Assembly (NCBI GenBank): GCA_016839765.1
Contig: JAEOTP010000007.1
Location: forward strand, 32,001 to 96,000
Length of the DNA: 64,000 nucleotides
DNA from: Promethearchaeota archaeon
GTDB taxonomy: Archaea > Asgardarchaeota > Lokiarchaeia > Sigyniarchaeales > SOKP01
Direction of reading: 5' to 3'
This document shows, piece after piece, positions 1-64,000 of the stretch. The position numbers and the translations under genes are program-made. Position 1 is the first letter of the stretch, and each line of letters opens with the position of its first letter. The notes under the pieces are model-generated. The model did not search any database, had not been told where the DNA came from, and worked only from the letters and a program-made list of their open reading frames with translations.

Positions 1-157
1 TATGACCATAAACACTAAGCAAGCTTGCACTTGAAGTTTGTTTATAAGGAATTGCTAGTGCAACAGCTCCGATATGAGGTTTATTTCCTCCCGTCAGCAT
101 GAGAACTAAGTCATCTCCCATTTCAAAAGAATTTAAATCGACTTTCCATTTATTCAA
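1..157 (-). CDS. LpdD-like prenylated-flavin (prFMN) chaperone, runs off the window edge (3' partial)
   Basis: Not in the ORF track. TTG at 157 follows GAGGTG and overlaps the ubiX stop. Reads MNKWKVDLNSFEMGDDLVLMLTGGNKPHIGAVALAIPYKQTSSASLLSVYGH; the GGxxPHIGAVA...GH motif is LpdD-like. Directly downstream of ubiX. Confidence 0.7.
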   Translation of the reverse strand, partial: MNKWKVDLNSFEMGDDLVLMLTGGNKPHIGAVALAIPYKQTSSASLLSVYGH

Positions 158-701
158 CTCCCCACCTCTTTATATCACTTTCTATACCAATTTGATCAAG
201 AATCCGCCCTACTGTATATTCGATAAGTTCTTCAACAGATCTTGGTTTGATATAGTAAGAGGGAACTGGAGGGGCTATTACTACTCCTAATTTGGCGAGT
301 TTGAGCATATTTTCAAGATGAATCGCGCTTAAAGGGCTTTCTCTTACTATTAAAATTAATTTTCTCTTTTCTTTAATATTGACATCAGCAGCTCTGGTAA
401 TTAAGTTGTTAGCGTAACCATGAGCAATGGCTGCTAATGTTTTCATAGTACAAGGTACAATAATCATAGCATCAAGTTTATGGGAACCACTTGCAGGAGG
501 AGCTTCTAAATCATTTACATCATAGGTTTTAGAAGCCAGATCAATAATATCTGAAATACTTAGTTCTGTTTCAGTATTTAATACTAATTCTGCAGCTTTT
601 GATATGATTAATTCTGTTGAAATTTTTTTTTCTTTTAGGACCTTTAATAATTTAATAGCAATCAAAACCCCTGTAGCACCTGTAATTGCAACAAGAATCA
701 T
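150..701 (-). CDS. ubiX: Flavin prenyltransferase UbiX
   Basis: ITGATG, PPASGS, PCTMKTLAAIAHG, RAADV and RESPL motifs. Confidence 0.95.
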   Translation of the reverse strand: MILVAITGATGVLIAIKLLKVLKEKKISTELIISKAAELVLNTETELSISDIIDLASKTYDVNDLEAPPASGSHKLDAMIIVPCTMKTLAAIAHGYANNLITRAADVNIKEKRKLILIVRESPLSAIHLENMLKLAKLGVVIAPPVPSYYIKPRSVEELIEYTVGRILDQIGIESDIKRWGVE

Positions 702-901
702 TACTAATCACTAAAATTTTTACATTAACTTTTTCTTAATAATAATAGGTATTTAGGGATAATAATTATTTTATGTAAATATTTCAAAATTTATTTTCGC
801 AGCAATTTCTTATAGAAAGAAAATAAATTCACATTAAAAAACTCTATAACTATTAAATATAATATATTATTTAAATTAGCAAAAAAATTGGTTGTGATAA
901 A

Positions 902-2182
902 ATGAGTAAATTCCATTCTGATATCTCAGGTTTTTATAAACTATCCTTAAGAGAACGGCAAAAAACTCTTTCTGAGCTTGTTAATCTTGATGATGAAGAG
1001 GTCAAATTACTTAAAAATTTTGGATATTTCAAAGAGACACAAATTGATACTTTAATTGAAAACGTTGTTGGATCTTATCAATTACCCATTGGGATTGCGT
1101 GTAATTTTAGAATTAATAACAAGGATTACTTGATTCCTATGGTAATAGAGGAACCTTCCGTTGTTGCAGCAGCTTCAAACGCAGCAAGAATTGCTCGAAA
1201 ACATGGAGGATTTTTTTCAGAAAAAGTAGATTCAATTATGATATCTCAAATCCAAATAACCAATCTTACTGATGTTGAACAAGCTAAAAAAATTTTGTTA
1301 GAGAATAAAAAGAATATATTGAAGATTGCTAATGACCAAGATCCAATCTTAGTAAAACTTGGTGGAGGAGCATATGATTTTGAACTCAGAGATATTTATA
1401 CAAGAAAAGGTGTTATGTTAATAATTCATTTATTAGTCAATGTTTTAGATGCTATGGGTGCTAATGTAGTCAATACTATGGCTGAGTCTGTTACGCCTTA
1501 TATCGAGGAGTTATGTGAGGGTAAAGTTAATCTACGAATCGTATCAAATTTAGCCATTCATAGACTGGCAAAATGTAAAGCTAAATTTGACAAAGTCTTA
1601 TTAGGTGGAGAAGAAGTTGTAAAAGGTATAGTTAATGCATATGAATTTGCCCTTGCTGATCCATATCGTGCCACAACTCATAATAAAGGAATAATGAATG
1701 GAATAACTGCTCTAACTTTAGCAACTGGGAATGATACACGAGCTATAGAATCTGGAGCTCATGCTTATGCTTCATTAAAAGGTAATTATTCTCCATTGAC
1801 TAATTTTGAAGTTGATGCAGAAGGAAATTTAATAGGTGAAATTAAGATTCCACTTGCTTTAGGAATTATTGGCGGGATGACAAAATTACATCCAATGGCG
1901 CGATTAAATCTAAAAATTCTAGGTGTAAAATCAGCTGCAGAGTTATCTCAAGTTGCAGCTGCAGTAGGACTAGCTCAAAACGTTGCAGCATTAAGAGCTT
2001 TAGCGGCTGAAGGTATTCAGAGAGGTCATATGGCACTTCATTCTCGTAATATTGCAAAATTAGCTGGAGTGCCTGAGAATCTTATTGATCAAGTAGCAAA
2101 AAAATTAGTTAAAGATAACAAAATTAGGATTGATTATGCTAAAGAAATATTACAAAAAATTATCGATAAGAAAAACCTTTAG
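902..2182 (+). CDS. mvaA: HMG-CoA reductase, class II (NAD-dependent type)
   Basis: IENVVG, EEPSVVAAAS, DAMGAN, THNKGIMNG, GNDTRA and GIQRGHMALH motifs. Confidence 0.93.
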   Translation: MSKFHSDISGFYKLSLRERQKTLSELVNLDDEEVKLLKNFGYFKETQIDTLIENVVGSYQLPIGIACNFRINNKDYLIPMVIEEPSVVAAASNAARIARKHGGFFSEKVDSIMISQIQITNLTDVEQAKKILLENKKNILKIANDQDPILVKLGGGAYDFELRDIYTRKGVMLIIHLLVNVLDAMGANVVNTMAESVTPYIEELCEGKVNLRIVSNLAIHRLAKCKAKFDKVLLGGEEVVKGIVNAYEFALADPYRATTHNKGIMNGITALTLATGNDTRAIESGAHAYASLKGNYSPLTNFEVDAEGNLIGEIKIPLALGIIGGMTKLHPMARLNLKILGVKSAAELSQVAAAVGLAQNVAALRALAAEGIQRGHMALHSRNIAKLAGVPENLIDQVAKKLVKDNKIRIDYAKEILQKIIDKKNL

Positions 2183-2263
2183 TTTTATAAAAAGTGGTTC
2201 ATAAACTTCTCTAGTTAAAACCTTTATTATTCGTAATACTATCATTATAAAAAATGATTTGAG

Positions 2264-3574
2264 TTGATAAATTTGGGATTTAGACAATATTTAAATAAAA
2301 TTGAAGAAAGCGGACTTCTTAAAAAAATAGATGTTGATGTTTCAAAGAAATTAGAGATTTCAGGTATTTTAAAAGAATTAGAGCCAACCCCCGTATTGTT
2401 TAATAATGTCAATGAATCTGAGTTCCGAGTAGTTGGCAATATGTTTTGTACTAAAAATGTAATTGCTTCATATTTCGGTGTGACTCCAGCAGATCTTATT
2501 CCTATGCTTTCTAAAGCGATTAAAGAAAGAAAAGAACCTGAGGTTATATCAAAGGCCCCCTGCCAAGAAGTAGTCGAATCAAATGTAGATTTAGATAAAG
2601 TTCCAATATTATTCCACTGTGAAAAGGATGGGGGGAATTATATAAGCTCAGCTGTAGTTGTCACTAAGGATCCTGATTATGGGCAAAATTTGGATTTTCA
2701 TAGAGCTATGCAGATTTCTAAAGAAAAATTTACGACTAGAATAGTAAAAGGACGTCACTTTTACAAATTTTTAGAAAAGAATGGTGAATTGGACGTAGCT
2801 TTTTGTATAGGGAATTCTCCAAATATTCTTATTGCTGGAGCTACTTCTGTTGATATTGGGGTAGATGAATTGACAATTGCTAATGCATTAGAACCAATTA
2901 AACTTGTTAAGGCAAATTCTGTTGATTTATTAATTCCTGCAGAAACTGAATTTGTTTTAGAGGGACGAGTATTTTCGGAAGAAAGATATGCTGAGGGACC
3001 TTTTGTTGATTTAACTGAAACATATGATGTAGTGAGAGATGAACCTGTTTTTGAAGTTAAGAAAATCACACATAGAAAAGATGCAATTTGGCAAGCATTA
3101 TTACCAGGTGCCCTAGAGCATAAGATTTTAATGGGAATGCCCCGTGAGCCAACCATTTTTAATAAAGTGAATGAATCAGGCGTAAAATGTCTAGATGTAA
3201 ACATTAATCCGGGAGGATGCTCATGGCTTCATGCCATTGTAAAAATTGACAAGTCTTCAGAAGAGGATGGTAAAAAAGCAATTTATGGCGCTTTTGCTGG
3301 TCATAGTAGCTGTAAACATGTCTTTGTTGTAGATAAAGATATTGATATCTATGACCCATTATCCGTGGAATGGGCAATGGCAACTCGTTTTCAAGGAGAT
3401 TTAAGAATGGTAATTAAAGATAAAGAACCGGGTAGTAGTTTAGATCCAAGTGCTGAACCAGGCACAAAAATGACTACGAAAATTGGCTTTGATTTCACAA
3501 AACCACTTGTTACTAAGGGTAAGAGTTTTGACTTAGCCAAATTTCCTAAAGTTGACATAGATAAATATCTTTAA
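2264..3574 (+). CDS. UbiD-family decarboxylase, probable anhydromevalonate phosphate decarboxylase
   Basis: EGPFVD, VVDKDIDIYD, WAMATRFQ and GSSLDPS UbiD motifs; sits between HMGR and the AcnX genes. Confidence 0.88.
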   Translation: MINLGFRQYLNKIEESGLLKKIDVDVSKKLEISGILKELEPTPVLFNNVNESEFRVVGNMFCTKNVIASYFGVTPADLIPMLSKAIKERKEPEVISKAPCQEVVESNVDLDKVPILFHCEKDGGNYISSAVVVTKDPDYGQNLDFHRAMQISKEKFTTRIVKGRHFYKFLEKNGELDVAFCIGNSPNILIAGATSVDIGVDELTIANALEPIKLVKANSVDLLIPAETEFVLEGRVFSEERYAEGPFVDLTETYDVVRDEPVFEVKKITHRKDAIWQALLPGALEHKILMGMPREPTIFNKVNESGVKCLDVNINPGGCSWLHAIVKIDKSSEEDGKKAIYGAFAGHSSCKHVFVVDKDIDIYDPLSVEWAMATRFQGDLRMVIKDKEPGSSLDPSAEPGTKMTTKIGFDFTKPLVTKGKSFDLAKFPKVDIDKYL

Positions 3575-3592
3575 TTTTTGGAGGTAATGAAA

Positions 3593-4786
3593 ATGAAATT
3601 AACTTCTGAAGATCAAGATATGTTGGATGGTAAATATGGAAAGGCCACCCAAAAATCAATGGAAATTTTAACCATACTTGGTGAAATATTTGAAGCTGAA
3701 GATATGATTGATGTGGTGGGTGTTCAGATCGCAGGTGTGTCCTATGACAATCTTGGAGAAGCAGGATTGGAATTCTTAAGCGAGATGGCAGAAGATGGAA
3801 AGGTTAGAGTCTTAACTACATTAAATCCAGCAGGAATGGATCGTGAAAATTGGCGAGCATTGGGTATTGATGAAGAATTTGCTAAGAATCAAAATCGCGC
3901 TCTCGATGCTTTTGCTAAAATGGGGATAATTACAACCTGTTCTTGTACGCCTTACTTAATTGGTAATACGCCTCATTATGGTCAGCATCTTGCATGGGCT
4001 GAAAGTAGCGCGGTATGTTATGCTAATTCCGTTATTGGTGCTCGAAGTAATCGTGAAGGCGGCCCAAGTGCTCTAGCATCAGCTTTGACCGGAATAACAC
4101 CTAGATATGGGTATCATTTGGATAAAAATCGTCAAGGGGAAGTTTTAATTAAAGTTAACGCTCCAGTTAAAGGAACCGATGAATTTGGAGTTTTAGGAAA
4201 AATAATAGGTGATAAATTAGTTAAATTAGGCAAAAAAATACCATACATAACAGGTATCCCTTCTGCTTCAATTGAAGAACTCAAGTCATTTTGTGCTTCC
4301 GTTGCTACTTATGGTGGAACTGCACTATTCCACATGGAAAGAATAACTCCCGAATTCGATACATACCCTAAACCAAGCGATATCGTTTTTGACATTAATC
4401 AAAGCGATCTAGATAAAGCACGTGCTGAGCTTATAGATGATCATCTTGAAATTGATTTTGTAAGTATTGGCTGTCCTCACGCTTCAATACATGAAATTGC
4501 CACAATTGCAAAATTGTTAAAGGGAAAGAAAGTAAAGAAAGAATTTTGGATAACTACTGCTCGTCCAACCAAGAGAATTGCAGATGAAGTTGGTTATTCT
4601 AAAATAATTGAAATGGCAGGAGCAAAATTTGCAGCAGATACTTGCTGTGTTGTAGCCCCAATTAAAGGACGTTTCAAGGGTATAATGGTTGACTCCGCTA
4701 AAGCATGTTATTATGGTCGTGCAAAGAATAAATTTAAAGTAAAAATAGGAAAAATTGAAGAATGTGTTGAGGAGGCTACAAAATGA
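3593..4786 (+). CDS. Aconitase X catalytic subunit (phosphomevalonate dehydratase, large subunit)
   Basis: TCSCTPY, AWAESSAV, NSVIGARSNREGG, IGCPHAS and DTCCVV motifs; ATG at 3593 lies 7 nt after GGAGGT. Confidence 0.9.
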   Translation: MKLTSEDQDMLDGKYGKATQKSMEILTILGEIFEAEDMIDVVGVQIAGVSYDNLGEAGLEFLSEMAEDGKVRVLTTLNPAGMDRENWRALGIDEEFAKNQNRALDAFAKMGIITTCSCTPYLIGNTPHYGQHLAWAESSAVCYANSVIGARSNREGGPSALASALTGITPRYGYHLDKNRQGEVLIKVNAPVKGTDEFGVLGKIIGDKLVKLGKKIPYITGIPSASIEELKSFCASVATYGGTALFHMERITPEFDTYPKPSDIVFDINQSDLDKARAELIDDHLEIDFVSIGCPHASIHEIATIAKLLKGKKVKKEFWITTARPTKRIADEVGYSKIIEMAGAKFAADTCCVVAPIKGRFKGIMVDSAKACYYGRAKNKFKVKIGKIEECVEEATK

Positions 4787-5175
4787 AGCTAAATGGAAGA
4801 AAAATATATAAGGGGAAAACTAAAGGAAAAACAATAGTCACCAAAGACGGAATTTCGTTTTATGGAGGCATAGATCCCGATACTGGAATAGTTGTGGAAG
4901 TTGGACATGAATTAGAAGGCCAATCTGTTTCTGGTAAAATATTAGTATTTCCAACTGGAAAAGGTTCTACTGTGGGGTCTTATACTATGTATCGAATGAA
5001 GAAGAATAATACAGCTCCTCTAGCTATAATTAACGAAAAGATCGATACGATCATTGCAGTGGGATGTATAATAAGCGAAATTCCATGCGTGGATATGATC
5101 GATATTAACTTAATAAAAAATGAACAGGAAGTTGTTGTCAATGGTTCTGAAGGAACTGTTGAAATTATAGATTAA
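4783..5175 (+). CDS. Aconitase X swivel subunit (phosphomevalonate dehydratase, small subunit; DUF126)
   Basis: ISFYGGIDPDTG and GKGSTVGS motifs; 4-nt overlap with the large subunit. Confidence 0.9.
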   Translation: MKLNGRKIYKGKTKGKTIVTKDGISFYGGIDPDTGIVVEVGHELEGQSVSGKILVFPTGKGSTVGSYTMYRMKKNNTAPLAIINEKIDTIIAVGCIISEIPCVDMIDINLIKNEQEVVVNGSEGTVEIID

Positions 5176-5254
5176 TTAAAAAAAAAAAAATTTATATTTT
5201 TTTATAATAATTATTCAAGATAAATAACCAAATTATGTAGAGAAGGTGAAATTT

Positions 5255-6221
5255 TTGGGAACTGGAAAAGGGTATGGAAAGACTATTCTTTTTGGCGAAT
5301 TTTTCCTCCCAATTCGGGAATAAACGCTAACATTTTGTAGTTTATGGTCTTCCAGCAATCGCATCCGCTATCGGTTCTAAGACAATCGCTACTGTTAAAG
5401 CAGTCAATGGCGAAGGATGGACAGTAGATGACCAACGAATAGCAACACCAGGTTATAAGGATAAAAAATTTAAAGAGGCCCAACAAGCTATTATTAACGT
5501 TATTAAATACTTAAATATTGATATTATTAATAATAAACTTGAGATTACTTTTACAGGAGATTTAGTAGCAGCAAGTGGAGTGGGAGCTTCTGCAGCTCAA
5601 TGTACTTCTCTTGCTCGTGCACTCAGTGAGGAATTTAATCTTAATTTAGATGATGAAAAAATAAATGAAGCTGCTTATTCAGGTGAAATGGCATACCATG
5701 GAACTCCATCTGGCATCGATAATACCGCATCCACATATGGAGGATTAATTTGGTTTGTGAAAAGTTTAAGTGGAGGAAAAAACACCATTGATCGTCTCAA
5801 ATCTGCCGAAAAAATGCATTTAATTATAGCAAATACGGGCATAACTGCTTCTACTGCTGAGGTTGTTGCAGATGTTCGTAAATTGAGAGAAGAGAATCCA
5901 GAAAAGTTTAATAAAATATTCAATAAATATGAAAAAATCGCAAAAAATGCAAAAAATGCATTAATTAAAGGCGATAGGGATTCTGTTGGAAAATTAATGA
6001 ATCAAAATCATAAATTATTACAATTAATATCAGTTTCATCTGAGATTAATGACAAAATTGTCGATATTGCCTTAAATAATGGAGCAATAGGAGCAAAAAT
6101 GACTGGGACTGGTCGAGGGGGATTAGTAATAGCTTTAACCTTAGATGAAAATAATCAAAAAAGTGTTTCTGCTACTATCGAGAAGGAGGGTTTTTCAACA
6201 TGGAAAACAACTATTGGTTAA
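5255..6221 (+). CDS. mvk: Mevalonate kinase, split gene: join(5255..5299,5331..6221), 311 aa after removing a 31-nt insert
   Basis: TTG follows AGGTGA. Exon 1 reads MGTGKGYGKTILFGE and exon 2 reads HFVVYGLPAIASAIG...SGVGASAA...HGTPSGID...GAKMTGTGRGG (GHMP motifs). The ORF track shows only the part from 5580. Confidence 0.9.
5300..5330 (+). other. Candidate bulge-helix-bulge (archaeal-type) mRNA intron, 31 nt
   Basis: Central helix GGCG(5294-97)/CGCU(5325-28), 3-nt bulges AA|U (5298-5300) and AA|C (5329-31), inner UUU/AAA and a UCCC-AAUUC-GGGA hairpin. Cutting after bulge nt 2 rejoins GAA-CAU (Glu-His) in frame. Confidence 0.8.
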
Positions 6222-6290
6222 ATTATTATGTTTTAAATCTAAATCAAAATTACTTAAATCATTTATTTCATTTTTAGATGGGTATTAGAT

Positions 6291-8183
6291 GTGAAGAGAG
6301 ACAATACAATATACTTATTAAAATTAGGCGGTAGTTTACTAACTGATAAAAACGAACCTTCTTCATTAAGGGAAGATGTTATAAACAGAGCTATTGAACA
6401 GATTATAGAAAGTAATAAAAGAGTTGTTTTGATTCATGGCGGAGGTTCATTTGGTCACCCTATTGCAAAAAAATATCAATTATTTAAAGGATTAAACACA
6501 TCTATTAAAAATCAAGTATTAGGGCTTTCTAAAACTCATGAAATGATGAATCAACTTAATACAATAATAATAAACAAATTTTTAAAGAAGAATTACCCAG
6601 TTTTATCTATTTCACCTTCAGCAATATTTATTAAAAGATCTCAACAGTTTATACTTAATTCCATTGATCCAATTGAAATTTCATTGAAATTAGGGGTTTT
6701 ACCAATCCTCTATGGAGATATCATCCTAGAAAAAGATGGTTCCTTCTCAATAATATCTGGAGATGACATAATTTTAGAATTATGTAAGACCTTGAAGAAT
6801 TTTGAAATTGTTAAGGTTATTTTTGCTATTGAGAAAGACGGGATTTATGTAAAAGACGGAGATAGTATTGAATTTGCTTCACAAATTAATTTTGATGAAT
6901 TAAAAAGTGTAGAATTAGCTGATTTAGAGCATAAAATAGATGTGACCGGAGGAATTGGAAGAAAATTTGAAATTATAAAACAAATTGCTGAATTAAATAT
7001 TCCTGTTCAAGTTATTAATGGCTTAAAAAAAAATTATATCTTAAAATCTTTAAAAAACCAAAAGCTAGATTGCACAAATATTAGCTTATCTAAGGAAAAA
7101 GATGATATTCAAGCAATTCATACCAGAAAATTAGAACATTTAACAATCCCATTAGATTATAATGTACAATCCACTAAAAATTATTTTGACGAAATTATAT
7201 TAATACATCATCCATTACCTGAAATAGAATTACATGATGTTGAATTAGGAACCCAATTTTTCAATAAAAGTGTTTCCGCTCCTATTTGTATTGCAGCTAT
7301 AACTGGTGGCCATCCAATATCTAAAAAAATTAATAAAATATTAGCAGAAGCTGCTGAATCAGAAAATATAATAATGAGTGTTGGAAGTCAACGTATAGCA
7401 TTAGAGGATCAAACCGCTGTTGAATCCTTTCAAATCGTTCGAGAATGCGCTCCAAATATTCCTATTATTGGAAATCTTGGAATAGGACAAATAAGTTCTA
7501 ATGATTTTCAATTAGAAGAATTTCAAAAATGCATTGAAATGATAAATGCTGATATTATGGCAATTCATTTCAATGCTCTCCATGAATTAGTACAAAAAGA
7601 TGGTAATATTTATTATACAGCTTTTTCTGATAACTTTAAAACAGTAAGGGAAAGGTTTAAGATTCCCATAATTGCTAAAGAAGTTGGAACAGGCTTTAAC
7701 CGTGATCTAGCCTTACAGCTTGACCTTTTGGGTTTTGATGGATTTGACGTAGGAGGAATGGGAGGCACAAATTTTACTAGTATAGAATCAATTAGAGATA
7801 ATGATAATAATGAAAATTATACAAGAAAACTTGCTGATACACTAAAAAATTGGGGGATACCAACTCCAATTAGTATTTTAAATGTCAGAAGTACATCAAA
7901 AAAGCCTATCATTGCAACGGGAGGGTTAAGGACGGGACTTGATATTGCAAAAAGTATAGTTTTAGGAGCGGATATAGGAGGTTTTGCCTACAAATTCCTT
8001 AAATCTGCTTGGAAAGATTATAAACAAGAAACAATAACCAATACAATAAATGAAATTCGAACATTAAAACACGAATTACTGTCAGTAATGTGGTTATTAA
8101 ATATAGATAAAATTGAAAATCTTAAAAGTAAAAGAGAAAAAAGTATCCTCTTAGGAGATATGTATAAATGGGCTAACCAATAA
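6291..8183 (+). CDS. Isopentenyl phosphate kinase fused to type 2 isopentenyl-diphosphate isomerase
   Basis: N-half: KLGGSLLTDK, HGGGSFGH, ISGDD, DVTGG (IPK). C-half: RKLEH, ITGG, VGSQR, KEVGTG, GGTNF, WGIPT, TGGLRTG (IDI-2/Fni). Confidence 0.9.
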   Translation: MKRDNTIYLLKLGGSLLTDKNEPSSLREDVINRAIEQIIESNKRVVLIHGGGSFGHPIAKKYQLFKGLNTSIKNQVLGLSKTHEMMNQLNTIIINKFLKKNYPVLSISPSAIFIKRSQQFILNSIDPIEISLKLGVLPILYGDIILEKDGSFSIISGDDIILELCKTLKNFEIVKVIFAIEKDGIYVKDGDSIEFASQINFDELKSVELADLEHKIDVTGGIGRKFEIIKQIAELNIPVQVINGLKKNYILKSLKNQKLDCTNISLSKEKDDIQAIHTRKLEHLTIPLDYNVQSTKNYFDEIILIHHPLPEIELHDVELGTQFFNKSVSAPICIAAITGGHPISKKINKILAEAAESENIIMSVGSQRIALEDQTAVESFQIVRECAPNIPIIGNLGIGQISSNDFQLEEFQKCIEMINADIMAIHFNALHELVQKDGNIYYTAFSDNFKTVRERFKIPIIAKEVGTGFNRDLALQLDLLGFDGFDVGGMGGTNFTSIESIRDNDNNENYTRKLADTLKNWGIPTPISILNVRSTSKKPIIATGGLRTGLDIAKSIVLGADIGGFAYKFLKSAWKDYKQETITNTINEIRTLKHELLSVMWLLNIDKIENLKSKREKSILLGDMYKWANQ

Positions 8184-8196
8184 GAGAACTTATATT

Positions 8197-8445
8197 TTAT
8201 CTAAACTTTTTCCGTTCTCTTATTTCATTGATTAATTTTTTAACATATAAATCAAATTCTTCTTCAGTAACTTCTTCACTTTCAGGTGAATGTTTAAAAA
8301 ATTTGCTTAAATAGCTTAAATCTCTTTTAAAATCACCTGATTCCCAATCAAAAGCTAAAATGTCAATGCCTCCATCTGGTGTAGGTATGAATTTCACAGG
8401 TCTTCTGCCAAATATCATAAATAATGGGAGTTTAAACCCAGTCAC
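8197..8445 (-). CDS. Hypothetical protein (82 aa)
   Basis: GTG start after GAGGT; protein-like composition; fills the gap downstream of the CDF gene. Confidence 0.65.
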   Translation of the reverse strand: MTGFKLPLFMIFGRRPVKFIPTPDGGIDILAFDWESGDFKRDLSYLSKFFKHSPESEEVTEEEFDLYVKKLINEIRERKKFR

Positions 8446-8483
8446 TTATTTCTACCTCTAATGAGATAATAGAATATTTAAAT

Positions 8484-10217
8484 TCACTCCTTTTTATATT
8501 TTTCTAAGATTTCTTGCTTTCTATGTCTCAAACTATCAAAATCATAATTTTGTTCAAAGAAAAAATCGAATGGATCTTTTATATCCTCCATTAATGGTTT
8601 TGAATAGAATTTTTCATACATATACTTACCTTTTTCAGTAATTTTTACCATAATCTGTTTTTCCTGGCTCAATAAACCATCCTCTATTAAATTTTTAACT
8701 ACAGAATTAATACCATTTTCTTTAAATATATAAAGACCAATATATGAAAAGCTTGTATAAATTTCTTCACTTTTCTTTAAAGAAAGCTGAAATTTCTCGT
8801 TAAGTTCATTTAAGGTAAATTTTTTTTCGGTATTATCAATAAAAACTGATAAAATCCATTTAATAATGTATTCCTTAAAATTTTCTTCATAGGACATTTG
8901 GAACTTCTCAAATTCAATCTCCTCTTCTTTTCCTGTTATAAATTCAATGAAAATCTCGATGATTTCTCTAAAAATGAATAAACTTACTGCTATTGCTATA
9001 ATTGGATCAAAATAAAAAAGAAATACAATTCCTTGAGATCTCCCAAATTCAGAAACAAGGGCACCTAAAATTATGCCAATAGAGATGAATATATTTACTC
9101 TTGAATCTATTGCGCTTGCGACTAATGATGAATTTCTATTCTTTTTTCCCACGAAATTTTTCAATGTACGTAAATAAGTGTTTAAAAATATAGATAATAC
9201 AGCAATAATTATAACAATTTGAGGCATTTTGATAGATTCTGGACCTGTTATTAAAGAAATAATTGATTCAAACAGTATTGTCCCACCTGCAAAGGCCATT
9301 AAGATTACTAAAACAATATTAACCAATTTTTCTTTTTTGTATCTTATTCCTATTCCAATTAATACAACTGCTATACAATCAAGGAAATTCTCAATACCTT
9401 CAGCTCGAAGCGAATCTGAGCTATAAGTTCCAATAAAAATTTTTAATAAACTAAGAATTAATAATCCAATAAATGATCTAATTAAGACTCCTCTACTGTT
9501 TAAAGTCTTATTGTATCTTTTTATTTGATTTTGTAAAGTCTCATTCCATAATACAACCTTTTCTTTTCCTTTAATATTTAAGGAAACAATATTGTCTTCA
9601 TTAATATCTGCTAGTCGAATACCACATAAATGGTATATTGAAGAAGCTGCGGTTTCATCATTAAAATAAACTTCTGGTATAAATATATTTAGCAACCCTT
9701 TGATACTGTCTTTTAATTTACCGAATTTCATTATTTTTTCCTGACTCAAATACTTCATAGCCGCATATTCTACTCTGTTTATTGGAAATAAATCTGACTT
9801 TCTTCTATGAAAAGCAACAGCAATTATTCTGATAAGGTGATTGATCGATATTAAAATAAGGCTTATAATACCTAAAATTAGTATAAAACTTGCAACTATC
9901 CCAAAACCGATATATTCACGATAAGTTAAATAATGAGAAATGAAATATATTTGTACATAAAGAAAGACAATTCCGAATAATATCCAAGGTGTTATTAAAT
10001 TTCTTACTACCTTTTTAATATGAAATTGTTTAAAGAATTCATTAATGGCTCTTCTCATATGGTGGCCAACAAAAAACGCCCCAATGTAGGTTATTATAAA
10101 ACTCCATTGAAAACTACCTGTCAATACAATTTCTATAATAGATGATATTAGAGATATTAAAAAGTAAGAAAGAAGTACTTTTTTATAATCTAACTCCCAA
10201 AACTTACTAAGACCCAT
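8484..10217 (-). CDS. Cation diffusion facilitator-like transporter with extra N-terminal TM and soluble domains
   Basis: SDSLRAEGIENFLD, NSSLVASAIDSRVN and FDPIIAIAVS align with CDF TM2, TM5 and TM6. Confidence 0.7.
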   Translation of the reverse strand: MGLSKFWELDYKKVLLSYFLISLISSIIEIVLTGSFQWSFIITYIGAFFVGHHMRRAINEFFKQFHIKKVVRNLITPWILFGIVFLYVQIYFISHYLTYREYIGFGIVASFILILGIISLILISINHLIRIIAVAFHRRKSDLFPINRVEYAAMKYLSQEKIMKFGKLKDSIKGLLNIFIPEVYFNDETAASSIYHLCGIRLADINEDNIVSLNIKGKEKVVLWNETLQNQIKRYNKTLNSRGVLIRSFIGLLILSLLKIFIGTYSSDSLRAEGIENFLDCIAVVLIGIGIRYKKEKLVNIVLVILMAFAGGTILFESIISLITGPESIKMPQIVIIIAVLSIFLNTYLRTLKNFVGKKNRNSSLVASAIDSRVNIFISIGIILGALVSEFGRSQGIVFLFYFDPIIAIAVSLFIFREIIEIFIEFITGKEEEIEFEKFQMSYEENFKEYIIKWILSVFIDNTEKKFTLNELNEKFQLSLKKSEEIYTSFSYIGLYIFKENGINSVVKNLIEDGLLSQEKQIMVKITEKGKYMYEKFYSKPLMEDIKDPFDFFFEQNYDFDSLRHRKQEILEKYKKE

Positions 10218-10319
10218 AGATTTCGACTCTCGACACTTATTTTGATTATATAAGGTAGATAATCGAATTATGAATAAATATTCTTTGATGTTTTTCTTTA
10301 AAAAGAAATTAAGGTTACA

Positions 10320-11387
10320 CTAATAATTCCTATTCATCACAAATTTTAAGAGACTTTCAAAAAATTCTGTTTCTGACGGATCTATTACTTTCTTTAGACC
10401 ATCTAGAGCATTTTTTGCTTTATCAAAATAATTTCTTGATAATTCCTTGCACGAATCAACTACTTCAGCTTCTAAAAACAAATCCTTGACTTTTTGAACA
10501 TCATTTTTTGCCATGTTTTGATTATGTATCAAATCATTAAGATGCTTTTTCTTACTATCATCCAATTTCTCATAAGCTTCTATTAATAAACAAGTCTTTT
10601 TACCTTCTCTTATATCTCCATCAGTTGGTTTTCCTGTTACTTTTTCATCCCCAAAAGTACCTAGGATGTCATCTATAATTTGAAAAACTATACCTAAATT
10701 AATGCCATAACTAGATAAGAGTTTAACGTTAGCTTTATTTACATTGGCATAATTTGCACCAATTAATAATGATTTTTCGATTAATGCGCCCGTTTTTAAG
10801 GAAATCATGTTAATATAGTCATTAATTGTTAATTCTTCCTTATTTACCATATCCATTTCAATTAAAACACCATTCGCAATTTCAATAAAAGCTTGCTCAT
10901 ACAAGGAAACCGCTTTTAAATTTAAATCTGTAGCAAAATCATTATAAAAATACGCTTCTAAACCTAAGAAAAACGCTGTATCACCACCTATTATTCCTAT
11001 GGAATTACCAAAATCTAACGCATCCATCTTTTGTAGACTGTACTTCTTGTGATAATTCTGAAATCTATAATGAAAAGCAGGATTTCCTCTTCTAAAATTA
11101 TCTTTATCTATAATATCGTCGTGTACTAATGAGGCATTGTGAAGAAATTCGATTCCAACACTTGGAATTAAAATTCTTTCATCTTTTTCTTTCTTAAATG
11201 CGTTATAGGCAGCTATAGTGAGGATTGGGCGAATCCTTTTACCCCCACTGAGAAAATAATCTTGAAGTTCTGAATAATAACTAATTAAAAAATCATCTTT
11301 TATATTTTTTAACTTTCTTTCAAAAAGATTATTAATTTCTTCGTTAATCTTTGGTCTATAAAGCCCTAAATAATTTAAAAATTTAAT
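10320..11387 (-). CDS. Geranylgeranyl diphosphate / polyprenyl synthase (probable ATT start)
   Basis: Frame is open from 11387 with GGKRIRP, FARM LVHDDIID and RRG upstream of the ORF-track start; KTGAL and FQIIDDILG downstream. An in-frame TGA lies just upstream (TGA TTT TCT ATT). Confidence 0.9.
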   Translation of the reverse strand: MKFLNYLGLYRPKINEEINNLFERKLKNIKDDFLISYYSELQDYFLSGGKRIRPILTIAAYNAFKKEKDERILIPSVGIEFLHNASLVHDDIIDKDNFRRGNPAFHYRFQNYHKKYSLQKMDALDFGNSIGIIGGDTAFFLGLEAYFYNDFATDLNLKAVSLYEQAFIEIANGVLIEMDMVNKEELTINDYINMISLKTGALIEKSLLIGANYANVNKANVKLLSSYGINLGIVFQIIDDILGTFGDEKVTGKPTDGDIREGKKTCLLIEAYEKLDDSKKKHLNDLIHNQNMAKNDVQKVKDLFLEAEVVDSCKELSRNYFDKAKNALDGLKKVIDPSETEFFESLLKFVMNRNY

Positions 11388-11738
11388 AGAAAATCACTAA
11401 AATTTATTGTGTTATTTCTTAATTTAAATTGATTTTAAATAAAAGTGCTATCAAATTTAGAATAATATGAAAGGTTTGATAGATGTGATAAATTAATAAT
11501 TTAATAAAAAATATTGTTCTCTGATATGATAAAAAAGAATCGATACAGATTTTCTTATTAATTCTTTATTAAATTACTAAATTCACTTAGTATAATTATT
11601 ATAAAAAACACATTCTTTTGATGATACTATAAAGACAAACAAGTATTTCGCTTACTAAGAATCTTAATACCAACATTATGGAGATATAAAAATCAAGGTG
11701 TTTTAAAAACCAAATTATCGAAAAATTAATAGAAAAAA

Positions 11739-12965
11739 ATGAGATTAACTGAGGTTATCCATGTAAAGCATTCATTAGAATTATCAAAAGTATGTCATTT
11801 AGCTAAGAACCTTTATAATTTAGCTAATTGGTATATAAGACAGGATTTCTTTAATCTTAATAATGTTTTAACCTATTATGATTTAGACTTTATTTTGAAA
11901 CATACACAAGCTTATCAGAATCTTCCCTCTCAAACTTCACAGCAAATTCTCAAATATGTGAATAGAAACTGGAAATCTTATTTTAGAGCGATAAAAGAAT
12001 ATAACCGAGATAACAAGAAGTTTAAGCAAAAACCCAGAATCCCCAGTTACAAAAAGAAAAGTGGAGAATCTATTGTAGTTTTTACCAATCAACAATGCCG
12101 GATAAAAAAAGGATATTTACATTTTCCAAAAAGGGTTAATCTTGAATCAATTAAAATTAGAATTAAAAATAAATTAAAGGAAGTAAGGATAATCCCTTTA
12201 GGAGTAAAATATAAAATTGAAACGATATATGAAAAAGAAGAGAAGGAGTTAGGATTAGATAAAGAGTATATTTTAAGCATTGATTTAGGGTTGAATAATC
12301 TCATAACTGCAGAAAATAATAGGTGTACCCCATTTATTATAAAAGGTGGGATGATAAAATCTATAAATCAATATTATAACAAACAATTGGCATATTTTAG
12401 AAGTATTGAAAATAAGAAGGGAAATTTTAGTGATACAAAAAGAATTCAAAAACTGCATTTAACTCGAAACAATAAACTTACTACATTGTTTCATCGAATT
12501 TCCAAAAATGTAATTAAGTATTGTATTCAAAATAACATTGGAACAATTTTAATAGGATACAATAACGGATGGAAGCAGAACATTAGTTTTGGAAAAAAAA
12601 AAAATCAGAAATTTATTCAAATTCCTTTCTTGAAATTAGTAAAACAAATTGAATATAAAAGTAAATTGAAAGGGATTCAAGTTAAGCGAGTTGAAGAATC
12701 TTACACTTCCAAATGCTCTTTCTTAGACAAAGAATCTATTGAAAAACATGAAAAGTATGGAGGAAAAAGAATTTCCAGAGGCTTGTTTAAAACTTCTAAA
12801 GGTATTCTAATCAATGCCGATGTGAATGGGGCATATAATATCATGAAAAAAGCATTCCCAAATGCCGTTTCGGTGGATGGGATAGAGGCATTCGGACTAA
12901 TGCCACAAATAATTCAACAACACATCGCTGATAAGATTATTTGCAATAAAATGGGTATAGTATAA
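11739..12965 (+). CDS. tnpB: IS200/IS605-family TnpB RNA-guided endonuclease
   Basis: KNLYN, SIDLGLNN, EESYTSKCS and NADVNGAYNI motifs. Confidence 0.92.
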   Translation: MRLTEVIHVKHSLELSKVCHLAKNLYNLANWYIRQDFFNLNNVLTYYDLDFILKHTQAYQNLPSQTSQQILKYVNRNWKSYFRAIKEYNRDNKKFKQKPRIPSYKKKSGESIVVFTNQQCRIKKGYLHFPKRVNLESIKIRIKNKLKEVRIIPLGVKYKIETIYEKEEKELGLDKEYILSIDLGLNNLITAENNRCTPFIIKGGMIKSINQYYNKQLAYFRSIENKKGNFSDTKRIQKLHLTRNNKLTTLFHRISKNVIKYCIQNNIGTILIGYNNGWKQNISFGKKKNQKFIQIPFLKLVKQIEYKSKLKGIQVKRVEESYTSKCSFLDKESIEKHEKYGGKRISRGLFKTSKGILINADVNGAYNIMKKAFPNAVSVDGIEAFGLMPQIIQQHIADKIICNKMGIV

Positions 12966-12976
12966 CTCATTTTAAT
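11739..12976 (+). mobile_element. IS1341-like element (tnpB only, no tnpA seen); left end not located
   Basis: Right-end hairpin TAAAATGGGT...ACTCATTTTA at 12947-12974 and GGCATT/AATGCC hairpin at 12887-12904, in the likely omega-RNA region. Confidence 0.6.
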
Positions 12977-13039
12977 AGTCTACTTCTTTACAAAGATATC
13001 AAAAATGTTTTTAATTTTTATGAGATTATTGTTTATACC

Positions 13040-15895
13040 TTGATCGAAAAAAAAGGTCATTATTCGGGAAACAGAAGAATCGATACATCTCGTTTTAATG
13101 AACCAGATTTAGATGATGAAAAATCTAGAGAAAAATGGTTCGGAGGAAAAAGAAAAGTTAATACGAGTCGGTTATTACCAAAATGGATAAATTCAATTTC
13201 AAAATCAACTAGTCCCGAGAGTTTGCGAATTCACATTGTGGGACAATCACATATTGATATAGCTTGGATGTGGCGATATGAACAAACAAAGAAAAAGGCT
13301 CAAAAAACTTTTAAAAAGGCTGTATTGCACTCAAATATATTTCCAGACAGATTTCGTTTTGCATTAAGTGAACCATTACTTTTAGATTGGGTTAAAAAAG
13401 ATAATCCAGTTTTGTTTAACGAAATTCAAGATTTAGTGAAAAGAGGAAATATTGAGCTCGTTGGTGGATCATACGTTGAACCTGATTGTATGATGCCATC
13501 AGGCGAATCTTTTATTAGACAGAGATTATATGGTATGAGATTTTACATGGAGAATTTTGGCATTCTTCCTAATGTAGAGTGGTATTTAGATTCTTTTGGG
13601 TATAATCATGGTCTATCCCAGATATTAGCAAAATCAGGAGCGAGATATTTTTGGACTAGTAAATTAACATGGAATAAAGACACAGTATTCCCATTTGTTA
13701 ACTTTTGGTGGCAAGGACCTGATGGATCAAGAATTTTAACCGCGAATTTTGGTATGGGAATGGGACCTTTAGAAAATTGGAAAAGGTTCGAAGTAGGGAG
13801 ACACTTACTTAAAAGAGATGGAAGAAAAGTCTGGAATTATAACTTAGATTATGAAACTCTAAATCAACATGTTGAAAAAGAAATATGTCCACACGTGGGA
13901 TATTTTTTTGGACATGGAGATGGCGGACATGGACCTACACATAAAGAAGTAGCATTTGCAAACGAGTTAGCTAAAAATTCAATGTTTAAATGGAGTAAAA
14001 TTGAAGATTTTTACAAAGAACTAGAAAATTACAGCGAAAAATTTCCTATATGGAATGACGAGTTGTACTTAGAAACCCATAGAGGTTGTTTCTCAAATCA
14101 TGCTGAAGTTAAAAGATATAATCGAAAGTTCGAAAATTTACTCGTTTCTCTTGAAATCCTATCAACAATTTTAACTAAACTTTTACCAGAGTTTCAATAT
14201 CCTAAAGAACATTTAGAATTATTATGGAAAATAACACTTAAAAATCAGTTTCATGATATTCTTCCGGGGAGCTCTATTCCTGAAGTATATGATGATTGTT
14301 GGGAAGATTGGAATGAACAAAAAGTCTTATTTAAATCCATTTTCAATGAAATGGGAAATTCTTTATCAAATGATAATAGTATTTCAGATAAAGAGAATTC
14401 GGCTGATATTTATTTTTTTAATCCATCTAGCTGGGAAAGAAACTCAAGAGTTTTTATACCCATAACAGTTTTCAATAATAATTTAGAGTTGAATAATCAT
14501 AATGCACCCAATTACGCTAAAGTGAAAATCTTTGATGGCAAGAATAAGGATTATATTTGCCAACCAATCAGAGCAGAATCGTATGATACAATAGATCCTA
14601 CGCCTGCTGGCTGGTGGACAGTTATGCCATTAAAACCTTTATGTTTAACTCCAGCAAAGATAACACTTTTCAACGAAAAAGAAAGTAAAAAGATTAAAAA
14701 TTCAGAGATATTGAAAGCAAGTGAAAATTTTCTATCAAATAAAGTTCTCTCAGTAAAGATTAATCCAAAAAATGGAGCAGTAATCGAGTTATTAGCAAAG
14801 TACATTGATAAAGGTAAAAATTTGTTAAATGGCGAATCTTCTAATTTGACATTTGGTTATCTTGATATTGGATATGAAGGCTTTAGTGCATGGAATTTAA
14901 CACGTAATTATTGGGAACATCCATTAGAGCTTGATAATAGCAATAAAACTAAAGTAAAAATAATTAATTCAGGACCGATCTTTGCCTCATTAGAAATATC
15001 CAAAGAACTTGGTATTAATCCTGTAAGCCAAAAAATTACTCTATTCAAAGATCTACCCCTTGTTTATCTTGAGTACAACACAAATTGGAAGCAATCTGAT
15101 GCTATGTTAAAAATATTATATAGTACTAACACTAAAGCGGATATAGTAACTTCAGATGGAGTCTATTGTGCAATACAACATAAAACAAATCCAAAAGTTC
15201 CATGTGATAAAGCTCGATTTGAAAAAATCTGTCACAAATATATTGACTTAAGTACACCTGATAGAAAATGGGGTATAGCTTTACTTAATGAAGGCAAATA
15301 TGCTTTTGATGTAAATGATCAAGAAATGAGGTTAACAATGCTTCGTTGCTGTAAATATCCTCCACCATCAATAGACGCTTGGGTAAATAAGGAAAGAAAA
15401 GTAAATAAAGAAAAATTCAACCATGTTGTTCCCACTCATAGCGGATTAGGACCTTTTAAGTGTCGATATGCTCTATTTCCTCACAATGGAGGTGCTTTAT
15501 TAAATCCTGATGGATCGGCCAACGTTGCAGTGAAAAGAAAAGCAGAAGAATTTAATAATCCAATAATTACTTTACCATCTAAAGGTCATAGACTAGATAC
15601 AATAGATCCAATTTTAGAAATTCAACCACCAAATGTTTATTTGGGTGCTTTAAAATTAAAAGAATGGACTAAATCAGATAATATTATTATCAGATTTTTT
15701 GAAGGGTCAGGAATTTCAACAACAGCAAGAATTAAGATAAATTCAGGTTTACTTGATAAAATTTCTTTAATTCAACCAATGGATTTGCTTGAACGTGAAA
15801 TAAATAAAAGTTATGAATTTAAAAGAGATTTAGGAATTTTAACTTTTGAAATAAATAAATTTGAGATTTGTACATTTGAACTTGTATTAAATTAA
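13040..15895 (+). CDS. Alpha-mannosidase, glycoside hydrolase family 38
   Basis: SHIDIAWMW, GGSYVEPD, DSFG, GDGGHGP, ELYLETHRG and QFHDILPGSSI motifs. Confidence 0.93.
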   Translation: MIEKKGHYSGNRRIDTSRFNEPDLDDEKSREKWFGGKRKVNTSRLLPKWINSISKSTSPESLRIHIVGQSHIDIAWMWRYEQTKKKAQKTFKKAVLHSNIFPDRFRFALSEPLLLDWVKKDNPVLFNEIQDLVKRGNIELVGGSYVEPDCMMPSGESFIRQRLYGMRFYMENFGILPNVEWYLDSFGYNHGLSQILAKSGARYFWTSKLTWNKDTVFPFVNFWWQGPDGSRILTANFGMGMGPLENWKRFEVGRHLLKRDGRKVWNYNLDYETLNQHVEKEICPHVGYFFGHGDGGHGPTHKEVAFANELAKNSMFKWSKIEDFYKELENYSEKFPIWNDELYLETHRGCFSNHAEVKRYNRKFENLLVSLEILSTILTKLLPEFQYPKEHLELLWKITLKNQFHDILPGSSIPEVYDDCWEDWNEQKVLFKSIFNEMGNSLSNDNSISDKENSADIYFFNPSSWERNSRVFIPITVFNNNLELNNHNAPNYAKVKIFDGKNKDYICQPIRAESYDTIDPTPAGWWTVMPLKPLCLTPAKITLFNEKESKKIKNSEILKASENFLSNKVLSVKINPKNGAVIELLAKYIDKGKNLLNGESSNLTFGYLDIGYEGFSAWNLTRNYWEHPLELDNSNKTKVKIINSGPIFASLEISKELGINPVSQKITLFKDLPLVYLEYNTNWKQSDAMLKILYSTNTKADIVTSDGVYCAIQHKTNPKVPCDKARFEKICHKYIDLSTPDRKWGIALLNEGKYAFDVNDQEMRLTMLRCCKYPPPSIDAWVNKERKVNKEKFNHVVPTHSGLGPFKCRYALFPHNGGALLNPDGSANVAVKRKAEEFNNPIITLPSKGHRLDTIDPILEIQPPNVYLGALKLKEWTKSDNIIIRFFEGSGISTTARIKINSGLLDKISLIQPMDLLEREINKSYEFKRDLGILTFEINKFEICTFELVLN

Positions 15896-17406
15896 TAATT
15901 CAATACTGATTTTCCTACAACACTATAATGTGGTTTCAAACCCAATAAATCCAATAGAGTTGGAACCATATCAGTCGTTTTACAATATTTAATTTTAGTT
16001 TTAGCAATTTCTGGGGAACCTCCTACGATAAATGGCACTGTCATAGACTTCTTCAGCCCAATATCATGAGAGTATTGATGTGCTTCAACAGATTTTCCGT
16101 GTTCATAACTAAAACCATATTCTCCAATTGTAGACATCATTACATCACACGAACGAGGATTTTTAAAATACCGAGGGATTTGATCGATAATTATAGGAAA
16201 ATCTATTTTACTTGTACCCTCTAACCATTCTTCTATAGTGTGAGCTCTATTATCTAATAATTTTGCAGATTCTTCATAGATTTTATACCTGTATATTTCT
16301 TTATCCTCAAAAATATATTTTGTTTTTTGTTGTTTTCCATGGCCCTCATATTCAATTCTACCTTTGTTTATTTTTCCTGTCTTATTATCCGTACTTTCTA
16401 TATGAATTATCCCTTTATCTGGTGTATTCTCATTATCACGATAATACATCAATTTTACTCCAGGAATTCTCCATAATATCTCAAATAAATTGACTGTTTT
16501 ATTATTATTAAGTTTAAATTGCTTCAATTTTTCTAAGGTTGGATGATGATGCCAATCTTCCCCAGGGAAATTGAAAAATCCTACAGAACCCATAGTTGCA
16601 TCAAAATCTCCTGTGCCATTTTTTGGTTGATATTGTGTTAAACCAGTCTGTTTGAAGAAAGGTTCAATATCATACATCTTTTCTGACTTATAATTACCAT
16701 GATCCGAAATAATCCCTATAGCAGTTGAATCATACAAACCCCTCTCTTTGAGAGTCCTAATTAAAGATCCTATATACCTATCACAGTTGATTATCTCCTT
16801 AATATAATCTGGATGTTCAAAACCTTTCTTATGCATGAGATCATCAGTTTCTGGAATATATGCAACTGTTACTTTTGGTACTTCCTTTTCTTGAAAAAAA
16901 TCTAGTGGATTTTCGAATATATTTTCAACTTCCTTCATTATTGAAGCAGAGGTAAATTGTTTAACGGGGATAAAAAGGGAACCGCGATTGATAAGATTTA
17001 ATGAACTAGCGAAATTCCCATCACCTGCTTGCTCGAAAATTGTTTTCACATTTGTGCCAATATCTTTATTGATTTTTCTAATATGTCTTGCAGATCCATA
17101 AGTTTTAATAATAGGATATTTTTTACCTTTAGTAGCGGGGTCTTCTCTCGCAATCCAATGATACATTGGAATACCACTCCCCTCTTTGGGATAATAACCT
17201 GAATAGGACCCAAGAATTATATTACTATAGCAAGGATAAGTGATACTTGGAAAAGTAGTAATACAATTTGAACAAGAAATGCCATCTTTTGCAAGTTTAG
17301 CGATATTTGGGAGTTTATTTTGGTCAATCAAAGTGAAAAGATGAGAGGCTCTCACATCATCTAAAATAATTAGGATAACTTGGTTAACTTTAGGATTTCG
17401 GCTCAT
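15892..17406 (-). CDS. Alkaline phosphatase superfamily / nucleotide pyrophosphatase-phosphodiesterase
   Basis: IILDD, TTFPSIT, DDLMH, ISDHG and DMVPTLL motifs. Confidence 0.85.
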   Translation of the reverse strand: MSRNPKVNQVILIILDDVRASHLFTLIDQNKLPNIAKLAKDGISCSNCITTFPSITYPCYSNIILGSYSGYYPKEGSGIPMYHWIAREDPATKGKKYPIIKTYGSARHIRKINKDIGTNVKTIFEQAGDGNFASSLNLINRGSLFIPVKQFTSASIMKEVENIFENPLDFFQEKEVPKVTVAYIPETDDLMHKKGFEHPDYIKEIINCDRYIGSLIRTLKERGLYDSTAIGIISDHGNYKSEKMYDIEPFFKQTGLTQYQPKNGTGDFDATMGSVGFFNFPGEDWHHHPTLEKLKQFKLNNNKTVNLFEILWRIPGVKLMYYRDNENTPDKGIIHIESTDNKTGKINKGRIEYEGHGKQQKTKYIFEDKEIYRYKIYEESAKLLDNRAHTIEEWLEGTSKIDFPIIIDQIPRYFKNPRSCDVMMSTIGEYGFSYEHGKSVEAHQYSHDIGLKKSMTVPFIVGGSPEIAKTKIKYCKTTDMVPTLLDLLGLKPHYSVVGKSVLNY

Positions 17407-17528
17407 TGTCTGTTTATTATTATTAAGTTTTAAATATTAAATTCAGAAATAATTAATAAATTTGCCAAACCAATTAATCTTTAATGAATATTGAAATACT
17501 AATTTATAGAAATTGTTGAGTATAAATA

Positions 17529-18749
17529 TTGTTTAACATAGAAGAACCGATTATATACTACAAATCTTCTGAGAAAATGGGAGAAGTTGAAGATAGTTCA
17601 ATTCAATTAATAATTACATCTCCTCCTTATGGTCAAATAAAGAATTATGGTTCTAAAAATCAGATAGGATTTTTTGATTCTTTTGAAGATTATTTTCAAA
17701 GATTAAAAAATGTTTGGACAGAATGTTTTAGAGTGTTAGAACCCCAGTGTCGAATGGTAATTAATGTTGGAGACCAATATTTAAGAACTAAGGAATATGG
17801 AAGATATCGGATATTATCAATCCAAAGTAAAATAATTGAAGCCTGTCAAAAAATAGATTTTGATTTTCTTGGTGATATTATATGGCAAAAAGTCAGTACA
17901 ACTAACACAACAGGTGGTTGTTCTTTAATGGGTTCAATATATTATCCTAGAAATGGTTTGTTAACATATGATTATGAACACATTCTAATTTTTAAAAAAC
18001 CTCATGGAAAAGGAAGAAAAGTTGACTTAAAGATAAAAGAAATGTCAAAAATATCTTTGAGTGAATGGAAAAAATGGTTTATTGGACATTGGAAATTTCC
18101 TGGAGTGATACAAAAAGAGCATATTGCAATGTTTCCAGAAGAATTACCTTACAGATTAATACGTATGTTCACGTTTATTGGAGATACTGTTTTAGATCCT
18201 TTCGTAGGTTCAGGAACTACTCTTAAAGTAGCAAAATCATTATTTCGAAAGAGTATCGGTTATGAAATTAATGAATACTTCCAACCTACAATAAATAATA
18301 AAATTAAGGAAGCAAAAATTGGATATTTTAAAGATTTTCAATATCTACTATACACCCTTTTTAAAAGGAGCCGACAAGAAAATTTTGATATTATCTACCA
18401 AGAACAAAAACAGAAAGGAATCATTGCTCTTGAGAATTTTAATAAAAAGAAAACAATATTAGATTATTTATTAATTCAAAATAATGATTTGTTTAAGGAA
18501 GAAATCGAAAAAGAAATAAATGCGAAGTTAGAAGAAAATCCAGTTCAAAATTATTTAAAGGAAAAATTAGATTGGATTACTTTATCTAATTACATAATCG
18601 TTATAAATTCTAATCTACAATTGTTTAGCAAAATTAAAGATAGTTTTGAAAATTGTTTGAGAAGTTATAAGAGTAAGAAAGATGTTAGAATTATTCTATT
18701 TGATGATATTATTTCTGATAAATTTCAATTTAATACTCTCTTCATATAG
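17529..18749 (+). CDS. Site-specific DNA methyltransferase, beta class (likely N4-cytosine), with C-terminal extension
   Basis: TSPPY precedes HIAMFP and VLDPFVGSGTT. Confidence 0.88.
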   Translation: MFNIEEPIIYYKSSEKMGEVEDSSIQLIITSPPYGQIKNYGSKNQIGFFDSFEDYFQRLKNVWTECFRVLEPQCRMVINVGDQYLRTKEYGRYRILSIQSKIIEACQKIDFDFLGDIIWQKVSTTNTTGGCSLMGSIYYPRNGLLTYDYEHILIFKKPHGKGRKVDLKIKEMSKISLSEWKKWFIGHWKFPGVIQKEHIAMFPEELPYRLIRMFTFIGDTVLDPFVGSGTTLKVAKSLFRKSIGYEINEYFQPTINNKIKEAKIGYFKDFQYLLYTLFKRSRQENFDIIYQEQKQKGIIALENFNKKKTILDYLLIQNNDLFKEEIEKEINAKLEENPVQNYLKEKLDWITLSNYIIVINSNLQLFSKIKDSFENCLRSYKSKKDVRIILFDDIISDKFQFNTLFI

Positions 18750-18769
18750 TTTTTAAATTAAACTGATAG

Positions 18770-18844
18770 AAATCCTTACTCGCGCAAAGTATTCATCAAA
18801 TAACTTTCCAAATTGGTTTTTTTATTTGAATCATTATATAGGAT
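18770..18844 (-). promoter_or_regulatory. Candidate eukaryote-like/lokiarchaeal SECIS element in the 3' UTR
   Basis: Minus strand reads AUGA-U-UCAAAUAA-AAAAA-CCA-AUU-UGG-AAAG-UUAUUUGA-U-GA: tandem GA core, 8-bp stem and unpaired A run, starting 10 nt after the stop. Confidence 0.6.
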
Positions 18845-19774
18845 TTACTTTTGGGAACAATCAATTCCTTCTTGAAGATTTATTTTCATAAATGCCTCCT
18901 CTTGTTGATTTCTTTGCTCTGATTTGACAGATCTATTGACTTGAGCCAGATATCTGATTGCATTTACTTTCCCTTCCTTTATGTTTTGTATTAATTCTTC
19001 TTTATTTAAACCACCAGAAATTACTAAAGCCGTTTGAAAACTATGATCGGGTTCCAATGTCATAAACTCAATTTGTAGGGAAGATAATATTTCTCCCATG
19101 CCCTCGTATAAAGTATTTGATAGATTTAATTTATCATTATCTATTTTAAAGTCTTTTGTTAAGCTCGATTCATAATGAGTTGATTTTGAGATTGGGGAAA
19201 AGCCAGCATATAATCCAGTATCATCGTATTGATAAATTATATCGTTCTCCTCATCATAACCCGAATAATCGTTATCAAAACCCTTTAATCCATTTACATC
19301 GAAATCAAATACGAAGTACATTGAGAAATCGATTAAATTATAGTCAGATATGTTTTTTATAGTAAAAAAGGTATTTATATAAGGAACTTTAGGAGGATTG
19401 AATATATCTACATACAATCTTATTAATGAATTTTCTTTTCTAAATTTAAGCGGAGGAATTATATTTCCTTTGACTAATTTTTTTAAGTATTCTTTTATAT
19501 CAAAATCAAGTGTAATTCGGTCTATAGTTGTGCCTGTTCTGGTATTAACCATTTTATATATTGGAGTAGGTTCAATATTTTTTAATATTACTGGAATCAT
19601 GCCAATACGCTCTCCCTTTAAGACAAATGAAAACCATGGACCCGCAAATTCCTGTTCAGTAAGGAAAAGTAAGGGTTTTTCTTTATACGTCAACTCCTTA
19701 ATTGAGAATCCCATCAAATAACCTGATTGATTTCATGTAGCCAAAACTTCATTGAAGGATACTTTTAAAACTAT
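18845..19774 (-). CDS. Uncharacterised protein, candidate selenoprotein (UGA at 19735-19733). Minimal ORF is 18845..19717.
   Basis: A 290-aa ORF extends in frame through one TGA to an ATA lying 10 nt after AGGAGG: VLKVSFNEVLAT(U)NQSGYLMGF. SECIS-like hairpin follows the stop. Confidence 0.6.
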
Positions 19775-19889
19775 TTTTCAATAACCTCCTTTGAATTGTA
19801 ATTAAAAAAAATCCATTATAATTATTTCATTATAATTATTTTATTATAATTATTAATTAAACAAATTAAAAAAGATATTTTAAAAGTAA

Positions 19890-20864
19890 TTACACTTTTT
19901 CTATAAATCTATAGGCGATATAAAGGAATGCTTCGTTGACATTTTCGCCCGTTTTAGCACTTGTCACTATGAAATGAAGGTCTAACTGTTTCGCAATAAC
20001 TTTAATCTGTTCTTCAGTAATGACAATATTTTTATTTAAATCTGATTTATTACCTACGATAACAATTGGGATATTACGTGGAACAGATTCTTTAATATCT
20101 TTAAACCAAGTTTTAATACTATCTAGATGATCTCGCGTTCTATCAACCACAATAAATGCAGCATTGGCACCATCATAGAATCTTTGCCTATAAGGTCTAA
20201 TTTGTCCAATCTGTCCACCTATATCCCATAAAACAAAATTCAGTTTTGTATTTTCGTCCATGATAATTGATTTTTTCGATATTTCAACGCCAATCGTGGA
20301 AATATAATCCTCCTTAAAATTATTTTCAACAAATCTTCGAATTAAAGAAGTTTTACCCACTTTAAAATCTCCAGTTACTATTAATTTAGCTGTAAATTGT
20401 CCTTTTGGTAACTTTCCTTCTCTTCTTTTAGATAATACTCTTATTATTTCTGGAATTTTAATTGAGACATTCTCATTTCCTTCTAATAACATCTCAATTT
20501 TGCCTGCAATATGTTCAGAATAAACTTTTAACTCAACATCCGAAGTTGATGGATCCGCAATTGTAGTTAGAATGGAGTGATGTCCCATTGAACAATATGC
20601 GAATTTTCTGTTTTGTAATGAGGTTATGTTGAAAAAATTACTTTGAGTCTGATACTCACTTTTTATTCTATCGATATATATATCTAAAAATGCTGAAATT
20701 GCACCTATAATAGAATCTGAATCTTTATCTTCCTTAACTTTACTCTCCGAAGCTATAATAAAACCATCTCTGTCGCATAACGCAACAGCTGCTGCACCAT
20801 CAACTTCATACATATAATTTTTCAATAGTGTAGTAATGAGATTAATATTAGGAAGACTTTCCAT
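19890..20864 (-). CDS. Roadblock/LC7-like domain fused to a Rab-like small GTPase
   Basis: N-terminal AVALCDRDGFIIAS. G1 GDFKVGKTS, G2 YISTIGVE, G3 WDIGGQ, G4 NKSD, G5 TSAK. Confidence 0.88.
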   Translation of the reverse strand: MESLPNINLITTLLKNYMYEVDGAAAVALCDRDGFIIASESKVKEDKDSDSIIGAISAFLDIYIDRIKSEYQTQSNFFNITSLQNRKFAYCSMGHHSILTTIADPSTSDVELKVYSEHIAGKIEMLLEGNENVSIKIPEIIRVLSKRREGKLPKGQFTAKLIVTGDFKVGKTSLIRRFVENNFKEDYISTIGVEISKKSIIMDENTKLNFVLWDIGGQIGQIRPYRQRFYDGANAAFIVVDRTRDHLDSIKTWFKDIKESVPRNIPIVIVGNKSDLNKNIVITEEQIKVIAKQLDLHFIVTSAKTGENVNEAFLYIAYRFIEKV

Positions 20865-21018
20865 TAAACTTCACTCTTTAAGTGTATCTCTTACGATTAA
20901 TATAATTTTCATTAATATAAATATAGGTATTAGAAACATATTAAATTCTTGTTTTAGAATAATCTGATTATCTCCATAATATATTATTTTTTATCTCTTT
21001 ATTATATACTAACATTTC

Positions 21019-21171
21019 ATGACTAAAGATGATTTATTAAAACATGAAGAGAATATCGCAAAAGTTCTAGACCATATCGTATCATTATGTAAGCAAACAG
21101 GGTTAACAGATCTAGCTAAAAAAGGTGAACAGGTATTAAAGTATTATTCTAAGTCTAAAAATTTAAGATAG
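21019..21171 (+). CDS. Small helical protein (50 aa), paralog of 21259..21432
   Basis: MTKDDLLKHEENIAKVLDHIVSLCKQTGLTDLAKKGEQVLKYYSKSKNLR aligns without gaps to the neighbouring ORF. Confidence 0.7.
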   Translation: MTKDDLLKHEENIAKVLDHIVSLCKQTGLTDLAKKGEQVLKYYSKSKNLR

Positions 21172-21258
21172 CCAATTTGATTAGTCCTTTATTTGTATCC
21201 CATTAGTTACATCACCATATTATACTCTTTTTTAATGAACTTACAGTTCTTTTAATTT

Positions 21259-21432
21259 ATGATGGAAACTATTAAGTTTAATAATGATCTATCAAAAGAA
21301 GCAAAAATTATACAAATTTTTGATCGCGCTGTCACATTATTTAAAAAGACAGGTTTGAATGAATTAGCAGAGAAATGGAATAAGATCTTAAAAACATATA
21401 CTAATCGAGAGAATTTGAGCAAATTGTCTTAA
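21259..21432 (+). CDS. Small helical protein (57 aa), paralog of 21019..21171
   Basis: MMETIKFNNDLSKEAKIIQIFDRAVTLFKKTGLNELAEKWNKILKTYTNRENLSKLS. Confidence 0.7.
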   Translation: MMETIKFNNDLSKEAKIIQIFDRAVTLFKKTGLNELAEKWNKILKTYTNRENLSKLS

Positions 21433-21465
21433 AAAATTCTTAATTTTTTCCATTTAAAAATGATT

Positions 21466-23382
21466 TCATAAATTTTTTAAGAAATTTGAAATATATTGTC
21501 TATTTTTATATGAAATCTGATATATATTAAAAACTAAAGAATCAATATCATTTTGTAATTTGTCAATCTCTTTCTTGCTTAAATCATTAAGTGATATAAT
21601 TTTTCTAACCTTTTCTTGAATATTTTTAGAAATTAGTAGTTCATTGGGTGTTTGAGGGAACTTAATAGGTAAATTTTTAACTTTTTCAATAAGAATCCTT
21701 GGAAACAATTTCTTATAAGAGCCAAAAATCTTGATAAAATAATACGATAATAATTGAGAATTTAATAAACCTAATAAATAAAAATGATTAAATTCAGGTA
21801 TAGGAGTCTTGATAATTTTTATATTGTAAAAGGACTGAGAAGTCAAAGATTCCTTATCATAAGTAGCACATATTAAATTATTTTGACTTAGCTGTCGTAG
21901 AACAATTCTATCTTTATAATCCTCTATATTTTTGTAATTGATTCCCCTTTTTTTGATATTAATATATTTGTATCGTTTTACATGGTATCTATTCATTGAA
22001 AATAGGAAGGGTCTGTAATTTTCCTCTAATCCTTTAGGAATTTTATTATTAATAATTTTCTCTACGATATGTAAATCCAAAAGAGAATTACAATCTTTAC
22101 ATATAGCATTATTTTTGGGAAGGGGAAGGTATCTCTTACATTTTTTGCAATAAACTATTGCTCCCTCTTTTCCTAATTCTACACCCCTAAAAATGATAAT
22201 TTTATACTCTGGATTTTTCATGATATTTTTAATTTTTGGGAAATTAGAATTAAGATATTCAACAATTTTGATATCAATATCATTAATACTTACTAAAAAC
22301 TTATACTCCCACTCTTTAAGAGTGGATTGTTTGATAGAAATATTTAATCCACTGTTAATTAATGGATTATATATCGATATTAAATTTCTAAGTCTCTCTT
22401 CTTCTTCTCTTTCTTTTTGTAATATTATTATAACATTTGAAACAATCGGGTCCTCAAAACTAGGACCAATATAGTATAATTCTCTGATTTTAGTTTTATT
22501 AAATATAAATTTTCTAATCAATTTTCGATTTGACAGGGCTAAGAGAGAATCTGGAAGGATATAACCTAAGAAACCATTTTCCTTTAAAACGCTAATACCC
22601 AATTCAATAAAAATTTGATAATAATCATATTGACCTTTAATAGTTTTAAAATCCCCTTGTTCTATTAAGAGTTTATCATCCGAACTGATATCCCTTAAAA
22701 ATAAATAGGGAGGATTTCCCACCACGAAATCAAAGGAATCAAAATTAGGATACTCAAGTACATTTACATTAATAATTTTTACATCTGGAAGTTCAAAACT
22801 ATTATCAATTTTAAGACTAATCTTAATTAGTTCATAAAACGAATAGTAGAGATTTATACAACATAAAATACAGGCAATAGGATTTATATCAAAACCGAAT
22901 ACATTTTCTTGAATTTCCCTAATGATAATTTTAGCCTGATCAATAGAAAGATCAGATAAACTTCCTAAATCAAATTTCTTTACATATAAATTTATTATAA
23001 TTTTTACAATTTGAATAAGAAAACTTCCGCAACCACAACTAAAATCAACTATTTTTTTGCCTTCTATTTTATTATCCATATTATAACCGATAGCATTTAG
23101 GATATATTTTACGACATGAGTTGGTGTGTAAAATTCACCTAATCTTTTCTTTTGTGTATTAGAAATCTTGCTTTCATATATATTTCCAATGATATCTATA
23201 CCCTTCACTTCTTTCTGGTTATTATAATAGCCAAAATCCTTATTAGTTCCTAGATTGACAAATATTTCAATTATTGCATCAATAAATTCACTTTCTTCGG
23301 AATTATGTTGGCCTAATTTATAAAACTTTTTTAAACGCTGGATTATCCCTTTATTTGTAAGAAAATCTATAAATTCTCTCAT
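21466..23382 (-). CDS. N6-adenine DNA methyltransferase (gamma class, Eco57I/TaqI-like) with Zn-ribbon insert
   Basis: GEFYTP, DFSCGCGSFL, VVGNPPY and LGLLNSQL motifs; CKKC...CKDC insert. Confidence 0.88.
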   Translation of the reverse strand: MREFIDFLTNKGIIQRLKKFYKLGQHNSEESEFIDAIIEIFVNLGTNKDFGYYNNQKEVKGIDIIGNIYESKISNTQKKRLGEFYTPTHVVKYILNAIGYNMDNKIEGKKIVDFSCGCGSFLIQIVKIIINLYVKKFDLGSLSDLSIDQAKIIIREIQENVFGFDINPIACILCCINLYYSFYELIKISLKIDNSFELPDVKIINVNVLEYPNFDSFDFVVGNPPYLFLRDISSDDKLLIEQGDFKTIKGQYDYYQIFIELGISVLKENGFLGYILPDSLLALSNRKLIRKFIFNKTKIRELYYIGPSFEDPIVSNVIIILQKEREEEERLRNLISIYNPLINSGLNISIKQSTLKEWEYKFLVSINDIDIKIVEYLNSNFPKIKNIMKNPEYKIIIFRGVELGKEGAIVYCKKCKRYLPLPKNNAICKDCNSLLDLHIVEKIINNKIPKGLEENYRPFLFSMNRYHVKRYKYINIKKRGINYKNIEDYKDRIVLRQLSQNNLICATYDKESLTSQSFYNIKIIKTPIPEFNHFYLLGLLNSQLLSYYFIKIFGSYKKLFPRILIEKVKNLPIKFPQTPNELLISKNIQEKVRKIISLNDLSKKEIDKLQNDIDSLVFNIYQISYKNRQYISNFLKNL

Positions 23383-23479
23383 AATATATTTTTTTTACTT
23401 ATAAATCAACAAGTTATAATATAATAGATTCAAAAATTAAGAAAAAATTTTTTTATTAAATAGAGAGTAATCCACAATT

Positions 23480-23986
23480 ATGGAAATAATTAATGGAAAT
23501 CTAAAAAGTTTTAAAGAAAGAAGATTTCCAGAAAAAATTTGCTTTAAACCTATTGGAGTTATTCATTCTCCATTTAAAAGTCTAAAAGGGATACCAATCC
23601 AACCAACTATGTCAAAGACTTCAGGTATGATTGAAATTTTTGCAGAATATCAAGATGGTTTAAAAGATTTAGAAGGCTTTTCATATATTTATTGTTTATA
23701 TGTTTTTGATATGGTAAAATTACCAGTTCCATTATTATCTAAACCCTTTTTGCAAAATGAATTGAAGGGAGTGTTTTCTATTCGAACTCCCTTCCGCCCC
23801 AACCCGATTGGGTTATCCTTGTTAGAAATTTCAGAGATTAACAAAAATGTAATTAAAGTGAATAACATTGATGTTCTAGATAAGACTCCTGTATTGGATA
23901 TAAAACCTTATGTCCCTCAATTTGATTTCAGAGAAACAGATAAGATAGGTTGGTTAAAAAATAAGATTAGAGATAAAATAAGTTAG
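23480..23986 (+). CDS. tsaA: tRNA (N6-threonylcarbamoyl-A37) methyltransferase TrmO/TsaA family
   Basis: PIGVIHSPF, GVFSIRTPFRPNPIG and TPVLDIKPY motifs. Confidence 0.9.
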   Translation: MEIINGNLKSFKERRFPEKICFKPIGVIHSPFKSLKGIPIQPTMSKTSGMIEIFAEYQDGLKDLEGFSYIYCLYVFDMVKLPVPLLSKPFLQNELKGVFSIRTPFRPNPIGLSLLEISEINKNVIKVNNIDVLDKTPVLDIKPYVPQFDFRETDKIGWLKNKIRDKIS

Positions 23987-24108
23987 TTTGAAGTAAAGTA
24001 TAAGGTTTTTATATAAAATACCATTAAACTAAAATTTATATAATTTTGAAATATATAATTTGTTGATTGATATTCATTTAATCGCTATTTAAGGATCCAA
24101 AATTATCC

Positions 24109-25209
24109 ATGATTGGAATTGTCTATATTAGCGTTTTCATGCTATTATTACTTGTTGGTATTATTCATGGCATTTATGCTAGAGAAAATTACGAAGTAGA
24201 AACTGGATTTGCAGTAATCATTTTTATGTATTTCATTGGTCAAGCCTTATATTTCGTTTCATTCAATTTATCCGTAGAAAATTATTTTAAAATAGAGATC
24301 TCGCAAATATTATGGAAAATATCAATCTTTATTAGAATCTTTTCAATAGGGTTAATGTCTTCTATTCATAGCGTGGAATTACATAAACATAGTAAAATAA
24401 GATTTTTAGCAATTATTATTTATCTTTTCTTGGAAGGGATAATTATTAGTTTGCTTATTTTTCCAAATTCGTTTCTGACACTACAACAAGATAATAATTA
24501 TCTATATTTCTTTCAAGATGTTACACTATTAGTATTTATATTTGTATTCAATTTAGCTATAATTATTTTTTTAGGCATATCACAAATAATGGGTTATAAG
24601 AACTTTAATGATAAAAATTTAGCAAAATTTTTCTCAAGTTATATTTGCCTTCTCTCATTGAATATTATTGTCTATTCAATCTTTCTTATAACTCAGAATA
24701 TTATTTCCAGGACTTTACATGTAATCTTATATATTATCAATAGTGGTTTTGTATTATATGTTATAATAGAAAAACCTGCTCTATTTTTAGTATTCACAAA
24801 TAAGATTTTTGATTTTATAATCTTTCATAAGTCTGGAATTTTACTTTATTCATATGATTTCCAAGCTAGTAGGGAAGTCGATGAATCTCTCTTGAAAGGG
24901 AGTATTTTAATAGGGATAAATCACATTCTTGCAAATTTTACTGGAGTTGAGAATCAATTAGATCACATAAAAATGAGTGATAAGGGGGTTGTATTTAATT
25001 TTCAAAATGATCTGGGCTATGCTGTATTATTAATTGCAAAACACAAAAACAAGATTCTGGAAAAGGCAGTACAAAAATTTATTAAAAAATTTTCAGATCA
25101 AAATAAAGAGAAATTACTCAATTTAAGTGGATTAATTGATGTTTCGGTATTTAAAGACGCTGGGAAATTGATAAAGGAATGTTTTAGTAAATATTATATT
25201 AAAGTTTAA
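24109..25209 (+). CDS. 7-TM membrane protein with C-terminal longin-like domain
   Basis: Seven hydrophobic segments, then IFHKSGILLYSYDF and a beta-beta-alpha-beta-beta-beta-alpha-alpha pattern. Confidence 0.7.
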   Translation: MIGIVYISVFMLLLLVGIIHGIYARENYEVETGFAVIIFMYFIGQALYFVSFNLSVENYFKIEISQILWKISIFIRIFSIGLMSSIHSVELHKHSKIRFLAIIIYLFLEGIIISLLIFPNSFLTLQQDNNYLYFFQDVTLLVFIFVFNLAIIIFLGISQIMGYKNFNDKNLAKFFSSYICLLSLNIIVYSIFLITQNIISRTLHVILYIINSGFVLYVIIEKPALFLVFTNKIFDFIIFHKSGILLYSYDFQASREVDESLLKGSILIGINHILANFTGVENQLDHIKMSDKGVVFNFQNDLGYAVLLIAKHKNKILEKAVQKFIKKFSDQNKEKLLNLSGLIDVSVFKDAGKLIKECFSKYYIKV

Positions 25210-25374
25210 TCATTACAACCACACACACGACATATTCTCTTTAATAATATTAACCAAATGCATATATATGAATAAATCTTCTATCTTAAAAGACTTGTAA
25301 AAAAAATAAAATGTAAGAAATCTTAATAATACCTTAAATTGTAAAACAAAATTATAAACACTATAATTAGAATA

Positions 25375-26523
25375 ATGAATAATTTTGTAAGTATTTCATT
25401 AATATTAGGATATTTTCTAATTTTGTGCCTAACTTTTATTACTGTAATCTATGTAATTAAAAATCGAAAGCAATATGGTACAGATCTTATTGCTTATTTA
25501 AATATTGCAGCTGTTTTTAACTCTGGATTTATTTTTTCCACTTGCTACTTATTTTCAGTTGTTTTCTTTATTTCAAATACAACTAATCGAATATTATGGA
25601 AAATTTCAGTTATCTCATGGTTTCTCTCATTAATAATTACATCCTTTCTCTATTCATTCTTTAAAGAGTATAGAAAGATTCAAATAATTCCAATGTTAAT
25701 GATTTCGATGCTTCTCGGTCTTCTTATTGGGACTTTATTTTTACCCAATTCTATATTGATCTCTATTAGTTTTCCTCCATCTCTTCCTTTTTCTATGATA
25801 GATGTTTCTACAATTAATTATAATTTTAATTTTTTGACGGGAACAATTATTATTATCTTTCTAATATCCATTACAATTTATCTTGTATATATTTCAATTT
25901 ACATAAACCTAAAGTCAGAAAATCGTAAAGAGAGTTTACCCCTTTTTTTAAATACAAGCATTTTTACAGCCCCTATAATTTTTTATATACTTTATTTAAT
26001 CTTTCAAGTTCAATTTTATAGAGAACTTTTTGTCATTCTAATCTGGATTACAAATTTTGGATTAGATGTAATGATAATTTTAAAACCTGAAATGTTTTTC
26101 ATTTTACCAAATAAAGTTTATTCAATAAACATTTACCACAAGTCTGGAGTTCTTCTATATTCCTATAATTTTGATAAAAAGGCAAGTATTTTGAATAATT
26201 TAAAGGTATGGGGTAATATTATAATTGGATTAAATTATATTCTAAGTGAATTCGTAGATAAGTCCGATAAAATAGATGTGATTCAAATAAGAGAAGCTGA
26301 TATAGTTGTTGATTATGATAATGAATATGGATTTGCTGTAGTTGTAATTACATCAAAAAAAAATGCAATTTTAGAAAGATTAATTCAAAAATTTTCACAA
26401 GAGTTTAGATCTTTCTATAGAAATGAGTTAAATGAAATTCAAGATTTAAATCGATTAATTAATGTATCAGAATTTAAAAATGCACAACAGATTATTGAAA
26501 AAAACTTCGAATTATATCTATAA
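25375..26523 (+). CDS. 7-TM membrane protein with C-terminal longin-like domain (paralog of the upstream gene)
   Basis: Shares ILWKIS, HKSGxLLYSYxF, IGxNxIL and LIxVSxFKxA with 24109..25209. Confidence 0.7.
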   Translation: MNNFVSISLILGYFLILCLTFITVIYVIKNRKQYGTDLIAYLNIAAVFNSGFIFSTCYLFSVVFFISNTTNRILWKISVISWFLSLIITSFLYSFFKEYRKIQIIPMLMISMLLGLLIGTLFLPNSILISISFPPSLPFSMIDVSTINYNFNFLTGTIIIIFLISITIYLVYISIYINLKSENRKESLPLFLNTSIFTAPIIFYILYLIFQVQFYRELFVILIWITNFGLDVMIILKPEMFFILPNKVYSINIYHKSGVLLYSYNFDKKASILNNLKVWGNIIIGLNYILSEFVDKSDKIDVIQIREADIVVDYDNEYGFAVVVITSKKNAILERLIQKFSQEFRSFYRNELNEIQDLNRLINVSEFKNAQQIIEKNFELYL

Positions 26524-26638
26524 ATTTCAAAATTACTAAATCATAAATATCTAAACATTTTTTAATGCTTATTGATATAAAATTCATAAAACCCCATGTT
26601 ATAGGTATATTATAAAATAATTTACATTATATATCAAA

Positions 26639-26851
26639 ATGGAACAAACTGAAATTCAAGATGAAGAATGGGCTCAGGATTGGAATATTATTGTGAGAAT
26701 CTATGACACAATTGATCAATTAAGAACATTATTTTCAGAATTAGATGTGCCATACTTGAGAGAAATTCAACAAAAACTTCTTATTCTCAATCTTGAAAAA
26801 TATGCATGGTCTCTTCAAAATTATATAATTGAGAAGTATTCAAAGGAATAG
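26639..26851 (+). CDS. Hypothetical protein (70 aa)
   Basis: ATG ORF with helical protein-like composition in an intergenic gap. Confidence 0.7.
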   Translation: MEQTEIQDEEWAQDWNIIVRIYDTIDQLRTLFSELDVPYLREIQQKLLILNLEKYAWSLQNYIIEKYSKE

Positions 26852-27001
26852 TATTATATAAGTTTAAACATACAAATGAAGAACTATTCCAGATAATTTT
26901 GAAGTCAGTAAATGATCAACTATTTATTTTAGTTAATAGAAAATAAAATATATATTTCTATTATAAAAGAAAATTTTATCAAATTTTATTAGGGAAATAA
27001 T

Positions 27002-28387
27002 ATGAGTGAAGAAATAAGTGAGCAAAAGTCCAGGTTTAGTAAGGGACAAAAATGGAGTTTTGGAATGGGGAGTTTTGCTCAGTGGTTTTATAATACGGCA
27101 TTTAATACATGGGTATTTGCATTCTATTTCACAGCAGTTAAACTAGATACTATTTATATACTACTAGCTTTCATTATATGGACAGTCTGGAATGCTATTA
27201 ATGATCCCTTATTAGGTTACATCTCTGATAGGACAAAAACTCGGTGGGGGCGTAGAAAGCCATATATAATCTTAGGATCTATTCCCATTTTAATAATTGA
27301 AATTATAATATGGATACCTCCATTAGGCAATGAATTAATAACGTTTGTATATCTTCTTATCATGCTCTTTTTGTATGATACATTTTATACAATGATTACT
27401 TTTTTTGATGCCCTTTTCCCAGAACTCTATACATCCGTTGAAGAAAGAGCAGAGGTTAATACTATTAAACAGATTTTATCCACTATTGGTTTAATAATGG
27501 CGTTCCTTATCCCTGGAATAGTAATAGGAGACACATCTGTTATGACTGGCTATTTCTTTACAGGGGTTATAACTTCGGTTATAGTAGGAATTGCATTAGT
27601 AATCGCTATTAAGTGGGGTGTAGTTGAAAAAGAAGAATTTAGAATGGATCATAAACATGAATTTTCATTTTTTAAAGGACTAAAATATACTTTCAAAAAC
27701 AAGGGATTTGTACTCTATACTATTATGTTCTTTTTATTTGAGTTCATTCTAATGTTATATAGTTATGTAATACCACTTTGGAGTCGACATATTTTATTAG
27801 AGGAAAACACATTTTCAATTGCGATCCTGCTAGGAATCATATTTCTTGTAGGGATAATTTCTGTAGTTCTATGGAAAAAGTTAGATGTCAAAATTGGTAG
27901 TAGAACTTCTTTTGCAATAGCTCTAGTTATATTTGCTATTGCAATCACTCCAATTCTATTTATCACAGATTATTTAATTGCTGTCATTGTTTTATCCCTA
28001 GCTGGTATTGGTTTTGGAGGGATGCTATATTTTATTTATCTAATTGTTGCCGATACTATTGACGAAGATGAATTAAAAACTGGTGTTCGGAGAGAGGGAA
28101 CATTCTTCGGTATCACTAACTTTTTTATGCGGCTTTCAGTAGTTTTATCAATTGTATCTGTCTCATCTATTTTTCTTTCAACAGGTTGGGAAGAATGGAC
28201 CGAAAATCCAGCAATTGACACCCTTTTTGGTATTCAACTTCTTATGGTCCTATTTCCTGCTATAGCAATAGGCATATCACTCTTATGTCTCTATTTCTAC
28301 CCTTTTACCAAAGCAAAAGTAGATGAAATGAAGGAGAAATTAGCAATTATTCATAAAGAAAAGAAAGAAAAAGTAAAATCGTTATAA
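27002..28387 (+). CDS. MFS glycoside-pentoside-hexuronide (GPH) family transporter
   Basis: WNAINDPLLGYISDRTKTRWGRRKPY and DEDELKTGVRREG motifs. Confidence 0.9.
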   Translation: MSEEISEQKSRFSKGQKWSFGMGSFAQWFYNTAFNTWVFAFYFTAVKLDTIYILLAFIIWTVWNAINDPLLGYISDRTKTRWGRRKPYIILGSIPILIIEIIIWIPPLGNELITFVYLLIMLFLYDTFYTMITFFDALFPELYTSVEERAEVNTIKQILSTIGLIMAFLIPGIVIGDTSVMTGYFFTGVITSVIVGIALVIAIKWGVVEKEEFRMDHKHEFSFFKGLKYTFKNKGFVLYTIMFFLFEFILMLYSYVIPLWSRHILLEENTFSIAILLGIIFLVGIISVVLWKKLDVKIGSRTSFAIALVIFAIAITPILFITDYLIAVIVLSLAGIGFGGMLYFIYLIVADTIDEDELKTGVRREGTFFGITNFFMRLSVVLSIVSVSSIFLSTGWEEWTENPAIDTLFGIQLLMVLFPAIAIGISLLCLYFYPFTKAKVDEMKEKLAIIHKEKKEKVKSL

Positions 28388-28537
28388 ATAAAATTTCTTT
28401 TATTTTTTTAATTTCGTGATCCTGATCATAAATTAAATTTGACAAAAATATCAAAATTTATTTAAGAATAACTCTCTTATTTTTAATCGAAATCTAACTA
28501 TAATTTAAATAAATTAAATTAGAGGTGTGATTAAGAA

Positions 28538-28840
28538 ATGGCTCATTTTATGGCAACTTTAATGTACCCTACAGAAAGCGCACAGGATATTGGAAAGAAA
28601 TTTACCTCTGGAGCGTTGCCTAAATTACCTGATTTTGTAAAACAATTGTATATTTTCGTGGCAACTGCAGGTGATATAAAAACCTATTCTCTTTACGAAG
28701 TCCCTGATGATAAAAAACATGAAGGATTTAAGGCAATAAATAATAGATATGCTGGATACTTCGGAATTAAAGGTTTTAAATATACTTTAGAACCTTTGCT
28801 AACATCAAGAGAGGCCTTACCTATGATAGGACTGGGTTAG
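28538..28840 (+). CDS. Hypothetical protein (100 aa)
   Basis: GAGGTG RBS, ATG start, followed by a T-rich tract. Confidence 0.75.
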   Translation: MAHFMATLMYPTESAQDIGKKFTSGALPKLPDFVKQLYIFVATAGDIKTYSLYEVPDDKKHEGFKAINNRYAGYFGIKGFKYTLEPLLTSREALPMIGLG

Positions 28841-28878
28841 AAATCTATAAAAATAATTTCAAATCTTTTTTTTTTATT

Positions 28879-30159
28879 TTAAATTTGAGACAATGCTTGT
28901 TCTAAGTCTCGTATTAAATCATCAGGATCTTCTAAACCAATAGAAAATCTAAAATGTGTGTCAGACATATTCATAGATCTTTTTTCCCAACCGGCTAGAT
29001 CAAATCCCGTCATAACAGCAGTATATTCAATCAATGAGGTTGTATCACCTAAGGAGACTCCAACTTTAATAAATTTAAGGAGATCTATAAATTTATAACT
29101 AGCCTCCATAGATTCTAATTCAAACCCAATCATACCACCAAAATTTTTCATTTGTTTTTTAGCGATCTCATGTTCGGGATGTGATTTTAATCCAGGATAA
29201 ACAACTTCTACTACCTTTGGGTGGTTTTTTAGAAATTGAGCAACTTCCATAGCAGTTTTACAATGACGTTCCATTCTCATACTTAATGTTCTGCATCCTC
29301 GTAATATTAACCACGCGTTAAAAGGACTTAAAATAGGACCTTGTAATTCCATCCAAAAATATCTTATGTTTTGTAATTCATTTTTTGGGCCAATAATTGC
29401 ACCACCTAGAGCGTCTCCATGACCATTTATGTATTTAGTTAAACTTTCAACAACAAAATCAGCTCCTAGTTCAAGTGGTTTCTGTAATGCTGGTGAAGCA
29501 AATGTATTATCAACAATAGACTTTCCTCCTCTTTCATGAATCAGTTCAGAACATTTTTCTATATCAATTATTTCAATAGTGGGATTTGCAGGTGTTTCTA
29601 TAAAGATTAATTTTGTTTGATCATCTATCGCATCTTCTAAGGCATCTAAATTTCTCATATCAACAATTCGAGGTTCAATACCCATTTGGGGGTAAAGGTT
29701 CATGAAAAGCCTATATGTTCCAGTATATAGATTTTTATGCATAATAATATTTGGAATTTGTTCTGGATGACGCTGAGGGTAATATTTTTCTAATTTTTTA
29801 GGTTTTATTCTCTTTATTCTTTTTTGTAGAACACTTGAAGAAACAAGATGGATTGCTGCCATACCTGATGCTACAGACAGCGCGTCCTCCCCTCCATGTA
29901 AGGTTGCAAGTTTTTTATCCAGAGCATATAAAGTTGGGTTCTCGGTTCTAGAATAAAAATAATGCTTTTTTAATAATTCTGTCATAGACGAGTAAACATA
30001 AGACTTGGTTGCATAAATTGGTAAGCGTAAACTATTTTCTGTAGAAGGATATGGATCCTCTCCTGCTCTAATTTGCTGTGAATCAAAATTTTGATTATCC
30101 CACACTTTACGTAATTCTTTATATATTTGATCCATAGTTTTTTTCTTTTCTTCGTCCAT
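28879..30159 (-). CDS. PLP-dependent trans-sulfuration enzyme (methionine gamma-lyase / cystathionine gamma-synthase family)
   Basis: YSRTENPT, SGMAAI, ETPANP, VDNTFASP, SLTKYINGHGD and VSLG motifs. Confidence 0.9.
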   Translation of the reverse strand: MDEEKKKTMDQIYKELRKVWDNQNFDSQQIRAGEDPYPSTENSLRLPIYATKSYVYSSMTELLKKHYFYSRTENPTLYALDKKLATLHGGEDALSVASGMAAIHLVSSSVLQKRIKRIKPKKLEKYYPQRHPEQIPNIIMHKNLYTGTYRLFMNLYPQMGIEPRIVDMRNLDALEDAIDDQTKLIFIETPANPTIEIIDIEKCSELIHERGGKSIVDNTFASPALQKPLELGADFVVESLTKYINGHGDALGGAIIGPKNELQNIRYFWMELQGPILSPFNAWLILRGCRTLSMRMERHCKTAMEVAQFLKNHPKVVEVVYPGLKSHPEHEIAKKQMKNFGGMIGFELESMEASYKFIDLLKFIKVGVSLGDTTSLIEYTAVMTGFDLAGWEKRSMNMSDTHFRFSIGLEDPDDLIRDLEQALSQI

Positions 30160-30161
30160 GA

Positions 30162-31667
30162 TTATCCCTCCAAACCTGTTATCCCTTCAGTAGAATCTGA
30201 TTTCTCCATCCCTTCCGCTTTTCGGAAATCGTCATAAGTTCTAGAGTAAATGCGCTTATAATACTCTTGTAATTTACCTTCGATTTCTGAAGAAATTCCG
30301 GGTCCTTTTTGAGTTTCAAGAATTTTATTAACTCTTTCTCTAGCTCTCATTATAATATCTTTACTTCCAAGTTTACTCCAAATTCCACGGCGATCTCGAT
30401 CCACTAGTTTTGGCACAAAAATCTCCTTTCTAGTGTTTTTAGCAGTGTGTTTCAACATTAAATAATTTTTTCCTTCAGTTACCGCTCTCTTAATCTCGTT
30501 GATAGCTAATGATTCCTCATCTACTCTAATTCCACTGATCCCACGTTTTACTATGTCAATCAGCTCATCATCTATCACTAGCAACTCTAATGCTTCTGCC
30601 AGTGAAGATTCATACGTACCTGCACAGGTAATATAATTGATTCCGGCATTAGCTGCAAAATAGAGGGTCATAAAACGTTCAAACCCACATTGAATGTCAA
30701 AACATTTTGATTCGGTTACAGCTCCAGGTCCTCTTGAAGGAATATTATAAAAACGAGCTAATTGCGCTGCAGCTGTTGTTATTAAACCTGTTTCTATAGA
30801 TCCCCAAGCTACATTCCCAGTTGGAGGATCCATTGGGGCATTCATAGTGGAATAAAACACTGGGGCTCTAGGATTGATTAACTGTGTCAACACAATCGAG
30901 GATAATGTTTCCATATTAGATTGTATTAATAAACCAGCTAAAGTAACTGGAGCAGTCGATCCAGCACTTGCAGCTGGAGCAATAATTGTGGGTTGTTTAT
31001 ACTTTACAAAAATAAATAACCCGTTTAGCATGATCTTAGTAAGAGTTAGTGGGCTTGTTGGATTAAAAAAACCAATTAATCTTGGTTTATTAATTAACTC
31101 TTCATCTCCTCCAACAATAATAGATGTTAGATTCATCATATCTTGGGAAGCAACTTTTCCATAACAACCCAATCCATATGGTTTATAACTGTTTTGCGCC
31201 CATGCACGAATTGTGTGGTAGTGAAGTTCTAAATAAGGGATATCATTTGGCCAGACATCTACGTGTGAACACATAATGTTTTTTAAGTTATCTACTATAC
31301 GTATTTGTTTTATAGTATCTTCTAAAATTGTTTTACGAATTCCTTTTTTCTTGGAGGGATCATAGATTTTTACTGGAGTACCTACCGTTGCAAAATTAAC
31401 AGTAGATGTATTTACTTCGAACTTAAATGACCCATCTGGACCCCATAAAGAAAATGATTGAGGAACTTTTTTTAATTGTTCTTTCACAAGATTTTCCGGA
31501 AACCTAATAAAATGATCCTTCGCTAAAGTACATCCATTTTCTATCAATAGTTCCTTTGCTTCTTCTGATTCAACTTTGACTCCAATCACTTCCAATAAAT
31601 TTAGAGTATTTGAATGAATTAACTCAATCTCATCTTTAGATAATACTTCTATTTGCTTTAATTTCAT
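30162..31667 (-). CDS. Non-pyrrolysine MttB-superfamily methyltransferase
   Basis: NPTSPL, AGSTAPVTLAG and SKCFDIQCGFE motifs; no in-frame TAG. Confidence 0.9.
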   Translation of the reverse strand: MKLKQIEVLSKDEIELIHSNTLNLLEVIGVKVESEEAKELLIENGCTLAKDHFIRFPENLVKEQLKKVPQSFSLWGPDGSFKFEVNTSTVNFATVGTPVKIYDPSKKKGIRKTILEDTIKQIRIVDNLKNIMCSHVDVWPNDIPYLELHYHTIRAWAQNSYKPYGLGCYGKVASQDMMNLTSIIVGGDEELINKPRLIGFFNPTSPLTLTKIMLNGLFIFVKYKQPTIIAPAASAGSTAPVTLAGLLIQSNMETLSSIVLTQLINPRAPVFYSTMNAPMDPPTGNVAWGSIETGLITTAAAQLARFYNIPSRGPGAVTESKCFDIQCGFERFMTLYFAANAGINYITCAGTYESSLAEALELLVIDDELIDIVKRGISGIRVDEESLAINEIKRAVTEGKNYLMLKHTAKNTRKEIFVPKLVDRDRRGIWSKLGSKDIIMRARERVNKILETQKGPGISSEIEGKLQEYYKRIYSRTYDDFRKAEGMEKSDSTEGITGLEG

Positions 31668-31792
31668 AATAATCTTCTTTAAAATAAGCCTGATTATATT
31701 AAATAATATATGATATGATGAGTTTAAAAAACTTATTTTAAAGAATTCATTTTTGATAATAAATTAATTTTAAAATATTTAAGGGATATTGC

Positions 31793-32437
31793 ATGTCAAT
31801 TGAAGATGAAATGAGACAATTTGTAGAAGAATGGGATAAAGAAGGATTAAAAGAAATGTGTAAATCCTTAATTGATAAAGGAAAGGCTAGTCCTGAAGAA
31901 TTATTAAAATTCATTGGAAATATAATGAAATTTATTGGTGAACAATTTGAAAACGAAGAGATTTTCCTTCCAGATTTAATTGGTGCTGCTGACACTGTAA
32001 AGGATACTATTGATGAAATTTTAGACCCTGCTATTAGAAAATCTGGAGGAGAAAAAGAAACTTTAGGAAAAGTTATAATTGGTACGGTAGAAAGTGATGT
32101 TCATAGTATTGGGAAAGATCTTGTAGGCTCCTTTCTGTTTGCTAATGGATTTGAAGTATTCAATTTAGGTGTAGAAGTTACCGCTGATGAATTCATCTCT
32201 AAAGCGGAAGAGGTCGGAGCGCAGGTAATAGGGTTATCATCTTTGCTTACAATGTCTATGGATTTTCAGAGACAAGTAATTGAAGAATTAAAAAACAGAG
32301 GATTAAGAGATAAGTATATTGTAATTGTTGGCGGAGCTCCTACTTCAGAAGATTGGGCAGAACAAATTGGCGCGGATGGTTGGGCAGATGATGCGATTGA
32401 GGCGGTAGAACTTATTAACAATTTAATCACAAAATAA
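31793..32437 (+). CDS. Methyltransferase-associated corrinoid protein
   Basis: EIFLPDL, DVHSIGK (DxHxxG), LSSLLT and VGGAP motifs. Confidence 0.92.
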   Translation: MSIEDEMRQFVEEWDKEGLKEMCKSLIDKGKASPEELLKFIGNIMKFIGEQFENEEIFLPDLIGAADTVKDTIDEILDPAIRKSGGEKETLGKVIIGTVESDVHSIGKDLVGSFLFANGFEVFNLGVEVTADEFISKAEEVGAQVIGLSSLLTMSMDFQRQVIEELKNRGLRDKYIVIVGGAPTSEDWAEQIGADGWADDAIEAVELINNLITK

Positions 32438-32450
32438 AAGGAGTAAAAAG

Positions 32451-33980
32451 ATGAGATTAAAACATATTGAAGTATTTTCAAAGGATGAAATCCAAGAGAT
32501 TCATTCCGCATCCATACAATTATTAACAGATGTTGGAATGAAAATTGATGCCCAAGATGCAAGAAATCTTCTTAAAGAAAATGGTGCTGAAGTAGATACT
32601 GAAAGTAAATTTGTGAAATTCCCGGAAGCTCTGATAAGAGAAAAATTAAAAACTGTCCCCGATCATTTTAGACTACATGGTCCAGATGGGCACTTTAATT
32701 TTGAAGTAAATACAAAAGATACTATTTTTGCTACTATTGGAACACCAGTAAAAATTTATGACCCGCTCCAGAAAAAAGGAATAAGAAAAACTCTTTTTTC
32801 CGATACTATTCAACAGATAAAAATAGTTGATTCTCTTGAGAATATATTATGCTCACATATTGATGTGTGGCCTAACGACATTTCATACATTACTATTCAT
32901 GTGCATTGTATTTATCAATGGGCAAAAAACACTAGAAAACCCTATGGATTGGGCTGTCTAGGGAAATTAGCGAGTACAGATATGATGAAAATGACGTCAA
33001 TGATCGTTGGTGGAGAGACAGAATTAATTAAAAGACCTAGGTTAGTTGGATTTATGAATCCAACAAGCCCACTACATCTACCGGTAATTATGACTAATGG
33101 GTTTGCAGTTTTTACAAAATACAAACAACCAACTATTATTGCACCAGAGGCACTTGCAGGATCTTCTGCTCCAGTAACATTAGCTGGATTAATAACTCAA
33201 ACTAATGCCGAAATCCTTGGTAGCATAATCCTTTCTCAAATATATAATCCCGGTGCTCCAGTATTTTATGGAACTGTGTCCCATATAACTGATATGCGTA
33301 CAGGAAATTCTGCAATGGGGTCTCCTGAAATGGGATTAATTACAGCAGGAATTGCACAACTGGCACGTTATTATAATATTCCTTCGCGTGGTCCTGGAGG
33401 AGGTACAGATTCTAAAATTCTCGATATGCAAAATGGAATTGAGCGTTTGCAGACTTTAATGTTAGCAGCTCAAGCAGGAGTAAATTATATCACTTGTGCG
33501 GGAACATATGAAGCTACTTTAGTCGAAGCATTGGAATTATTAGTAATAGATGATGAACTTGCCGGGATGGTACAAAGAGCAATTGAAGGAATTACTGTCA
33601 ATGACGATACAATAGGATTGGATGTTATTAAAAAAGTGGCTACTAGTGAAAAAGAGGGAGTTAATTTCTTGGCTGAAAGACACACTCGAGATCACATGAA
33701 ATCAGAATTATACTTTCCTAAACTATTAGATCGAAATAGACGTACTACATGGTATAAAAAAGGTGCTAAAGATATTATTACTCGTGCACGAGAAAAAGTA
33801 GACCAAATCCTTATAGCTCATAAACCTAACGAATTACTTAAAGATTTGGATAATAAATTGCTTAAATTTATAAAAATTGTTGAATCTAGAACGTTCGATG
33901 ATTATAAAAAAGCAGAGGGTTTAATGGCCTCCAAAATTACATTGCCAGATGGTATTGAAATTAAAGAGAATGACAAATAA
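32451..33980 (+). CDS. Non-pyrrolysine MttB-superfamily methyltransferase (paralog)
   Basis: NPTSPL, AGSSAPVTLAG and DSKILDMQNGIE motifs; close paralog of 30162..31667. Confidence 0.9.
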   Translation: MRLKHIEVFSKDEIQEIHSASIQLLTDVGMKIDAQDARNLLKENGAEVDTESKFVKFPEALIREKLKTVPDHFRLHGPDGHFNFEVNTKDTIFATIGTPVKIYDPLQKKGIRKTLFSDTIQQIKIVDSLENILCSHIDVWPNDISYITIHVHCIYQWAKNTRKPYGLGCLGKLASTDMMKMTSMIVGGETELIKRPRLVGFMNPTSPLHLPVIMTNGFAVFTKYKQPTIIAPEALAGSSAPVTLAGLITQTNAEILGSIILSQIYNPGAPVFYGTVSHITDMRTGNSAMGSPEMGLITAGIAQLARYYNIPSRGPGGGTDSKILDMQNGIERLQTLMLAAQAGVNYITCAGTYEATLVEALELLVIDDELAGMVQRAIEGITVNDDTIGLDVIKKVATSEKEGVNFLAERHTRDHMKSELYFPKLLDRNRRTTWYKKGAKDIITRAREKVDQILIAHKPNELLKDLDNKLLKFIKIVESRTFDDYKKAEGLMASKITLPDGIEIKENDK

Positions 33981-33990
33981 AGTTAATCCT

Positions 33991-34134
33991 TCATGGTACT
34001 GATAAAATTACAATTGCTATACTAGCAAGAATACCAATAAACATTATAAAAAAAATTAGAATTGCAATTTGTTTCCTTCTCTTCGACCTTTTAAGGGTAC
34101 TTTTTCTAATTTTTCGAGACCTTCCATAACTCAT
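33991..34134 (-). CDS. Small tail-anchored membrane protein (47 aa)
   Basis: MSYGRSRKIRKSTLKRSKRRKQIAILIFFIMFIGILASIAIVILSVP: basic N-terminus plus one TM helix; 15 nt downstream of the gelsolin-like gene. Confidence 0.65.
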   Translation of the reverse strand: MSYGRSRKIRKSTLKRSKRRKQIAILIFFIMFIGILASIAIVILSVP

Positions 34135-34149
34135 AAGTTACCAATTAAA

Positions 34150-34881
34150 TTAATTTTTCTTTATACTATCATCAACTTCAACTTTTTGTAAAAGCTCCGT
34201 TAGAATAACATTATTATAAGAGAGAAGCATCCTTGGTACGTAATTTTCAGCTAAATAAGCACCATCTTCAACTTCCTCTCTTAATGGAAATAATTGTTTT
34301 TCCTTAATAACAGAGCCTAAATAATTGCGGTCATATTCTTTATATCCAAATAATTTGTTTTTTACAATTATCATTTTTCTTTCATATCCTTCAGGGAGAC
34401 CTGCCTTTTCAAGTATTAAAAGGATTCTTTCTCTGGATAACGATTCTAATAATTCAAGATCTTCTTCAGTCCCTTCATACGCAGGTCCAGTTTGAACTGC
34501 TTCATAATCAATTTCTTCTTCTAGTCCTAACATGACTTTAAACGCAATTGTTTCATTATCTTGGTCAACTGCTGTTATTTTAAATGCAATACCATGCCTA
34601 TCTCTTATTGGAGCTGCCATTTTTGCTGCAATAAATTTCATTCTCGTAGTGGTATTATACCCATGCCATAACCATACTCGATAGTGTTTTGGGTCAATAA
34701 AAAGAAGAATAAAATCATCATCTAATAGATCTTTCAATTCAATCTCAGGATCAATTATTAATTCATCAAAATCTCCAATTTGATCATTAAATTGATAGAC
34801 AATTATGGTTTGCTCTTTTCTACTTACTTTCTCCTCTTCTTTTTTTTCTTCAATGCTTGAAGATGGTGGTTTGTTTGACAT
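34150..34881 (-). CDS. Gelsolin-like domain protein with additional C-terminal domain
   Basis: LDDDFILLFID...VWLWHG...KFIAAKMA...VDQDNETIAF matches the gelsolin repeat pattern. Confidence 0.7.
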   Translation of the reverse strand: MSNKPPSSSIEEKKEEEKVSRKEQTIIVYQFNDQIGDFDELIIDPEIELKDLLDDDFILLFIDPKHYRVWLWHGYNTTTRMKFIAAKMAAPIRDRHGIAFKITAVDQDNETIAFKVMLGLEEEIDYEAVQTGPAYEGTEEDLELLESLSRERILLILEKAGLPEGYERKMIIVKNKLFGYKEYDRNYLGSVIKEKQLFPLREEVEDGAYLAENYVPRMLLSYNNVILTELLQKVEVDDSIKKN

Positions 34882-35067
34882 ATTAAATTAAAAAAATAGT
34901 ATTCAAGTCTATATTAGTTATTAGTTTTAATAATATATTATTATTTTTTGTATTAAAATAGATAGGTTGGTTCTCAAGAATTTTATAATTTATGTAATAA
35001 TCAATTAATTAATCGTCCTAAATGTATTTTTTTAATAAAACCTAAATAAAGGTTAAACTAAAATTAA

Positions 35068-35152
35068 GCGGGAATTGCCAAGTCTGGCCAAAGGCGCTGG
35101 ACTCAGAATCCAGTCTCGTAGGGGTTCGGGGGTTCAAATCCCTCTTCCCGCA
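35068..35152 (+). tRNA. tRNA-Leu(CAG), intronless, CCA not encoded
   Basis: Acceptor stem GCGGGAA/TTCCCGC-A, anticodon arm CTGGA-CTCAGAA-TCCAG, long variable arm, GGTTCAAATCC T-arm. Confidence 0.96.
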
Positions 35153-35183
35153 TTTATTTTTTTTATAAGAAAATAACTATATA

Positions 35184-37337
35184 TTAAACCAAACTCAATT
35201 TATTATTACAACTGGGGCAAAATAGGGGTAATTCTTGTTCACATGATTCTAGTATATCACTATTTAGCATCTTTCTCCAGCATACTAGTTTATCTTCTGA
35301 TTGAATCATATCTCTTCCATGATGTTGAGGTATAATCCGTTTTGTTTTACAGTTCTCGCAAATTATCATAATTGATTCTGTATTAATATTATCGGAAGAG
35401 ATTTCAGAAATTTTATTTTTATAACGAAATATTCTCATAGCGTTCAACATTACGGCGAGTGAAACTCCCATATCGCCAATTCCTACAGCTAACCATAATG
35501 TCATTAACCCAATGACCGTTAAAACAGCAAAAGACACTTTAATACTAATTGATGCCCAGATATTTTGTTTTATAATTTTATTTGTTTTCTTTGAGATATC
35601 AATAAAATCAATAATTTTTTTAAGATCATCATTTATAATGATAACATCAGCAGTTTCTAAGGTAAGATCTGTAGCAGAAGCACCAATGGCTATTCCTAGA
35701 TCTGATAACGCTAAAGCAGGAGCGTCATTTATTCCATCTCCCACCATCGCAACACCTTTATAATTAGCTTTTAATTTTTTAATTTCCTCCAATTTTTGGT
35801 CTGGCAATAGTTCACCGTATATATTATCTATATCTAAACAATAACCAATTGTATTGCATACATTTTGATTATCACCTGATATTAGAATAGATTTATATTT
35901 TCTTCTTTTCAAACCATCTATTAATAAAGGAGAAGTTATTCTTAAGACATCTCGAATAGAAATTAATCCAATTAGTCCATTATTTCCAACCAATATTGGG
36001 ATAGTTCCATTCTCTTCAATTTCTTTTAATTCTTCAATTGGTAGATTAAAATTAAGCTCATTAAAAAATTTCTGGCTACCAATATAATATAATCTTCCGT
36101 TAATCTCTCCCTTTATTCCCATTCCTTTTGAGATTTCAAAATTAGTGACATTCAATAAATCAACATTCATCCTTTTAGCTTGGCTAACAATTGCTTGACC
36201 AATAGGATGTTCTGAAAGTGATTCTAAACTCGCTGCGATGCCTAATATTGCATTCTCATCATATCCCCCATAAGCTCTAACCTCAAAAACTTTAAGAGAT
36301 CCCTCCGTTAGCGTCCCAGTTTTATCAAATGCAATTGCTTGAATTTTATCAACTTTTTCAATAAATACATTTCCTTTTACTAAGATACCTTCTTTTGCCA
36401 ATTTTGTGAGCGCTGTAATATTTGCTAATGGCGTTGAGAGTGTTAAAGCACAAGGGCATGATACTACTAGCAAAATTAAGCCACGATAGAACCAATTATT
36501 AAAATCTAATCGAAATATTAACGGAGGTAATATCATTACTATAAGTGACATAATTAGTATTATTGGAGTATAATACTTGGCAAACTTCTCAATAAATTTC
36601 TCACTTTTACTTTTATTTTGCTGTGCTTCTTTTATACTTCGTGCAATTTGAGCTACAACAGTATCATTGGTTTCTCTAATTACTTCAACGTCAACAAAAC
36701 CCTCAGAATTAATACTAGCAGCAAAGACCTCATCTCCTTCAATTTTAAATACTGGTAAAGATTCACCCGTAATTGTACTTTCATCAAAATACGATTTACC
36801 TTTTATAATAATACCATCTAAAGGAACTTTCATTGCTGGTTTCACACCTATTATATCTCCCTTTTTAATTTGGATAGCTGGTACAGAAATATACTCATTT
36901 CCTTTTTTTAACAATGCTTCATTAGGAGATAATTCAAGTAATTCTTTAATTGCATCTCGAGATTTATCTGTGGTAAGTTCTTCTATATGTTCTGCAATAG
37001 CATATAGTAGTATGGCAGTTGCGCCTTCTTGACCATGGAGAATAAAAAAGGAAGCAATAGTTGCAATTATCATTAAAATATTTGCCGTTATTTTTTTATT
37101 AATTACATCTTTAATTGCTTCTTTAACTACACCATAACTAGATAGAATTATCGAAAAGATTGCTAACAATTGGCCTATCAAGACTTCTTCAAAAGCAAAT
37201 TCCAAAAAAATAGCTATTGTTAATAGTATTGCAGAAGGTATTATGAAATACCAAAACTTTTTCTCAAAAAAAGTGCTTTCTTCTATTTCTTCTATGTTAA
37301 TATCACAAGCAGCGTGTGAACATTCAAAATGAGAGAT
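35184..37337 (-). CDS. Heavy-metal P1B-type ATPase (ZntA/CadA-like), probable ATC start
   Basis: TGES, SCPCAL, DKTGT, SEHP and GDGINDAP motifs. The frame extends 44 codons upstream of the track start to AGGTGA-TAAAAA-ATC. Confidence 0.9.
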   Translation of the reverse strand: MSHFECSHAACDINIEEIEESTFFEKKFWYFIIPSAILLTIAIFLEFAFEEVLIGQLLAIFSIILSSYGVVKEAIKDVINKKITANILMIIATIASFFILHGQEGATAILLYAIAEHIEELTTDKSRDAIKELLELSPNEALLKKGNEYISVPAIQIKKGDIIGVKPAMKVPLDGIIIKGKSYFDESTITGESLPVFKIEGDEVFAASINSEGFVDVEVIRETNDTVVAQIARSIKEAQQNKSKSEKFIEKFAKYYTPIILIMSLIVMILPPLIFRLDFNNWFYRGLILLVVSCPCALTLSTPLANITALTKLAKEGILVKGNVFIEKVDKIQAIAFDKTGTLTEGSLKVFEVRAYGGYDENAILGIAASLESLSEHPIGQAIVSQAKRMNVDLLNVTNFEISKGMGIKGEINGRLYYIGSQKFFNELNFNLPIEELKEIEENGTIPILVGNNGLIGLISIRDVLRITSPLLIDGLKRRKYKSILISGDNQNVCNTIGYCLDIDNIYGELLPDQKLEEIKKLKANYKGVAMVGDGINDAPALALSDLGIAIGASATDLTLETADVIIINDDLKKIIDFIDISKKTNKIIKQNIWASISIKVSFAVLTVIGLMTLWLAVGIGDMGVSLAVMLNAMRIFRYKNKISEISSDNINTESIMIICENCKTKRIIPQHHGRDMIQSEDKLVCWRKMLNSDILESCEQELPLFCPSCNNKLSLV

Positions 37338-37477
37338 TTTTTATCACCTAATTTAAAAATACTGAAGAAAACATAAAAACTTGATATTTATGGATAATAA
37401 AAAAAAATCCGTTCTAAAGTTATTAGATATTGATATTTAGTTAAATTTATTATTTTTCAAAAAAAATTCTAAAAAAT

Positions 37478-38359
37478 TTACTTGATAACATATACTAATT
37501 TTTGACCCTCATCTAGAGGAAGGTTTAATTTTTTTCTAATTTCATTTCTTATCAAATATCCACCTACATGAAGAATAGAATCTTTTAAAATTGAGTCTTG
37601 GTCCATGGAAGCATTACACGGATATGAATGATGTGCTTTACTAATTCTTTCATTTAAACTGAGTTCTCCATTACTAATATATTTACTCTTTAATTGTTGT
37701 AGTATAAAATAAGTTGAGCCACATGGAGCACTTTGTAGAACACAGCTGTCTAAAATAGCGTTTCCCTCTTTATTTAATAAAAACGAAATTATAGGAACGC
37801 CTATTTTAAAGTATTCAATAAATTCTAATATGTAATTTCTATCTTTAGTGATATTGAACCCTTCTCTATTATGTTCATTAAGCTCTTTGCTCAATGAACA
37901 GAAAGGTTTCGGAAAAGCGGCTTGAATACCAAATTGCTCAAAATCATTTATAATTTGCACTTGTAATCCCGGTGGAACCCATTTCGGGTTTTCAATTGGA
38001 ACTATAACAGCCTTTATTTTTGTATTCTTCAGATATTCAGGTAATCCTGATAGTAAATCTTGATGAATCCCAACGACTAATAAAAACTCCACCTGTGGTA
38101 TATTTTTTGGTAAATAATCCTCAGGGTTTTCTATAAAACCTGGAACATTTTCTCCAATTTTCTCATAGAAGTAAACAGAACCTGAATAATTTTTTAAATT
38201 TTCTCTACAATGGTCACACTTTACATTTTGTTCGTATAATTCACATGCTTTACAGAATTGATCATCATTAATAAGATTTCCAATAAATTTTTGAGCTAAC
38301 ATCTCTGTATCGGGATCTGCGCCATAGAATACTCCAAGTTTATAATGCTTATCGTTCAT
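37478..38359 (-). CDS. DUF166-family protein
   Basis: PKPFCSL, SAPCGST and YPCNASM motifs. Confidence 0.7.
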   Translation of the reverse strand: MNDKHYKLGVFYGADPDTEMLAQKFIGNLINDDQFCKACELYEQNVKCDHCRENLKNYSGSVYFYEKIGENVPGFIENPEDYLPKNIPQVEFLLVVGIHQDLLSGLPEYLKNTKIKAVIVPIENPKWVPPGLQVQIINDFEQFGIQAAFPKPFCSLSKELNEHNREGFNITKDRNYILEFIEYFKIGVPIISFLLNKEGNAILDSCVLQSAPCGSTYFILQQLKSKYISNGELSLNERISKAHHSYPCNASMDQDSILKDSILHVGGYLIRNEIRKKLNLPLDEGQKLVYVIK

Positions 38360-38580
38360 TATGAATTATATTTAGTTATTACTTTTATTTATAATTCTAA
38401 TATTTTAAAAACCTTATAATTTTTAACCCGAACATCTTCATTTGCTTTATAATTTCAATTTTAAATAATAATATAGTGAAGAAAGGATTAATATGAGGCA
38501 TTATAATTTAAATACTATATGCATTATGCTTATCATATAATATATTATTTTAAAAAGAAATTTTTTCACTCTATTACGAA

Positions 38581-39417
38581 ATGGAGATTTTAGAAATAAG
38601 AAAAGAAATAATCATTGATTTAAGGAATGAAATTCCAGAATTAGTGGACAAATTTAACCATTTCATATTAAAAAAGTTACCTAGTAAAAAAAACTCCGTT
38701 TTAAATATAGTGTTTAACCAGAAAACGGATCGATTTCCTAAAGAATTTATAATTAAATTATTTAGAACTGATAAATCTAAAAATGAATATTATACCTTGA
38801 ATAATTTAACAAAACAAGAAATAAAATTGCCAAAAATTCTCTTTTTTAAAGAACCATACTTATTTCTTAAGAAAATAAAAGGAGTAAATCTATGTGATTT
38901 CATTAATGATAAATTGCGAAATGTTGTAAGTATAGATGATTTAGATCCAGAATCTAAAGAAGGAATATTTGAAGGTTTAAACAAATTAGCTGCCTGGTTA
39001 GCTCAGTTACATAATATGAATATTGTAGATGCTTCTGACAATTCAAAAATCATCGTTTTAAACAAAGGAGACACAAGATTGAGAGATTTTATTTATAACA
39101 TTGATAAAAATAAAATATCTGGAGTCGATTTTGAAGATTCCTACAATGGAAATCATTTAGATGATATTACATGGATTTGTTGTTCCTTACTTGATACTAA
39201 TCCCGGAATATTTGAATTAGATAATCCAAAATTAAAGATTGATTTGATTAATTACTTTTTACAAAGTTATTATAAAATAAATACTAATTTTCACTTTGAT
39301 TATAATTATTTTGTAGGACAACTGATTGAAAACCTTAATCTCGTAATGAGAAGAAGAAATATCAATTTAACTCTTGATAAAGCATACTTTATTGAAGATA
39401 TTTCAAAAGAACTCTAA
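38581..39417 (+). CDS. Protein-kinase-like / phosphotransferase fold protein
   Basis: IIKLF, LAQLH, KGDTRLRDF and GVDFE motifs. Confidence 0.7.
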   Translation: MEILEIRKEIIIDLRNEIPELVDKFNHFILKKLPSKKNSVLNIVFNQKTDRFPKEFIIKLFRTDKSKNEYYTLNNLTKQEIKLPKILFFKEPYLFLKKIKGVNLCDFINDKLRNVVSIDDLDPESKEGIFEGLNKLAAWLAQLHNMNIVDASDNSKIIVLNKGDTRLRDFIYNIDKNKISGVDFEDSYNGNHLDDITWICCSLLDTNPGIFELDNPKLKIDLINYFLQSYYKINTNFHFDYNYFVGQLIENLNLVMRRRNINLTLDKAYFIEDISKEL

Positions 39418-39524
39418 TAACTTTTCTTCTCCTTTTTAAAACTTCCTTCTTAAAAAAGCATATTTAATAATAATTACCCTATACATTTATTATAATTTTA
39501 TTCAAAATTGTAGGAGATTTAGTA

Positions 39525-40277
39525 ATGAGTACACCATTATTAGACGCAAAAACCTCGTTAAAGAAAATATTATCTAATGTTGATTATTTAGAGAGCTTAA
39601 ATAAGGATTATATACCTAAATTAAAAGAATTACCAACAAATTTACTAGAGGCTATTCAAAAACTTGAAGATGAGAAAAATGGAATATTGAAGTCAATCGA
39701 TCATAATTCAGATGAAATAAATTCATATAAAAATAAAATAACTGAAAATCAGAGGGAAGTTTCAAAACTCGAGGAATCTAACAGTGACTTAACACAACAG
39801 CGTCAAAACCTTATGGATAAGATACAAAATAAGCAAAATCAATTAAAAGCGACTAACGATACTATTAGAGTAAAAAATGAAGAATTTTCAAACCGTACGA
39901 AACGATTGAATGAGTTAGAGAATAAAATCATAGACTTATCCAGAGAATTACTTCAATCTGAAGATAATTTAAAACAGATTGAGAAAGATCTTGAAAATAC
40001 TTTTCTCAAAAAAGAACGACAAGTCCAGAACTTTGGATATTGCGTGCAAGCAATGAAAATTCTTATTAATAAAAAATATATAAATTCATCATTATATCAA
40101 TTCATAAGAGCATTACAAGTAGGAAGTGCATTAGAAGTAAAAAATATCTTATTAGCAATCGATATGAGGGAAGATCAAGCAATAAAGATTCTTAGTAAAA
40201 TGTTAGAAGAAAATGGTCCAATTGAATTTGATTCAGCAACCGGGACAGTAACATTAAAACAGGAGGTGGATTTCTGA
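39525..40277 (+). CDS. Coiled-coil protein with probable C-terminal winged-helix domain
   Basis: About 180 aa of heptad-rich sequence, then a helix-turn-helix and IEFDSATGTVTL wing. Confidence 0.6.
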   Translation: MSTPLLDAKTSLKKILSNVDYLESLNKDYIPKLKELPTNLLEAIQKLEDEKNGILKSIDHNSDEINSYKNKITENQREVSKLEESNSDLTQQRQNLMDKIQNKQNQLKATNDTIRVKNEEFSNRTKRLNELENKIIDLSRELLQSEDNLKQIEKDLENTFLKKERQVQNFGYCVQAMKILINKKYINSSLYQFIRALQVGSALEVKNILLAIDMREDQAIKILSKMLEENGPIEFDSATGTVTLKQEVDF

Positions 40278-41014
40278 TGAGCTCAAACTTAAAGGATGTG
40301 TTCGGATTGATTGAAACACTCGAAAAATCTTTAGATGGATATCAGCAATTTTTTCAAAAAACTCACGAAACTTTAACACAAGATTTGAGTACTGCTTGGA
40401 AAAGAATGAAAGATGAACAAAAAGAAATTGAAGATTTTGAAGCCGTTGTTCGTTCACAAAATTCCGAACTTACTGAATTAAAGCTTAAATCTGACGAATT
40501 AGATAAGAAACTTACTGAAGTACAGAAGATAAAAAGTGAATTGACGTCAAAAATTTCTGAATTAAATAGTTCTTTAGAAACGGTAAATGATGACCTTAAA
40601 ACACCTCAATTAGAATTAGAAAATTTAATGACAAAGTTAAATTCTTTAAATCAAAAGATTATGTCGAAAGAAGATGAAAAATCTGCGATGGATCAGAAAA
40701 AAATGGATTACCAGAATCGCGAGAATTACCTACAAACTACATATACGGAAGAAAAAATGGCTGATCTGAATACGAAATTATCTCAGTTAAAAAGAAATAA
40801 TTTCTTTACGTCGTTTTTAATTGAAAATTCTGAAGAAAAAATTCCAGAAGTAGATATTATCGCAACTATAATGACCCAAGGAAGTGTGAATCTCGATGAA
40901 CTCAAGAAACTACTCGATGTCCCCCCAATTATGGCAGTTAGAACAATTAAACAGCTAGCAATTGCTGGAATTATAAATTTAGATGAAGATACTAATATAA
41001 TCACTATGCCTTAG
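40277..41014 (+). CDS. Coiled-coil protein with C-terminal winged-helix domain
   Basis: Heptad repeats, then VNLDELKKLLDVPPIMAVRTIKQLAIAGIINLD; 1-nt TGATG overlap with the upstream gene. Confidence 0.65.
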   Translation: MSSNLKDVFGLIETLEKSLDGYQQFFQKTHETLTQDLSTAWKRMKDEQKEIEDFEAVVRSQNSELTELKLKSDELDKKLTEVQKIKSELTSKISELNSSLETVNDDLKTPQLELENLMTKLNSLNQKIMSKEDEKSAMDQKKMDYQNRENYLQTTYTEEKMADLNTKLSQLKRNNFFTSFLIENSEEKIPEVDIIATIMTQGSVNLDELKKLLDVPPIMAVRTIKQLAIAGIINLDEDTNIITMP

Positions 41015-41190
41015 AATTTATGAAATTGAATATTTTTTGTTTTTTCTTTTTTTAAAAATTAAATATTATTCTATATATTTTAATTAAGGGCTATATCCCT
41101 ATTCTATCGTTATTTCCCACCATACATAACACTTATAAATCATTTCAATTTATCATTCTTAACATATTTACATAAAACAAATAGATTAGA

Positions 41191-42369
41191 ATGAAATCAA
41201 AAGATATAATAATCGGAGTATTACTAATTATTTCAGTAGGTTTAGCTGGGGGATTAGGATTTATTTTAATTACATGGGAACCCAAAACGACAAGCCCTCC
41301 CACTTATCTTTCTGGTTTACCCGATGATTGGAGTACTGCGCCAAATTCTAGTTATTTAATTTTAAACAATCAAACTCACAGTGATATTAAAGTTTATTTC
41401 GAAGATATATTAAAAGCAATAGATACTTATCAAAATTCTCAAACAAACGCTTATGAGACTGGATTAGAAATAAAAACAATTATAGATCCAGACACTAACA
41501 TTCCTATAACCGGCTTTAGTATAACTGATTTATTTGATGAATATAATACTTACTTTCCAGGGGAGATTCATTTTCTTTCTGAGGAGGATGTGTATGGGCA
41601 AAGAAATATATTCAATACTTCTGCAAGTGATATCTTAGAAAAACTGGAGGATGGGGATGAAACCCTGATGATTGCTATCGCAGCAAATAAACAATGGTTA
41701 GCAGATTCTCCTTTAGGGGATAAGTTTGGAAATTTTACTTTAATTGGAGAAGGAATGGATGCTCGTATTTGCAATTTAGAACAAATAAATGTTCTTAGTA
41801 ATTGGACTTTAGATATCTATTTAGATGATGAGTTAAAACTTTCTTTACAACCAAATAATATAACAGATGCTTCCTATAAATATAGCTATATATATTCTTA
41901 TAATCGGTCTGATGATTGGAGTATGAATAGATATTATGCCGGAGTAAATCTATCAATGCTTTGTGACTGGGTGGGGCTTAATGACAGTGTAGATTTTGAA
42001 TTAAAGGCTTGGGCAGCTGATAACTTTGCAGCTCCTCATGGGTCATCAAAAAAACGTGGATTCACTGAAATTGAAGTTTATCATGGATTAGAATGGAATT
42101 CAACTTATTGGGATTATGTTAATTCAACAGATCCAGGTGATCCCGGAGTGCCCCTACCTGATGTATATGACGATTTACCAATTATTTTAGCATATGAACT
42201 TCAAATATTAGGGGAATATGATGGAACATCTACAGCAATAAATCCTTCTTGGCCTTCTAAAAAAATCTGTGGTTTCGGTAATGGACCATATGTATTAATG
42301 GTCCCCGGTAGAGTACGTTCATGGCAAATCAAAATGATAAATAGAATTGAAATTATTACTAATCCATAA
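41191..42369 (+). CDS. Membrane-anchored extracellular protein with molybdopterin-binding (sulfite oxidase-like) fold repeats
   Basis: N-terminal TM; YAGVNLSML, IILAYE and GPYVLMVPG...IKMINRIEI motifs. Confidence 0.55.
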   Translation: MKSKDIIIGVLLIISVGLAGGLGFILITWEPKTTSPPTYLSGLPDDWSTAPNSSYLILNNQTHSDIKVYFEDILKAIDTYQNSQTNAYETGLEIKTIIDPDTNIPITGFSITDLFDEYNTYFPGEIHFLSEEDVYGQRNIFNTSASDILEKLEDGDETLMIAIAANKQWLADSPLGDKFGNFTLIGEGMDARICNLEQINVLSNWTLDIYLDDELKLSLQPNNITDASYKYSYIYSYNRSDDWSMNRYYAGVNLSMLCDWVGLNDSVDFELKAWAADNFAAPHGSSKKRGFTEIEVYHGLEWNSTYWDYVNSTDPGDPGVPLPDVYDDLPIILAYELQILGEYDGTSTAINPSWPSKKICGFGNGPYVLMVPGRVRSWQIKMINRIEIITNP

Positions 42370-42471
42370 ATATTTTTTTAATATTGAATATTTCATCCTT
42401 TCAGTATTCATAATGGTAAGCTTAATATTTGTTATAAAATATAGACATAAACTCGAATTTAAATAAAGAAG

Positions 42472-43020
42472 ATGAAAACCAGAAATTTTTATATACTTAT
42501 ATCATCGATAATTGTTGGAATGGTAATTTTCTGGTTATTTTTATATGCAATAGTTGAATTGGATGCAGATCTATTTCAAGATCCTAACTCGGTCACAATT
42601 CGAGGAAGTGGATTAAATAGAGAAATAACTTTAACCATCACCCAATTAAAATCAGATAAATATGATCAAGTTATAGATAAAACCTATCATTTTATGGATT
42701 TTTTTGAAACAGAATATGATATAATATATTCGGGAGTGTCATTGTGGAGTATATTAGAAGAAGAAAATTTGATCTATGGAGAAATTTCAATACTTAAATT
42801 TGAATTCTGGGGAAGAGACCTTTATCATTCTCCAAAAGCCTTAAATCTGTCCATTGTGAAAGATCATCCTGAATTGGTTATTATCGCTTATGAGGAAAAC
42901 GGGGCTCCATTATTTGGAGACGGGCCATTAAGATCAGTCTTGGATCAATCAATATTGCCAGATGGAGAGTATGGTTCTCAATATTCTGTACAAATGTTAA
43001 GTGAGATCATTATAAAATAA
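42472..43020 (+). CDS. Membrane-anchored protein with a molybdopterin-binding-like domain
   Basis: N-terminal TM; YSGVSLWSIL, IIAYEENGAPL and DGPLRSV motifs. Confidence 0.6.
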   Translation: MKTRNFYILISSIIVGMVIFWLFLYAIVELDADLFQDPNSVTIRGSGLNREITLTITQLKSDKYDQVIDKTYHFMDFFETEYDIIYSGVSLWSILEEENLIYGEISILKFEFWGRDLYHSPKALNLSIVKDHPELVIIAYEENGAPLFGDGPLRSVLDQSILPDGEYGSQYSVQMLSEIIIK

Positions 43021-43036
43021 TACTGAGTTATGAATA

Positions 43037-43681
43037 ATGAAAATGAATGATAAAGAGATAGCTGAACAGAAGGAAAATAAAGAATATCAACAAAAATTCA
43101 AAGAAACTGGTTTCATTGAAAAAAAGAAAATTACCAATCTTGATCTAATATATTCCTTTATAATTGGAGTATTAGGAGGGATTATTTCCAGTTTAATTCC
43201 TTTTAGTCTCTTAATCAAAGTATGGTTTCCTTTTACGGGAGGAACTCAGTTAGTAAGTGGTCATCATGTTATTTGGGCATCAATAGTTTATGGTTTAACA
43301 AAGAAGAAACAAAACGTTTTCTTTACTATGATTTCTAAAGGATTACTTGAGTTTTTATTAGGAGATCAATTAGGTTTACTAATAATTTTCGTTAATTTCA
43401 TGGAAGCTTTCTTCTTAGTAATAGGTTTTCTTATAATGGAAAAAGTAGGTGAAGGAGAAACTAAATTAGGATGGGGGATCGCAGGAGGTTTCGGAAACAT
43501 TTTTCAAGCACCATTCATTTGGATCATCAAACAACGTTGGTTTCTTCATTGGAGTCTTTGGGCACTAGCTTTTATCTTTGCTTTTCTATCTGGTATATTT
43601 ATAGTTGGTTTATTAGGCAGAACTATAAAGAATGAATTAATAAAGGCAGGAGTTCCAATAACGTTTCAAATAGAGGTGTGA
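43037..43681 (+). CDS. ECF transporter S component (YkoE-like)
   Basis: About 6 TM helices with GLLEFLLG and LIKAGV; precedes the ECF ATPase and T genes. Confidence 0.7.
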   Translation: MKMNDKEIAEQKENKEYQQKFKETGFIEKKKITNLDLIYSFIIGVLGGIISSLIPFSLLIKVWFPFTGGTQLVSGHHVIWASIVYGLTKKKQNVFFTMISKGLLEFLLGDQLGLLIIFVNFMEAFFLVIGFLIMEKVGEGETKLGWGIAGGFGNIFQAPFIWIIKQRWFLHWSLWALAFIFAFLSGIFIVGLLGRTIKNELIKAGVPITFQIEV

Positions 43682-43688
43682 TTTTTAA

Positions 43689-45494
43689 ATTTCAAATATT
43701 GCTCTTTCTTTTGAGAACTTTTCTTTTATATACAATCAAGATAAAAAGCAAAAGCCATGTGTCTCGGATATAAACTTCCAATTAAAAGAAGGTGAGACTT
43801 TAATTTTAGCAGGTCCAAGTGGGAGCGGTAAATCTACTTTATCGTATGCCATGAATGGAATTATCCCTTGGAGACAAAAAGGTTTGGTTAAAGGAGATGT
43901 TAAAATTTATGGAAAAAGTTTCTGGGATTATTCATTTTCAGATTTATCTAAAATAGTGGGATTAGTAAAGCAAAATCCTATTGAACAATTAGTAACTTTT
44001 ACAGTAAGAGATGAAATTGCTTTTGGATTGGAAAATCTAAACTGTTCGAAACAAGAGATAGAAGCTAAAATTGAAGAGATTTCCAAACTAATGGGATTAA
44101 ATAATATTTTGGATCGTTCAGTTGAGCAATTAAGTGGGGGTCAAAAACAACTTACTATATTAAGTTCATTTTTAGTAATGAATCCCAAAATCCTTATTTT
44201 AGATGAGCCAATAGCATTTTTGGATCAACAATCTGAGAGTTTACTCCTTGATAGGTTAAAAAGTTTAATTAAATCCAAGGAGTACTCTTTAACATTAATA
44301 ATAATTGAGCATCGTTTATCTCGTGTTATTGATAGTGCAGATAAATTGGTAATTCTTGATGAAACTGGAAAAATAGCTCTAAAAGGAGACGTCACTGATA
44401 TATTACAGAACCACTTTGATGAGTTAAAATCATGTAATGTAAGAGTACCATGGTTAATTGACATCTTTGATGCTTACAGAAAAATTACCAAAAATGAATT
44501 TGTAATTGAAAATTCCATGAATTTTCAAAAATTCTTTAATTTAATATCTAAATTTGATGAAAATAACCTAAAGATTTTACAAAATATTATTGAAAATAAA
44601 GAAATACAAACAAAAGAATTACAAAAATATCAAGAATTAGAAAAAAGAATTGATATAAATGAGACTTATGTAAAGTCATTAAAAAATAAGAAGTTTAATG
44701 GAAATGAACAAGATTTTAATGATGAAATTTCAAATGAAAACAATATAATTTTAGAAACTAAGGATCTTTCCTTTAGTTATCCAAACAGCGGTGTTCAGGC
44801 TTTAAAAGGTTTATCCATAAAAATACAGAAAGGGGATTTTATTGGTCTTATTGGTCCAAATGGATCTGGTAAAACTACGCTTCTTTACTTGCTAGCTAAT
44901 TTATACAAACAAACATCTGGTGAAATTTTTTATCAGAATAAAAGATTAGATGATACTGATCCTTATAATTATGCCAAAAAAGTTGGTTTTATATTTCAAA
45001 ATCCTGAAAATATGATATTCAAATCTACAATTAAAGATGAAATCTTATACGCCCCTAGAAATTTTGGGATCTATAAAGAGTTAAGAGAGGAATACGTTAA
45101 AAAATTAATAGATTTAATCGGAAATGAGGATCCATTGAAAAATCCATATAATTTAAGTTGGGGTCAAAAAAGGCGTTTGAATTTAAGTTCTATATTTATT
45201 TATAGTCCTGAGATCATCTTATTAGATGAGCCTTTTATTGGTCAAGATCAAAAAACTATTGATTCTTTAATAGAAACGCTCTATATTGAAAACAAAAGAG
45301 GAAAAACAATAATCATTTCCTCCCATGATTATCATTTATTATTAAAGTATACAAAAAGGATTATTGAACTAAGTAAAGACGGAACACTTCAAAATTATGA
45401 TACTAAAAGTAATTATTTTATCAAACATAGTAATCTCGGACCTATTATACTCTTAAACGAGATTAATAATAAGTTAAATGAGGTTGGAATTTAA
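43689..45494 (+). CDS. ECF transporter duplicated ATPase (probable ATT start)
   Basis: The first Walker A (GPSGSGKST) lies upstream of the track ATG. LSGGQKQ, second GPNGSGKTT and LSWGQKRR follow. TAA sits immediately before ATT at 43689. Confidence 0.9.
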   Translation: MSNIALSFENFSFIYNQDKKQKPCVSDINFQLKEGETLILAGPSGSGKSTLSYAMNGIIPWRQKGLVKGDVKIYGKSFWDYSFSDLSKIVGLVKQNPIEQLVTFTVRDEIAFGLENLNCSKQEIEAKIEEISKLMGLNNILDRSVEQLSGGQKQLTILSSFLVMNPKILILDEPIAFLDQQSESLLLDRLKSLIKSKEYSLTLIIIEHRLSRVIDSADKLVILDETGKIALKGDVTDILQNHFDELKSCNVRVPWLIDIFDAYRKITKNEFVIENSMNFQKFFNLISKFDENNLKILQNIIENKEIQTKELQKYQELEKRIDINETYVKSLKNKKFNGNEQDFNDEISNENNIILETKDLSFSYPNSGVQALKGLSIKIQKGDFIGLIGPNGSGKTTLLYLLANLYKQTSGEIFYQNKRLDDTDPYNYAKKVGFIFQNPENMIFKSTIKDEILYAPRNFGIYKELREEYVKKLIDLIGNEDPLKNPYNLSWGQKRRLNLSSIFIYSPEIILLDEPFIGQDQKTIDSLIETLYIENKRGKTIIISSHDYHLLLKYTKRIIELSKDGTLQNYDTKSNYFIKHSNLGPIILLNEINNKLNEVGI

Positions 45495-46369
45495 TGAAAG
45501 ATAAGAACAAAGTGTTAGACTATAAGAAATATACATTTGCATATTTTCCTGGAAATTCACTTTTTCATAAATTAAATCCCATCTCAAAGATTATTTTTTT
45601 AATTTTTCTCACGATAATTACGTTTATAATAAAATCTTTACTTTTCTTGACTCTTCTTTTGTTTATTATTATATTATTGACATTTTTTAGTAGCATTTCT
45701 CTAAAAAATTTTCTTAGAAAAACTAGATTTATTATTCTTATTCTAATTTTTAGTGTTTTTCTTAATCTTTTTTTTAACGCTATCCCGAGCGATCAGGATA
45801 TAGTTCTATTTTATCTATTTAATTTAGATTTTTTACCTATAAGAAGATTAGCAGTATATTATGCGCTTAGAGCATTACTAATTGTTCTCACATTATATAG
45901 CTCCACAATTATTTTTAGTAATACAACTTCTGCTAAAGATTTTGTATATTCTTTAATGAAACTGAGGATTCCATACAAATATTGTTTTTCATTCATGGTT
46001 GGAATTAAATATATTCCTTCAATTGAACAAGAAGCAAAAACTATTTCCCTAGCTCAGAGAGCAAGAGGTTTTGGTTTAGAGAAAGCAAATACTATTAAGA
46101 AAGCTTACCGATTAATTTCTGAAAGATTGATGTCCACTTTAGTATCCATCCTTAGAAAAGGGCATACTACTTCTATTTCAATGGAAAATCGTTGCTTTGG
46201 ATTATATAAAAAAAGAACTAATATTACAGAAATCAAATATAAATTATTGGATATCGTTTTTATTTGTTTTTGTACTTTTTGGTTTGTATTAATTACACTA
46301 TATTTATTTAAAATTTTGCCGATACCACAATTCCCTTCCTTATATCAAATATACTTAAACCTCTTTTAA
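45494..46369 (+). CDS. ecfT: ECF transporter T component
   Basis: HKLNPISK, AQRARG and SMENRCF motifs. Confidence 0.88.
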   Translation: MKDKNKVLDYKKYTFAYFPGNSLFHKLNPISKIIFLIFLTIITFIIKSLLFLTLLLFIIILLTFFSSISLKNFLRKTRFIILILIFSVFLNLFFNAIPSDQDIVLFYLFNLDFLPIRRLAVYYALRALLIVLTLYSSTIIFSNTTSAKDFVYSLMKLRIPYKYCFSFMVGIKYIPSIEQEAKTISLAQRARGFGLEKANTIKKAYRLISERLMSTLVSILRKGHTTSISMENRCFGLYKKRTNITEIKYKLLDIVFICFCTFWFVLITLYLFKILPIPQFPSLYQIYLNLF

Positions 46370-46460
46370 GAACTTTTGAATCAAACCTAAACCTATTTTA
46401 TTATTTTCAGCTTAAGATTTCAGTAGTTTAATTTTTTAGAAATGAAATATTACTTAAATT

Positions 46461-47333
46461 ATGGTCAATACCATGGCAACTGTTGAAGAAATTCAACAAA
46501 AATATGCGATTGTTGGAAGAACCGAAGAGCTGAAAAAATTAATATTAGCTCGATCTGTTGGAAAACATATTTTAATCGAAGGAGAAGTTGGAGTCGGAAA
46601 AACAACCGTTGCGCGAGCTATCTCTTCTTATTTCGATTCTGGCTTTTATAGAGTTGACTGTAATGAAGAGACTTTATCACATAATCTTGTTGGATATTGG
46701 GACCCCCCCTTAGTAATAGCAAAGGGCTATATAGAAGATTCTTATGTATTTGGGCCACTTGCTTCTGCTATGCTTAATGGAGGGTGTCTATTCATTAATG
46801 AAATAAATAGAATGCCAGAAAGCACTCAAAATTCTTTGTTAACTGCTTTGGATGAAGGAATTCTAGACATTCCTAAATTAAAAACTATTCGCGCCCATAA
46901 AGATTTCTTTGTTGTGGCAACCCAAAATCCTGCTGCTCATGTAGGTGTGACTGTTTTAGGAGAGGCTTTAAAAGATAGATTTATATGGGTTAAATTAGAT
47001 TACCAGAACCCTGAAGAAGAAATTTTAATTATAAAAAAAGAAGCAAACCTTCATGATTCGAATAGTGATAACGTGGCAAAAGTCTGCCAAAATATAATTC
47101 AAATGACACGAGAACTTACATCAATTCGTCGAGGTAGTTCAATAAGAGGTGCAATCGATCTTGCTGGATTGATTTCTAATTCTGGTAAAGAAAGTAGCAC
47201 CAAAAATTGGGTTGAAGCAGGTATTATGGCTTTATATAATAAAATCGAATTAGAAGATGGTGTAACTAGATCAAAGATAGAAATCATTACAGATATTATT
47301 CTTTCTACTTTAAATGAAGTGGATTTTCAATAA
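46461..47333 (+). CDS. MoxR-family AAA+ ATPase
   Basis: GEVGVGKT, INEINR, ATQNP and ALKDRF motifs. Confidence 0.88.
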   Translation: MVNTMATVEEIQQKYAIVGRTEELKKLILARSVGKHILIEGEVGVGKTTVARAISSYFDSGFYRVDCNEETLSHNLVGYWDPPLVIAKGYIEDSYVFGPLASAMLNGGCLFINEINRMPESTQNSLLTALDEGILDIPKLKTIRAHKDFFVVATQNPAAHVGVTVLGEALKDRFIWVKLDYQNPEEEILIIKKEANLHDSNSDNVAKVCQNIIQMTRELTSIRRGSSIRGAIDLAGLISNSGKESSTKNWVEAGIMALYNKIELEDGVTRSKIEIITDIILSTLNEVDFQ

Positions 47334-48445
47334 TCGATGATTTCTCTTCTAAAGATTCTGAAGAGATTGAGAATGAACGGTTGCACGTAAGATTAACAGA
47401 AAGGATCCCCGATAAGGATATTTTAAGATTCGAGATCATAAGAAAAAAAAAGAAAAAACCTGATTATTATCATCATTTAGCAGATTCATTGGATTATAAA
47501 CAAATTAAAGACTTAACCTTTTTAGCGATTGAATATAAAAATCTCGAAGCCATTATAGGGTTGCTTAAATCAAATGTGTACGCTGCTACAGATGCTTTAG
47601 ATTGTGATAAGGGCGTTAAATTCTTCTCGGAAAAGTCAAAAGATTCAGCAACCTCTATGGCGGAAGTTTATTTTTTCATAAGAAGACCTATCTCTGATAA
47701 ATATAAAAATGTTTTTAGGCGATTAGCCAGACAAAGTATACTAAAAACTTCTCTTAAAATAACAAGTAAAGGAATAAGAGGAAGTTACAAAAAAACAGTT
47801 CCATATTATGAGATAGGAATGCCTGAATTTGATATAGATGAAACTATACAGCATAACCCTCTAAAAATCCATCAGAGAAGTTTATCTTATAAAGATATTT
47901 ACGGTATTAAAAGAAAACAACAAAAGAGGAAAATCATTTTAATTCTTGATACGAGTGGAAGTATGTATGGAAAACTTCTTCTAAATGCTGCTTTAACGAC
48001 TTCGGTATTAGCTTATAACATGGAAAAAGAAGATTATGCAATCGTGTTATTTAACTCAACAGCCATGGTTTTAAAACATATTAATGAAAGAAAACTAATT
48101 ACAGCTATAATAGATGAGATTCTTGATTCTGAAGCAGTTGGTTTTACAAACATCCAAGTTGGCTTAGAAAAAGGATTGAAAGAATTAAGTAAAGTAAAGA
48201 AGAATCCAAGAAATCAATTTGGAATTTTAATTACAGATGGTAATTATAATCGTGGGGAAAAACCATTTGAATTGGCTAAAAAATATCCAAAATTACATGT
48301 AATAGGGATGCCCGCTGAAAATGATGCTGATAGGGGTATTGATACGTGTAAAGAGATTGCAAAAAAAGGGCGCGGCAAATTCTATGCTGTAAATGACTAT
48401 AAGGAAATTCCTAGGGCTTTAATTGAATTATTATCGAAAACATGA
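47330..48445 (+). CDS. VWA-domain protein (MoxR partner); start uncertain (ATA 47330 or TTG 47381)
   Basis: MIDAS DTSGSM, GFTNI and LITDG motifs. Confidence 0.85.
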   Translation: MIDDFSSKDSEEIENERLHVRLTERIPDKDILRFEIIRKKKKKPDYYHHLADSLDYKQIKDLTFLAIEYKNLEAIIGLLKSNVYAATDALDCDKGVKFFSEKSKDSATSMAEVYFFIRRPISDKYKNVFRRLARQSILKTSLKITSKGIRGSYKKTVPYYEIGMPEFDIDETIQHNPLKIHQRSLSYKDIYGIKRKQQKRKIILILDTSGSMYGKLLLNAALTTSVLAYNMEKEDYAIVLFNSTAMVLKHINERKLITAIIDEILDSEAVGFTNIQVGLEKGLKELSKVKKNPRNQFGILITDGNYNRGEKPFELAKKYPKLHVIGMPAENDADRGIDTCKEIAKKGRGKFYAVNDYKEIPRALIELLSKT

Positions 48446-48477
48446 TTTAATTCCTTAATAAAAATATAGTTGGAAGA

Positions 48478-48942
48478 ATGGAAAAAATAATAAGACTTGT
48501 CTCAGAAAAAGATTTCAACCTTTTAAAAGAAATGTATCTTCAAGATGTTGAAAGCCATGAGCAGAGAGCGAAGCAATTCGCTGAAGATTTAGTCCATAGG
48601 TTAAAAACAATTATTTGTGTAACTGATGGTAAATTAATAGGAACTATTTCTTGGGATACTCGAGGTGGCTTAAATGATGGTGTCATTGAACTCATCGGGT
48701 TGGGCATAACTCAAAAGTTCAGAAGACAAGGAATTGCTAAGGAATTAGTTTTGACTTTAATAGAAAAAGCAAAAGCTTTCTATAAATTGTCAGGTTATAA
48801 ATTAAGGGTTATTTACTTTTTTATGGAAAGGCAAAATAAAGGGGGTCGAGCGTTCTATAAACATATGGGATTTCGTGAAGTTTCAATTATACCAGCTTTT
48901 TATCCACATGATGATGCTGTGTTATGGATTAAATATTTCTAG
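48478..48942 (+). CDS. GNAT-family acetyltransferase
   Basis: FRRQGIAKEL and AFYKHMGF motifs. Confidence 0.85.
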   Translation: MEKIIRLVSEKDFNLLKEMYLQDVESHEQRAKQFAEDLVHRLKTIICVTDGKLIGTISWDTRGGLNDGVIELIGLGITQKFRRQGIAKELVLTLIEKAKAFYKLSGYKLRVIYFFMERQNKGGRAFYKHMGFREVSIIPAFYPHDDAVLWIKYF

Positions 48943-49068
48943 TTTAATTTTAAATTAATTTTGAAAAAAATTCTAAATTAATATTGGAAAACAATTTTAG
49001 AAAATATAGAATTTTTTAAATTAAAAAATCTTATTTCAATAAAACACTAATTTTTAGTTGGATTAAAG

Positions 49069-49611
49069 ATGGAAAAAGATAATCTTTTAATTAGAGTAAA
49101 TATAATCGTTGGATTGATTATAATAATATTGGCAATTCTAACAATTATTTTTGCAAACATTCTCTTACTTACTTTAATGCTTCTTTTATCAATTGCCCTC
49201 TTATTCGTAGGGATAGGAAGAATTTCCAATGCATTCTTAAATGAAAAGTTGAATAAAATTGGGAAAGCGCTAAAATACTTTACAGGTATTTTAGCTATTG
49301 CTGTCAGTATTTCCATAATGATTATAACAATGATAAATCCGACGTTCTCGATTTTAATTTTAATAAATTTAGTCGGCTATACACTCCTTGCAATAGGTAT
49401 TGCCCGAATATTCGTTGGAATTATGATGGAAAAGTATTCGAAGAAGTATAGGTTCATTTTAATCATAGTTGGTATTGCTAGTTTAATATTTGCATTTTTA
49501 GTTGTTATTTTCCCAACATTCGGTTATTTCGTAATAGTGATTTTATTGTCTCTATCATTACTATTCAATGGTTTTGCAAGAATATCATATGCTTTATCAA
49601 AGATAAAGTAA
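49069..49611 (+). CDS. HdeD/DUF308-like membrane protein
   Basis: Six TM helices with repeated LLxxGxxRI. Confidence 0.65.
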   Translation: MEKDNLLIRVNIIVGLIIIILAILTIIFANILLLTLMLLLSIALLFVGIGRISNAFLNEKLNKIGKALKYFTGILAIAVSISIMIITMINPTFSILILINLVGYTLLAIGIARIFVGIMMEKYSKKYRFILIIVGIASLIFAFLVVIFPTFGYFVIVILLSLSLLFNGFARISYALSKIK

Positions 49612-50101
49612 AAATTAATTTTAGAAAAAATTATTTCTAAATAACCTAATTTTTCTTCTTTTTCTTTTATTTCTGTTATTGATGCTTCACAATTTAAAGG
49701 TGGTGCCCATTGAACTTTAATTATTTTAATAGCTAATCTTTAAGCTTCCAAAATTCTGATTTCTTTCTTAAACTTAAAAAATCCTTTATGAAATTCATTT
49801 TCGCTCATAATATTCTTTATATGATTAATAATCTCAGAATTCGTATGTTTTTTTTGTATTACTTAAGGTAATTTTAAACCTATACTATATAGGAAATTCG
49901 TAATATTCGATATTGATAAGTCCTCTAGGTCATAGCGGTATTTTTTATAAAAAAAAGAAGCGATAAATAGATTATCTTAAGAATATTTTAGAGCAATAAG
50001 ATTTTAACGTAGTTTTTCCACAAAGTTTTTTATATATTCTAAAATTTTTTATTATTTGAATATAAATTTAATTAAAATCAATATTCCTATGATTTATTAA
50101 A

Positions 50102-51091
50102 ATGAGCCAGATTCAGATAAATCTTCCTAATGAACCGAAGACCCTTACAGAATCCTTAATAACTGCTTTAAATGAGAGACTTAACATTAAAAATATGATT
50201 TTATTAGAAGGAAATAACAATTCACTAGTCATTATTCGCTGCCAAAAGGATTCGGTTGCTAGAGTACTAGAAGTACTGAACGCATTAGGAATAGGAATTA
50301 AATATGGGATAATAGATATCTTAAAATTACAAGTAACGATTCCAGAGTTAAAAGAGGAAGAATTAGATGTTTCCGAAGAGCTTTCGAGCAGAGTATCTGT
50401 AGAAGAAATCGAATCCACAATAAAAGAAGGAATGGAATTAAATATAGAGTTTTATCTCTTTATTATGATTGCTGCTTTCATCGCAGGGGCAGGACTTATT
50501 TTAAATTCTGCTGCTGTTATTATCGGGTCAATGATTATATCTCCATTAATGGGACCGATTCTTGGTGTTTCATATGGAATGATAAGTAAAAATTATATCT
50601 TAGTTAAAAAGGGAATACTCGGACAATTGCTAAGTGTTATTATCGCAATAGGAATTGGAGTTTTACTGGCAAGCTTAGCTTTCCTTATTTATAGTTCACC
50701 CTCCATAACAAATGAGATGATGAGTAGAAATTTTCCAACGATTTTTGATTTAATCGTTTCTATCGGTGCCGGCTTAGCTGTAGGTTTTGCTATCTCGGGT
50801 AAAATACAATCTTCTTTGGTAGGGATCGCTATTGCGGTATCGTTAATGCCTCCTGCCGTTAATATTGGAGTAACACTAATTTACGGAAATTTACTTTTGT
50901 CATTTGGAAGTTTTGTCCTTTTAATGTCAAATATTCTTGCGATTAATTTAATGGCAATTTTAATATTTAAACTTAAAAAAATAAAAATTTTGGAAAAAAA
51001 ATACCTTTTCTGGAAGGGTCCTGAGGAAAAGCCGGGTCAATTAAGTTTGGGTGTAAAAATAGTTAAAAAAAAACCTAAAAAGGCTAAATAA
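50102..51091 (+). CDS. TIGR00341/DUF389-family membrane protein
   Basis: NSAAVIIGSMIISPLMGP and VGIAIAVSLMPP motifs. Confidence 0.85.
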   Translation: MSQIQINLPNEPKTLTESLITALNERLNIKNMILLEGNNNSLVIIRCQKDSVARVLEVLNALGIGIKYGIIDILKLQVTIPELKEEELDVSEELSSRVSVEEIESTIKEGMELNIEFYLFIMIAAFIAGAGLILNSAAVIIGSMIISPLMGPILGVSYGMISKNYILVKKGILGQLLSVIIAIGIGVLLASLAFLIYSSPSITNEMMSRNFPTIFDLIVSIGAGLAVGFAISGKIQSSLVGIAIAVSLMPPAVNIGVTLIYGNLLLSFGSFVLLMSNILAINLMAILIFKLKKIKILEKKYLFWKGPEEKPGQLSLGVKIVKKKPKKAK

Positions 51092-51296
51092 GAACTGCAG
51101 AGGAAACAATTAGATTTAGATAAACTATTATCGATTCTGCATTCATTTTGAATCACCATTTTTAGAAATTATCCTTTAATACTATTTAATATACTTTTCA
51201 TAATAGATTTATAAATTTATTTTTATATGCATAACATATAAATTAAACTTCTTTCTAACTACCTAAATACCAATAAAAATAATAGGTGATTTTGTA

Positions 51297-51965
51297 ATGG
51301 AAAATCTTGATACTCTTGAAAGAGTTGCAAAAGAAAATTTAAGTATAGCAAAAAATGAAATAAGGGTTGCAATGAATTCTAAAAATATTGCGAAATTTGA
51401 AATAAAAAAAGCTAAAGCTAGAGAAACACTCGTAAAAAAGGAACTTGAATTAACAAGAATTAGAAAAGATTTAGCTGAAGAGACAACAAAATTAATAAAT
51501 CGTAAACTGAAAGCTAAAGAACTTTTAAATTTATCAGATTCTGGACTGAAAATTGAAAAAGATCAAGCTGTTTTTAACGAAAAAGTGGCCGATATCCAAG
51601 AAGAAATCGCAGAAATTCATAAAAAAATTGCGAAAACTGAAAAAGAAATAGCTGAAGAAAACAAAAAACTAATGGATGAAAAAATAGATATTGCGAAAGA
51701 AAGAGAGAAATTAGGAAAAAGACAATTATTTTATATCAAACTTGTCAGAAGTTCAGCAATAGAAGAAAAAATAGCCTCTGCTAACGACGATTATCTTTCT
51801 CAACAAAAAAAGTTAAATAAAACTGAGAGAAAAGCTATCGAAAAGAATGAAGATCTAAAAAAATTACAAAATAGGTTATCTGATTTAAAAAGAGAGCTTT
51901 CTATAAAATTATCTGAACGGGAAAAAGTAAGACCATCACCATCCACTCCAACTACTGATTTATAG
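51297..51965 (+). CDS. Coiled-coil hypothetical protein
   Basis: AGGTGA RBS; E/K-rich heptad pattern throughout. Confidence 0.7.
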   Translation: MENLDTLERVAKENLSIAKNEIRVAMNSKNIAKFEIKKAKARETLVKKELELTRIRKDLAEETTKLINRKLKAKELLNLSDSGLKIEKDQAVFNEKVADIQEEIAEIHKKIAKTEKEIAEENKKLMDEKIDIAKEREKLGKRQLFYIKLVRSSAIEEKIASANDDYLSQQKKLNKTERKAIEKNEDLKKLQNRLSDLKRELSIKLSEREKVRPSPSTPTTDL

Positions 51966-52041
51966 GAACTTTCTTTCTAAATTTATTTAGCAAATAGAAA
52001 AAGTAAAATATTAATCAAAATTGAATATATAAAATTAAAAT

Positions 52042-52815
52042 TTGAAATTTGGTTTGGGTTGGATTATGCTTTTTCAGGATTTATTTTCAGTTGTAATAAA
52101 TTGGTTAGCTGATAACTTTGTTCCATTGTTAATTTCGGCTATCGTAATCATTGTAGGATATGTGATACATTTAATTCTTAAACGACAAATAAAAAAATTA
52201 GAAAGAAAACATAAATTAAATGAAAGTACCTCTAGAAATTTAACAAAGGTTCTAAAATATATTATAGTTTTAATAATAATATCAGCAGTATTTTTCCAAT
52301 TCGCTGAAAGTTTAGGTTTAATTACTACTTTATTTTCTTTGGTCGGTGGTACAATAATAGGTTTTGCTGCTATGAGTACACTTGGAAACGCTATTGCAGG
52401 GTTTATAATTATGCTTTCACGACCTTTCTCTGTAGGCGATAGAATTTTATATGATAATAACATTGTCGATATTACAGATGTTAAATTGATATTTACAACT
52501 ATGGTTGATCTTAACGGAATAAAGATCTCAGTACCCAATCAAAAATTATTGTCAAATGAGATTATTGATTTCGGAAAAAATTCTATAATCAGGAGAGAAA
52601 TTACTATAACACCTGGATTTGAAGAAGATCGAAATAAAGTAGAAAAAGTTTTGTTGAATTCTGTTAAAATTGTACCGCAAGTTTTAGAAAACCCTGAACC
52701 ATACGTTTGGATAAACAGTTTTCAAAACTATGCTGTAGAATATAAATTATTTGATATAATATCGATATTAGGACACCTCTTCTTCATCGCCAAATTAATG
52801 ATTAAAACTTATTAG
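52042..52815 (+). CDS. MscS-family mechanosensitive channel; C-terminus apparently damaged by a frameshifting deletion
   Basis: GFAA..LGNAIAG, RPFSVGDRI and VPNQ motifs. A native-looking tail, YNIDIRTPLLHRQIND*, is in another frame at 52755-52805. Confidence 0.75.
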   Translation: MKFGLGWIMLFQDLFSVVINWLADNFVPLLISAIVIIVGYVIHLILKRQIKKLERKHKLNESTSRNLTKVLKYIIVLIIISAVFFQFAESLGLITTLFSLVGGTIIGFAAMSTLGNAIAGFIIMLSRPFSVGDRILYDNNIVDITDVKLIFTTMVDLNGIKISVPNQKLLSNEIIDFGKNSIIRREITITPGFEEDRNKVEKVLLNSVKIVPQVLENPEPYVWINSFQNYAVEYKLFDIISILGHLFFIAKLMIKTY

Positions 52816-52831
52816 TATTATAAAAATAGTT

Positions 52832-53932
52832 TTAAATCCATTTTTTTCTTTTGAAGAAATATATCATAACTGCTGTAATTGAGGACATTATGATGATTAA
52901 TATTGGATAAGCAAATGGATTTGAAAATTCAGGCATATACAAAAAGTTCATTCCATAAAAACCTGCAAGAAACGCCAAAGGCATGAATATTGTAGATATA
53001 ATAGTTAAAACTTTCATAATTTCGTTCATTCTATTACTTACACTTGAGAGATACATATCTAACATTCCAAAGATAATGTCACGATAGTTCTCTAGTAAGT
53101 CAGTTATTCGAAAAATATGATCATAAATATCTCGCAGATAAATTTGGAGTTCATCTTTTATCAATTTTGATTGTTCTCGTTGAAGTTGATTAACAACCTC
53201 TCGCATAGGCCAAATTAATTTTCTGATATCAATAGTTTTTCTCTTTAAATTATAAACTGCTTGCAAAGTTTCAGGTTTGGGATTTTGTATTAATTCATCT
53301 TCAATGCTCTCTATAATTTCTCCAATTGATTCTAATACAACAAAATAATTATCTATAATCACATCTATCAAGGTATAGATCAAATAATCAGGACCCATTA
53401 TTCGCACTTTACCTTTGGGAATTCTAATTCTTTCCAAGATCGGATTAAAGATTTCAGATTCTTGTTCTTGAAATGAAATAGCAAAATTTTCTCCAAGAAT
53501 TAGACTTATTTGCTCGTTATCGAAATCTTCTTTTATATTATTATAAAATAATCGCTTAACAACAATGAAAACATAATCTTTATAATCTTCAAATTTAGAA
53601 CGCTGATTTGGATTTAAAACATCTTCTAAAACTAGAGGATGAAGATTAAACTGTTTACCTAAACTTTCTATTAATTCTATGTTTGAAAATCCTGTAACTT
53701 TTATCCATCTGTTAAATGATTTTTCAATTCTGGTGTAATCAATTTGAAAGGTTTCTAAATCTTGAATATTATATTTTTGTTCATTATAATCTATTATTGA
53801 AACTTTTGTTTCTATTTCACGTTTTTCTCCAGTATATTTTAAAGTTCCGGGGGGAAGTCCAACCTTTTCCTTCCTTTTACTTGATTTAAATGCTTTTTTT
53901 AATGGGTCAATAAATTTCTTCATATATATCAA
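52832..53932 (-). CDS. corA: Magnesium/cobalt transporter CorA
   Basis: GLPPGTL, HPLVLED, YGMNF and MPE motifs. Confidence 0.95.
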   Translation of the reverse strand: MIYMKKFIDPLKKAFKSSKRKEKVGLPPGTLKYTGEKREIETKVSIIDYNEQKYNIQDLETFQIDYTRIEKSFNRWIKVTGFSNIELIESLGKQFNLHPLVLEDVLNPNQRSKFEDYKDYVFIVVKRLFYNNIKEDFDNEQISLILGENFAISFQEQESEIFNPILERIRIPKGKVRIMGPDYLIYTLIDVIIDNYFVVLESIGEIIESIEDELIQNPKPETLQAVYNLKRKTIDIRKLIWPMREVVNQLQREQSKLIKDELQIYLRDIYDHIFRITDLLENYRDIIFGMLDMYLSSVSNRMNEIMKVLTIISTIFMPLAFLAGFYGMNFLYMPEFSNPFAYPILIIIMSSITAVMIYFFKRKKWI

Positions 53933-54119
53933 TATTTTTTAAGGATAGGATTACAACTTGGAATATTATACTAATAAGCTTGTTAATATCTTAAAAATTT
54001 CGTTTATTTTAAAATTTATAATATTTTTAATAAACGTTAATTTATTTTTTAATAAAAAAATATTTAAATGTAGAAAAAAATACTTAAAACTATAAAATTC
54101 CGTGAGTTAATATTTTGAT

Positions 54120-55061
54120 ATGAAAAGGATATATAAGATTTTCATTTGGTTGGTAAGTATTGGAATTATTTTAGTGATATATTTTTTTGTAATAAGGAGA
54201 TATCTGGATTTTCTTATAGGTTATGAATTATTAATAAATATAATTATTTTAAATATAATCGCTTATTTCTTAAGGTCTTTTTTCATAAACCTAACCCAGG
54301 GTTTAACTAAAAGCTTATTAGCTCGTTATATCATTATGATAATAATAAACATAGCATGGTTTATATTTCCTTTTTGGCTAATTTTTATTATTTCGCCGAT
54401 TTTTTTTATAGCAATTATATCCTTTTTAGTAGTTGCAATATCGTTAACATTTCAGAATATCATCAATAATATTGCTTCGGGTGTAATGCTTTTATCATCA
54501 GAAGGCTTTGAAGCTGGTGATTTAATTGAAACAAATGGAATTGAAGGCTTAGTAAAAGAGATTACTTTAAACTATTTAAAATTAGAAGATTTTGATGGAT
54601 CCTTAACCTATATTCCAAATAAGAATGCTTTTAACTCATCAATAGTTCGTTATACTCATAAACCTGTTGAAAAAGAAATAAAGTTAGGTATTTCGGATAT
54701 TGTTAAAAAATTTGGAACGATCTTAACTAAAGAAAAAAAATTTACTCGTTATATTAAAGTTGTGGAACTTTTAGGTTCAGTAGATCCAGAAAAGCTTGTG
54801 GAATTATTAAAACCTGTATTTGATAAGTATGAATCTATATTAGGGACAAGACCTTATTACTATGCTAATTATACAATCAGTGCAATAACTACTCGATTAA
54901 GTATTACTATACAAATTATGTCAGAGGATCCAAAACTAATCTTAACATATACTGATCCATTAATGAGGGAGATTCTTTTTAAAATTTATGATAAAGAAGT
55001 AAATTATGGATGGAATTTTGAGGAAAGATACAATTCTAATCATGGTTTAGAGGTAGAATAA
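54120..55061 (+). CDS. MscS-family protein
   Basis: QNIINNIASG, FEAGDLIE and YIPN motifs. Confidence 0.8.
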   Translation: MKRIYKIFIWLVSIGIILVIYFFVIRRYLDFLIGYELLINIIILNIIAYFLRSFFINLTQGLTKSLLARYIIMIIINIAWFIFPFWLIFIISPIFFIAIISFLVVAISLTFQNIINNIASGVMLLSSEGFEAGDLIETNGIEGLVKEITLNYLKLEDFDGSLTYIPNKNAFNSSIVRYTHKPVEKEIKLGISDIVKKFGTILTKEKKFTRYIKVVELLGSVDPEKLVELLKPVFDKYESILGTRPYYYANYTISAITTRLSITIQIMSEDPKLILTYTDPLMREILFKIYDKEVNYGWNFEERYNSNHGLEVE

Positions 55062-55063
55062 GC

Positions 55064-55969
55064 ATGGCAATATTTAATACAGATTTGGAAGCATTAATAT
55101 ATCTCTTAATCGTTGTAGTTGGTTTTTATCTTCTTAGTAAATTGATCTCTTCAACAATTGGTAAAAGTAAAAAAATAGCTTTAAAGCAAAAAATAATTAT
55201 TAATTTTGCTTTTAAAATCGCTAATGTTCTTGTTATTATTTTTTTTATTATTGAGGGTTTCCCTTCTATTTCTTTAATTGATCCTGCTTATACTGCGATA
55301 CTTACGAGTGCAATTAGTACTGCGATAGCGTTTGCATCTAGCGGTATATTTGCAAATTTTATTTCAGGGATAGTCATTATGTTAGTACGACCATTTGAAG
55401 TTGATGATTTGGTCAAAATTGAAGGAGACAAGGGAATCGTACGAGCAATTAATTTAACAAAGACAAAATTAGAAACATTTGATAATATTATAATTGAAAA
55501 ATCTAATGCTCAAGTTCTTTCGTCAAAAGTTGTAAATTATACAGTTAAACTAGGCAAAAAAAAAACTTTTGAAGATTTTAAGAGTAAGATCTTAGCACCT
55601 CAGGATATTGGATTTAAAGATTTTTATGAAGGAATTCCAGATACTAAAAAAGACCTTGAAACTAATTTGAGAAAGGCCTATGAATCATTTTCAACTAAGC
55701 ACTACCCAAAGCTTTATAATTTTACCTTTAGGATGGCTTTTCCTTATAAAGGATTTCGGTTAATGATGAGGAAAGTCGCAGAATTATGTAGTTTATATAA
55801 TGAGAAGAATATTTTTAAGATAAAACCCCAATTCGATGTTATAAATTTTAATATTAATATCATAGTCAAATTTAGGTTATTAACATTTAAGGCTCAAAAA
55901 ATTTTTGACTTTCAACCAAAATTTGCTCAAGATGTTTATAATATAATTTATAGCCACAAAAATCTATAA
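55064..55969 (+). CDS. MscS-family protein
   Basis: FANFISG and RPFEVDDLVKIEGDKGIV motifs. Confidence 0.8.
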   Translation: MAIFNTDLEALIYLLIVVVGFYLLSKLISSTIGKSKKIALKQKIIINFAFKIANVLVIIFFIIEGFPSISLIDPAYTAILTSAISTAIAFASSGIFANFISGIVIMLVRPFEVDDLVKIEGDKGIVRAINLTKTKLETFDNIIIEKSNAQVLSSKVVNYTVKLGKKKTFEDFKSKILAPQDIGFKDFYEGIPDTKKDLETNLRKAYESFSTKHYPKLYNFTFRMAFPYKGFRLMMRKVAELCSLYNEKNIFKIKPQFDVINFNINIIVKFRLLTFKAQKIFDFQPKFAQDVYNIIYSHKNL

Positions 55970-56052
55970 AATTAGTAGATTTACAACTTTTATTATTTAT
56001 TTTTTAAGTTACTTTTTATTTATTATAATTATAAAAGGAAAGGTGATTATAA

Positions 56053-56673
56053 ATTTTAATAAAACATAGGGGATATGAACCTAAAGTAGATCCTTCAGTA
56101 TATATTGCACCTAATGCTCTTCTTGTAGGTAGAGTTAAGGTTGGTAAAAATTCGCGGATAATGTATGGTTCAGTTCTAGATTCAGAAGGCTCTAAAGTTG
56201 AGATTGGTGAATGTTCAATTATCTGTGAAAATGCCGTTCTTAGAGCGACAGCAGCAGGGAACAAGGAGTATCCTGTATTAATCGGTAATAATGTTTTCAT
56301 CAGTCCTCAAACGACTCTTATTGGTTGTAGAGTTGAGTCTTTTTCTTACATTGCTACAGGGGCAACTATTTTACAAGGTGCAATAGTTCATTCTGGAGCT
56401 GCTGTAGCTGTTGGCGCCTTTGTCCATTCATATACCGTAGTTCCGAATAAATTCTTTATTCCTCCTAATACTATAGCAATTGGAGATCCCATTAAAATAT
56501 ATAGCCCTGACGAAAAAGAAAAATTGGCAGAAGCCATAGCGTCTATAGGCTTTGCTAAAATTGCCTTTAATGCTGATGCAGAATGGGACGATCGTTTTGC
56601 AAGATATAAACAAGCCACAGAAACTAGATCTAAGGAATTTGAAAGTCATTTTAAAGATAAAATACTAATGTAA
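56053..56673 (+). CDS. Gamma-carbonic-anhydrase-like hexapeptide-repeat protein (probable ATT start)
   Basis: AGGTGA-TTATAA-ATT, then LIKHRGYEPKVDPSVYIAPNALLVGRVKVG upstream of the track ATG. Confidence 0.85.
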   Translation: MLIKHRGYEPKVDPSVYIAPNALLVGRVKVGKNSRIMYGSVLDSEGSKVEIGECSIICENAVLRATAAGNKEYPVLIGNNVFISPQTTLIGCRVESFSYIATGATILQGAIVHSGAAVAVGAFVHSYTVVPNKFFIPPNTIAIGDPIKIYSPDEKEKLAEAIASIGFAKIAFNADAEWDDRFARYKQATETRSKEFESHFKDKILM

Positions 56674-56720
56674 TTAAATTGATTAAATAATTTTCCAAAA
56701 ACACGTTAAATTGAAGCAAA

Positions 56721-57311
56721 ATGTTTCATAACATACCTGAAGTTATAAAAAAAAGAATGAAATATTTAGAGAAAATTGATTCTAAAGATAGGCTCGATGG
56801 AACGCCCCGAATGAAAAGACTTCGTCAAATACCTCCTGATACAGGAAAGTTTCTATCAATTATGGCTGCTAGTGCTCCAAAGGGAAATTTTTTAGAAATT
56901 GGTACTAGCGCAGGTTACTCTACCCTCTGGATTGCATTAGCTTGTCAATATAGAAGAATCAAAATGAAAACTTTTGAAGTGTTAAAAGAAAAAGTTCAAA
57001 TGGCTAAAGAAACATTCAAAGTTACCAACATGAACAATTTCATTGACCTAGTTGAAGGTGATGCTCGTAATTATTTAAAGGGTATTAAAAATATTGCTTT
57101 TTGCTTTTTAGACGCTGAAAAAGAAGTTTACGAAGAATGCTATGATTTAATAATTCCAAATATGGTTAAAGGAGGACTCCTTATTGCGGATAATGCTATC
57201 AATCATTATGAAACTCTAAAACCAATGATCGATAAAGCTTTAGCCGATAATCGGGTAGACGCGATGGTTGTTCCAATTGGAAAAGGAGAATTACTATGCA
57301 GAAGAATTTAA
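56721..57311 (+). CDS. SAM-dependent O-methyltransferase
   Basis: [19 protein letters not shown] and GGLLIADN motifs. Confidence 0.88.
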
Positions 57312-57387
57312 TAAGATTTAGTACTCGTTACTTTTTTAATTATATACCTTTCAAATATTAGTAAGATTCATACCCAAAGATGAGATT

Positions 57388-57575
57388 AAAAAATGAATTA
57401 AATTGGTACATTACATATATATCCTCCGGTTAAATGTACCACTAACTCCGTTCTGCTGAAGTGTAGCAATAGTATTTAATCGCTCTGGATTAGGAGGACT
57501 TCGCCTTGAATCACCTACCCTTGTTACAAGTAAGGGTGCTGAAGTGCTCCCAAAAACCCTATTTGAAGTCGATTA
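57388..57575 (-). ncRNA. Candidate structured non-coding RNA, family unassigned
   Basis: GC-richer island between convergent genes; nested helices with G-U pairs on the minus strand, a 3' 9-bp hairpin and a U6 tract. Confidence 0.45.
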
Positions 57576-57673
57576 TGTATAGATTTGATAACAATATCGT
57601 TAAAGTAATCAAATTTTAATAAAAATATTTCTTTTATTATGGAAATATCTAAATCGCAGAAAGAAACACTTTT

Positions 57674-58570
57674 TTAATTTAATAGATCTAAAAATCTGTT
57701 TAAAATAGCATGATATTCATCTCTTTTGAGTAAAGTGCCCATATGCCCTACATTCTCAAATATTATTTCTTCCACATTGGGATATTGACTTTTTAAATCC
57801 TCATGATAAGGAAATCCATGATCATCATTTGCTGTATAAATAAGAACTTTACCATCCCATCCGTAATAATCTTCTATATTGTATTTTTCACCATTGAATT
57901 CACCTGTGAGAGTTGATTGGCATAGTATGACACTTTTCTCTATTTTACTAAACCTTTCTTTTGCAAATGCCATTGCAAAATTAAACTCCTCCCGAATTTC
58001 AGTAATCATTTCTTTGTTTTCATTGGCTAATTTCAAAAGTTTTTTTGATATCAACTTCCTTAATAGAAAAGCCGGTATGAATTTAAACACCTTTTTCATT
58101 TTTTTAAAATCGTTTACCCATTCATATCTTGGAGGATAACTATTGATAAGAATAAGCGCCTCTATATTTTTATAATTTCTATGGAAATACGGTTGAGCCA
58201 TAAAACTTCCAAAACTCTGACCTATTAATATATATTTTTCCACATTTTCTATTTTTAGAATTTCATTTACGCCTTCACTAAATTCATCCAAACTTTCAAA
58301 ATTAGTAATTGATGGGGCAATAACCCTATAGTTTTTTTCAAAAAATCGTATAGCTTGAAAATTACCCTCGGCATTCCCAAGTGCTCCATGAAAGGCAAGA
58401 ACTGTTTTTTCACCAGTTCCACAACTTATATATTCTAGTTCCTTATTTCTGAACATTATAGTTTTTATGGGATGATTTTTTCTATAATCCACAAGGCGTT
58501 GATAAAGTTCCGGGGTTACATCCTTATAAAATTTGAAATTCCTTTGGTTTTTCATCTCTACCACCTTCAC
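57674..58570 (-). CDS. Alpha/beta hydrolase
   Basis: FHGALG, GQSFG nucleophile elbow and GHM motifs. Confidence 0.85.
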   Translation of the reverse strand: MKVVEMKNQRNFKFYKDVTPELYQRLVDYRKNHPIKTIMFRNKELEYISCGTGEKTVLAFHGALGNAEGNFQAIRFFEKNYRVIAPSITNFESLDEFSEGVNEILKIENVEKYILIGQSFGSFMAQPYFHRNYKNIEALILINSYPPRYEWVNDFKKMKKVFKFIPAFLLRKLISKKLLKLANENKEMITEIREEFNFAMAFAKERFSKIEKSVILCQSTLTGEFNGEKYNIEDYYGWDGKVLIYTANDDHGFPYHEDLKSQYPNVEEIIFENVGHMGTLLKRDEYHAILNRFLDLLN

Positions 58571-58821
58571 TTTTTATCTTACCTAAAATTTTTTCTAGCT
58601 ATTTAGGCATAACTAATTTTGAAATATAAATATTTTCATTTTTTTATGGAATTTGAATAATTTATTCAAATTTTGCGCCAAATACTGCAATTTTCATAAA
58701 TACAATTTTAATAAGATATTTTAAATACTTTTTTTTATAGATGAAAAATTTATGTTTTTTAATTAGTTATTACATATCATATACTTAATTTGATTAATAA
58801 TAGAAATAAGTTTCGTGTATA

Positions 58822-59706
58822 ATGCCAAAAGTGAAGATAAATAATATAGAGATTGAATATGAAACAATTGGGGATCCTACTTCAAAACCACTATTATTGA
58901 TAGCGGGATTGGGAAGTCAGTTGCTTGCTTGGTCGGATGAAATTTGCGAAAATCTTGCAGATAGAGGCTTTTTTGTCATTAGATTCGACAACCGAGATAT
59001 AGGTTTATCAACAAAATTTGAGGATGCGGGCTTACCGAACTTTATGGAGATTAATACAGCCTATACTCGCGGAGAATTGCCTAAAGTACCTTATAATTTA
59101 GAGGACATGGCCGATGATGCTATTGGTGTCTTGGATGCTTTGAATATAGATAAGGCACACATCTGCGGTGCTTCCATGGGCGGAATGATCGCACAGGTTA
59201 TAGCATATAAACATCCCTCACGGGTGCGATCTCTCACGATAATTATGAGCACGACTGGAAATCCTACTTTACCACAAGCGAAGCCAGAAATCATGGCACA
59301 ATTCTTTGCTCCCGTTCCTTCAGAACGCGAGACATATATTGAAGAAATGGTCAAGCGAGATAGTCTCATTCAAGGCACCTTTGCTTATGATGAGGATCAA
59401 GGGAGGGATTACAGAACAAAAGAGTATGATCGCAGTTATTATCCCGAAGGGATAGCACGCCAATTAGCAGCTATGGCTGTTCCCGGTAATATTAAACCTA
59501 AAATTTCTGCAATACAAGCGCCTACTCTAGTCATTCATGGGAGGGAAGATCCATTTAACTCTATTGAAGCAGGAAAAGAGATCGCATCAACAATACCTGG
59601 AGCAGAATTATTGATTTTGGATGGAATGGGGCATAGTTTTCCTCGTGAAATCATGCCACGTATTATAAACGCATTAGTTATGAATAGCAACAAGAATTGC
59701 AATTAA
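58822..59706 (+). CDS. Alpha/beta hydrolase (esterase-like)
   Basis: RFDNRDIGLS, GASMGG, HGREDP and GMGH motifs. Confidence 0.9.
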   Translation: MPKVKINNIEIEYETIGDPTSKPLLLIAGLGSQLLAWSDEICENLADRGFFVIRFDNRDIGLSTKFEDAGLPNFMEINTAYTRGELPKVPYNLEDMADDAIGVLDALNIDKAHICGASMGGMIAQVIAYKHPSRVRSLTIIMSTTGNPTLPQAKPEIMAQFFAPVPSERETYIEEMVKRDSLIQGTFAYDEDQGRDYRTKEYDRSYYPEGIARQLAAMAVPGNIKPKISAIQAPTLVIHGREDPFNSIEAGKEIASTIPGAELLILDGMGHSFPREIMPRIINALVMNSNKNCN

Positions 59707-59788
59707 ATAATTCTAATTTTTCATATAATTTTTTTACTTTCATACATACCATGGTACTGCTAGAAAATATATAGTATAACTGAGATTC

Positions 59789-60220
59789 ATGTTCAAAAAC
59801 GAGATTAGAAAGGAAATTGAAGAAATAGTAAATAGAGAGACTAGAGCTTGGGATAATCAAGATGTTGATCTTTTAATGACCATCTTTCATCCTGATATGG
59901 TTTGGCCTTGGCCAAAAACACCAAAAACTCATGATCCAATAGATTGGGTTCTAGAATGGGGTAGATATGATTATACCCGTTGGAGAAATGGCTGGCTAGA
60001 ACTCTTCAATACAAATAAATTAGAACATAATTATAGAGAAATTAAAAAAATTGAAATTTCTAAAGAAGGTGATGGTGCATTTGCCGTGGTTGATATTGAT
60101 ACGCTATGGGTTGACAAGGATGGCAATAGAAATCATTGGAAAGGAAGAGTTTGTAAAGTATATACAAAGATTGGAAATGAATGGAAAATGATCATGCATA
60201 CTGGAGTACTTAAATATTAG
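59789..60220 (+). CDS. SnoaL/NTF2-like protein
   Basis: AWDNQDVDLL...HPD and WKMIMH patterns. Confidence 0.75.
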   Translation: MFKNEIRKEIEEIVNRETRAWDNQDVDLLMTIFHPDMVWPWPKTPKTHDPIDWVLEWGRYDYTRWRNGWLELFNTNKLEHNYREIKKIEISKEGDGAFAVVDIDTLWVDKDGNRNHWKGRVCKVYTKIGNEWKMIMHTGVLKY

Positions 60221-60272
60221 TTATAGAAAATGCAATATTACCTGAATTTAAGAATAGATATAGATAAGGAGA

Positions 60273-61118
60273 CTATTCTAAATCTTCCAAAAGAGGTTGG
60301 TCCTCAATAAATTCACAACTTAGACCTAGTCGTTGAAAGTATTTACATAAGGCGATACAGGCGAATTTCTCTGTTGAGTAATGAGTACCTCCAATTAAAT
60401 TTATTCCTTTTTCTTTCTCAAACTCATGCACGTTTTTGCTGTATTCATTTAGTGCCGTTATGCCAGTTACATATGTATTAATTCCTAGATCTACGATTTC
60501 TTGAATGATATCAATTTCATTACCACCCCCCGCTATTACTGCTACATTATGATCCTCAATCTCATTGGAACCATATTTCCATAACTTTATTTTATGTCCA
60601 ACAACATTGCTGAATTTATGAGCTAATTCTTCAGGTGTTTTTAAATCTATTTTTCCATAAATTCCAACCTTTACACCAAAATATTCATAAAACTCTCTTT
60701 CGGGAACAATCTCTAGCGCTTTAGCTAAGGACGTAGTCGTCGAATATTCCCCATTCTTGTCTAATGGAACATGGATCGTATATATTGAAATATTTTGTTG
60801 TTTTAACTTTGGGAGCAATTTTGGATTAATATCTAAAAAGACCTGTGGACTCCTTATATCCCAAACCATCGGGTGGTGAGTTATTAAAAGAACTCCTTCT
60901 TTACGAAGTTTTAATATTTTATTTAGAATATGATCGCTAGGAAAAACTGCGGTATAAACAGAATTGATTTCTTGAGAATGATCTAGCAGGGTTCCCATAT
61001 AACGTTGCTTAAAATTCTCACTAATATATTCGTTGAAATCCATTCTGGACCAATCATCCCTACATTGATCAAGCTCAAAATCTTCATCGAGTTTTTTATA
61101 TAGTGTTTTTGCGTCCAT
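60273..61118 (-). CDS. NIF3 / GTP cyclohydrolase I type 2 family metal-binding protein
   Basis: THHP, HVPLD, AGGG and GTHYSTE motifs. Confidence 0.85.
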   Translation of the reverse strand: MDAKTLYKKLDEDFELDQCRDDWSRMDFNEYISENFKQRYMGTLLDHSQEINSVYTAVFPSDHILNKILKLRKEGVLLITHHPMVWDIRSPQVFLDINPKLLPKLKQQNISIYTIHVPLDKNGEYSTTTSLAKALEIVPEREFYEYFGVKVGIYGKIDLKTPEELAHKFSNVVGHKIKLWKYGSNEIEDHNVAVIAGGGNEIDIIQEIVDLGINTYVTGITALNEYSKNVHEFEKEKGINLIGGTHYSTEKFACIALCKYFQRLGLSCEFIEDQPLLEDLE

Positions 61119-61290
61119 TAGCTTTTCCTATTATTCGGTTCATTATAAATTTTAACCTTTTTCTACGAGTTAATCTTCTTATCATTGGTGTTATTTTTAA
61201 AATTGGACTATTGAAGTTTCAAGTAGGATTATATTTTCCTAATCATATATCTAAAATATATTTTAATTTTAATTACGACTTGAGGTTATA

Positions 61291-61755
61291 GTGATGAAAA
61301 AGATTTGGATAATTCATAACTCTACATATGGAAACTCTGAACGTATTTCAAAACAAATTGCTGAAGGTTTAAAAGATGGTTATGAAGTAAGTGTAGATAG
61401 TATTAAAAATGTTAGCCCTGCAGATATTGCTAAGGATGAGCCTTATGGGTTGATTATCGCGGTTCGAATCGTCGCTTTTAGGTCAGATAAAGAGATCCTA
61501 AAGTTTATCAAAAGTTTAGATGAAGTTATAACTAAACCGATTTCGAAAATTGCTTATTTTTCCACCCATGCATTAGGTTGGAAAAAGTTTTTTATAAAAG
61601 GAATGAAAAAGACGATTGAAAAAATTGGATGTGTTGAGGAGGTCTGTCCAGAATATCTTGAAGTAAAAATGCAAGGGGCTGAAGGACCAGCTGTAGAAGG
61701 CTCCGATGCAAAAATTGGAGAATTTATTTCTACATTAAAAGAATTTATGAAATAA
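61291..61755 (+). CDS. Flavodoxin-like protein
   Basis: HNSTYGNSERIS FMN-binding loop. Confidence 0.75.
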   Translation: MMKKIWIIHNSTYGNSERISKQIAEGLKDGYEVSVDSIKNVSPADIAKDEPYGLIIAVRIVAFRSDKEILKFIKSLDEVITKPISKIAYFSTHALGWKKFFIKGMKKTIEKIGCVEEVCPEYLEVKMQGAEGPAVEGSDAKIGEFISTLKEFMK

Positions 61756-61886
61756 AATAATTAAATATAATTCTTATTATTCTCTTTCTTATTCTAATTT
61801 ATTTAGATTTATTTCAAACGAATTTACTGAAAAAAATAGTTTTTTTTAATAATCAATTTATAAAATTATAGCACGGTATTCTTGTT

Positions 61887-62831
61887 ATGGATTTATTCAC
61901 TCATTTAGTATTTGGAGCATTAATGTACATACTCTTTTTAAAGGAGGTAACTTTTGATTATATCTTTCTAGCAATCTTTTTCTCAGTTTTACCCGATTTA
62001 GATATATTTATTACGCCTTTGAAAAGAATGTTTAAATCAAAATATCTTGACCATCGTGGAGGTTCCCATTCATATGTTATTGGTATATTAATATCCGTTA
62101 TTGGAGGGATTATATATTCTGCACTAACGCACCGATCATTTCTAATATCTTGGATTATAGGTATGGTCTTTTATGGTCTGCATGTATCTATGGACCTTCT
62201 TACTACTACGAAAATTCCTTATTTATATCCACTTTCTAAAAAAGAGTATAGTTTTTATGCCGAAAAGGCAGGGAGTTTATTCACAATGGTGAATTCAGTA
62301 ATTTTCCTTATTTTACTAGGTGTATTATATCACAATTCTGCAGATATACTTCTTTTCAGGTTACTCATTAACTTATATACTTCGTTTTTTATTATCTACT
62401 ACTTGTATCGAATTATCTCTAAAGTCTGGTTATCTTCAAAGCTTAAAAGTAATCAGAAATACCTTCCTGGAATTTTGCCTTTTTATTATACAATTTATAA
62501 TAATGAAATTGTTGAAAATGAAATCTCATTAAGCCTAGAAAGGAAATTTCATTTCTCAAAAACCAAGAAGATAGGTAACATTAATACTGTCTTAAATACT
62601 GAAGAAATGGTTCTTTTCAAAAAGGGGATGGAGTTATGTAAGACAAATTATTATTATGCAAAATGGACCGTGTTTCCAATCTTTATTAGAAATGAGGGGA
62701 TTTTTTCAATCAAATTTTTCTTTTTAGAAACGATGATGCGTAATAGAACTATGTATATACAGTTTGATTTTGGTATGCTTACTCAACAAGTAATTGGTTT
62801 TAATAGAGGTTCTGGACGTATCCAACCCTAG
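61887..62831 (+). CDS. Membrane-bound metal-dependent hydrolase (YdjM-like)
   Basis: DLFTH, LPDLD, HRGGSHS and HVSMD motifs. Confidence 0.85.
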   Translation: MDLFTHLVFGALMYILFLKEVTFDYIFLAIFFSVLPDLDIFITPLKRMFKSKYLDHRGGSHSYVIGILISVIGGIIYSALTHRSFLISWIIGMVFYGLHVSMDLLTTTKIPYLYPLSKKEYSFYAEKAGSLFTMVNSVIFLILLGVLYHNSADILLFRLLINLYTSFFIIYYLYRIISKVWLSSKLKSNQKYLPGILPFYYTIYNNEIVENEISLSLERKFHFSKTKKIGNINTVLNTEEMVLFKKGMELCKTNYYYAKWTVFPIFIRNEGIFSIKFFFLETMMRNRTMYIQFDFGMLTQQVIGFNRGSGRIQP

Positions 62832-62890
62832 TGTTTTATTTTGAAAAAATTTACCCAATCTTCTACCAATTGCAATTGAATTATAATATT

Positions 62891-63298
62891 TTAATACTTA
62901 ATTATTTTAATATCTTCGATCTTTTCAAAATGTTTTACGTTTTTAGTGATGATTTTATTAATTCCATTACTGAGCATGATTCCTATAATTAAAACATCAT
63001 TATCATCAATTATTTGTCCCTTTGATTCTAATAAATCATAGATTTCTGCTGCTTTCTCTGCTTCTTTAAAACCTAATGGAAATACCTCCATTCCGCTTAT
63101 AAATTCCATCCAGCTTTTATATAACTCTTTATATCGTTGTTCTGAAATTCTTCTTCTAGTTCTTTCTAGACCAATACCAACTTCATAGATTGTTATGGAA
63201 GTTATATGAATTAAGTTTTCTTGCTCAAATAAAACTTTTTTAAGTTGTTTATTACCTTTTAGATAATCAATACATGTAGAAGTATCAAGAATTATCAC
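62891..63298 (-). CDS. vapC: VapC PIN-domain toxin
   Basis: ILDTS, E in ITIYEV, DVLI and TKNVKHF motifs. Confidence 0.9.
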   Translation of the reverse strand: MIILDTSTCIDYLKGNKQLKKVLFEQENLIHITSITIYEVGIGLERTRRRISEQRYKELYKSWMEFISGMEVFPLGFKEAEKAAEIYDLLESKGQIIDDNDVLIIGIMLSNGINKIITKNVKHFEKIEDIKIIKY

Positions 63299-63534
63299 TT
63301 GAATTCACCGATATCTGATTTTTTCCATTTACGTCCAGAGCGGTTTAGTATATCTCCCCATATTTCTTTTAATTCTTGTTCATTTAATTTCCATGCTCCA
63401 AATGATTTTTCAAAGTTAACTTTTTGGACTTTTAATAATCTTAAGAATAATTCAGAGAAGCTTTCATTATCTCGTTTAACTTTCATTAATTTATTGTAAA
63501 CGTCCTCTGTAATACTAATATTTTTTGAAGTCAT
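63295..63534 (-). CDS. vapB: VapB-type antitoxin
   Basis: MTSKNISITEDVYNKL..KRDNESFSE; 4-nt overlap with vapC. Confidence 0.85.
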   Translation of the reverse strand: MTSKNISITEDVYNKLMKVKRDNESFSELFLRLLKVQKVNFEKSFGAWKLNEQELKEIWGDILNRSGRKWKKSDIGEFK

Positions 63535-64000
63535 ATGTATACACATATACATACGCGTATAAAATTTTTTCTATTCGTTTCTTAGTTTTTAATAACAATA
63601 AAAACCAAAAATTTCAGGCATATTAGGAGGATTTTTTCTGCAGGCTTACTTGGTAAAAAGAGTAATAACAGATTCTATGAACGCGGTGGAGTATAACTGC
63701 TATAGATGACATTATCTCGAAAGCTTTAATTAAAGAAATTAAAAAGTTTCCAGAAATCGATAATTTTCGGACATGAATTGCATGATTATCCGCATACTCT
63801 GATGCTTAAATTCTCTTTCTTCATTCTTTTTTTACTTTCTCATCCCAAATAAATATTGGATTATCAAATTATTGCTCTTTGAATTTTCTCTCTTGAGTTT
63901 GTTACATCCAATAGTTTGGAACAATTATCAATACTTAAAATATCTCCCCATTCATTTAATTGTTGAGAATTTTGATCTGAAACTCTTTTAGACTCAACTA

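Follow-up and report, generated by a model that had tools for sequence, protein, structure and literature searches.

How is a full-length mevalonate kinase made from a gene (mvk) whose conserved GKxILFGEH motif is split, exactly between its Glu and His codons, by 31 nt containing stop codons? The gene lies in the window, i.e. the whole stretch of 64,000 nucleotides of Promethearchaeota archaeon DNA that was analysed, and is laid out as follows:

5243 to 5249, forward strand: Shine-Dalgarno-like AAGGTGA, 5 nt upstream of the TTG start, read from the sequence
5255 to 5299, forward strand: mvk exon 1, 15 codons with a TTG start, ending in GKTILFGE
5300 to 5330, forward strand: candidate intron of the bulge-helix-bulge (BHB) type, 31 nt, splitting the Glu and His codons of GKxILFGEH
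5331 to 6221, forward strand: mvk exon 2, 296 codons and a stop, first residue His

The initial annotation of this DNA had described the insert, the two stop codons in it and the products with and without it, and all of these were recovered when the coordinates were read again. TAA at 5321-23 stops the exon-1 frame, the unspliced product being 22 aa long with its stop at codon 23, and TAA at 5328-30 closes the exon-2 frame in the window allele. Exact removal of 5300-5330 joins Glu to His, restores GKxILFGEH and gives a product of 311 aa.

The mvk gene is part of a mevalonate cluster, which also contains UbiX and the following genes on either side of mvk:

902 to 5175, forward strand: HMG-CoA reductase, UbiD-family decarboxylase, and the large and small subunits of an aconitase X-like enzyme
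6291 to 8183, forward strand: isopentenyl phosphate kinase fused to type 2 IPP isomerase, matching NF040647 and TIGR02151, both above the cut-off

The downstream fusion is a single frame of 630 aa, and the genes at 902 to 5175 are presumably those of the archaeal modified mevalonate pathway. Between the upstream gene and mvk there are about 90 AT-rich bases (5163-5255); in most relatives the start codon adjoins the stop codon directly. A promoter scan, being of a bacterial type, gave no information. Further along the window, sequence reading gave a prenyltransferase-like frame at 10320-11393 on the reverse strand, the upstream third of which has no ATG, and a TnpB-like frame at 11739-12965 on the forward strand. 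The closest named relatives have 93-94 % identity and are mostly labelled Promethearchaeota or Promethearchaeia, which makes the host a Loki-type Asgard archaeon.

Exon 2 alone is recognised as mevalonate kinase by TIGR00549 (218.8 bits, cut-off 163.05). The profile is matched from position 11, and thus exon 1 supplies the missing start. Gene calling cuts the window mvk to 213 aa, beginning at an internal GTG. An intact mvk elsewhere in the genome, which would have spoken for decay of this copy, was not found: the genome is 96 % complete and no second mvk was detected in it. The mvk orthologs share the position of the start codon, which is ATG, GTG, TTG or ACG. One clade (L007, L008, L010, L011 and L013) has ACG at this position with the same Shine-Dalgarno motif upstream, and this ACG is probably a non-AUG start. 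For the mvk type as such (L009:1456-2388; L113, L121, L124, L130, L138), the best solved relative is kinase 2HFS, which we take to be the Leishmania kinase, with an E value of 1e-73 compared to 1e-31 for other solved kinases. Records labelled Bathyarchaeota hold intron-less copies of this mvk type that are 68-69 % identical, and it is possible, judging from this similarity, that gene transfer of the mvk type has involved the organisms behind these records.

The insert is not an assembly error. A contig of depth 40 from the probable source run covers the region without a difference, insert included, and contigs from three further studies cross it, so that the insert, whose presence in the DNA the initial annotation had wished to see confirmed, is found in contigs of four studies. 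A survey of 135 genomes of one Promethearchaeia family located it at the exact Glu/His boundary in 56 genomes from five genera, which bears out the expectation of a same-position insert in related mvk genes. Glu and His are joined directly, with clean absence of the insert, in 35 genomes of the family, and no genome in the survey has both an intron-bearing and an intron-less mvk. The 56 alleles carry inserts of 31 nt (51 alleles), 30 nt (four) or 28 nt (one). Matches of the search pattern in G014, G079, G102 and G118 were not mvk and were set aside. The pattern was absent from the 19 genomes searched in other families of the order, and the Thor-, Bathy- and other distant mvk orthologs examined are all without the intron. 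Metagenome contigs added 58 intron-bearing records, from which 44 alleles, 29 of them new, were analysed; the viral contigs searched gave no match. The metagenome contigs gave no example of the two exons joined with carrier-type codons, a result that is uninformative on splicing as the collection is not known to include RNA assemblies. Within the genome the mvk insert is unique, and no other place, tRNA introns included, matches it significantly. By eye it resembles a tRNA-Pro intron, but a profile search did not bear this out (best other match E 0.37), and Rfam gave only chance matches for the insert.

The sequence as written is a broken frame, and a second break occurs after about 135-175 residues of exon 2 in two of 55 carriers, L030 (G007) and L062 (G130), through either assembly error or real loss. 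Both observations could be taken as signs of a dead gene or an artefact, whether a pseudogene, an assembly error or the decayed footprint of a mobile element. However, the insert recurs in contigs of four studies, in 56 genomes and in 58 metagenome records, the search for another mvk and for a genome with both forms was negative, and a mobile footprint would have to be reconciled with the lack of a second copy. Both exons are also conserved. The last eight residues of exon 1 are identical in 55 of the 56 carriers, and among carriers the end of exon 1 shows 135 synonymous and 9 non-synonymous codon differences; exon 1 thus appears firmly to be under purifying selection. Decay of exon 2, which had been named as a possible objection, applies to the two carriers with the downstream break, whereas in the window exon 2 is intact and conserved. 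We give a dead gene or an artefact next to no credence.

The junctions of the insert are placed in a BHB fold made up of these elements:

5294 to 5297, forward strand: 5' strand of the central helix, GGCG, in exon 1, pairing with 5325-5328
5325 to 5328, forward strand: 3' strand of the central helix, CGCU, in the intron, pairing with 5294-5297
5298 to 5300, forward strand: 5' bulge AA/U, predicted cut between 5299 and 5300
5329 to 5331, forward strand: 3' bulge AA/C, predicted cut between 5330 and 5331, closed by the pair U5293-A5332
5301 to 5324, forward strand: intron hairpin, 5301-03 pairing with 5322-24 and 5307-10 with 5316-19

This geometry, as drawn in the initial annotation, was confirmed in the window allele. 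According to the rule that EndA cuts after the second base of a bulge (PMC2738675), cuts in both bulges remove exactly 5300-5330. All 56 alleles have two 3-nt bulges on opposite strands with the junctions after the second base, and in each of them the 5' bulge reads A-purine-N and the 3' bulge A-N-C.

The central helix of the window genome consists of a G-U and three G-C type pairs, and across the family three of the four pairs are kept with compensation: pairs 2-4 are present in all 56 genome alleles and in all 44 metagenome alleles, C-G to U-A swaps among them. Pair 3 joins the wobble base of a Gly codon (GGC or GGT) to a G or A of the intron, as C-G in 51 alleles, U-A in four and U-G in one, with no mismatches. 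Its partner base changes four times on the tree, and intron-less alleles use all four Gly codons. Pair 1 (5294:5328) is G-U in the window allele and G.A in 34 of the 56 alleles, and G-C is also seen. The pair U5293-A5332 is invariant (56 of 56), with the Phe codon TTT in every carrier compared to 10 of 33 intron-less alleles, which indicates that the U-A pair closing the 3' bulge is kept. On the intron side, the first two pairs of the hairpin are retained in 54 of 56 alleles with the variants U-A, U-G and C-G. The flanking helix on the exon side is relaxed, consisting of one U-A pair, an internal loop and a helix of 8 bp. The motif thus appears to be a relaxed BHB across the family and not a canonical one, and the pattern of kept and compensated pairs argues strongly that the structure is under selection.

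Folding calculations did not single out the motif. The folding energy of the region was no better than that of shuffled sequences (z = -1.06), the BHB fold in its exact form is 5.5 kcal/mol less stable than the minimum-energy fold, single-sequence folding and RNAalifold missed the BHB and recovered the exon-exon helix alone, and a covariation score on the first 17 alleles was not above column shuffles (44/500). As folding is uninformative here, the case stands on the comparison with relatives.

That comparison extends to the helix of 8 bp between the exons:

5279 to 5286, forward strand: 5' arm of the exon-exon helix, in Lys-Thr-Ile codons
5344 to 5351, forward strand: 3' arm of the exon-exon helix, in Tyr-Gly-Leu codons

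The outer helix originally proposed, 5280-86 with 5337-43, has a pair probability of 0.05 and is replaced by this one, for which the probability was 0.84-0.95 at the two inner pairs tested and 0.31 at the end pair. The energy of the exon-exon duplex is about -7 to -17 kcal/mol in carriers, compared to mostly -1 to -9 in non-carriers; the mean difference between the two groups is -9.3 kcal/mol, and at 240 other places in the gene it is 0.25 +/- 0.56. Close to the junction, carriers show less variation at fourfold sites than non-carriers, whereas in the remainder of the gene the two groups are equal (entropy 1.51 vs 1.50). When independent pairs were drawn from well-supported branches, the helix tracked the intron in about seven of seven of them (median p 0.016 in a sign test, with a threshold picked after the data were seen). 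The synonymous sites of the exons thus appear, with good support, to be constrained almost only in intron carriers, in a way that keeps the two junctions together. Synonymous constraint of this kind is what would be expected of an RNA that is cut and joined.

The initial annotation had suggested that broken genes of the genome be scanned for further BHB motifs. This yielded candidates: the top-ranked matches of a motif scan were purA, mvk, EF-1alpha and dnaG.

G000:C6:33814-33843, forward strand: purA insert, 30 nt, BHB-shaped, inside the Asp codon of the P-loop
G000:C57:103567-103599, forward strand, and L034:1068-1100: EF-1alpha insert, 33 nt, BHB-shaped, with a stop, in the P-loop Lys codon of a single gene
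G000:C17 from 32113, reverse strand: dnaG insert, 37 nt, BHB-shaped, between Gln and Thr

Each of the four genes is single-copy and has a conserved motif disrupted by its insert, and the unspliced products are 17-40 residues long. This brings the genome to four or more such inserts; the evidence for those in purA, EF-1alpha and dnaG is the disrupted protein motif and, for purA alone, also the comparison with relatives: the purA insert is present at the same site in 30 genomes, with lengths of 30, 31 and 32 nt, i.e. in all three frames. Raw counts did not add to this. A reference-free, genome-wide census of BHB motifs with loose filters gave hundreds of matches, in numbers equal to those of shifted controls, which were themselves poorly designed in that they kept the frame or found the same gene pairs again.

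Could the ribosome cope with the insert without its removal? Translational recoding would mean a frameshift, readthrough or hop across the insert, with the hairpin as the recoding signal. It had been argued that TAA 5328 bars a simple frameshift, which holds for 24 of the 56 alleles, the window genome among them; the other 32 have no stop in the exon-2 frame across the insert, and this favours recoding, as do the XXXYYYZ-like runs in 37 alleles and the fact that 52 of the 56 inserts need the same +1 shift. However, every allele meets a stop within seven codons, the four 30-nt alleles included although they are in frame, and with lengths of 28, 30 and 31 nt no single shift rescues all alleles. 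A frameshift would moreover place about ten variable residues in a motif that runs uninterrupted in the solved kinases. For a bypass of the T4 gene 60 type, take-off and landing codons should match, but none of the 56 alleles has a landing codon to match Glu, and the occurrence of the purA insert in every frame also speaks against recoding. Stronger arguments against a frameshift than TAA 5328 are that the insert varies in length and that it interrupts an invariant motif. We regard recoding as most improbable.

Removal from the RNA is the reading that we prefer, and the genome encodes suitable enzymes: two EndA paralogs (alpha and beta-type) and RtcB (match E 1e-170). The best solved relative of the alpha subunit is that of Aeropyrum pernix (3P1Z, E 3e-37), with which the loop lysine (K44 in A. 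pernix) and the catalytic Tyr-His-Lys triad are aligned. This loop has been linked to the cleavage of relaxed motifs and has been reported for Asgard enzymes (PMC5829648). The EndA of this genome can with confidence be assigned, by alignment, to the Aeropyrum-type alpha/beta enzymes with a broad-specificity loop. Many tRNA genes of the genome have introns in the D-arm or multiple introns and are misread by ARAGORN, resulting in false Pyl, SeC and Stop calls.

The insert could also be removed at the same points by an enzyme or mechanism other than EndA and RtcB. The motif is relaxed, with its G.A pair and an outer helix of one pair, and EndA cleavage is at this locus a prediction. Against this, both junctions are exactly at the positions given by the EndA rule, the genome's EndA has the broad-specificity loop, and Rfam has no relevant match for the insert. 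A length of 28-31 nt is far below the size of a self-splicing intron. Another enzyme seems very unlikely.

Very probably, then, the mvk insert is a relaxed BHB intron in a pre-mRNA, of the kind known from cbf5, with removal by EndA and joining of the exons by RtcB. The splicing core of the initial annotation has strong support from the relatives and from the enzymes encoded. In the proposed mechanism the exon-exon helix would draw the two junctions together, and the central helix of 3-4 bp with its two A-led 3-nt bulges would be recognised by a heteromeric (alpha-beta)2 EndA. Cuts would be made in the mvk pre-mRNA after 5299 and 5330, and ligation of the exons by RtcB would restore Glu-His and the 311-aa kinase, whereas an unspliced message would yield the 22-aa peptide.

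On the mvk gene tree the intron state changes a minimum of 7 and a maximum of 16 times, counts that carry no direction of change, and the junctions are always clean. All mvk inserts can be aligned with one another, and the simplest history is therefore one gain followed by repeated loss or replacement: the intron was probably gained once, in one Promethearchaeia family, and then lost cleanly many times or replaced by intron-less alleles. With a probable single origin and many clean losses, the intron is most likely a tolerated passenger that has to be removed and not a dedicated switch.

The initial annotation went further and saw in the splicing a possible control point of lipid synthesis, a part of its proposal for which we found no support. 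Such control would be an addition to splicing and not an alternative to it: the intron would be spliced, and its splicing regulated to control the synthesis of isoprenoid lipids. The intron is close to the 5' end, so that the unspliced message ends at codon 23, it is retained across the family, and a regulatory role has been proposed for the cbf5 intron. On the other hand, the family shows between 7 and 16 switches of presence and absence, similar inserts occur in unrelated genes of purine synthesis, translation and priming, and no conserved element was seen beyond the splice structure. We consider lipid control unlikely. A wider form, in which condition-dependent splicing by EndA and RtcB would jointly gate lipid, purine, translation and priming genes in this Asgard family, seems quite unlikely; if true, regulated splicing of mRNA without a spliceosome would have a forerunner in archaea. 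That several essential mRNAs are spliced routinely in this family, without regulation, we hold to be likely with good confidence.

If splicing takes place, the mvk, purA, EF-1alpha and dnaG cases show that close prokaryotic relatives of eukaryotes have to process essential mRNAs before translation, without a spliceosome and long after they split from the cbf5 lineage. Gene callers truncate genes split in this way, and annotation errors in Asgard pathways and marker genes are the consequence. As some sister species have the intron and others lack it, its gain, loss and cost are accessible to direct testing.

HAC1/XBP1 splicing, carried out by IRE1 and a tRNA ligase, is likewise a protein-only cutting and joining of mRNA with a tRNA-type ligase. 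It differs in its nuclease and RNA signal and is regulated by stress. Among archaea, the intron in the 5' UTR of HVO_1309 of Haloferax volcanii is cut from the mRNA by EndA at a BHB, and the spliced form is reported to be the main product (PMC7714728; PMC10485636). Unlike the mvk intron, it lies in an untranslated region, is processed by a homodimeric EndA and breaks no reading frame. A 2023 review lists cbf5 and HVO_1309 as the two archaeal mRNAs spliced by EndA and expects more (PMC10485636). In the literature searched, EndA-spliced archaeal mRNAs are thus known from two genes, only one of which has the intron within the coding sequence; no report of Asgard mRNA introns was found in this search, subscription journals being mostly outside its reach. 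A preprint on non-canonical tRNA introns in Asgard archaea deals with tRNA genes only, and by its own account none of the newly found introns has yet been seen to be spliced in a cell (bioRxiv 10.64898/2026.10.13.758758). These resemble the mvk intron in motif and enzyme and in the repeated change of state on the tree, but none of the tRNA introns of the genome matches the mvk intron significantly.

The cbf5 pre-mRNA intron of Desulfurococcales and Sulfolobales (Watanabe 2002; Yoshinari 2006; Yokobori 2009, PMC2738675), for which relaxed BHB motifs have been reported (PMC2738675), is a short intron in a conserved coding motif, 16-44 nt compared to 28-31 nt in mvk. Both have a relaxed BHB with cuts, in mvk predicted, after the second bulge base, a heteromeric EndA and clean loss in particular lineages. 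They differ in gene and phylum, the mvk intron being in the mevalonate kinase of Promethearchaeia, and in that the genome has at least three more such inserts besides the mvk intron; for cbf5, splicing has been demonstrated with cDNA, whereas for mvk we infer it. At the level of the family the 4-bp central helix is borne out in three of its four pairs; on the features testable here, comparison places the mvk intron with the cbf5 pre-mRNA intron.

Follow-up and report, generated by a model that had tools for sequence, protein, structure and literature searches.

The locus studied here raises the question of whether a strong ribosome-binding site that is followed by a non-canonical start codon and, shortly afterwards, by an in-frame TGA marks the true beginning of a selenoprotein gene or merely a short leader ahead of an ordinary one. 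Within the window, i.e., the whole 64,000-nucleotide stretch of DNA that was analyzed, all features of the gene lie on the minus strand. A Shine-Dalgarno (SD) sequence, AGGAGGT (19784..19790), which is conserved upstream of orthologs, precedes by ~10 nt an ATA codon (19772..19774), the putative initiation site. The frame opened by this codon runs through twelve sense codons to a TGA at codon 14 (19733..19735), then through six codons to its first ATG (Met21; 19712..19714), and ends at a TAA stop (18845..18847). Read through the TGA as Sec14, the full coding sequence (18845..19774) comprises 309 aa, of which database gene calls, all starting at Met21, give the 289-aa part only. The original prediction had proposed selenocysteine at residue 14, and the SD, ATA 19774, TGA 19735, stop codon and downstream AUGA were each found where it had placed them. 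Among same-genus orthologs, neither the TTG that lies out of frame 3 nt downstream of the SD nor the short ATG frame overlapping Met21 was conserved. No stable hairpin around the UGA was seen in the gene's own clade, and a sigma-70 promoter scan, using a consensus that is not relevant for archaea, gave results at chance level. The gap between the upstream GTPase gene and the selenoprotein gene contains a 12-nt AT-rich word three times, with a period of 14 (19815-19854, minus strand).

Homologs were present in 219/400 Asgard genomes and in 123/134 genomes of the source family, figures to be read as descriptive counts, related genomes not being independent. The TGA was kept in each of the 24 genomes of the same genus that gave a match, as it was in all 80 GTDB loci, 77 of them contiguous and three with an intron after the codon. 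At this column homologs carried TGA or Cys and never Trp, as expected if residue 14 is selenocysteine; UAA or UAG never occurred there, in a lineage that is AT-rich, and three apparent Arg cases were TGA followed by an intron. The motif takes the form xxxU in the main clade, to which the source gene belongs, CxxU in genus g12 and families f3, f4, f28 and f31 (f31-type proteins being those of Thorarchaeota, by cluster names), and CxxC in family f2. By alignment, the first cysteine (Cys11) is lost in the source gene's clade. The Cys homologs are remote, at about 25% identity. One CxxC homolog, annotated with an ATG start, lies at the same distance behind a Ras-like GTPase gene as does the source gene, which supports its orthology despite 24% identity. 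The family tree has long branches at its base, so we draw no conclusion as to whether Sec or Cys was the ancestral state.

Coding conservation was found on both sides of the UGA. In codons 2-13, variation by codon position was 0.25/0.09/0.45, i.e., biased towards the third position, and the synonymous share of single-base codon differences was 0.66, with 0 stops (65 sequences); in codons 15-20 this share was 0.78. The upstream UTR, used as a control, gave a synonymous share of 0.17 and stops in 57/72, while the other two frames of the codons 2-13 stretch were 16% and 2% synonymous and held many stops. Codons 2-13, where the original prediction had looked for conservation, thus evolve as protein. 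The original prediction had also counted homologs beginning at MGFSIK as evidence against itself; several lineages do not have Met21, and three close orthologs have an ATG ahead of the TGA. At the same position or spacing in 76 orthologs, the start codon was ATA in 64, ATT in seven, ATG in three, TTG in one and none in one, with an ATG 15 codons upstream of the UGA serving as the start in the three close orthologs. The ATG, TTG and ATT forms fix the start region. Met21 was kept in 80/80 close loci, so that a second start there, giving a Sec-less isoform, is possible in these orthologs; it is absent from the g12, f2, f4, f28 and f31 homologs.

Elsewhere in the source genome, ATH codons followed the SD in 8/66 SD-led frames, some by chance, and ATT, ATA or ATC apparently start other genes behind a strong SD on several contigs. 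AUA as a dedicated regulatory start was considered and set aside, since other genes of the genome also seem to use ATH codons; the AUA start may instead be a lineage trait.

The 3' element (18770..18846) is, on comparative grounds, a eukaryote-like SECIS of type II. It comprises a lower helix (18846-40 with 18776-70), an AUGA starting at 18834 (10 nt past the stop), an 8-bp upper stem (18829-22 with 18803-796), an A-run with a mini-stem (18821-04) and a 3' UGAA (18795-92). All of these parts had been described by the original prediction at these positions; what it had missed was an extra short hairpin (18777..18791) with a ~5-nt loop, which lies between the 3' GA and the lower helix, makes a three-way junction and covaries, and also the conserved C-terminal Cys306 of the protein. 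One study (PMC11227280) gives the Asgard type II model as a GA_[G/A]A core, a 7-15-bp upper stem, a 2-8-bp mini-stem, unpaired adenines and a position near the stop; here the core is invariant, the stem has 8 bp, the mini-stem 2-3 bp, and the element lies near the stop. The hairpin was found, with covarying helices, in 79/79 scorable loci of the UGA family, in keeping with its proposed role as a SECIS. In these 79 orthologs, the AUGA and the 3' A-G positions of the core were invariant or nearly so, the upper stem was 99.7% paired, double-sided changes occurred at 16/20 pairs, and the distance from the stop was 8-18 nt. In the alignment 92% of cells were paired, above all 500 shuffles and all slid controls, although this share leans upward because the structure was drawn from the same sequences. 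Single-sequence folding of the element was modest (z -1.84) and no Rfam SECIS family matched it; the evidence for a SECIS is therefore comparative.

A covariance model built from the SelD SECIS alone scored the element at 13.2 bits (E 0.72, rank 3 in the window) with the cores aligned correctly, and a descriptor scan returned 9 genome matches versus 6 in a reversed control, so was not specific by itself. A model built from the family matched no element of the source genome other than this one, which, together with the weak SelD-only score, indicates that SECIS sequences are gene-specific. The family model also picked out the element downstream of another eight f1 orthologs with UGA; near six Cys orthologs tested it found none, a weak null since the model is lineage-specific. 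By inspection, the AUGA of the SECIS coincides with the stop codon in the Thorarchaeota UGA orthologs, one f4 SECIS core is degenerate, and the f28 homologs showed no clear SECIS. In family f4 (L025 and L028, last codons), the SECIS lies largely inside the coding sequence. The type II lokiSECIS of SPS/SelD, as described in PMC4989117 and PMC11227280, shares with the source element an AUGA core, a short upper stem, unpaired adenines, an apical mini-stem and a lower helix, whereas the source element is distinguished by its 8-bp upper stem and its sequence (13 bits with the SelD model). The extra hairpin covaries in the source family and in the SelD SECIS (5/5 pairs with double-sided change) and is also present after HdrA, MvhD, VhuU and SelD in the source genome. 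A hairpin of this kind 3' of the SECIS core is common to several Asgard selenoprotein genes (L035, L156-L184 and 18777-18791 of the window), and the available portions of the texts of PMC4989117 and PMC11227280 make no mention of it.

The genome should also encode the machinery for Sec, as the original prediction had pointed out, and a complete set was found. The tRNA-Sec (62 bits) adjoins SepSecS; PSTK is full length at E 8e-49, below the TIGR03574 cut-off; SelD carries its own UGA; and EFSec, which is divided between the ends of two contigs, finds its best PDB match in M. maripaludis SelB (E 7e-49).

Two other accounts of the UGA were weighed against Sec insertion. Under one of these, the protein starts at Met21, the UGA is the real stop of a 13-codon leader, and the hairpin, lying between convergent genes, acts as a terminator or in RNA stability. 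All database calls begin at Met21, which is present in 80/80 close loci, the upstream start codon is non-canonical, and the next gene is convergent in 68/76 loci. A leader stop, however, sits poorly with a codon that is always UGA and never UAA or UAG in an AT-rich lineage and that is replaced by Cys in homologs, just as a Met21 start does with the coding constraint on codons 15-20, with the absence of Met21 from g12, f4, f28 and f31 and with a predicted model in which residues 1-20 supply strand 1 of the sandwich. As for a terminator, the most conserved part of the RNA is its non-Watson-Crick core and not a U-tract, and the terminator scan did not pick the hairpin. We consider this account very improbable. 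That the UGA, being in frame, is read as Trp or Cys through a changed genetic code or ordinary read-through is barely credible, given that orthologs also use UGA as a true terminator, that Trp never occupies the column, that tRNA-Sec is the only tRNA with a UCA anticodon among those listed by ARAGORN (an incomplete list), and that a SECIS accompanies the UGA forms but was undetected near the Cys forms tested. The reading of UGA14 of the 309-codon frame as a sense codon, and of the product as a selenoprotein, is strongly supported by the sequence comparisons.

Further support for the upstream frame came from introns in orthologs. Seven distinct ortholog sequences (L096, L101, L102, L124, L125, L127 and L129, from five genus g22 genomes and two metagenome contigs) carry an insert of 28-32 nt one base after the UGA, which is absent from the window's own gene. 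The insert lengths are never a multiple of 3, i.e., the inserts are frameshifting. Each can be folded as a 4-bp helix between two 3-nt bulges, and cuts after the second bulge base, following the bulge-helix-bulge (BHB) rule, restore both the frame and the conserved Asn15; in L127, Asn15 was obtained only with the exact BHB-rule cut. The outer exon helix is weak in several inserts, indicating a relaxed BHB. EndA genes are present, and the inserts are probably EndA-spliced mRNA introns of the tRNA type. Since an excisable insert would be unneeded if translation began at Met21, the inserts support the upstream frame. In the family tree, the intron-bearing genes occupy about four places inside one well-supported clade, a scatter that fits repeated gain or loss. 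In the literature searched, BHB mRNA introns of this sort are documented for the crenarchaeal cbf5 pre-mRNA (PMC2738675), whose coding sequence is likewise interrupted by a short frameshifting insert, with two 3-nt bulges enclosing a 4-bp helix. The gene and lineage differ, however, and in the selenoprotein orthologs the insert lies one base after the Sec codon, with the UGA forming part of the central helix and first bulge. Elsewhere in the window, a mevalonate-kinase-like gene (5300-5330, plus strand) contains a 31-nt insert that splits its GEH motif and whose removal restores the frame.

Upstream of the selenoprotein gene lies a Roadblock-Ras/Rab-like GTPase gene (19890..20864, minus strand; Pfam Ras/Roc). 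This neighborhood, noted in the original prediction, is conserved, with a Roadblock-Ras-like GTPase gene upstream in 77/80 loci and directly so in 75; it was absent in the Thorarchaeota and f4 loci examined. Downstream genes vary and are mostly convergent (68/76). A phosphodiesterase-like gene recurs within 3 kb in 32/80 loci, and in the window GH38 mannosidase-like and phosphodiesterase-like genes are found near the locus (13040-17406, plus strand). By eye, the CxxU homologs of f28 (L136 and L137) are followed directly by a glycine-cleavage H protein-like gene.

An AlphaFold2 model of the protein, with the UGA read as Cys, had a pLDDT of 92 and a pTM of 0.90, both termini being of low confidence (pLDDT 63-68). 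In the model, the protein adopts a beta-supersandwich, in line with the sandwich fold guessed at in the original prediction. The best structural match had a Z of 20.4 (rmsd 2.5 A, 228 residues), with Z values of 20.4 to 18.5 for the cyclic glucan synthase GP domain and the glucodextranase, glucoamylase and cellobiose phosphorylase N-domains, and of about 12-13 for aldose epimerases; the galactose mutarotase-like fold is a related fold class. The predicted fold is thus a stand-alone N-terminal beta-supersandwich of GH94/GH15 type plus linker helices. The corresponding domains of GH94/GH15/GH116/GH65 enzymes (8rf9, 1ulv, 1lf6 and 2cqs) align at Z 18-20 (rmsd 2.4-3.1 A, 213-238 residues) and are also followed by linker helices. 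Unlike those enzymes, to which it is 12-14% identical, the source protein stands alone without a catalytic barrel and carries a Sec/CxxC site and a C-terminal Cys.

Sec14 is placed by the model at the end of strand 1, in the beta1-beta2 turn. The only Cys of the protein, Cys306 (18857..18859, minus strand), is a candidate resolving Cys; it is invariant in A1, and a C-terminal Cys occurs in 80/80 loci, but Cys306 is absent from the f31, f28 and P0138-group homologs. Apart from Cys306, the invariant positions include acidic and aromatic residues, among them an acidic DFD...G...D loop. The source protein is without a hydrophobic leader. No Pfam or NCBIfam family covers it, a PDB sequence search gave no match, and none of 69 members matched thioredoxin-fold Pfam or NCBIfam models. 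When searched without a length limit, the domain core, minus the Sec strand, was found as part of large, modular proteins that also contain PKD, CARDB, Ig and transglutaminase domains, and in one genome the frame continues across masked bases into a vWA-like domain; these occurrences fit a ligand-binding module.

What the selenocysteine does is a more tentative matter. We favor a redox-switched protein in which Sec14 would pair with Cys11 or Cys306, and give this somewhat less than an even chance. An alternative, which we hold to be unlikely, is that Sec14, Cys11 and Cys306 act as metal ligands (for Zn, Cu, Ni or Hg) rather than as a redox couple. The f2, f4 and g12 forms do have three conserved thiol/selenol positions, one CxxC subgroup has CxxCxxC, and one homolog adjoins hypD. 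Set against this, the main clade, the source gene included, keeps Sec14 and Cys306 only, too few for a usual structural site, and no His column is conserved above 56%. Rather improbable, in our view, is a selenoenzyme of sugar metabolism with Sec as the catalytic nucleophile in the sandwich cleft, be it mutarotase-, epimerase- or lyase-like. The fold is common to glycoside phosphorylase/hydrolase N-domains and aldose epimerases (the latter at the Z of about 12-13), there are invariant acidic and aromatic residues, and GH38 or GH2 genes lie near several loci. A catalytic (alpha/alpha)6 barrel, however, is absent, the chain ending at residue 309, and the Thorarchaeota neighborhood differs. Aldose 1-epimerase (galactose mutarotase) has an invariant catalytic His, whereas the source family does not.

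Returning to the selenoprotein reading, we propose the following mechanism. Ribosomes would bind the SD and, judging by its conservation, initiate at the AUA. The UGA14 would then be decoded as selenocysteine by tRNA-Sec and EFSec, a step with strong comparative support, under the direction of the SECIS some 900 nt away in the 3' UTR. The product would be a 309-aa cytoplasmic selenoprotein, whose predicted fold is the stand-alone supersandwich described above, of GH94/GH15 N-terminal type, with linker helices and with Sec14 ending strand 1. We regard AUA initiation, SECIS-directed Sec14 and this fold, taken jointly, as highly probable. Beyond this, and only with the near-even odds given above, Sec14 may be a redox centre that forms a reversible selenenyl-sulfide, the partner being Cys11 in CxxU forms and Cys306 in the source clade, which has lost Cys11 and has no Cys besides Cys306. 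Binding of a ligand (sugar and/or Ca2+) would fall to the sandwich with its conserved acidic loop; the protein would then be either a small oxidoreductase or a binding or sensor protein switched by redox state. When selenium is scarce, termination at UGA14 would yield a 13-aa peptide, and output would thereby be tied to Sec supply.

A more far-reaching reading, which as a whole is decidedly doubtful, would make the family an Asgard-specific selenium- and redox-dependent switch for the co-transcribed Roadblock-Rab-like GTPase. In this combined form, neither bacteria nor methanogens would have a selenoprotein related to the family, and its fold would be new for Sec; its output would be gated by AUA initiation plus UGA recoding, with a Sec-less alternative from Met21; some lineages would add EndA splicing with a splice motif containing the Sec codon itself; and the extra SECIS hairpin would be an Asgard-specific handle replacing SBP2.

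The known Asgard selenoproteins provide a setting for these results. Mariotti 2016 listed five families, Huang 2024 seven, found by homology search, and a 2026 review counts 11 archaeal and 119 prokaryotic selenoprotein families. The archaeal selenoproteome thus stands at 11 families, seven of them in Asgard archaea and all with selenoprotein relatives outside Asgard (PMC11227280, PMC13188914). The Asgard list comprises SelD/SPS, HdrA, MvhD/VhuD, VhuU/FrhA, Prx-like, AhpF-N-like and DsbA-like proteins (PMC4989117, PMC11227280, PMC13188914). The original prediction was correct in naming SPS, HdrA, VhuD, VhuU and the peroxiredoxin-like protein as published families, but its list was incomplete, AhpF-N-like and DsbA-like proteins having also been published (PMC11227280). 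Its statement that the source protein resembles no listed family held for these two as well. In the open literature, none of the 2016, 2024 and 2026 inventories includes the source family, the 119-family table of 2026 has no entry naming a beta-supersandwich domain, and two further Asgard papers describe known families only.

With the known Asgard selenoproteins, the source family shares an in-frame UGA, Cys homologs, a 3'-UTR AUGA_GA SECIS near or overlapping the stop, and the same machinery. Those families, however, have selenoprotein relatives in bacteria or methanogens, were found by homology and are related to the source family neither in sequence nor in fold, whereas the full-length form of the source family was found in Asgard archaea only. 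The Prx-like (PrxL), DsbA-like and AhpF-N-like proteins have a thioredoxin fold with Sec at the first redox-box position (UxxC/UxxU), in contrast to Sec at the second position (CxxU/xxxU) on a modeled beta-sandwich. The source family thus appears to use known machinery on a fold that, going by the model, is new for Sec. Because the start is non-AUG and the UGA follows it so closely, at codon 14, the protein is truncated without warning by gene callers, which, together with the remoteness of the Cys homologs, would explain how the family escaped notice.

Two further open reading frames of the source genome deserve mention. An uncharacterized, probably membrane-anchored one (L190:472-1464, G000 C64) contains a TGA in frame (GIA-U-DSF) as well as a SECIS-like element that includes the extra hairpin; TGA and element are both kept in one 93%-identical relative, thin evidence on which it may be a second candidate new selenoprotein. 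The other, a short frame with one hydrophobic segment (L191, G000 C12, about 3650-3900, plus strand), combines an in-frame TGA (GGG-U-PCP) with a clean SECIS-like element, and is a candidate small selenoprotein. By eye, L043:1033-2586 encodes an eIF2-gamma-like GTPase with an extra N-terminal helix-hairpin-helix-like segment.

Taken together, the data indicate that the locus very probably belongs to a real and apparently undescribed selenoprotein family, which spans more than half of 400 Asgard genomes. Selenocysteine on a beta-supersandwich of the glycoside-hydrolase type would widen the chemistry known for Sec, and some orthologs add a case of probable tRNA-type splicing in archaeal mRNA. 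The many SECIS elements of the family form a sizeable, independent Asgard collection, in which a conserved extra hairpin comes to light; it is a candidate, open to testing, for the means by which these archaea may read eukaryote-like SECIS elements without SBP2.
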